From assembly GCA_964016885.1 (NCBI GenBank), contig OZ024740.1, forward strand, positions 229,028,001 to 229,092,000: a DNA stretch of 64,000 nt, given 5' to 3'. The notes under the pieces are model-generated. The model made no database searches. It saw only the letters and a list, made by a program, of their open reading frames with translations, and had not been told where the DNA came from. The position numbers and the translations under genes were made by a program. Origin of the DNA: Eledone cirrhosa. Its lineage: Eukaryota. Below, piece by piece: positions 1-64,000 of this stretch (position 1 is its first letter; the number at the start of each line of letters is the position of its first letter).

Positions 1-2
1 TA

Positions 3-480
3 TAGAAATATGATATGTTTATAAAGAAACATTTAGAAAGCCATAGCTATGAATAACACACTGGCAGCTAACGCCATCAGGCGGTGCCTGACAGAGGCAA
101 GGGGGACAATCCTCGATGCATTTCGAACTCAACTGGTTCTCGCCAGGACGATCTCTCCTGTTCATGCAGCTGCCGGACTTTGAAAACAGGCGAGAAAATA
201 TAGTTTTTTCGTCTGTGTAAATGAGGTGATTAATCTCATTTGCATATGAAGCTGTATAAGTTGGCTCAACTTATAATAGAATAGAATTAGAATTTAGCTT
301 CGAACATAGCCGTATACAAATATGTATTTTAATTTCGTATTAATATCTAAAGAAATACGGTATGTTTATAAATAAACATTTAGAAAGCCATAGCTTTGAA
401 TGACACACTGGCAGCTAACGCCCGCAGGTGGTGCCCGGCAGAGGCAAGGGGGACAATAGTTGATGCATTTCGAACTCAAT
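3..480. repeat. Diverged direct repeat (~130 bp, period ~348)
   Basis: AGAAAGCCATAGCT..CTGGCAGCTAACG..GAGGCAAGGGGGACAAT..TTCGAACTCAA occurs twice. Confidence 0.7.
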
Positions 481-1084
481 TTTTTCAGCGTTTTTCATTA
501 GGTTGTTGATGTAGGTATATCGACGTTTTCCTCTCCCTACAACTCCATGAAATGGGTTCCAAAACACATAGACAATGGTAAATAATGGTTAAAAGACTTT
601 TAACACGCATAAAATGTAAAAAATAGTCATTAAAAATGCTTCACAGACTCAGAGAATATCAAACACGCCTTGAATATTTGTGCAGTTCTGAATCTAATTT
701 TGTGCACTAATTTTCCTTTTGTGTCAAATACTAGACACACTTACATGGGTGGGGAAATGATTTAAAGCAATCATAATGTGTAAAAGAACTTTTTTTTTTA
801 TTTTAAAAATGCCATTACAAATGCTTTCCAGACTCAGAAAATATGAAGCACTTGTTATGACATTTGCCTCAAAGATTTGTCCAGTTTTAAAATGTCTTTA
901 AAATAGACCTTGCTAACCGCTAAGTCGGACATCTTCATTAATTTTACTTATTTTTTTTAAATTTAAATTCTGATATTTAAGTGGGCATACATTTTATTTT
1001 ACAAAGTTGTTTATACAAAAAAACAAAACTCACTGTTAAAGGAAACAAAAAAGAAAGGAAAAAAAAAGGAAATGAATAGAAGAA

Positions 1085-1770
1085 ATCAAAGGCCTTGCAT
1101 CCGTGATCCATGCCGTCTTTTGGTTCCAAATCACTTTGTACCATCTTGCCTAACTCGAAACTCGCGGTGTCTTCATCCAGATGCTGTTGTGGTTCAATGA
1201 ATAAGGAAGTCTTTCTCCAGTCGTAGTATTTGTCCTCGAACTGCCAGACTTTGGAATTCTCTTCTATCTCATTGTTTTCCTCCCTTTCCTCTAAATATTG
1301 AGTTACGTTATTTTACAAAACTGTTTATACAAAAAACAACACACTATTAAAGGGAACAAGGGCGATTGATTGGCAGTATCGGTAGAGTCGGACACCATGC
1401 TTTGCGGCATAGAGTTACGGTCCTTTACGGTTTGAGTTCAAATATCGCCGAGGTTAACTTTGCTTTTCATCCTTACAGGGTCGATAAGATAAAGCACCAG
1501 TAACGTACTGGGGTCGATTTAATCGACTTTGCCCTCCCCACAAATTACTGGTCTTGTGCCTATACTAGAAATCACTATTAAAGGGAAGAAAAAAAAAAAG
1601 GAAATAAAAAAAGAATCAAGCAATGAAAGAAAGGGAGAAGGAAAGGGAGAGACACTATACCTCAGTCTGAGCGGTGCCTCATCTGGGACTCGTGGCCAAA
1701 ATGACAAAGGCGTTACTACAAAGACTGGCCAGAGACACCCGCTGCAACAGCCACCCCACCTCGCGAGGCT
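1085..1770. repeat. ~690-bp segment duplicated in inverted orientation at ~35198-35889
   Basis: Unique flanks and the same SINE/TSD are shared by both copies. Confidence 0.85.
1360..1572 (+). mobile_element. tRNA-derived SINE family 1 with 15-bp TSD
   Basis: A box TGGCAGTATCGG, B box GAGTTCAAAT and a central GCTTTTCATCC..GGGTCGATAA..AAAGCACCAG domain (Meta-SINE-like). TSD CACTATTAAAGGGAA at 1342 and 1573. Confidence 0.8.
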
Positions 1771-2091
1771 CTCGCATAAAAATAACAAAAAAAAAGCAAA
1801 AAAACAATAGACAAGAAAACGCTATATATTTTTTATTGTTATCTGGAACGCGAATTAACAGATGAGTCATATTAATGTTTTTTTTATTAATTTATTAATT
1901 AACATCCTACTACTAGCTGTATTTTCTTCCTGGTTAGTATAATTACCTTTAATTTATTTTTATCTCTGTTCATTTCTTTGTTTGTTTATATATATGTATA
2001 TATATATGTGTGTATATATATAGAAAATCCGGTTTCAATAAGAAGTCATTTAAGTAATGAGTATAATGCGATATATATATTAATATATTAT

Positions 2092-2270
2092 TTGGCAGTA
2101 TCGGTGGAGGGTCGGACGCCATGCTTTCCAGCATAGTTACGTCCCTTTACGATCTGAGTTCAAATCCCGCCGAGGTTGACTTTGCCTTTTATCCTTACGG
2201 GGTCGATAAAATAAAGTACCAGTAATGCACTGGATAATTGCTGTCCTTGTGCCTAAAGTAGAAACAATTA
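2092..2270 (+). mobile_element. SINE family 1
   Basis: Same consensus. Confidence 0.8.
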
Positions 2271-2541
2271 TTTTACTGATTTCAGTAAAAGAATATATTA
2301 TTTTTAGATAGCGGCCATGTTGGGGCACGACATTAAGTTGATGTCAGCTCTTATATTTTATTATCCGAATCTAGTACTTATCTTATCAGTTTCTTTATGC
2401 CGAACGGCTTGTTTTCGGAACATAAACACAGGCACACACATAAGCATACTCACACACACACTCATACACACAAACATACACACGGGCGCACAAAAATAAA
2501 TACAAGTGTGTATGCATATATGTCTCTCTCTCTCTCTCTAG

Positions 2542-2626
<85 letters not shown>

Positions 2627-2628
<2 letters not shown>

Positions 2629-2850
2629 AACGAGTAGGACCCCGACGGCTGAGCTCAAGCCGTTTCGACGGCTAATTCTGGACTAAGAATTAGCCGTCGA
2701 AATTAGTCCAGAATCAGTCCAGAATTAGTCCAGAATTAGCCGTCGAAACGACTTGAGCTCAGCCGTCGGGGTCTTACTCGTTCCTATTACCCACTCTACT
2801 ACCCTAAGTATTGAGTACTTTGGTGCGTTCCTTACCACATTTCCTTCGTT
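2627..2850 (+). mobile_element. Fold-back element family A (3' half of an HHR), copy 1
   Basis: Hairpin GGAACGAGTAGGACCCCGACGG...CCGTCGGGGTCTTACTCGTTCC plus tail, in (TA)n, with internal AGTCCAGAAT repeats. Confidence 0.75.
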
Positions 2851-4368
2851 ATATATATATATACACACACACACATACACACACACATATATATATATGT
2901 GTATGTATACATATATATATATTTACACACACACATGTATATATATGTGTGTGTGTATGTGTATATGTGTGTGAATTTGTGTGTCTGTGTCTGTGCCTGT
3001 GTCCGTCTAAATACCGGAGATGAGTTCTTTAGCAAATTTGTCTGAACGTTGGAAAAAATACCTTGCTGTGTTTCAAATCTTACCGAGGTTAATTCCGGGG
3101 TCGATAAAATAAAACAACAGTCTGGCTCAGGGGTAGACTTAACTGATTTCCGCCCCAACTAAAATACTCATCGTCAAAACCGACGGGGATCCATTCTAGC
3201 GCACCCTATATTGATTGGAAATCAAGCCGACCGTAACATAGTGTAGATCAATGTTCCCAAAAGAGTGTTCTGAGGCCTGGTGCTGTAAGAGATGAGTTGT
3301 TTTTTTTTAAATAAAATTTAATAAAAGTTCAGTAATGTAGTGCAGTAGTAATTACTACTGTCGGTCACACTAAAGACAAAGGTTGGAATCTCCGCTGACG
3401 TGGTTCCCATCTTTTATAGGCGTAGATATGGGTATAAGGCTTAAGGTGTTTGTTTCGCAGCCAGGTGTTTCTGATTTATTTTCTGCTTCTTTTTTTTAGT
3501 TCAGTACCTCTGCCGACCCCGCCACCCACCACTCTTTAATGTAGGGGGTTTTTAAGTTATCGATCAGCCTACTAGAAATAGCAACCAATTCCCCCTCAAC
3601 TCACACCTTCGAAATAGTACATTGAACAATATTGTGAGTGATATATTGATTTTGTTCAGTTCCAATGTATTGTGCACGAAATTTGGGAGACGGCAGTACA
3701 TGTGGTCCGCAGAAGTGCAGGAGATCAACACGAGCACTCCATCGGTTACGAGTGTGATCAACATGAAATTAACGTGCAAGTGGCTGAACATTCCCCGGAC
3801 ACGTGTGTCCTTAACGTAGTTCTCAGGGAAATTCAGCATGACAAAGAATGTGACAAGGCTGGCTCTTTGGAATTACATGTACAACTCAATTTTGCAAGGT
3901 GAATGGTCTGAATGAACTGGAACAACGTGAAATAAAATGTCTTGTTGAAGGAATCGAACTCACGACCTTACAACAGTGAGCCGAATACCCTAACCACTAA
4001 GCCACGTTCCTTCACTCAGGAGAATTGTGTGTTTGTTGAGTAGACAAACCTTTCGCAAAACCTAGTGTCCGCGGGAGACTTCATTTCAATACAAAAGGGG
4101 TTCCTGGTAGTGAATATGTTGGAAGCTTCTGTACCACACAGTTGCCATTCTCGCCTGACGTCTAGTAAAGACAACTGAAACAATAATGTTTTGTTCGACT
4201 TCTTTTGGTGAGTTATTGACGTCAGACTGCGGCCATGCTGGGGCACTATCTTAAAAGGATTTAATCGATCATATCGACTCAGTACATAGTTTATCGATTC
4301 CTATTGTCAAAGCACAGTATTACGCAACATTGAGTCAGACGAAAACATAAACACACACAAACACACAT

Positions 4369-4440
<72 letters not shown>

Positions 4441-4448
4441 GAATTCTA

Positions 4449-4663
4449 CGAGGGTCGGCTAAACGGTTCATAGGCTGAAAAGTTCATAGACTGACCAAGA
4501 TACTCTCATGGAATGATTAAACGAGGTTTATTTTTGAACATAGTCCCTTGGAAAGAAACAATGCAGTTATCAATAAGAAGAGTTAAAATTAATGCAAGCA
4601 GGATTTCGCAGCTTTAGCATCACTCATTCATAGTCAGCCTATGAACTATTCAGCCTACCTTCG
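4449..4663. mobile_element. Tc1/mariner-type MITE (partial inverted copy at ~9702-9850)
   Basis: Imperfect TIRs CGAGGGTCGGCT..GTTCATAGGCTGA / TCAGCCTATGAAC..AGCCTACCTTCG; TA on both sides. Confidence 0.7.
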
Positions 4664-4677
4664 TATATATGTATATG

Positions 4678-4779
<102 letters not shown>

Positions 4780-4984
4780 CAGATTAAAGTTTAAGCAAGA
4801 TCCCGTTAAGGGTGAAAGCAGCGATTCTTTGCTTAAATTTTAATCAGGTAGTCTAATAAATATTTGCTCTATGGTTTTTATATATTTGATATATATATTA
4901 TCCTTATCAAGCCCTCTTCGGATTTTAGTCTTTACGTTTATTATTGTTGCTATAATATAAATATATATATATATATATATATAT

Positions 4985-6036
4985 TAAAATAACAGATTAA
5001 AGTTTAAGCAAAGAATCGCTGCTTTCACCCTTAACGGGATCTTTTGAAACTAAAAAAGTCAATCTGTGAACGCAGAAGTAAATAATTCAAAAAACGTTGC
5101 AACCGAAGGAAGGCAGGAAGACGATACTTTGGTTCGTGGAAACGTTCCCTTCACAAAACATACAAGTGATATATACTTACCTATACGAATAAGTAATGGT
5201 ATTAACATAACATATACTTAGCTACCACATCAAGACGTAAAATATCCGCGTATAGTTCGTACTATCCGTTAGGGTATAACGTGGGGCTGTAATAGAGGAA
5301 AGTTTTGTGCAATTTATGTTTACAAGCCGAAATTGCCTCAGAATTTTTGTTTAAGATGTGGTCTTTGGCGTAGAGTATTTCCAGCGCCTCAGCGGCGCAG
5401 AAGTCACATGGTGTTTTATTTCCATTATACGATCTAGCCTTAGCTAGGACCTCCCAGTGTAACATATATTGGGTGTGGTTGTCTTTTAGACTCCAGATAT
5501 AAGCTGAAAGTGACGTCATATTCCTTCTTAAAGAGTTAAGAAAAGAATGGGGATGCATATAAAGACGCTGCTTGAATCTATTGGCAGTTAACCATATGTA
5601 GGCCCTACGGGACGTGGGTGTTTCAACCTTACATTTGTAGACAATGTTACTAGAGAGACATTTCCCGGATAGGGGGCAGTCAATCCGATTCCTACAATTA
5701 CAGTTAGTACTAACTACAGGATTGCACGTGTTCCTACGGATACGTAATTTAGCTAAATTTGAAGCTGTAATGTTATGTGCAAATATAACGGAAATAAAAG
5801 ACCATGTGACCTCTGCAACGCTGAGGCCCTGGAAATACTCTACGCCAAAGACCACATCTTAAACAATAAATCTGAGGCAATTTCGGCTTGTAAACATAAA
5901 TTGCACAAAACTTTCCTCTATTACAGCCCCACGTTATACCCTAACGGAGAGTACGAACTATACGCGGATATTTTACGTCTTCATGTGGTAGCTAAGTATA
6001 TGTTATGTTTATACCATTACTTATTCGTATAGGTAA

Positions 6037-6040
<4 letters not shown>
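4985..6040 (-). mobile_element. Penelope-like element 3' fragment (GIY-YIG endonuclease) with inverted duplication
   Basis: Minus ORF 5262-5750 reads CNC..CPLSGKCLSSNIVYKC..AYI.LT..FKQR..H..SF..SLSAYIWSLK..CDFC..E..LNKNSE..CKH, a PLE GIY-YIG domain. 5783-6040 is an inverted copy of ~5170-5432. Flanked by (TA)n. Confidence 0.85.
5001..5051 (-). ncRNA. Degenerate hammerhead ribozyme in Penelope 3' region
   Basis: AGTTT-CAAAAGA(core mutated from CTGAAGA)-TCCC GTTAA GGGT-GAAA-GCA..TGC-TT-AAACT. A partial plus-strand copy lies at ~4798-4845. Confidence 0.5.
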
Positions 6041-6106
<66 letters not shown>

Positions 6107-6143
6107 TATATTATATATAATATATATATATATTATATATATA

Positions 6144-6192
<49 letters not shown>

Positions 6193-6240
6193 TTAGGTGT
6201 GTAAATACTCTTCCACACACATTCTCTCTCTCTATCTCTC

Positions 6241-6279
<39 letters not shown>

Positions 6280-6322
6280 CAAAATGTTAATAAATGAAAA
6301 ATATTCTCATAATCAAAATAAA

Positions 6323-6385
6323 TATTTTATTATACATATTTCAAAGGTACAATGGTGTTTAAGTACGTTTTCATCAGACAAAATA
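6323..6385 (-). ncRNA. Type I hammerhead ribozyme with minimal stem III
   Basis: Minus strand: TATTTTGT-CTGATGA-(AAACGTAC...GTACCTTT)-GAAA-TATGTA-TA-ATAAAATA. Stem I and core match the 23665 HHR, but stem II has a different sequence. Confidence 0.7.
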
Positions 6386-6503
6386 TAAGATTTGATAGTT
6401 GACATATCGCTACATACATATTTACATATTTATATATTTACATATATAATATAATATAATATCATCATCATTATCACTGATTAACGTCTATTTTCTACGC
6501 TAG

Positions 6504-6527
<24 letters not shown>

Positions 6528-6534
<7 letters not shown>

Positions 6535-6808
6535 TTAGAAATTATAAGCTTTCACCGTATTTTAGACTAAAGAAATTTCTAGCCTGATAGTGGGGTTTAT
6601 AACCCTCGGAGAAATGGAAAAAGATGAGTGTTGCCATGTACGGCAACACTCATCTTTTTCCATTTCTCAGAGGGTTATAAACCCCACTATCAGGCTAGAA
6701 ATTTCTTTAGTCTAAAATACGGTGAAAGCTTATAATTTCTAATTTCTAATTTCAAACTCGCGCACCGTTTAAAAACATACTTACATGTTTACATTTATAA
6801 TTTGCTTG

Positions 6809-6812
<4 letters not shown>
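6528..6812 (+). mobile_element. Fold-back relative of the 24844 element
   Basis: ~108-bp inverted arms centred at ~6638 (GCCATGTACGGC), homologous to 24880-25000, with a tail; (TA)n flanks. Confidence 0.7.
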
Positions 6813-6858
<46 letters not shown>

Positions 6859-6860
<2 letters not shown>

Positions 6861-7066
6861 CGAAGGAAATGTGGTAAGGAACCAAATGGACCATAACGCA
6901 CCAAAGTACTCAATACTTAGGGTAGTAGAGTGGGTAATAGGAACGAGTAGGATCCCGACGGCTGAGCTCAAGCCGTTTCGACGGCTAATTCTGGACTAAA
7001 ATGATTTTAGTCCAAAATTAGCCGTCGAAACGGCTTGAGCTCAGCCGTCGGGGTCCTACTCGTTCC
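6859..7066 (-). mobile_element. Fold-back element family A, copy 2
   Basis: Same sequence as 2627-2850 in the opposite orientation, in (TA)n. Confidence 0.75.
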
Positions 7067-7119
<53 letters not shown>

Positions 7120-7613
7120 CCCAAACTGCGATTCTGTGTTTTTCTCTCTCTCTCTTACTGCTCCCCCATTCTCTCTGTTTCTGCTACCTTCTTTCACCCC
7201 CTCTGTCATGTCAGTTAACTCTTCCTCACACTTTCACTCACTCACTGTTTCTTCTCTCTTCATTTCATCCTGTACATCACGAGGGCTATTTTTCTCTCTT
7301 CTCACATAGCCATCGTTCGTGTAAGGTCTTTTTTCTAAAGCGCTCATATATTCACCTAGCTTATGCTAAACAGAATAATTATGAAGCTTGTTTCATTCCC
7401 CTACGGTTAGCCATACTCTTTGTCGTTCTCCTGTCTCACTCGCTTTACGCGTTTTAATTGTCCTAATAACTTATTTTAGTTATTATTGCACCGACGTGAG
7501 GTATATGATTTTTAATGCAATGAAATATCTAAGATCTTCGGCAAATCACTGATGAGGGACTCATTGTATTACATGTTATCCATGTGCTACCTGCAGTATT
7601 TTTCTCTATATTT

Positions 7614-7678
<65 letters not shown>

Positions 7679-8071
7679 AAGATAAAAAAGAATTCTTTCA
7701 AATCATTTACATATACATATGTTTCAATATATTATATTTAATAAATGCAAATGCTATGCTCAATTCAGTAGAGGATGTCAAAACATTATTAAACACTGTA
7801 TATCATCAGAAAGAAAAGAAGATTATACGTTGACCTGGAAAGAGGCATCCCTAAAAAAACTGATGTATCATTTGTAGACTATATTATTTTAATACATTCA
7901 TACTTACATATTTTGTAATACATACATACATAAATACATACATACATCCATCCATACATCCATCCATCCATCCAACCATCCATCCATCCATCCATCCATC
8001 CATACATACATACATACATACATACATACATAATACATACATACATGCATACATACATACATACATACATT

Positions 8072-8260
8072 GTGAAGGCGCATGGCTTAGTGGTTAGAGC
8101 ATTGGGCTTGCAATCGAAAGGTTGCGAGTTCAATTCTCGGACCGGGCGATTTGTTGTTTCCCCGAGCGAGGCACGTTATTTCACGTTGCTCCAGTTTACT
8201 CAGCTGTAGAAATGAGATGATAGGGACTGGGGTCCTTATCATTAAATCACCCAAGACACC
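8072..8260 (+). mobile_element. tRNA-derived SINE family 2 (CORE-like); relatives at ~3790-4015 (-) and ~12225-12432 (-)
   Basis: A box TGGCTTAGTGGTTAG, B box GAGTTCAATTC, and a TTATTTCACGTTGCTCCAGT..ACTCAGCTG domain. Confidence 0.7.
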
Positions 8261-8314
8261 TCCAACGAGATATACCTTGGGGGAGGCCAGCTAAACCTGC
8301 ATAGGTGTGAGCTG

Positions 8315-8393
<79 letters not shown>

Positions 8394-9235
8394 CATAGTA
8401 TGTTTTGGGAGTTTCCGTCTACCGAATTTCAATGGTCAACATTAGTTAACTGGAGGCCATTGTAGAAGACACTTGACCCTGTCTGTTTTGTCATGTCTAT
8501 AAATAATATTTAGAAAAACTAAGGAAATAAACTTATGATAACAACAGTAATGGCGCGGACATTATCAACATCAACAACAACAATAATGATAACGACATCA
8601 ATAACAACAATTAGAACAACAACAATGACGACGACGACAACTTCATCATCAACAACATAATGACATCAATAATAACAACGATGACAACAGCAACATCAAC
8701 AACAACAACAACAAGAAAGACAATATATAAGAAGTCCGGTTGCGTCATTTCAGTCATTGGTCTGATTCAATCCTTTATCTTTGTAGTAGTAGTAGTAGTA
8801 GTAGTAGTAGGAGTGGCTTGGTGGTAGTAGTGGCTTGGTGGAATTGGTAGAAAGTTTGTTTCACAATAATAAGTAGGTTCCGGGTTTAGTTCGATTGCAT
8901 GTCATCTTCAGTATGTGTGATTTACTACAGCCTCGGGTCAACTTATGCCCTGTGAGTGGAAACTGGATGGAAGCCCGTCAGACCGATGGGAACTGCAATT
9001 GAAAGGGTCAACGTTGACACAAATTCTATCACGATGAATTTTACTGAGAATTACGTTAAATGCCTTCACAAAGCTTTGTGATGTGTCTACTCGAGGCTAT
9101 TAAATGACACATAATCAGGATGCTTCAAAGTGGGATCGATCCTGGAACCCGTTGGTTACAAAGCGACCTTCTTAACCATTTGACCAGGCTGAGTTCACAC
9201 TATCAGAAATAAATTTGACCTTTATTGTGTCCATT

Positions 9236-9278
<43 letters not shown>

Positions 9279-10521
9279 TTATTGCCGATTTCTGTGATGT
9301 TCTAAAAGGTGGCAAATTGGCAGAGTCGTTAGGAAGTCGGGTATCATTACAATGGTTTGCGTGTTCGTTCCGGTTCTACTCTCTAAGTTCAAATTTCGCC
9401 AAGGTCAACTTTGCCTTTCATCCTTTCGAGGTCGATAGAAAAAGTACCAGTCTAGTACTGGGGTCGATTCTTCTTCTATATCTCTTTCTCACTTCCATTC
9501 TCTCACTTTCTATACTATGGAAAAAATCTGCTGTATTCATACCTGAATTTATGGGACCATACATACAGGATCTTCTATCGAGGACGACACAGCACATGTT
9601 GGGTGAGGGTGGGTGGGAGGGTTGTAAATATCGGTCAAAATACCTTGCAGTATTTGTTCTCACTTCAAATCCCACTGTAGCCAACTTGTATGTTATACTT
9701 ACGAGGGCTGGCTGTAATGTTCATGGCCTTATTACGAAGGAGTGATGTTAGAGTTGTGAAATCTTGCGTATATTAATTTCAACTCTTCTTATTAATAACA
9801 GCATTGTTCCTTTCTAGGGACTATTTTGAAAACTAAACCTCATTTGGTCAGATTTTACGAGCAAAACCAACTGGGAGAAGACCCAGCTGGTCTCACTTGA
9901 GGATCCAGGTGGATCAGTAGGAAACGGTTGCTTCTGACAGAATCCACTGGAAGGAGTGTTTGAGGACTCTGTCCCCACGACACTCTCAGGAATTAAGTGT
10001 GCAAAGAAGAAGAAGAAGAAGAAGGTCATTCCACGAGACTGTCTTGGTCAGCCTATCTATGACCGTCTCAGCCGACTCTAGTAATCCGTCGTCCAGTTTA
10101 ATACCTCAACCTAGCCCTTAGGAACCTTTAGCAGAATCCACTTTGTTGTGAACATTCTAGCTAGGTCTCTGGTTTGAAGATACTTTCTTCCATCCTCCAT
10201 ATCATTCCCGGAGGCCTTGAAAAACTCTAGGAGCACTGCCCGTCACTCTCAGATGTAGCAACAACAACAACTACAAAAAAAAAATGAAAATCAGCTGAAA
10301 TCCCTCAAATTACATCCTATCATCAAATTACATCCTATCATCTGAAACAGGAAATTCAACTTATCCGAATCAAGATCCCAGACCTCATTTGCTTCCCGGG
10401 TGGCGTTGAACTTGTCAGATCGGACCAATGGAAACAATTGAATTCTAAATATACTATAACTGAATACAGGAAAGGAAAAACGCGGTTTGACATAGGTTAG
10501 CTCTATGTCTTTCCTCTATAC

Positions 10522-10729
10522 CAGTGGTTCTCAACCTTTTTTTTGCCAACAGCACACCTTGGAACACATGAAAAAATAGTGGCACACCTGGCTAAATATA
10601 TATAAAAAATAATATTTTTCATATATATTTATTAACTGTTTCATATATAATATTTTTGTTCTTAGTGTGCCGTTCAAAATTTCGTGGCACACTTAGGAAG
10701 ATCTCGCGGCACACCTGTGTGAATCACTG
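10522..10729. mobile_element. hAT-like MITE
   Basis: Ends CAGTGGTTCTCA / TGTGAATCACTG; no clear TSD. Confidence 0.5.
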
Positions 10730-11670
10730 GACGAGGCTAAACAATAACAACACGAGAATTATTCAACGAGCAATAACCAGGCCTCAAAAAAACCCGTCAG
10801 CTTTTAAAGTATTGATATATCTGCTAGAAATAGCTGACAGAATTTCCCTCAATTGTACTGTTTTAAAAATAAAAGGATGGCAACATTAAATAATGTAGTT
10901 TCTAGGAGAAAAAAACAAAACAAAAAAAAACGTGAAGGTCAGGCATGGAACGCCTTCGATTATATGCCTGCTTTATCAGAGCTACCCTATGGCTAAACAC
11001 CAGACTACACAAATAACAATAACAACAACACATATACTGACCTCTTTTCCCATTATAAGCCGAAAGTATTTATCTCATACGTCAGAAGTATTTAGTTTAT
11101 TGAGGCCGTGTGTGTATGTGTATGTGTGTGTGGCTATATGTATATTTGTGGTTGTATGTGTGTACGGCATTGTGTGTTTGTCGCTGTCTGTGTCACTATG
11201 TATGTATGTGGCTATGTGTGGCTGTATTTGTGAGTGTGTTTCTGTGTGTTTATGTGTGTGTATGTGGCATTATGTGTGTTAGTGGCCGCATACGTAGCTA
11301 TGTGTGTCTGTGTAAGTGTATGTGGCTGTCTCTGTGAGCGTGTGTCAAAGTGTGTGTGTATGCGTGTGTTTGTTTGTGTGTGTGTGTCTGTTCGTCTCTG
11401 TCTGTCTGTGAGCGTGTCAAAGTATATGTGTGTATGTGTGTGTTTGTGTGTGTGTGTCTGTTTGTCTCTGTGTCTGTGAGCGTGTGTCAAAGTATGTGTG
11501 TGTGTGTATGTGTGTGTGTCTGTTTGTCTCTGTGTGTGAGCGTGTCAAAGTATGTGTGTGTATGTGTGTGTGTGTATGTGTGTGTGTGTGTATGTGTGTG
11601 TGTATGTATGTATATGTGTGTGTGTGTGTGTGTGTGTATGTGAGCGTGTGTCATAGTATGTGTGTATATA

Positions 11671-11755
<85 letters not shown>

Positions 11756-12944
11756 GTGTATGTGTGTTTGTCTCTGTGTCTGTGTGCTTGCGCGGCAGCT
11801 ACTATTGTGAAGCGACCACCAACTGTTTGTTGTTGTTTTACAACAGAACTGTGTCAGTGTGGGGAGGATGAAAGAAAGAAGTTTTATTTTTATTTTGCTG
11901 GGGAATTCTCTCTTTTTTTAAAATCCTGTTCACTTTCAATTTAGATATAAATATAATGAATAGAAATGATTATTAAATACTTATTATTTTTATATCCGTG
12001 TTTCTGAAAGTGGGCTTTCTAAAAAAAAACTACATGGTTTCTCGGGAAAAATTCTGATGTCACGAAAGATGGGGTACCTTTTAATAAAACTTTATAAATA
12101 ATTTATTATATAATTTCTTTAAAAATGAATATATTTAATGTCTTGCCAAATTTAAGATGCTGGAGAGTGTCCGTAAAATATAAGTATGGGTTTCCGCAAT
12201 TTAGGGTAAATTGTATAAGACTGAGCATTCAACAGACATGTGTACCTTTTACGTAGTTCTCAGGAAGATTCAGCGTGACACAGTATGTTCAAAGACTGGC
12301 CCTTTGAATTACATGTGTAACTAATTCTTGCCAACTGCATGGACAGGATTAACGTGAAATAAATCTCATTGCTCAAGGTTACCACGTACCACTTGTGACC
12401 CGGCCACACAAACCACTAGATCACGTACCTTCATACAACAATGACAACAACAACAACAACACAAACGAGAAAATAAACGAAACTGAACTAATCGGAATTA
12501 TCCACATTGTGACTGGAACGTTTTAGAAATTCTGATTCGGTTTCAATGTAATCTAAAAGATTATAATAAATTAGCCTTTTCCCTTTACAATACCAATAGT
12601 GACATCTAATCATAAATGAGGAAATAATGGTAATCTCCAGTTAGAAAAATTAGCAATGATTTTAGGGTGAAAATTAGTAATTAGAAAATTAGATTTTAAA
12701 TGAAGAACCAATTTTGGGGGAAGTGGTTTCAGTTTTAGTTTCTGATTAAGAATTTTCACATCAATGTTGGAGAAATAAATATCGATAAGATTAGGTCAAA
12801 GATTGACTTTCATTTTAGGTTCAGGTATAGATTTCTAGAATGTGATAAAACTTTCCAAAGTCACAATGTATCATTTCATGGATAATTCCGATTAGTTTCA
12901 GTTTCGTTTATTTTGATACGAGTATTTAAGTTATTAAGGGATTT

Positions 12945-14440
12945 AATAATTGTTTCTACTTTAGGCACAAGGCCAGCAATTATCACAGTGTATAACTGGT
13001 ACTTTATTTTATCGACCCTGTAAGGATGAAAGGCAAAGTTAACCTCAGCGGAATTTGAACTCAGATCATAAAGGGAGGTAACTCTATGCTTCAAAGCATG
13101 GCGTCCGACCCTCTACCGATACTGCCAATACTCGTATCAATGCCAACGTTAATATCACATGGACTCACCCATGGACAGGATGCCAGTCCATCCCAAGGTT
13201 AAACCCTCAGTTATTGCTGGTACTCATTTTCAGCTGAGTATAATGGAGTAACTTGAAATGAATTGAAACTATGTCATTAAGATTGGAAGTCCAACAATCT
13301 TACCACTAGGCCACATGCCGCCACCTTCGGCACATTAACGACCCAAAATCTGCGAATAAAATATGAAACAATTAAAAAAAAAGATATAAAACAAAAGTCT
13401 TCTGTTTTGGGTTTAGATTGATTGGTTGGTAGAATCGATAGAGTGTTGAATACAATGCTTCGTGGCGTTTGTTCTGGGTCCTAGTATTTTCTCGGATATT
13501 TCGTATCTAGGATTATACGGGGTCGATAAAATAAAGTACCAGTAATGCACTGGGTAATTGCTGGCCTTGTGCCTAAAGTAGAAACAACTATTTACTTAAC
13601 GGCGGTGGATTGGCAGTATCGGTAGAGGGTCGGACGCCATGCTTTCCAGCATAGTTACGTCCCTTTACGATCTGAGTTCAAATCCCGCCGAGGTTGACTT
13701 TGCCTTTCATCCTTACGGGGGTCGATAAAATAAAGTACCAGTAATGAACTGGTGAATTGCTGGCCTTGTGCCTAAAGTAGAAACAAATATATCTCCAACT
13801 TTTCAATAAAGCAGGGTGCTTCTTGAATGACATTTGGTTGCTATTTCTAGCAGAATAAGCAGCAACGTAGAAGTATTATAAGAGGTGGGGAAGAAGGAAG
13901 AAATCTGTCTACAAGAACCTCATTCGTTTACCGAGTTGGGTGGAGCTCGTCAAATCGGACAAAGGAAACGATGTTTGCATTGGTATTTCCATTACTGATA
14001 CTATCTACCGGTCGCAACTCACGGTGGGGAATCGAACTCGCAACCTCACGATTGTGAATCTAATTCTCTAACCACTAAGTCTTTGAATTTATTTATAATA
14101 TTGTTTTCTAATTTAAGCACATGGCCAGCAATTTTGGTGAATGGAATTACATGAAGGGGGTGGAAAATTTCAGGCATTTCGGGGCTGTTTCAACGAGTGA
14201 TGGAAAATAGGAGGCTGAATAAAATACAAGAATTGCAAGGGTTGGTGCAATAATTGTTTCTACTTTAGGCACAAGGCCAGCAATTACCCAGTGCATTACT
14301 GGTACTTTATTTTATCGACCCCGTAAGGATGAAAGGCAAAGTCAACCTCGGCGGGATTTGAACTCAGATCATAAAGGGGAGTAACTCTATGCTTCAAAGC
14401 ATGGCGTCCGACCCTTACCGATACTGCCAATCCACCGCCC
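12945..14440. mobile_element. Cluster of SINE family 1 copies (12945-13128 -, ~13430-13590 +, 13600-13787 +, 14252-14440 -)
   Basis: Same consensus in both orientations. Confidence 0.8.
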
Positions 14441-15032
14441 TTACTGCCAATCCACCGAAAATACTATCGATAATGATAATCAAAAGTATAAACAATTAAA
14501 AATTTCCCTAAATGAAATCTTCCAGAGAGAAATTAACTCATGTATAAATATCTGTCTTGCTGAACGTGTTAAAACGACAATGTTGAATAAAAAACCAAAT
14601 AATGAAATATTACGTGCTATTGACGAAATAGGGGATGAATATTTACGACGGATAAAAATCCCAACATTTTGGCGTCCGACCCTCTACCGATACTGCCAAT
14701 CCACCGCCTTGGGGTTGGTGCAATAATGCGCCAGCAACAGCCTTCGGTCATCAGAAGAAGGGAGTAAGGTGTAAAAGCGAAACTCGCTCTCTTCAATTCG
14801 GTATTCGTGCCAACCCATCCCTATGATCGCGAATACAAGTGGTCAAAATAAGGTTCTTCCGAAGAGTTAGAATAACGTTAATCGACAGTGTGTAGCTCGG
14901 ATATCAGAGAGTCGCTCAAGATAGAGCAACTACTTCTCTAAATTGGGAGATCACAGCTCCGATACTACGGACATGTCTCAGAAAAGAATCACTGGACAGA
15001 AGAAGAAGAAGAAGAAGAAGAAGAAGAAGAAG

Positions 15033-15063
<31 letters not shown>

Positions 15064-15344
15064 TAATCTTTATAAGCTCAGTATTGAGCCTCTCTGCTGA
15101 TACCAGCGCCCTTGTTGTTCTAATGGCAGCACCAGCCCTGATCATACATTTGTTTGACCAAGCCTGACCTTGGGCTTAACTGACTACATCATATATGTGT
15201 CTCTCCTCTCCCTCCCATACTATATCTCTCTCCCACTCCATACATATCTATACTGACACTTATCACCGGGAATTGCCTGGTTTCACTTGCCAGTCATTAC
15301 AATAATCTTTATTGTTCATTGTATCTAGTCGAGCTTGTTTCACT

Positions 15345-16060
15345 TTACACACTCTCTCTCTCTATACATATATGTATAAACACACACACTCTCTCTCTAT
15401 ACATATATGTATAAACACACACACACTCTCTCTATACATATATGTATAAACACACACACTCTCTCTATACATATATGTATAAACACACACACTCTCTCTC
15501 TATACATATATGTATAAACACACACACACTCTCTCTATACATATATGTATAAACACACACACACTCTCTCTATACATATATGTATAAACACACACACACT
15601 CTCTCTATACATATATGTATAAACACACACACTCTCTCTCTATACATATATGTATAAACACACACTCTCTCTCTCTATACATATATGTATAAACACACAC
15701 ACACTCTCTCTATACATATATGTATAAACACACACACTCTCTCTATACATATATGTATAAACACACACACACTCTCTCTATACATATATGTATAAACACA
15801 CACACACTCTCTATATACATATATGTATAAACACACACACACTCTCTATATACATATATGTATAAACACACACACACTCTCTCTATACATATATGTATAA
15901 ACACACACACACTCTCTCTATACATATATGTATAAACACACACACACTCTCTATATACATATATGTATAAACACACACACACTCTCTATATACATATATG
16001 TATAAACACACACACTCTCTCTCTATACATATATGTATAAACACACACACACTCTCTCTC
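15345..16060. repeat. ~38-bp compound minisatellite (CA)n(CT)n-ATACATATATGTATAA
   Basis: Roughly 18 tandem units. Confidence 0.9.
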
Positions 16061-16290
16061 TCTCTCACAGACACCTACGCGCGCACACACACACACACAT
16101 ACACACACACACATATATATATATTTATATTTATATGTGTGTGCGTGTATTTATGTATGTATGTAGATATATTTATTTATTTATATATACATATATACAT
16201 ATATACATACACGCACACATATATACGGATATATATACATTTTTTCGTATGTAACCCATTTGCAGCGCCGCAGCTCCATTATTATCATTT

Positions 16291-16369
<79 letters not shown>

Positions 16370-16381
16370 ATATATATATAT

Positions 16382-16581
<200 letters not shown>

Positions 16582-16593
16582 ATATATATATAT

Positions 16594-16661
<68 letters not shown>

Positions 16662-16671
16662 ATATATATAT

Positions 16672-17346
16672 ATGGCATACGTCAAGACGGGCGGTCTCAA
16701 AAGTGAAACTAATTTTACGATTGTGAATTTTTTTTTTTTTTTTACAACAGGTCAGTGAAAGTATAATGCAGGCACACGCAATTCTATGGATTTCTTAATA
16801 TATATATGTGTGGGTGTGTATATGTGTGTATATATATGTGTGTGTGTGTGTGTATATATATATATGTGTTTGTGTCATCATCATCGTTTAACGTCTTTCT
16901 TCCACGCAAGCATGGGTTTAGACGTGTATATGTTTGTGTGTATATATGTGTTTGTGTGTATATATATGTGTCTGTATATATATATATGTGTATGTGGCCA
17001 CATATATATACACACAAACACACATATACACACAAACATATATATATATATACGTCTAAACCCATGCTTGCGTAGAAGATAGATGTTAAACGATGATGAT
17101 GACACAAACACATATATATATATGTATATATATATATGTACACATATATATATATGTATATATGTATATATATATATACACACACACATATATATACACA
17201 CATATACACACCCACACATATATATATTAAGAAATCCATAGAATTGCGTGTGCCTGCATTATACTTTCACTGACCTGTTGTAAAAAAAACAAACAAATTC
17301 ACAATCGTAAAATTAGTTTCACTTTTGAGACCGCCCGTCTTGACGT

Positions 17347-17354
<8 letters not shown>
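16672..17354. repeat. ~680-bp imperfect palindrome in (TA)n
   Basis: 16672-16932 is inverted versus ~17047-17354. Confidence 0.85.
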
Positions 17355-17405
<51 letters not shown>

Positions 17406-18072
17406 TATATGTATATATATATATATATATATGAAAACAAACGTGCTGCGTGGTTGCAAATGGGTTACATATGAATAAAGTTAGTCCTTCATTGGTATTT
17501 CATCGCTTTAAAGACCATATACCTCCGGTTGGTGCGAGCAACGGCTAGAGAAAGTCGTTGGGACACGTAAATAAAGGGAACGAGCGAGACTGTAAACAAT
17601 CAAAGATGGTAATGCAACGAAAAGTTAGGAAGAAAGAGTCAAGTCCCAGATTTCTATGAATATAAGTTCGGTGAAATCGTGAACGAGAGAGAAGAAAGAC
17701 CATCAAACCTGATCGAAATGTGAGCAAGGAAGGAATTCCGCACAGCTCAAACGGCAGGAAAAAGGAGTCTAGTCCCTGAATTCGGTAAACATAAGTTCTG
17801 TGAAATCGTAGACAAGAGAGAAAAAAGGAACAACGAGCCTGGTCAAGCGTGCGCGAGGAAAGAATTACGCACAGGTCAAACGGGAGGAAGTAGGAGAGGT
17901 AGTAGCAGAGAGTGAGTGAGTGAAGGGTGAGGAAGAGGCAAACAGAGATATAATATATATATATATATATATATATCATATATAATTTAAACGTATGTAT
18001 ATGTGTGTGTATTTATGTATGTATGTGTGTGTGTACATAAATATATGTCGTTTTCGCCACAGATTTCGCATG

Positions 18073-18123
<51 letters not shown>

Positions 18124-18148
18124 GTTTGTATGTACGTATGCATGTATG

Positions 18149-18758
18149 TCAGGTCACCAGTTGGTGCTACTGGTAACATGTATCTCAGTACAACCTGTCT
18201 CATGGTCGGGTCGTTGGCGACTAAACTGGCAACCCCACCAAGGTTTCTTGGTGAAGAGGGTGACTTTGGACATCCTGCAGGACTAAAAACAAAACCTGTC
18301 AAAGGGCAAAGGAACTCTTAAGAGTCAATGGCCATCCAAAATCACCGGTAGAGATGACCCCTTAGCTTTTGTCAAGGCAGAATTCTAGGAGAAGGAAAAC
18401 TCTGATATAACACCTGCAACCCTGATGGTATCCAATGATGTTGACTTGTTCTTCTTTTTGGTAAATATCATCTTGGTTAAGAGAGTGGGACTGGCTTTGT
18501 GCAGTGCCTTTGCTCACTATAAAAGCTTCACGGCACAGGCATTGCTTTATATCTGGAGATCTCTCTGCACTTGTCGTCACATGGTACCATGGGCCCAGCA
18601 CTATGTGTCAATAATTGTCACAGGTCCAGTGTTTGTACCAGAGTTTTCAAGTCGCTGGCTGGACTAAAAAGTCACACTCGTTCAGCGCATCGGTAGGGAT
18701 TCTCCTACATGGATATAAAGTAGTGGCTGTACTCGAAAACGAGTTGGCAGCCACCATG
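18149..18758 (+). mobile_element. Non-autonomous RTE-derived element H (~610 bp), full copy in (TATG)n
   Basis: Contains the RTE-type 5'UTR motif CTAGGAGAAGGAAAACTCTG. Its 3' end TACTCGAAAACGAGTTGGCAGCCACC(ATG) resembles the RTE tail. Four copies in the window. Confidence 0.75.
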
Positions 18759-18861
18759 CATGTATGTATGTATGTATGTATGTATGTATGTATGTATGTA
18801 TGTATGTATGTATGTATGCATGTATGAATGTATGTATGTATGTTTTATCTATGTATGTTTT

Positions 18862-19800
18862 ATAGTACATTTTTTTTGACCGGCCACCTTCCTGGTGGCA
18901 AGGTTGTAAAAGAAAAGAAATTGTCATCCCTTGAATCGCAAGAATGTTTTGCAAATTTTGAAGGTGCCAGCTATCGCAGCCATTTGTAGACTATGAATTA
19001 GGGAGCTGCGCTCTTTGTCCGCAAATCCAAGTTCAGTCATACTTTGGTCCAAGCGGGTTGGTATATAACCCGTAGCTCCAATAATGATGGGTATGAAGCT
19101 AAAGGTGTATCTTACTGGATTTGTAAACTCCTCATCAATGGTCCGTAGATGTCCTCCTTCTCCTGTATTTTTTCTGACAACGTTTGCCGCAAGTGGGCAG
19201 CTGATCTCCACAACAGAACACGTTTTCAATGTGTGGTCCCAAACAACAATATCAGGCCGGTTGTGCTTCAATTTGGTGGCAGTTTTTATTTTCAGGTTCC
19301 ACCAGTATTCCTTAGTGCCATCTGTCTCAATATATTCTTCCTCGTTTGTTGTTAATTTTGTTTTCCGAAGTGCGTTCCAGAGGGTTCTAACTATCCCATC
19401 GTGTCTCATGGGGAGGTAGTAGCGAGATGACATTCTTTCGCAGCTAGCAACAATGTGGCTTACATCCTCGATCTTTGTTTTACATAGCCTACATTTATTG
19501 CCAGCTGCTGGCCCTCCCCTTTTGTGCAGCAGATATTTGGTAGGGAGTTATTGTTCCTGTATTGCATAGAGATATCCCTCAAGGTGTGATGTCATAAACT
19601 TGTCGGAACTCCATGTCAGGCTTTTTGAGTGGTTTATCCCCTCTATGGTCTGTGTTTTACATCTCAAGTATCCATGCACAACTTTTTCTGTAAATTGGTC
19701 AATTTTTTCATCTTGTTTGAACATTGAATAGGATCTTCCGATTTCTCTGGGTGAGAGATTTATATCAGGCTTTATTCCATATCTCTCCTCAGATCAGTGG
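18862..19800 (-). mobile_element. R4/Dong-like non-LTR retrotransposon 3' fragment (CCHC + restriction-like endonuclease)
   Basis: EGYLYAIQEQ, CRLCKTKIEDVSHIVASC, RHD, HNRPDIVVWD, VVEISCP and IPIIIGATG; embedded in (TATG)n. Confidence 0.8.
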
Positions 19801-19830
19801 CTATTCTAATGATAGATTTTTATGTATATG

Positions 19831-19866
<36 letters not shown>

Positions 19867-19979
19867 TGTATGTATGTATGTATGTATGTACGTGTGTATG
19901 TATGTATGTACGTATGCATGTGTGTATGTATATGTATGTATGTATATGTATGTATGTGTGTATGTATGTATGTGTGTAT

Positions 19980-20108
19980 GTGAAACTAATCACTAAACGT
20001 AAAATCCGGGCTTCTGGTGTTGCCCTACCCAAAAGATTGAATGCTGCTCGTCTTAAGGATAAAAATGTGAAGAGGACATTGCAAGAAGAGATGCAGGTTG
20101 AAGATCTT
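19980..20108 (+). mobile_element. RTE post-APE fragment, inverted relative to 20112-20432
   Basis: KLITKRK...KRTLQEEMQVEDL, whose end is shared with the start of the 28851-29280 fragment. Confidence 0.75.
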
Positions 20109-20111
20109 GCG

Positions 20112-20432
20112 CATACCAGGCGGTGGTCCGTCTAGCACTCAGCTCCACGAAGAGCACGAACACACTGCACATCCTGTCTGTCACGCATCCTGACTATGAC
20201 GTAGTCCAAAAGATGCCATTCCTTAGATGCAGGATGCATCAATGTGGTCTTGAATGTGTTCTTTTGTTGGAACATGGTGTTGGTAACACACAGATCCAGC
20301 TCCTCACACATCTGCAGCAGGAGCATACCATTGTTGTTACACTTTCCCACCCCATGCCTTCCGATTTCATTCCATGTGTTAAAATCCCTACCCACTCTAG
20401 CATTAAAGTCACCAAGCACGATGACTTTGTTT
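20112..20432 (-). mobile_element. RTE APE-endonuclease fragment
   Basis: [12 protein letters not shown]...[11 protein letters not shown]...TNTMFQ...[10 protein letters not shown]...TDHRLV. Confidence 0.85.
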
Positions 20433-20727
20433 GCATACATACATACATACATACATACACACACATACATACACACATACATACACACACATACACACAC
20501 ACATACATACATACATACATACACACATACATACATACATACATACATACATACATACATACATACATACATACATACATACATACACACAGTCATGTTG
20601 GTAACTCACACGTAGAGAATACATCATAGAGAGAACTGGCTTCAATGTAGTACACACGCACATACATACACACACATACACACATACATACATACATACA
20701 TACATACATACATACATACATACATAC

Positions 20728-20770
20728 ATGATGGCTGCCCCCTCGTTATCGAGTATGGCCATTGCACGAG
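20728..20770 (-). mobile_element. RTE 3' terminus with (TATG)n tail
   Basis: Reverse complement of 31916-31957. Confidence 0.7.
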
Positions 20771-20840
20771 GAGAAAAAAAAAATTAATAAATAAATAAAA
20801 AATAAAATAAAAATAAAATTTAAAAAAAATATATATATAT

Positions 20841-20925
<85 letters not shown>

Positions 20926-21751
20926 CATACACACACACACATACATTAATAACATACATACATACACACACATACATACACACATACATACACACACATA
21001 CACACATACATACATACATACATACATACATACATACATACATACATAATACACACATATATACATACACGTACATATTGGTAACTCACACGTAGAGAAT
21101 ACATCATAGAGAGAGAGAGAATTGGCCCGAATGTAGTACACACACACATGCATACACACACATAGATACACACACACATGCATACATACACATAGATACA
21201 AACACACGCATACATACACACACACATACATACATACATACATACACACAGATACATACATACACACACATGCATGCATGCATACATACTATTTGACATT
21301 TACTTCAACTTTATTATAATAAAGCTTTGATGACCTAACTTTTAACTAATAATTATTAGTTAAAAGTTAGCTCATCAAAGACTTTCGTCACACATTCTGT
21401 GACCTCCTCAATGGCAATTGTTCTTCTTCTCAGTCTTCTCATCTTTTTGATCTTAATGTGTTTATTCCATCTTCTGCATTTGTGTCTATGTCTACGTTTA
21501 CACCAGTCTTTAAAATCGGTGTTGTTTATGTTGTCTTTTATATCTTGTCCCTCAGCAGATCAACAACCAGCGATTGATGAAATAAATACCAGACTGAAAT
21601 ACGTATTATAGTTGATACGACTAAATTTTGGTTGATACGACTGATATTATGATTGATAGACTAAATTTTGAAGGTGATGCCCTAGCTTGACTTAAATCCA
21701 CTAGTTGAAACCAGTAAAGAAATGAAAGAAAAAAAGAATATGTGCATGTGT

Positions 21752-21806
<55 letters not shown>

Positions 21807-21829
21807 CTTATTCCTGAGGGTGTCGTGGG

Positions 21830-22153
21830 GGCAGAGTCCTCAAACACTCCTTCCAGCCGGTCATTTCAAAGCAATCAGATCTAACTGATCCGGCTGGATC
21901 ACCAAGCCTGACCAGCCAACCTCATGGATGTTATCCACCCAACTTACTCGGGGTTTACCCCTGGGTCTCTTGTCGGTTGGTTTTTCCCCGTAAAATCTGT
22001 CCACCGATTCTTTCCTGGGACAATCTAACCATATGCCTATAGTATCGGAGCTGTGATCTCTCAATTCGGAGAAGTAGCGGATCTACCTGGAGTGACTCTC
22101 TGATCACCGAGCTACGAACTTTATCGAGTAACGTTATTCCAAAGACTATTTGG

Positions 22154-22155
<2 letters not shown>
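21830..22155 (-). mobile_element. RTE-like LINE C-terminal fragment (second family; related piece at ~14855-14980, plus strand)
   Basis: RIERSQLRYYRHMVRL...KRPRGKPRVSWVDNI. Confidence 0.65.
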
Positions 22156-22250
<95 letters not shown>

Positions 22251-22252
<2 letters not shown>

Positions 22253-23250
22253 ATAACAGAACACACTCACTGTTTGGGTGGTTTTCGCTTCTGTATCTTT
22301 TATATCTTCCATAGTTAATTTATTTGGCAATAAATGTTTATCATTGACTGACCAACGGTTAAAAATACAGATATAAATATATATATAGTCTAACAAAGTT
22401 CTTTCGTTGCACATCTGCAACATCATCAGTGGTACTATTATCATGTTTCCTCCTATTGTATTGTATTGTAATGTTTACGCCATTTTTATTTTATTTGTTT
22501 ATTTTTGTCTCCGTCTCTGCCCATGCGTTTGCGTGTGTGTGTATAATGTTTGGTGTGTGTGTTCGCGTTTGAGCGTATGTGTTTAGGTTTTTGTATTCTA
22601 TCTTTGTTTACTAGTATGCGTTTATGTGTTTGTTGTTATTGTACTTGTGTATATATTTATTTATTTATTTATTTATTTATATTTCCCTTAAGTCAGTATT
22701 GTTTGGTTGTTGTTATTCTATTCGTTTTTTCTGTTTAACTTTGGTTTTCTAAGCTCTATTTCACGCGCTTCTCTGATTTGCCTACCTGTTGGGTCATTTC
22801 TATGTTTAGATATTATTTTAATTTCTATGTTGTCATGTCTTTGTCTGGCGTGTTCGTATAGTACTGAACCGTTTTTTTTTTTTGTTTTTTTTTGTCTTTT
22901 TAATTCCCCCCAGTGTTGGTCTATCATTTCTCCTATGTTTCGAGCTGTATGTCGTTGTCATGTTTCTGCAATAACCCTCTGTACATCTTATGCTATAGAT
23001 TACATTTCTAGTTTTACAGTTTATCTGGGGGTTCACTTTACATATAACACATTTCTTTGTATACTCTGATTCTGTCTCTTTGGTTGTAGCCAGAGAACTG
23101 CATGCGGTTGATGAAGTGTTGGATGTGTCTTTCCATTTCAGTTGGGTCGGTCAATGATAAACATTGATTGCCAAATAAATTAACTGTGGAGATATAAAAG
23201 ATACAGAAGCGAAAACCAGCCAAACAGTGAGTGTGTTCTGTTATTATTTC
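22251..23250 (-). mobile_element. Degenerate Penelope-like element (RT thumb + GIY-YIG remnants) bounded by ~105-bp inverted repeats
   Basis: Frameshifted pieces HFINRMQFSGY, CKTRNVIYSIRC and SVLYEH..H..ISKHRNDPTGRQIREAREIE..PKLNRKNE. 22251-22355 is inverted versus 23145-23250. An HHR core CTGATGA-tGTTGC agatgt GCAAC-GAAA lies at 22402-22429 (-). Confidence 0.7.
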
Positions 23251-23286
23251 TGGCAATATTATTACAACAATATGACCCTCCCCAAG

Positions 23287-23322
<36 letters not shown>

Positions 23323-23327
<5 letters not shown>

Positions 23328-23768
23328 AAGTTATATTTAAAAATTGTTGGGTTACAACTAGTAAATATTTATAACTGATATAAAAGCACTCGACAAATAT
23401 TTGGAGTATATTTACAATATTAAATAAATGGAAAACTATATTTATAAAACCATATTTATTTCATTATATATATTTCGGGGATATCATATTAACAATATGC
23501 TATGCCTTCATCAGACAAAATACAATATAAACAGTTTTATAGATAAATATATTCGACATACCGTAATAAACATCGACTTCATTTGAAGAGGTTTACGCTA
23601 GCAGATGAAGTCGATGTTTATTACGGTATGTCGAATATATTTATCTATAAAACTGTTTATATTGTATTTTGTCTGATGAAGGCATAGCATATTGTTAATA
23701 TGATATCCCCGAAATATATATAATGAAATAAATATGGTTTTATAAATATAGTTTTCCATTTATTTAAT

Positions 23769-23772
<4 letters not shown>
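23323..23772. mobile_element. Fold-back HHR element in (TA)n (~170-bp inverted arms)
   Basis: Arms ~23413-23584 and ~23601-23773 are near-perfectly inverted with a 16-nt loop; there is an extra tail on the left and (TA)n on both sides. Confidence 0.75.
23665..23730 (+). ncRNA. Type I hammerhead ribozyme with minimal palindromic stem III (mirror copy 23457-23522, minus strand)
   Basis: TATTTTGT-CTGATGA-(AGGCATAGCATATT GTT AATATGATATCCCC)-GAAA-TATATA-TA-ATGAAATA. Confidence 0.7.
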
Positions 23773-23806
<34 letters not shown>

Positions 23807-24372
23807 AGTTCTTTTATCCTTTAATTTTTTACTGGTTTCAGCCTGTGGTAATGTAGGTATCAAGGATACAGCTACGGGGTATCATAATGTTCTCGCTATC
23901 CGCACAACACGCTTTTAAGGTAATGTTTCTTTAAGTCCCGGACAATGTTATGCCCAATAATAAAACAACGGTACTTTAAATCGTGGCAATCTATTCTCGA
24001 GGTGACTGTGAGTAAGATTACGTCCGGTTTTGAAATGATGGCTCTCTAAATCCTCAATGTCTGTACGTCCGGCATTGAAATATATCGTTTACAAGGTTTT
24101 AAGCTGACAAGAAGCTTCTTTGTGTTTTACTGGGGTCTTTTTCTGTTCAATTTCTAGCTATCTGATGAGGTAATAACTAAATATATCGTCAACCATACAC
24201 AATTAGGTATATTTATATTTATATATATAATCAACAGGATCCTATAATACATTTCCTTTTCTTATAATAGTTTGGTCTGGTTTGAAGGAAAAGGATATTG
24301 CCCCCAAAAAGTGGATTTACACAACTTTTCAAGGCTACACATCCAACAGTTTTGTTATGAATTGCATGTTAA

Positions 24373-24429
<57 letters not shown>

Positions 24430-24803
24430 GACAGGACTTGCTGAATATGTGGAAGAAGAAGAAGAAGAAGAAGAAGAAGAAGAAGAAGAAGAAGAAGAAG
24501 AAGAAGAAGAAAAAGAAAAAGAAGAAGAAGAAGAAGAAGAAGAAGAAGAAGAAGAAGAAGAAGAAGAAGAAGAAGAAGAAAGCAAGGATGCGGCCGTCCA
24601 AGGCGCTAAATATCAAGGCACCGGTTGTGGATGTACTTTAATACAAATGCTTTGGCAAACAAATACGGTATTCCTCCAGCCACTGATAATTGGTTTGAAA
24701 CTGACAAGCTGTTAAACAGCTTTGAAAAGCCCGAGTAGTGAGGAAATGATTGCAAGATATCTAAATATAACTTATATACTCACACAAACATTTATACGAA
24801 CAA

Positions 24804-24841
<38 letters not shown>

Positions 24842-24843
24842 GT

Positions 24844-25270
24844 GTAAGAATATTTTCGAAACAGCGAGTGGGTTTGAAATTATTAGAAATATAAGCTATC
24901 GCCGTATTTTGACTAAAGAAATTAAAGAAATTATTTAGCCTAATAGTGGGGTTAAGAACCCTCGGAGAAATGGAAAAAGATGAGTATTGACGTACATGGG
25001 AGTCGAACCCATATCTTTGGTTATCCGGACCACTGTGCTACCATTTACATCAACACACCACCCGTCTTTTTCCATTCAAATTAGAAGCTATAAACTTAGC
25101 GACTGTAATGTCAAGTAAGAATATTTTCGCAACAGCGAGTGGGTTTGAAATTATTAGAAATGTATCGACTCCCATGTACGTCAATACTCATCTTTTTCCA
25201 TTTCTCCGAGGGTTCTTAACCCCACTATCAGGCTAAATAATTTCTTTAATTTCTTTAGTCAAAATACGGC
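24844..25270 (-). mobile_element. tRNA-containing pLTR-like element (~271-bp unit, partial tandem plus inverted end) in (TA)n
   Basis: Direct repeat 24844-24890 / 25115-25161; 25165-25270 is an inverted copy of ~24900-25006. Confidence 0.7.
24988..25059 (-). pseudogene. tRNA-like cloverleaf (72 nt), not a canonical tRNA
   Basis: GGTGTGT TG ATGT AAATGGTA GCAC A GTGGT CCGGATA ACCAA AGAT ATGGG TTCGACT CCCAT GTACGTC A. A and B boxes are present and TTTTT follows shortly downstream. The anticodon loop lacks U33. Confidence 0.65.
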
Positions 25271-25293
25271 TATATATATATATATATAATATG

Positions 25294-25332
<39 letters not shown>

Positions 25333-26769
25333 GTATAGGCATATGTATATATATACACACGTATAGGCATATGTATATATATATACACATGTATAGGCAT
25401 ATGTATATATATATATACACACGTATAGGCACATACACACACATATACAAACTAAGAATAGTTTATTACATTTGCATATACAAAACCATATAGATATACG
25501 GGAGGACGCCATCCGTGTAATTTATGCTCGGAGGAAACATTACAAATGTTGTTTTCGACGGACCAACTCCTAAGCAAGAAAGACGAACTGGTAACTGCAT
25601 GCAAACACAGATTGCGTAGGAGTTACCTCGCCCTCAAACCCCATAATGACCCGGGGGAGGGGGGTAGACAAGGGCTGTAACACCCCACTTGCCGACTTTG
25701 TAATGGGTAACCTCTGCTTGCAAAGGTAGACGTAAGATTTTCTTATATATTTTTTATCGTCTCCTCTATATTTCCTTCTTCCCCCCATCCCTTCCTCGTC
25801 CTTCCACCCCAGATCTCCTTCTTTGTCGTCGTCCTTTTCACTTTCTCGCCCACCCCGAGGCAGCCCTTCGGTCCTTTGTAGCCTCAGTACCCCCACCCCC
25901 ATCCCTTATTCTATGATAGAATTCGCCGACTCCGCTTTTTATAAAAGATGTGATAGACCCCAGATACTTGCTTTCTTCTCTGATTGCTGCCCCATTTCCG
26001 TGTTTTCTAGATTTCTTAGTGGTATCTCTGCTTTAGTTTCTCGTATATCAGTATTTTTTTTGGGGGGGGGGGGGATTCTGAATTAATTTTTCGTATTAAA
26101 TTTTTCATATATATTGTACAAGCATTTATGTAGTTTGTATAAGAATTTATGTATTGTAGCAGTACTCATATATATCGTATTAGTATTCATTTTCAGGATT
26201 CTGAATTATTATTTCGTATTAGTTTCGGGTCTCTGAATTATTATTTCGTATTAGTTTCGGGTCTCTGAATTATTATTTCGTAGTAGTTTCTTTAGTATTT
26301 TGGCCCCCTACTTGTTGACCTGTCACTGTAAGATAGATTTGGACGAATCTCGTATTTAGTATTCCGTCCCACCTATTAAACTTTTCTATAGTTTAGCAGT
26401 ACCAGTGAGAGACTTGATGATTGTGGTAGGGGAATAGTAACCAGAAATTGTTGTTTTTTTTTGTTTTTTTTAAAATATTTTTAACATTCTTATTATTCTT
26501 CTATATATTTACTCCATATTGATTTACTTATTGTTTCGACTTCCTCCCCCTCCCCCTCCCTAGTATACTTCTCTTGACATCTTATCCTTAGGATTCTGCT
26601 GTAGTTGGCACTATCAACGCACAGCTGGGTTTCCTCCACTCCCTCTCCCTCTTTCTTCTACTGGCAAGTTCAGCTACCCCTTCCTTCCACAAAATGCCAT
26701 GATAGAATTATGTGTCTCAACAACTTTTGACCAATCCTTGTGACAATCACTTTTACCATATATGGAATT

Positions 26770-26852
26770 ACCCCCTGAGAAGCTCGGCTATTCATGTACC
26801 AGGATAAAAATGTTCATTTAGTCCAGAATTAGCCGTCGGGGTCCTACTCGTT

Positions 26853-26854
<2 letters not shown>
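26770..26854 (+). mobile_element. Family A fragment retaining probable HHR 5' half, with GAAA/stem III deleted
   Basis: ACCCC-CTGAGAA...TAGTCCAGAATTAGCCGTC-GGGGTCCTACTCGTTCC|TA; the deletion falls between two AGCCGTC direct repeats. Confidence 0.55.
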
Positions 26855-26895
<41 letters not shown>

Positions 26896-27143
26896 TATGA
26901 ATAAAGAGTTCAAAACTCAGGCAGTCGTTTACAATGAAATAGCTCAAAGAAAGAAGTATTTCTGAGCCGTGTTTTGAACTCTTTATTCATAGTATCACTG
27001 CTCTTTATGTTGAGCTAACTTTAGCCCCATATAAACGGCTGTTATTTCTAGCAGCACGAGTATGCGGCAGCTAGAAACTGAAAAACCATGTGCGTTAATC
27101 AGTCTTTTTAAATATTTTGAAGTGAAACATACCAATTTTTCAG

Positions 27144-27282
27144 GGTACTTACTGAGGAGATCTGATTGCGGTATTTTTTCACCTTTTTCACTTTTTCATT
27201 TATCGAAACATATTTGGATTTTAAAGTTTAAACTTATCTACGGAACAGGTTTGATTTTGAAATTTAAATTTGTCTAAGTACC
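27144..27282 (+). ncRNA. Type I hammerhead ribozyme (copy 1), extended stems II/III
   Basis: Stem I GGTACTTA/TAAGTACC, core CTGAGGA (27152), stem II closed GAT/ATC, GAAA (27205), ~25-bp stem III, GTC cleavage triplet 27272-27274. Confidence 0.8.
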
Positions 27283-27688
27283 ACGGCTATTTGCCAATAT
27301 GGTTTGTTTTTATTGATTTATTATTTTAAATCGAGACAGGCAAACTGTATTATTGTAATTAGTATTTTTCAATCTAGCTAACTTAGTCATTTACAATACA
27401 AACACTGATATGTTGGTATCTGTGTTTATCATATATATTAATTTATATTACCTTGTATTACACGGCTCAGAAATACTTCTTTCTTTGAGCTATTTCATTG
27501 TAAACGACTGCCTGAGTTTTGAACTCTTTATTCATAGTAGCACTGCTCCTTATGTTGAGCTAACTTTAGCCCCATATAAACGGCTGTTATTTCTAGCAGC
27601 ACGAGTATGCGGCAGCTAGAAACTGAAAAACCATGTGCGTTAATCAGTCTTTTTAAATATTTTGAAGTGAAACATGCCAATTTTTCAG

Positions 27689-27827
27689 GGTACTTACTGA
27701 GGAGATCTGATTGCGGTATTTTTTCACCTTTTTCACTTTTTCATTTATCGAAACATATTTGGATTTTAAAGTTTAAACTTATCTACGGAACAGGTTTGAT
27801 TTTGAAATTTAAATTTGTCTAAGTACC
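27689..27827 (+). ncRNA. Type I hammerhead ribozyme (copy 2)
   Basis: Same motif 545 bp downstream; GTC at 27817-27819. Confidence 0.8.
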
Positions 27828-27998
27828 ACGGCTATTTGCCAATACGGTTTGTTTTTATTGATTTATTATTTTAAATCGAGACAGGCAAACTGTATTATTG
27901 TAATGAGTATTTTTCAATCTAGCTAACTTAGTCATTTACAATACAAACACTGATATGTTGGTATCTGTGTTTATCATATATATTAATTTATATTATCT

Positions 27999-28139
<141 letters not shown>

Positions 28140-28157
28140 GCATATATATATATACAC

Positions 28158-28264
<107 letters not shown>

Positions 28265-28496
28265 TATATATATATATATGCGTGTGTGTGTAATTATACA
28301 TGTATGTTTGCATGTAAGTATGTATATATGCATGCATGTATGTATGTCAGCCATATCTGTGAATATAACAGCATTTAAAAAAATATTTAACACAGGCTGA
28401 CGGGCGATGCAAGCTATGTGGAATCTCGTTTCCTGTGCTTTAGTGAAGATCACATCCCTTCACCTACCCACAGATATAATATACCTATACACACAT

Positions 28497-28852
28497 ATGG
28501 TGGCTGCCAACTCGTTTTCGAGTACGGCCACTACTTTATATCCATGTAGGAGAACCCCTACCGATGCGCTGAACGAGTGTGACTTTTTAGTCCAGCCAGC
28601 GACTTGAAAACTCTGGTACAAACACTACACTTGTGACAATTATTGACACATAGTGCTGGGCCCATGGTACCATGTGACGACAAGTGCAGAGAGATCTCCA
28701 GATATAAAGCAATGCCTGTGCCGTGAAGCTTTTATAGTGAGCAAAGGCACTGCACAAAGCCAGTCCCACTCTCTTAACCAAGATGATATTTACCAAAAAG
28801 AAGAACAAGTCAACATCATTGGATACCATCAGGGTTGCAGGTGTTATATCAG
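28497..28852 (-). mobile_element. Element H 3' part fused to RTE coding fragment
   Basis: 3' ~355 bp of H joined to 28851-29280 at an AG microhomology. Confidence 0.75.
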
Positions 28853-29280
28853 TTCTTTGCCATCCTTGCTGCGAAGCGGTGTCACCAGAGAAGAAGACGG
28901 TCCATAAATTTCACGCAAGAGGCTGTACGACAGCTTTGTGTTATTGGAATCTGACGCAATTTGTATCTCATCAGCCTTCTCACTCCTCCACTGATCCTTC
29001 ATCTGAGAAAGACTCCGCCTAACACGTGATTTTACATCCTTGAGTTCCTCATGCAACGTATTCTTCTCATGTGGTTTTGCCGTCAAGTAGCGTGACAGAG
29101 CACGCCTCTTATCAGCCAACAAGTCTTCTATATGTACATCATTCTCATTAAACCAGTCCTGATCTTTTCTCTGCACCAATCCCAGAACACGCCTGCCTAC
29201 ATCATAAACCGACGTTTCAAGGGTCGGCCAATCCTCACCAAGATCTTCAACCTGCATCTCTTCTTGCAATGTCCTCTTCA
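28851..29280 (-). mobile_element. Inverted RTE coding fragment (linker region)
   Basis: KRTLQEEMQVEDL...QDWFNEND...TPLRSKDGKEL; about 215 bp overlap the start of the plus-strand RTE with several mismatches. Confidence 0.85.
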
Positions 29281-31594
29281 GGAGAGGAATACGTTGCATG
29301 AGGAACTCAAGGATGTAAAATCACGTGTTAGGCGGAGTCTTTCTCAGATGAAGGATCAGTGGTGGAGTGAGAAGGCTGGTGAGATACAAATTGCGTCAGA
29401 TTCCAATAACACAAAGCTGTTGTATAGTCTCTTGCGTGAGGTTTATGGACCGTCTTCTTCTCTGGTGACACCGCTTCGCAGCAAGGATGGCAAAGAACTT
29501 CTTCGTGACTCACAAGGAATTCTACGAAGGTGGCGAGAGCACTTTGATGATCTTTTGAATCAGCCGTCTGTCGTCAGTGAAGATTTCCTCAATCTCATTC
29601 CAGAAAGTCCTGTGAAAGTAGCTCTCGCAGAACCTCCGACGCTTGTGGAGGTTGCAGTGGCTATTTCGAAGCTGAACAGTGGAAGATCTCCAGGTATGGA
29701 TGGCATACATGCTGAGCTCCTACAATATGGTGGTGAGAGACTCCTGCAACATCTTCACTCCTTGTTTGGCAGGATATGGGCTAATGAATCCGTACCTGAG
29801 GACTGGAGAGATGCAGTAATGGTGGTCTTGTACAAGGGAAAGGGTAACAGGAATGATTGTGGGAACTACAGAGGTATATCATTGCTTTCTGTCGTAGGGA
29901 ACGTTTTATGTAGGGTGCTTCTGAACCGTCTGCTGACACACATTGCAGATTGTGTTCTTCCTGAAAGTCAATCTGGTTTTCGTGCTGGACGCGGCACTAC
30001 TGATATGATCTTCTCAGCTAGACAGCTCCAGGAGAAGTGCATGGAACAAGGTAGGATCTGTATCAGGTACTGTTAACAGAGATGCATTATGGAAGGTTCT
30101 CCAGAAACTGGGTTGCCCTGATAAGTTCCTTGCTTTAGTTAGGTCTTTCCATGACGACATGAAGGCTTGGGTTAATGTCGGAGGTATCATGTCGGAGCCT
30201 AGCTCAGTAAAAAATGCAGTGAAACAGGGGGATATTCCAGCACCGACCCTGTTTGCCATATACTTTGCAATGGTTTTCTGTATTGCATTCAGGAATTGCG
30301 AGCATGGTGTTTACATCCGATATCGAACCTCAGGCAGCATATTTAACATCAGGCGCTTTGCTGCAAAGACAAAAGTATTTACATCAATCATAAGAGACCT
30401 CTTGTATGCAGATGATTGCGATCTTGTAGCGCACACAGAGAGTGATATTCAGCACATTTTGAATGCATTTTCTGACGCTTGCAGTGCCCTAGGATTGACT
30501 GTCAATCTCAAGAAAACCGTCGTCATGTACCAACCTGCCCCTGGTAAGCAGTACACTGAACCAAATATCTATGTGTATGGTAAACGACTTGGAGTGGTTG
30601 ATCAGTTTGTCTACCTGGGAAGCACTGTCAATCGATACAGCAACCTTGACAGTGAAATCTCACTTAGGTTTAGGAAAGCAAGTGATGCTTTCGGAAAGCT
30701 AGAAAAACGACTCTGGGGTCGGCGAGACATATGCAGGAGGACAAAGGTAAAGGTGTACAGGGAATGTGTGCTCTCTTGTCTTCTTTATGCCTGCGAGACT
30801 TGGGTCACATATCGACACCACCTTAAGCAATTGGAGCGTTTCCATCAGATGTGTCTCAGATGGATCCATGGCGTTCACTGGAGGGACAACATCAGTGATG
30901 TCGAGATTTTGGAAAGCTCTATGTGTGACAGTATAGAAGCTCTTGTGCTTAAGCAACGACTCCGTTGGAGTGGTCACCTTGCCAGGATGAAGGATTCTAG
31001 AATATAAAAAAACAACTTTTTTATGGAGAGTTGGTTCAAGGAAAACGACCGCCACATAAACCAAAAAAGAGGTATAAGGATTCCTTGAAAGCCTCTCTGA
31101 AAGACGCTAACATCTCTGCTGATACATGGGAAAATATTGCTGCTGATCGTAATAAATGGAGAAAGACTGTATATGAGGGGAAAGTTGCCTTTGAGGCATC
31201 TCGAATCGCATACGAGAAAGTAAAGCGGGATGTGAGGAAGGGCGTTGCTGTTGCATTTCCAGACGACGAAGGTCCTCCTATGGTGCTGACATGCAGCGTC
31301 TGTGCGAGACTCTGCCTAAGCAAAGCTGGACTCGAAAGTCATCTTCGCAGTCATAAAGTAAGACCAGTGGTTGACTACCAGGTTGCTGTTGGAGATGCTA
31401 CTCATCATGCTTGCCAAACATGTGGTAGAGAATGTAAATCACCAGGAGGGCTCAAGCGACATGCAAAAGTACACGAACTCCAACCACAGCCGACTATTTC
31501 CAGTGAATGTTTTGGTTGCCGACTCTGTGCAAGACATTTTAGATCATTGGCTGGGCTAAAAAGCCACATTCGATCGCAGCGTTGTTAGTTGCTA

Positions 31595-31633
<39 letters not shown>

Positions 31634-31960
31634 GATATGTTTATGTGTGTGCGTGTATGTGTATATATATATGTATATGTATATTATTATTGTTGTTGTC
31701 GTTATTATTATTGTAAACCCCCACTGTCCCTGTCTTTGTATTGTCCCCTACATGTCGGCCCTGGTGGCTAATAAATGAAATCGTTATTATTATTGTTGTT
31801 ATTATTATTATTATTGTACCAGTAATGCACTGGGTATTTGCTGGCCTTGTGCCTAAAAGTAGAAACAATTATTATTATTATTGTTATTAATATATATATA
31901 TATATATTTTTTTTTCGTGCAATGGCCATACTCGATAACGAGGGGGCAGCCATCATGTAT
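29281..31960 (+). mobile_element. RTE-clade LINE, 5'-truncated, disrupted RT ORF with three C-terminal C2H2 fingers
   Basis: Motifs SPGMDGI, NYRGISLLS, ESQSGFR, VKQGD, LLYADD, FVYLGS and RLRWSGHLARM. Frameshift at ~30065 and stop at ~31005. The 3' end GCCATACTCGATAACGAGGGGGCAGCCATC(ATGT)n is separated from the ORF by later insertions. Confidence 0.9.
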
Positions 31961-32012
31961 GTATGTATGTATGTATGTATGTATGTATGTATGTATGTAT
32001 GTATGTATGTAT

Positions 32013-32424
32013 GGGAGAGATGACCCCTTAGCCTTTGTCAAGGCAGAATTCTAGGAGAAGGAAAACTCTGATATAACACCTGCAACTCTGATGGTATCCA
32101 ATGATGTTGACTTGTTCTTCTTTTTGGTAAATATCATCTTGGTTAAGAGAGTGGGACTGGCTTTGTGCAGTGCCTTTGCTCACTATAAAAGCTTCACGGC
32201 ACAGGCATTGCTTTATATCTGGAGATCTCTCTGCACTTGTCGTCACATGGTACCATGGGTCCAGCACTAAGTGTCAATAATTGTCACAAGTGTAGTGTTT
32301 GTACCAGAGTTTTCTAGTCGTTGGCTGGACTAAAAAGTCACACTGGTTCAGCGCATTGGTAGGGGTTCTCCTACATGGATATAAAGTAGTGGCCGTACTC
32401 GAAAACGAGTTGGCAGCCACCATG
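32013..32424 (+). mobile_element. Element H, 5'-truncated
   Basis: 3' ~410 bp of H, inserted in the RTE (TATG)n tail. Confidence 0.75.
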
Positions 32425-32679
32425 TATGTATGTATGTATGTATGTATGTATGTATGTATGTATGTATGTATGTATGTATGTATGTATGTGTGTGTATGTA
32501 TGTGCGTGTGTACTACATTGAAGCCAGTTCTCTCTATGAGGTATTCTCTACGTGTGAGTTACCAACATGACTGTGTGTTCGTGTGTTCGTGTGTTCGCTT
32601 CACCGTATACTATCTACATTGTATGTCATTAAGTGACTGCTTTTAAAAGTTTGGAATAATGTCTAGATTGATTGGTGGC

Positions 32680-33830
32680 AGTGATGGTGGGGGTGGTGGT
32701 GGTGATTGTGGTGGTGGTGGGGTGGAGGTGTTGGTGGTGGTGGTGGAGGTGTTGGTGATGGTGTTTGTTGGTATTGGTGGTGGTGGTGGTGGTGGTGGTG
32801 GTGGTGGTGTTGGTGATGGTGTTTGTTGGTAGTGGTGGTGGTGGTGGTGGTGTTGGTGATGGTGTTTGTTGGTAGTGGTAGTGGTGGTGGTGGTGGTGGT
32901 GGAGGTGTTGGTGATGGTGGAGGTGTTGGTGATGGTGTTTGTTGGTAGTGGTGGTGGTGGTGTTGGTGATGGTGTTTGTTGGTAGTGGTAGTGGTGGTGG
33001 TGGTGGTGGTGGTGGTGGTGGTGGTGGTGGTGGTGGTGGTGGAGGTGTTGGTGGTGGTGGTGTTGGTGATGGTGTTTGTTGGTAGTGGTGGTGGTGGTGG
33101 TGGTGGTGGTGGAGGTGTTGGTGATGGTGTTTGTTGATAGTGGTGGTGTTGATGGTGGTGGTGGTGGTGGTGGTGGTGGTGTTGGTGGTGGTGGAAGTGT
33201 TGGTGATGGTGTTTGTTGGTAGTGGTGGTGGTGGTGTTGGTGATGGTGTTTGTTGGTATTGGTGGTGATGGTGGTGGTGGTGGTGGTGGTGTTGGTGGTG
33301 GTGGAGGTGTTGGTGATGTGTTTGGTGGTAGTTGTGATGGTGGTGGTGGTAGTGATGGTGGTGGTGGTGGTGATGGTGGAGGTGTTGGTGATGGTGTTTG
33401 GTGGTAGTGGTGGTAGTAATGGTGGTAGTGGTAGTGGTAGTGGTGACTGTGATGGTATTGGTGGTGATAGCGGTGATGGCGGTAGTGGGAGTGATGGTGA
33501 TGTTGGTGATTGTGGTGGTGATGATGATAGAGGTGGAGGTGGTGGTGTTGTTCGTGGTGATGGTATTGGTGATGGCAGCGGTGGTGGTGGTGGTGGTGGT
33601 GGTTGTAGTTGTTGTGGTGTTGGCATTTTCGCTTGTTCGTATTAACTCTTTAAAACAACAAATGCTACACCAACTAACTGCCAATGCTACACCAACGCCA
33701 CACCACCACCATCACCACCATCACCATCATTTCCACTATCCACATCATCACCACTATAATCAACATTACCACCATCGCCACTATTGCCAACATCTCTATC
33801 ATTACCATCATCATCACCATTACCATGAAT
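32680..33830. repeat. (GGT)n / (ACC)n low-complexity tract; similar tract at 55850-57170
   Basis: Trinucleotide-derived repeats. Confidence 0.9.
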
Positions 33831-33854
33831 GAACGATTGTCAAAGCAATTGGTT

Positions 33855-34035
33855 GCCCTTGCAATCATCAAGTAGAGTCTACTTTCCCTTCCCCAAGATT
33901 GTTGGCCTTGTGCCCCTTGCAATCATCAAGTAGAGTCTACTTTCCCTTCCCCCAAAAATTGTTGGCCTTGTGCCCCTTGCAATCATCAAGTAGAGTCTAC
34001 TTTCCCTTCCCCCCAAAATTGTTGGCCTTGTGCCT
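33855..34035 (+). repeat. Three ~59-bp tandem copies of a SINE family 1 tail
   Basis: CCCTTGCAATCATCAAGTAGAGTCTACTTTCCCTTCCCC..ATTGTTGGCCTTGTGCC x3. Confidence 0.75.
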
Positions 34036-34431
34036 AAATCAAAAACCAATACTATAGATACATCGTCACCTGTGTAAAGACTTCAAGCTAACCTTTCCCC
34101 ACCCTATTTCAAGTACTCTCGGGTCCCAAGTAACAGAGGGTGGGTGGAATAATCGGGTGGGTTAGAATTAGTTGGGGAGGGGTGGAATAATCGGGTGGGT
34201 TAGAATTAGTTGAGGAGGGGTGGAATAAGTGTATTATGTGAGTGGGTGGGGAGGCTGGAAAATCGGTAATTTTTCTATGTTGTCTCCGTTGATTTAAAAA
34301 AAAAAACAGAATTAGTCATTTAGTTTACATCTTAAGACGCCAACCCATCCTATTTATTTTATAACGTATGGGATTTCTAGTAATGCACTTTTTTGTCATG
34401 TATAATGTTTTTTAATGTCTAAAGAAATTTA

Positions 34432-34595
34432 ATTGTTTCTACTTTAGGCACAAGGCCAGCAATTACCCAGTTCATTACTGGTACTTTATTTTATCGACCC
34501 CGTAAGGATGAAAGGCAAAGTCAACCTCGGCGGGATTTGAACTCAGATCGTAAAGGGACGTAACTATGATGGAAAACATGGCGTCCGACCCTCTA
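34432..34595 (-). mobile_element. SINE family 1
   Basis: Same consensus. Confidence 0.8.
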
Positions 34596-35402
34596 AAGAA
34601 AATTAATTGTCGCAGGAATGCTAACACTTAAAATAAAATTTCGTCGGAGATAGATTAGCAAAATTTAATAAGCGGTGGGTTCTGAAAAATTAATAAGGGT
34701 AGCCTGAACCTGATTTCAGATTATCCCTTTACTTTTCATATTACTCTCGTCTTTGACTAGCTAAAATGATAAATTTTAATTTGTTCAACACATGGTATGT
34801 TTATTGCATAAAGCATGTGAAACATAATGGTTATAAGCTAGAAAGAAATAGCTATAACATCTCTTTCATCTAACATTCGAACGTCTGAAGTAAAGAGAAG
34901 GACACGTTAGATATTGGAGTCCTATGTATAAACTGTTTATTTTTTCATCTTTGAAAGCCCCAAACAAGGCGTGAAGTCACTTAGTGTAAGGGATTATGAA
35001 GAAGGAGAAATTAAGAAGAAAGATATGAATTTACTTAAAACTTGAAATAATTCAGCAAATACCAGATCCTGACCGTCTGGGAGGAGTAGTGAGGCCTGAC
35101 TCTTTGTACCAGTCTCATTCGAGATCACTGGTATCCTTGGTCGCCTTCACTGGTGATTTCCTCCGTAAAATCTGAATGACAGCGGCCCGCTTAATGAGGG
35201 AGCCCCGTGAGGTGGAGTGGCTGTTGCAGCGGGTGTCTGATCATTCTCGCGGTAACGCCTTTGCCATTTTGGTCGCGGAGCGCAGATGGGGTCCCACTCA
35301 GACTGGGATGTAGTGTCAGTCGCTCCTTTTCTTTCGTTGCTTCATTCCTTTTTTCTTTTTCTTTTATTTTCATTTCATTTTTTTTTGTTCCCTTTAATAG
35401 TG

Positions 35403-35613
35403 ATTTCTAGTATAGGCACAAGGCCAGTAATTTGGGGGAGGGGAAAGTCGATTAAATCGACCCCAGTACGTTACTGGTGCATTATTTTATCGACCCTGTA
35501 AGGATGAAAAGCAAAGTTAACCTCGGCGAGGTTTGAACTCAGACCGTAAAGGACAGTAACTCTATGCCGCAAAGCATGGTGTCCGACCCTACCGATACTG
35601 CCAATCAATCGCC
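35403..35613 (-). mobile_element. SINE family 1 with 18-bp TSD
   Basis: TTGTTCCCTTTAATAGTG on both sides; paralog of the 1360 insertion. Confidence 0.8.
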
Positions 35614-36280
35614 CTTGTTCCCTTTAATAGTGTGTTGTTTTTTGTATAAACAGTTTTGTAAAATAACGTAACTCAATATTTAGAGGAAAGGGAGGAAAAC
35701 AATGAGATAGAAGAGAATTCCAAAGTCTGGCAGTTCGAGGACAAAGACTATGACTGGAGAAAGACTTCCTTATTCATTGAACCACAACAGCATCTGGATG
35801 AAGACACCGCGAGTTTCGAGTTAGGCAAGATGGTACAAAGTGATCTGGAACCAAAAGATGGCATGGATCACGGATGCAAGGCCTTTGATCATAAGTCTAC
35901 TTTATTAGGCTAACCTGGGGTTATACAACCAACGCACTGTTGAGTGACCATTAAAAAAAAAAAAAATTAGATCCACTTCCATCTAATTCGTCTTTATCAG
36001 TTTTTTTTCAAAAATTGTTCCGACGAACAATTCTAGGCCAGTCAAGTGCTCATTTGGCTTTCTGAATAGAATGTCTAATTTCAAAATTGCTTTGAATGTT
36101 TTAGTAGTGCAGCCTGCCTTATAATGAACCACTTCCTATGCCGCCTACTGCCCATGTCTGTTCTAGGGTTTCCACAAGATAAGGTGTCTCTTAATAAAAT
36201 TTAATAAAAATCATTTTTTTCATGAACAAATTCTTTCTTTAAAACATAAAAAATAGAATTAATGCCGTATTAAGATTAAT

Positions 36281-36471
36281 TGTTTCTACTTTAGGCACAA
36301 GGCCAGCAATTACCCAGTGCATTACTGGTACTTTATTTTATCGACCCCGTAAGGATGAAAGGCAAAGGCAAAGTCAACCTCGGCGGGATTTGAACTCAGA
36401 TCGTAAAGGGACGTAACTATGCTGGAAAGCATGGCGTCCGACCCTCTACCGATACTGCCAATCCACCGCCC
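36281..36471 (-). mobile_element. SINE family 1 with TSD TATTAAGATTAAT
   Basis: Same consensus, TSD visible. Confidence 0.8.
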
Positions 36472-36483
36472 TATTAAGATTAA

Positions 36484-37468
36484 TCTATATATATAAAACT
36501 GTGGTTGTCTGTCTGTCTATCGATTTTTGGCACACATCTCCTCTTAGAATCTCTGACGGAATTGCACCGAAATTGCTATACTTGTACATTGAGCCCTAGC
36601 GAAGACATCGGAAAAAAAATATTTCAAATTGACCCACCCTATGTGACGAAATCGAATATAATGTATCGATTTTTGAGCGTAAGTTATCAGTTATTTCCCT
36701 TTGTTCTGTTTACATTGAGCGTCTTACGTAAAAAATTACGCTGGCTTTCTCAGCATTTAAAATGACATTAACACAATACACGAACAGTTGTCGAGCCAGC
36801 AAAATATTGACCTGCAAAATTCATCAGTTCGAACACTAAGCTTCCGTTTTGCTTCATTTCCATTTAAAAGCATTTTAAAACAATATTTTTACTTGAAAAC
36901 AAGTCTATTTAAAGACTACGTAAAACAAGCAAATATTTCGTCGTTAGGCGTGCAGACAGACAGTCGTGCAGACAGACAGTCGTGCAGAGAGGTGATATAC
37001 GCGTGCAGACAGATAGTCGTGCAGAGAGGTGATATAGGCGTGCAGACAGACAGTCGTGCAGAGAGGTGATATAGGCGTGCAGACAGATAGTCGTGCAGAG
37101 AGGTGATATAGGCGTGCAGACAGACAGTCGTGCAGAGAGGTGATATAGGCGTGCAGACAGACATAACTGATAATTTGGTTACGCTAATGTTTTTCTCTGC
37201 GTTGCAGTGTTTACATTTTCGATCTTTGTTAATAAATAACCAGTGCAGTTTCTATCCCCAGCATCCTCTTTTGTTATAACATTCGGGTTATCGTTATGTT
37301 TTCTTAACTTCATAAGGCATATTGTTGGTTGAGGGAATATTAATCAAAAACACCACATGCAAGTCTGCACAGTAGACACTACAGTTTTTAAGCCAAAAAA
37401 GAAACTTAACATTGTAACTTTAACACAGCTACTGAGCGACCCCGAGCAACGCCGGGCTTTACTTCTAG
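36484..37468 (+). mobile_element. Non-autonomous Helitron with internal ~37-bp minisatellite
   Basis: Starts TC and ends CTAG, with a subterminal hairpin CCCG-AGCAACGC-CGGG. Inserted between A and T. Tandem GGCGTGCAGACAGACAGTCGTGCAGAGAGGTGATATA at ~36947-37163. Confidence 0.8.
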
Positions 37469-38123
37469 TGTCTTATAAAATTGTCCACAAAACATAGGTA
37501 GAGTTGTCACGGTGTTTACAAAATCATATAAGGGTCCTGCGACAAAATAAGCTTAAAATTGCTCAAAATTATCGACGACCTTTTGATCAGCTAGTTTATT
37601 GTCCAAGATCTTTTGCCCAACTAGGAATTATTCTTCATATTTATTATTTTTTAGAATTTAAACACCACAAGAGAGTGTTTTCATTCGTTCAATTGATATG
37701 GGTAATTTCAATTGAGTGATTATTTTTTTCCACACGCTATATTAAACTTGCAAGACCCCATATAGATTCTCTTACGTAGGTTAATGGGGAGTGGCAAGTG
37801 GGAGGCTAGGACTCTGTAAATGTCAGAGTCGCGAGCTGTACTCCTCGCGTGCCTCACTAATTAGAACAAAACAAATTAAATACTTTAATAATTGGTGATG
37901 CTAATTTTAGTAACAGCCTGATTGTTAATTAAAAGTTGTAATTAAAAAGAAAGAAAGAAATAAAGAGAAAAAAGAAACAAAATAACAACAGCGACGACAA
38001 CAACAATGACGACAACAACAATGTTGGCGGCAACAGAATGTATTGTCCGCTATTTGCACCACCAAACCTTACCACCAACAACACTACCGTCACGAGATTC
38101 TCCCCCACCACAACCATATAGTG

Positions 38124-38175
<52 letters not shown>

Positions 38176-38290
38176 CGGTGGTGGTGGTGGTGGTGGTGTT
38201 ACGGTGCCTCCGTGCGATAACCCGAACAGATTGATGTGACCAAGTTTCCACTAACATTTCAGAAAGTGAAGTACACATTGTATAATATTT

Positions 38291-38407
<117 letters not shown>

Positions 38408-38445
38408 GATATATATATATATATACACACATGCATACATACATA

Positions 38446-38490
<45 letters not shown>

Positions 38491-38641
38491 ATATATATAA
38501 ATATATATATACCAAATGTAGAAAGGTAACACACGAGTTGATATATATAAACACAAATAGTAGAAAGGAAAAAGTTTCTTTCAGTAGAAAATGTTGAAGA
38601 GATTCTTTTCAGTGAGATATCAAAACATTAATTTATTTACA

Positions 38642-39066
38642 TGGCAGTATCGGTAGAGGCTCCGACATGCTTTCCAGCATAGTTACGTCCCTTTATGATC
38701 TGAGTTCAAATCCCGACGAGGTTAACTTTGCCTTTCATCCATACAGGGTCGATAAAATAAAGTACCAGCAATCTACTGGGTAATTGCTGGCCTTGTGCCA
38801 AAAGTAGAAACAATTAATTTATTTACAATACCGGTTTCAGCATTAACTGCATTGTCAATTGCGGATATGCAGAATAGTGTTAAGTTGCATATTTGTACAA
38901 ATAGTGATAATAGTAATAATAATTGTTTCTACTTTAGGCACAAGGCCAGCAATTACCCAGTGCATTACTGGTACTTTATTTTATCGACCCCGTAAGGATG
39001 AAAGGCAAAGTCAACCTTGGCGGGATTTGAACTCAGATCATAAAGGGGCGTAACTATGCTGGAAAG
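38642..39066. mobile_element. Two SINE family 1 copies, tail-to-tail
   Basis: 38642-38815 (+) and 38921-39066 (-). Confidence 0.8.
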
Positions 39067-54715: not shown

Positions 54716-57700
54716 TTCCTCATGTTTCTCACTCCTTCCTTTCATCAGTCCTTATGTTTGTCGTTCCTTCTCTTTGCCACTCCTTCTTTTATTTTATTCT
54801 TTCTCATTCTAATTCTTACTCACATTTTTTCTCTATTCTTCTTCCCGCCATTTATTATCAGTTTTCTTTCATTCTTTCTGCAGTATTTTCTTCTTTTTAT
54901 TCATCTCGCTTTCATTCTTTTCTCCACAATATCTGCCTTTCTTTTTTTTTCTTTCGTTCTTATTTCTTCTCTATCCATAGTTTCATATTCTTTTACTTTT
55001 TTACCTACTTTTTCTTTCTTTTCTCTTTCCTTCCTTATTTCACAATGTTTTACTATCATTACATTTTTTTTTTTTTTTAAATTTACATTTTTTCCTCTAT
55101 AAATAATCGCATCTTTCTTTCACCCCGCTCTCTCTATATGTGTGTGTGTCTGTGTGTGGCTGTGTGTGTCTCTGTGTGTGTCCCTGTGTGTGTGTCTGTG
55201 TCTCTGTGTGTGTATGTGTCTCTGTGTGTGTCTGTGTGTGGCTGTGTGCGTGTCTGTGTGTGGCTGAGTGTGTGTCTGTGTATGTCTGTGTGTGTAGCGT
55301 GTATCTGCGTGAGTATGTCTGTCTATGTGTGTGTCTGTGTGTGTGTGTGTGTGTGTGCGTCTGTGTGTGTGTATGTGTGTGTGTGTTTGCTTCATTTCTT
55401 TTCTCTTTATCTCTCACCCTTTCTATCACTCACTCACTCTCTCTCTCTCTCTCTCTCTCTTTCCTTTTATACTCTTTTCATTTCTCTTCCTTATTTGCGT
55501 ACGTGTGTCATATAAATGTGTGTCTATATGTGTGTCATATTAGTGTGTGTCTATGTGTATGTCTATGTGTGTGTATATGTTTGTGTTAGCGTGTATGTGT
55601 GTATGAGTGTGTATTTACATCTGTCAATGAGTGTCTATTACATTAACATATGTATGTGTATAAGTGAGTGTATATGTTGAGGCCGATTGTCTGTGTGTGT
55701 ATAAGTGTATATGTGTGATGTAAGTATGCTAGTGTGTATATGTACGCAATATATGTATGTGTATGTGTGTATGTGTAATTATGTATGTACGTGTTAGTGT
55801 GTACGTGTGTGTACGTGTGTTCTCTTTTCCTGGCGTTTCTCTTCCACCACCTACTTTTGCTGCTACTGCTGCCTGCTACTCCTGTGTATCTTACTCCTAT
55901 CACCACTGCTGCTGCTGATCTCACCCATACACCACCACTACCACCACCACCACCACCACCATCGACACCACCACCAACACCATCGACGCCAACACCACTG
56001 CTGCTGCTGATCTCACCCATACACCACCACTACCACCACCACCACCACCATCGACACCACCACCATCACCACCACCAACACCATCGACGCCAACACCACT
56101 GCTGCTGCTGATCTCATCCATACACCACCACTACCACCACCACCACCACCACCATCGACACCACCACCATCACCACCACCAACACCATCGACGCCAACAC
56201 CACTGCTGCTGCTGATCTCACCCATACACCACCATTACCACCACCACCACCACCGCTGCTGCTGCTGGCCTCACTACATTCACCACCGCACCCATACACA
56301 ATCACCACCGCCACCATCACCCCCACTAACATCACCGCCGTCACCACTACTGCTGCTGCCCTTGCTGCTGCTGATCTCGCAACCTTCACCACAACATCCA
56401 CTACCACCGTCACCACCACCACCACCACCACCACCACCACCACTACACACACCTCCACCGCCACCATCACCACATTAGTACAACCGCCATTGCTACTGCT
56501 GATCTCACCACCATCACCACCTTCACCTTCACCTTATTTCTAGACTTCCATTGCTGCTGCTGCTACTTGTTTCACCACCACCACCACCACTACCACCGCC
56601 ACCACCGTAGTAGTGCGCAGGCAGTGCTACTGCTGCTGTTCCCACCACCACCACCACCACCACCACGGTCACTACTAATCATCACCACCACTACCCCCAT
56701 CCATCACCATCACCACCACTGTCAATACCACCGTCACTACCACCACCAGCACAACTACCACCACCATACTACTGCTGCTGTTCTCACCACTACCACCACC
56801 CCCTTTTCACACTGCCAGGACCACCACCACCACCACTACCACCACCACCACCGTGTTAGTTGGCAGACATTGCTACTGCTGCTGTTCTCCTACCGCCACC
56901 ACTACCACCACTACAGTCACCATCACCGTCACCATCACCACCACCACCACCAGCACCAGCGCCACCACCACCATCACCACAAGCAATCACCACCACCACC
57001 ACCACCTACACTACAGGCAACCCCACCACCATCATTACCACTTCAGTTATCATCACCACCACCACCACCACCACCACCACTACAGTCACCCCCACCACCA
57101 TCACCTCCACCACCACCACCATCACCACCAACAGCACTACCATCACCACCACCACCACCACCACCACCATGTTAGTTAGCCATTGCTGCTGCTGTTGTTT
57201 CTTGTATTGCGGCTGTTGCTACTACTATCACCGCCCCCACGTTATTATTCCTGTTGGTTTTTCCACTGTTTCATATTTCAGTCAACGCGCCGTCGTTGTG
57301 CGTGGATATGTGTGTATATACATATATACATATACATATACATAATATATATTTAATACATACAGATATCAACATCTACATGTATATGTATTTACATAGA
57401 TATACATGTATCACTAGTTTATAAATGTATATACATATATATACATTTCTAAAATACTCACGCATACATATATATGTATATCTTAATGTATACATACACA
57501 TTAAACATATAGATATATATATTTAAGATATATATATATATATAAGATATATATATATATTAAGTATTCACATAAATATACATAAGAGTTTATACATATA
57601 TTTACACTCATACACGCATATCTATACAAACAAACATACATACATACATACATACATACATACATACATAGACATAATTACATACATACATACATGCATA

Positions 57701-57925
57701 CATGCATACATACTTACATACATACATTCATGCATACATAGATACATAGATACATACATACATACATACATACATACATACATACATACATACATACATA
57801 CATGCATACATACTTACATACATACGTTCATGCATACATAGATACATACATACATACATGCATACATATATACATACATAGATACATGCATACATACTTA
57901 CATACATACATACATGCATACATAC

Positions 57926-57956
<31 letters not shown>

Positions 57957-58788
57957 CATACATACATACATACATACATACATACATACATACATACATA
58001 CATACATACATTGTATATTTATACATACATATATATAAGTAGAAGCACATGCTCATTTATCAACACCCATATGTATATGTATATCTATATTGACATATAG
58101 ATATATACATATACATACATATATGTATGTATGTGTTTATATACGCGCAGAGACATACATAGAAATACACACACACACATACATGCACACACACATATAT
58201 CCTATTTTTTTACATTGTGTACATAAATTGTGTACACACCCACCAATACACTCTTCGACCTATACACCCAGTTAATGTATACATATACACACGTTCATAA
58301 ATGCATATACATACGTACATACATACATGCATACATACATACATACATACACCTATTACATATATACAGTCAGACGTTCGGGAACATATATATAAGAGTT
58401 TACATGCACAAATAGAAATACGTACATCCATATATACACACTCATACATACATACATACATACATACATACATACATACATACATACATACATACATACA
58501 TACAACACGTATACAAACATATACATGCACACCTACGTTTACACACACACACACACACATTATATATATAAAGTACCAGTAATGCACTGGGTATTTGCTG
58601 GTCTTGTGCCTAACGTAGAAACAATTATATATACACGTATATATATATTATGTATTATATTATTTATTTATGTTCATAAACGGAACAAAAGCGCACACAC
58701 ACACACATATACATACACATATGTATACGTACATACGCACACATTCATTCTCCTACATGCATGCATTCGTACACATATATATTATACA

Positions 58789-58819
<31 letters not shown>

Positions 58820-59156
58820 GTACATAGCTACATACATACATACATGCATAGATACATACATACATACATACATACATACATACATACATGCATATATACA
58901 TAGATACATACATACATACAAACAAACAAATGTATACATATGCATACATATACACAAACAGATATACACGTATACATACATATCAATATACATACATACA
59001 TGCAAAAATACAAACCCAATATGCACATATACTTACAAACACATTTTTATACATACCTACATACATACCTACAAACACATACACATATACACGTACATAG
59101 ATATTTATCTACATACATACAAACACCGATTCACATATAAATACAAATATATATAT

Positions 59157-59243
<87 letters not shown>

Positions 59244-59336
59244 GATACATATATACAGGTTTATCTTAATAAACCATAAATGTGTAAATATAGCAGTGTT
59301 GAAACAGTAATCAGAAACGCCTATTTCTATGTACTA

Positions 59337-59374
<38 letters not shown>

Positions 59375-60682
59375 ACTACTACTACTACTGCTGCTTGCTA
59401 CTGCTACTGCTACTACTACTACAGACTATCGTTGTTGTTGATGTGGTGGTCACTATCACTATCATTGCTTTATTGTCCTCACTACCACAACCACCACCAC
59501 CACCACCACCACCCCAATCCTCCTTATCATCATCATCATCATTTTAACCATAACCCCCTATCACCAGCGCCAACAGCACCAACACCACCATCAACTTCAG
59601 TAGTAGTAGCAGCAGCAATAGAATTACCACCCTGTATCACAGTAGTAAAGGTATGAACGCTACAACCCCCCCCCCCCCCCCAACGACCCTACCGCAGCCT
59701 TCTTTCATAATGAATACATTCTTGTTATTGTGATAAGCACTAGAGAGCGAGAAGATAAACTATTTGGGAGCAGTGGGAGGCCACGACACGATTTCCATTC
59801 CCAGTCGAAGCAGTCAATTCACGCCATTTAATGACACTTGGTACCCCCAAGCCACCCCTGATTGAGCAGTCCTACTATTAAAGTCCTTCTACCCGCTGCT
59901 CGTCTTTTAGGGGTATGATTCGCCACCACCTGGCCCTTAGGCACTTTTAGCAGTGTCCTCAGTTTGCGAATATTTTCTTTCCTTCTCTGTACCAGCCACG
60001 GAGACCCCTAAAAAGGGCTATGGCCACTAACCTTCCTCCCCTGTCAAAACTGTAAAAAAAAGAAAAACAAGTATAAAACTGCAATATCAAATGAGTGAAA
60101 TTTAACTGTTACTGCTAGCAGGTTGAGTGACCCACGTAAAATCTTTCTTGTGTTGGTGTTTTTGATGGGGAAAATATTATTGCCACCAAATCCCATTGTT
60201 TTCCACCTCGAAGATGTATCCTTGTTGCAAATTAAAATATATAATTGTTGTTATTATTACTGTTGTTTTGAAATAAAATGTAAGTTAAATAAGCTGTATG
60301 TGTTGTTGTTATTTAGCCCCGTGTCAACCCTGATCTATGATTAATGTTATTCCAGTCGTGACCATCCATCCCGTTTGTTTTGTATATTTAGGGACTACGC
60401 CATCCAATGTGTCCTCCTTTCTATTTTAATTCGGTAGAATGAATTTGACGGAATTCAGCACCTATCTCTAGCAAGGCGAGCGACACAGAGAAAGCTTCCT
60501 TGTTGGTTTGTGTTCGTTTGTTTATATGTACATGTGTGCGAGTTTGTTTGTGTGCGTGTGTGTGTTTTATTAGAGACATTATGCATACAGTATATACACA
60601 CTATACATATACTCAAGTGTGTGTGACTAGATGCTTCACTGAATGAATATCTCTGCTACCATGACAACTCTATCATGCGTCG

Positions 60683-60851
60683 CCTTTATTTGGCTGATTG
60701 GCCGGTTCTATAAATAGAACGGGGGAACTGAAGCCTCGTCTCATGTGATAGCTATGAAAGCTATAGCTATTGGTTAGTCAATGGTGACGTCTGACATTCC
60801 ACAAAGTCGTTTCCGCTATTTGATTGGTCGGTTCATGTGCCGTTGACGTCA
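60683..60851 (+). promoter_or_regulatory. Immediate-early-type proximal promoter of the IER gene
   Basis: Perfect MEF2 site CTATAAATAG (60708-60717) and perfect CRE TGACGTCA (60844-60851). Near-CRE TGACGTCT (60785-60792), three inverted CCAAT boxes (ATTGG at ~60697, 60769, 60823), AP-1-like TTAGTCA (60774-60780), TCATGTGA E/M-box (60741-60748) and CArG-like CTTTATTTGG (60684-60693). Confidence 0.7.
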
Positions 60852-61365
60852 CCTACTTCAAAACACACCATCATATCTAACATTGAGCATTAACGCTTAA
60901 ACAAGCTCGCGGTAAACTTGGACAGACGAATCTCATCGATAAATAGTAGATGAGACTAAAGTGATACTAGTGAATTACTTTTACTACTACTACAACAACT
61001 ATTATTACTACTATTACACATGTAACTTGTATTGTCTGTATAATTCAAACACAACTCTATCATCGCTAGAGGATATATATAAGTATATATATGAATGTTT
61101 AAATGTATTACTATATATATTCTCCTGTCTGTCTGAATGAATGTACATGCTCTTTGGTGTATATATATAAGGAAAAACGTGCGACGGGATAATATTTACC
61201 TATCTCAACAGCCGTGTGGATACTAACCGGATATTACAAACACCTCTATTATTTGATACTGAGGGTACACAGATAAGTCTTATATCTTGTTATTTATACA
61301 CTTTTACACAACCAACTTATTTTACAACTCTGTAAAACTTTATAAACTTTTTTTTCTGATCCTAA

Positions 61366-63795
<2,430 letters not shown>

Positions 63796-64000
63796 TCTCT
63801 GTTTAAGTAGTGGTAAATATAATATTTTAGAATGAATCTTGGCGTTTATATATATATATATATATATATCTATATATATATATATATATATATATATAAT
63901 GTATGTATAAGAGAGAATGAGTGCGTGTTTTATTAATATTTTTTTTGCCACCCCCGAAATGTATCATTCAATATTATATATATTTTTTTAGTGAAAAGAC

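Follow-up and report, generated by a model that had tools for sequence, protein, structure and literature searches.

A tandem tRNA-fold repeat in Eledone cirrhosa, probably copied into TA repeats by a Penelope-like enzyme, and the break-off of its copies near tRNA position 58

How is a short non-coding element that combines a partial tandem repeat, an inverted arm and a tRNA-like cloverleaf copied through a genome, and what does the cloverleaf do in it? The question is raised by a locus in a stretch of 64,000 nucleotides of E. cirrhosa DNA, analysed as a whole and called the window below. The parts of this locus, and those of a second family member in the window, are as follows.

24844..25114, minus strand: full 271-nt unit, subfamily A; the RNA sense is the minus strand, with the fixed 3' end at 24844
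25115..25164, minus strand: second tandem unit, 5'-truncated, pLTR-like
25165..25274, plus strand: inverted arm; 5' end in the T-loop; on the 3' side it stops 53 nt before the main 3' end
24988..25059, minus strand: tRNA-like cloverleaf, anticodon loop non-conserved
25041..25052, minus strand: A-box region, tRNA positions 8-19
25000..25008, minus strand: B box / T-loop; A58, at 25003, is the putative m1A site and reverse-transcription stop
25060..25077, minus strand: closing stem, 5' purine-rich arm
24968..24985, minus strand: closing stem, 3' arm with the T5 run 24974-24978
24844..24967, minus strand: 3' half, three predicted hairpins kept across subfamilies
24844 to about 24896, minus strand: 3' tail between the two start sites
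24806..24843, no strand: (TA)n target flank at the main 3' end
25272..25287, no strand: (TA)n flank at the inverted arm
6534..6812, plus strand: second family member, subfamily B, truncated at about tRNA position 62
6534-6633: inverted arm of the subfamily B copy

A 271-bp unit, an inverted end and (TA)n flanks had been pointed out in an earlier note on this DNA, and all three are present. The terminal direct repeat of that note arises from a second tandem unit that is truncated: 24844-24893 and 25115-25164 match over 50 nt at 96% identity, with an offset of 271. The inverted arms (24897-25006 against 25165-25274) match over 110 nt at 98% identity, and the 5' junction of the arm at 25165..25274 lies at T55-A58, with a 3-nt ambiguity. 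This inverted arm and the subfamily B copy (at 6634) both break in the zone of tRNA positions 57-70. Some changes are private to the window copy, and through one of them a D-stem pair kept in the family majority is lost. Contigs from three runs of one sample, compared with 24844-25164, contributed only lists of variants and junctions.

The cloverleaf, described before as a 72-nt minus-strand fold, is recognised by the Rfam tRNA model RF00005, which spans exactly 24988-25059 on the minus strand at 33.7 bits (cut-off 29, E 3.4e-5), just above threshold. ARAGORN found no tRNA in the window at default settings, and drew a cloverleaf for the family majority at a lowered threshold. On their own, the 72 nt are no more stable than shuffled sequences (z 0.66), while together with the closing stem the z-score is -3.61; the predicted minimum lies 3-6 kcal/mol below the cloverleaf. 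The enclosing stem does supply a T5 run (24974-24978), as had been claimed, but it is longer than first thought: 18 bp, pairing 25060-25077 with 24968-24985, with a 3-nt bulge after the acceptor stem.

A functional tRNA gene would be expected to have a conserved anticodon loop and to pass a tRNA finder. Neither is the case here, and the anticodon loop differs among the majorities of subfamilies A, B, C and F, so that the cloverleaf does not decode. Differences in the stems between the A, C and F majorities keep or restore pairing, both arms of the closing stem are 2 nt longer in F, and in the last 3' hairpin differences are seen by eye on both sides. Subfamily B has lost three pairs, with two acceptor mismatches. 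A formal covariation analysis of the cloverleaf, on 10 distinct rows, was no better than shuffles (383 of 500). The compensating changes suggest selection on the fold, within few lineages. As for a donor tRNA, the 16 Rfam hits that were fetched gave 15 stretches (12 loci) and three partial ones, which match at only 35-45 of about 73 positions, and a degenerate-pattern search returned nothing.

A hammerhead ribozyme, which might be expected in an element of this layout, was not found. No core with up to two mismatches was present on either strand of the A and B majorities, using a descriptor that recovered three of five control sites, and the absence of a canonical CTGANGA reported earlier holds for both strands of these two majorities; the type I hammerhead per unit that defines non-LTR retrozymes is thus lacking in A and B. 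For C and F, where the core 7-mers alone were checked, these were absent. Rfam gave 51 matches in the window at E<=10, none of them from a ribozyme family. As a separate observation, a small inverted-repeat element at 23500-23800 of the window does carry a canonical type I hammerhead core, with an 8-bp stem I near 23670; it adjoins a fragment of another retroelement frame (23038-23460).

The element belongs to a large family. In the 3.0 Gb genome, a DNA search returned 3008 candidates, 40 of which were scored, and exact patterns gave 1118 matches for the tRNA core and 4609 for the 3' motif (controls 0), matches that count arms rather than insertions. This amounts to thousands of motif matches in at least five subfamilies, 67-88% alike, with non-coding units of 260-291 nt standing up to three or more in tandem. 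Subfamily A (32 full units) differs by 2.3% from its own majority; the unit is 291 nt in B and 260 nt in C, and subfamily E and a few older copies are also present. Subfamily F, with a unit of 286 nt and 262 exact motif matches, has copies 91% identical to its own majority and 67% to A. A pattern for the older subfamily D matched only three times, and a DNA search that set out from a diverged copy led to an adjacent repeat. The cloverleaf is retained in all subfamilies; the A and B boxes are invariant in the majorities of A, B, C and E, and the B box is broken in F. One locus (L267) is a decayed tandem array of at least seven family units, suggesting local satellite-like expansion.

The samples of loci used below are the first 100 matches listed for each pattern, mostly on contig C1, and are not random draws. 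In the 81 loci found by the 3' motif (137 segments, two overlapping loci included), 126 of the 137 segments have their end at -60..+35 relative to one landmark, and 105 of these 126 run into TA. On the minus strand, which is the tRNA's own sense, it is the 3' end that is fixed. Both orientations occur in 46 of the 81 loci, the 3' ends of paired arms lie 33-56 nt apart in 31 of 39 pairs, and an arm exceeds one unit in 17 of the 81 loci. Partial tandems, 5' inversions, a tail of 30-40 nt and a microsatellite target, the marks of derivatives of EN+ PLEs, are therefore all present. Passages of PMC8557442 describe this pattern for PLEs (partial tandems, an inverted 5'-truncated arm and a preference for (TA)n), and for the anole PLE those of PMC11167929 report a tail and two internal initiation sites, with target-primed copying in vitro; the two 3' ends observed here fit those two sites. 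The architecture, with its fixed 3' ends, partial tandems, 5' inversions and two start sites, supports the Penelope-type mobilisation proposed earlier, and a Penelope-like reverse transcriptase-endonuclease is the likely agent that copied the family into TA repeats.

Which enzyme this might be was sought by sequence. The window holds, at 5171-6040 on the minus strand, an ORF-bearing fragment whose 3' end has an inverted arm, in the same layout as the tRNA-bearing element. Its family (63,601 candidates, with frames of 650-726 aa) has an ORF of about 710 aa, which had no sequence match in Pfam or PDB and whose look-alikes carry RVT_1 and GIY-YIG, a lead only; this very abundant, Penelope-like family of RT and GIY-YIG type is a candidate partner. 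In its downstream region, the family has a hammerhead-like fold in which core U4 is changed to A. BLAST and nhmmer revealed no sequence link between the element and any PLE in 769 kb of fetched DNA, PLE ends included (one family complete, plus fragments). A shared 9-mer, seen by eye, was dismissed as chance. An exclusion-pattern search for a partner gave 144 matches, and the 30 loci examined were the element's own inversions or truncations. Cephalopod Naiads are described in passages of PMC8557442 as old remnants, and are for this reason an unlikely partner.

In 78 insertions, the furthest arm with the motif was taken and its 5' end located; the insertions came from the first 100 of the 4609 matches listed, duplicates were dropped, and one locus failed to anchor. 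Position 70 is reached by 65 insertions. Of these, 40 (34-40 over aligner settings) have their end at tRNA positions 57-70, an end rate of 6.3% per nt, against 0.3-0.9% per nt elsewhere; of the 25 that go further, only one ends within the next 14 nt upstream. The break-off is seen in A (20/36), B (9/16) and C (11/26). Ends joined straight to the flank show it as well (12 of 21 at 57-70), so that it is not only a product of fold-back at palindromes. An apparent cluster of ends at +41/42 turned out to be an alignment artefact of the T-arm palindrome.

Subfamily F served as a control, as it has U58 and G59 in place of A58 and C59, with the same palindromes. Among the insertions from 90 of its 262 motif matches, only 3 of 72-73 end at 57-70. 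The contrast between A-C and F (34-40/65 versus 3/72) has a p-value of 6e-11 to 7e-14 over three matched aligner settings, with the limit that F is older and differs from A at about a third of positions, which makes it no clean single-base control. Reverse transcriptase is stopped by m1A58, according to passages of PMC8599865, and TRMT6/61A methylates GUUCRA T-loop hairpins outside tRNA, according to those of 10.1101/202747; the GUUCRA T-loop motif is present in A-C and absent in F. We infer that the pile-up, which fits such a halt, reflects a reverse-transcription stop at m1A58, and the DNA copies are likely to record a host methyl mark on RNA. In the main texts of the open-access papers searched, no m1A footprint in genomic copies is described. 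In subfamily F, an internal TA run at -55..-67, a whole unit away from the start site, is where about 14 of 37 arms stop. These may be either one-round copies or the result of matching to the TA target.

Two observations complicate the reading of the pile-up as an m1A58 stop. Most of its ends lie at 62-66, and only 6 of 40 at 57-60, so that some trimming must be assumed. Moreover, leaky m1A would be expected to leave mismatches at A58, and the read-through copies show no excess there (A in 56/56 and 32/35), which counts against the mark. The same lack of misincorporation would suit an endonucleolytic cut in the T-loop, of the kind that yields tRF-3-like fragments, or a protein roadblock that needs the T54-A58 fold and no methyl group, and either would predict the same dependence on A58. 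The ends at 57-60 do sit, however, where an m1A58 stop falls, and cutting of every unit would give monomers starting from 59, whereas some arms pass one or two tRNAs. We therefore consider a cut or roadblock improbable, and retain the m1A58 stop as the preferred reading.

Copies that go through the cloverleaf can be followed in another set of 82 insertions, selected through their tRNA core, with 78 ends scored. In 63 of the 78, the arm carries on beyond -10 into the sequence of the unit. Arms that get past the tRNA mostly extend into the upstream unit, which implies multi-unit or circular templates. This also sets the element apart from classical tRNA SINEs, as the earlier note had anticipated: a 5' tRNA head and a LINE-like or A-rich tail are not seen, since all 30 loci examined downstream carry the element's own unit sequence and no different tail, and no target-site duplication is evident by eye, (TA)n flanks being unable to show duplications. 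Could the tRNA nevertheless be a passive captured relic, or the element a head-tRNA SINE with a LINE tail? The lineages are few and covariation is not significant, so that the retention of the fold could be mere inheritance. Against a relic, the cloverleaf was kept despite aborting more than half of the A-C copies. Among the alternatives that we weighed, this pair appears the least probable.

In the same sample, 15 of the 78 ends lie at +3..-8, with a mode at -3/-4, and 10 of these 15 are 3-8 nt upstream of G1; the clustering has a p-value of 0.002-0.005 in a window chosen after looking, and the difference between A-C and F (15/75 versus 3/39) is not significant (p 0.11). Pol III initiation near -4 accounts for these ends better than cleavage does, if weakly. 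In one alternative model, the cloverleaf was kept as the obligatory Pol III source of the mobile RNA, as in Sm-alpha, for which passages of PMC6765202 provide a precedent; it would be compatible with a stop at A58. The boxes that are invariant in A, B, C and E argue for it, as does the composition of A and B, which contain 10-11 T3 runs and no T4 or longer run except the T5 after the tRNA. This T5 run, however, lies only 10 nt behind the tRNA, the majority of arms extend beyond -10, and F, with U58, a broken B box and T6, T7 and T4 runs, still has its 262 matches. The spread of F makes Pol III at most one source of template. The internal Pol III promoter of the earlier note thus gains some weak support from A-C and is weakened by the spread of F; as an obligatory source we find it unlikely, if less so than the other alternatives.

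The earlier note had also considered that RNase P or Z processing replaces the ribozyme. Each unit would be cut, and a ligase would circularise the monomer. Rolling-circle copying would account for the multi-unit copies, both ends would presumably stay together in the closing stem after a cut at G1, and re-ligated circles would erase the cuts from the genomic copies, hiding them from our analysis. Nevertheless, no pile-up of 5' ends was found at +1, as expected from RNase P, or at +74, where RNase Z would leave them: only 4 of 69 ends are at 71-85, the ends near G1 are for the most part upstream of it, and B has its two acceptor mismatches. Pairing between leader and trailer hinders RNase P and Z, and to our knowledge the ends that these enzymes leave are not substrates of RtcB, both of which count against circularisation by this route. 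We tend to exclude it, giving it less credit than a T-loop cut and more than a relic or a classical SINE.

We consider rather probable, as a whole, an explanation in which a hammerhead-free tandem tRNA-fold repeat is copied by a Penelope enzyme into TA, with a host-methylated A58 stopping more than half of the attempts. Copying would be target-primed and would begin at internal start sites, as in vitro for the anole PLE, on a template that would be a multi-unit read-through RNA or a circle, as some arms exceed one unit. The T-arm would fold, TRMT6/61A would make m1A58, and the enzyme would stop there, giving copies without the tRNA; end-joining would then remove some bases, back to a 4-nt palindrome or a TA match close by. 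The weakest step is the last: the cloverleaf may have been kept mainly as a folded RNA domain, its leader-trailer stem shielding it from RNase P and Z, and the A and B boxes may act as a part-time Pol III promoter in young subfamilies. More tentatively, and in our view at somewhat under an even chance, the element may be a ribozyme-free Penelope parasite with a host-recognised tRNA mimic as its functional core, its thousands of genomic copies being a fossil record of m1A58 on the RNA of a germline retroelement, and F having escaped, by its change at A58, a brake that tRNA methylation puts on transposition.

We did not find the element described in the main texts of the open-access papers searched; the passages of the cephalopod repeat literature do not describe it, and supplements or repeat libraries may list it as an unclassified SINE. 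The closest known systems are Sm-alpha and the animal retrozymes, minus the ribozyme. The Schistosoma elements Sm-alpha and Sj-alpha are, in passages of PMC6765202 and PMC2770079, short tandem non-coding units with a hammerhead and a tRNA-derived Pol III part. The E. cirrhosa element shares the tRNA-derived A and B boxes within a tandem unit (in A, B, C and E), so that a tRNA-derived promoter in such a unit would have its precedent there and would not be new. Sm-alpha is described as transcribed by Pol III, needing an upstream unit, and its hammerhead is active, whereas the E. cirrhosa element has none; it has in turn an 18-20 bp closing stem with a T run, a B box lost in one subfamily, and the break-off at A58.

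Animal non-LTR retrozymes, from passages of PMC7229834 and 10.64898/2026.07.22.740005, are likewise tandem units of 170-400 nt with low GC, no ORF and a proposed mobilisation by PLEs. What defines them is the type I hammerhead of every unit, absent here, and expression as circular RNA is another of their characters. The main text of 10.64898/2026.07.22.740005 nowhere mentions tRNA. The pLTRs of EN+ PLEs, Naiads included, share with the element the partial tandem layout, an inverted arm truncated at its 5' end, a tail of 30-40 nt and the (TA)n target (passages of PMC8557442 and PMC11167929), and the lack of a hammerhead is already known for Naiads (PMC8557442); the E. cirrhosa element differs in having no ORF, a tRNA module and no sequence link to any PLE fetched. 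Finally, in the retroviral plus-strand strong stop, reverse transcriptase likewise halts at A58 of a tRNA fold (passages of PMC8599865). For the retrovirus this halt, on a host tRNA, is a required step, whereas in E. cirrhosa it would occur within the template of the element itself and leave copies that are dead.

If the stop is indeed m1A58, insertion ends would read out an RNA modification active in the germline, and a housekeeping tRNA methyltransferase would limit a retroelement; the natural A58/U58 pair makes both implications testable. Short Penelope riders would need no hammerhead, which bears on the question of its role in Penelope elements, and the family offers a 270-nt template with which to define the recognition by Penelope enzymes.

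Several other repeats and genes were encountered. A partial tRNA-like head at 8083-8140 of the window (plus strand, 31.2 bits) belongs to a common SINE-like repeat that also occurs at loci L172-L174, and a broken LINE with reverse transcriptase matches lies at 28844-31588 (plus strand). Outside the window, a dispersed tRNA-like repeat with near-identical flanks (loci L161 and L163-L171, at about 1500-1574) scores 53-72 bits in Rfam and is called Ala, Val, Asp or Thr by ARAGORN, with varying anticodons; it is likely another tRNA-derived mobile family, which would inflate tRNA counts. Loci L160 and L162, near 243.65-243.68 Mb of contig C1, are a tandem tRNA-Thr cluster with anticodons AGT and TGT and one AAT variant. 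At 61366-63795 of the window (plus strand), a single 809-codon frame rich in Q/H/N/T runs matches PF05760, the IER (immediate early response) domain, at E 2.4e-21.
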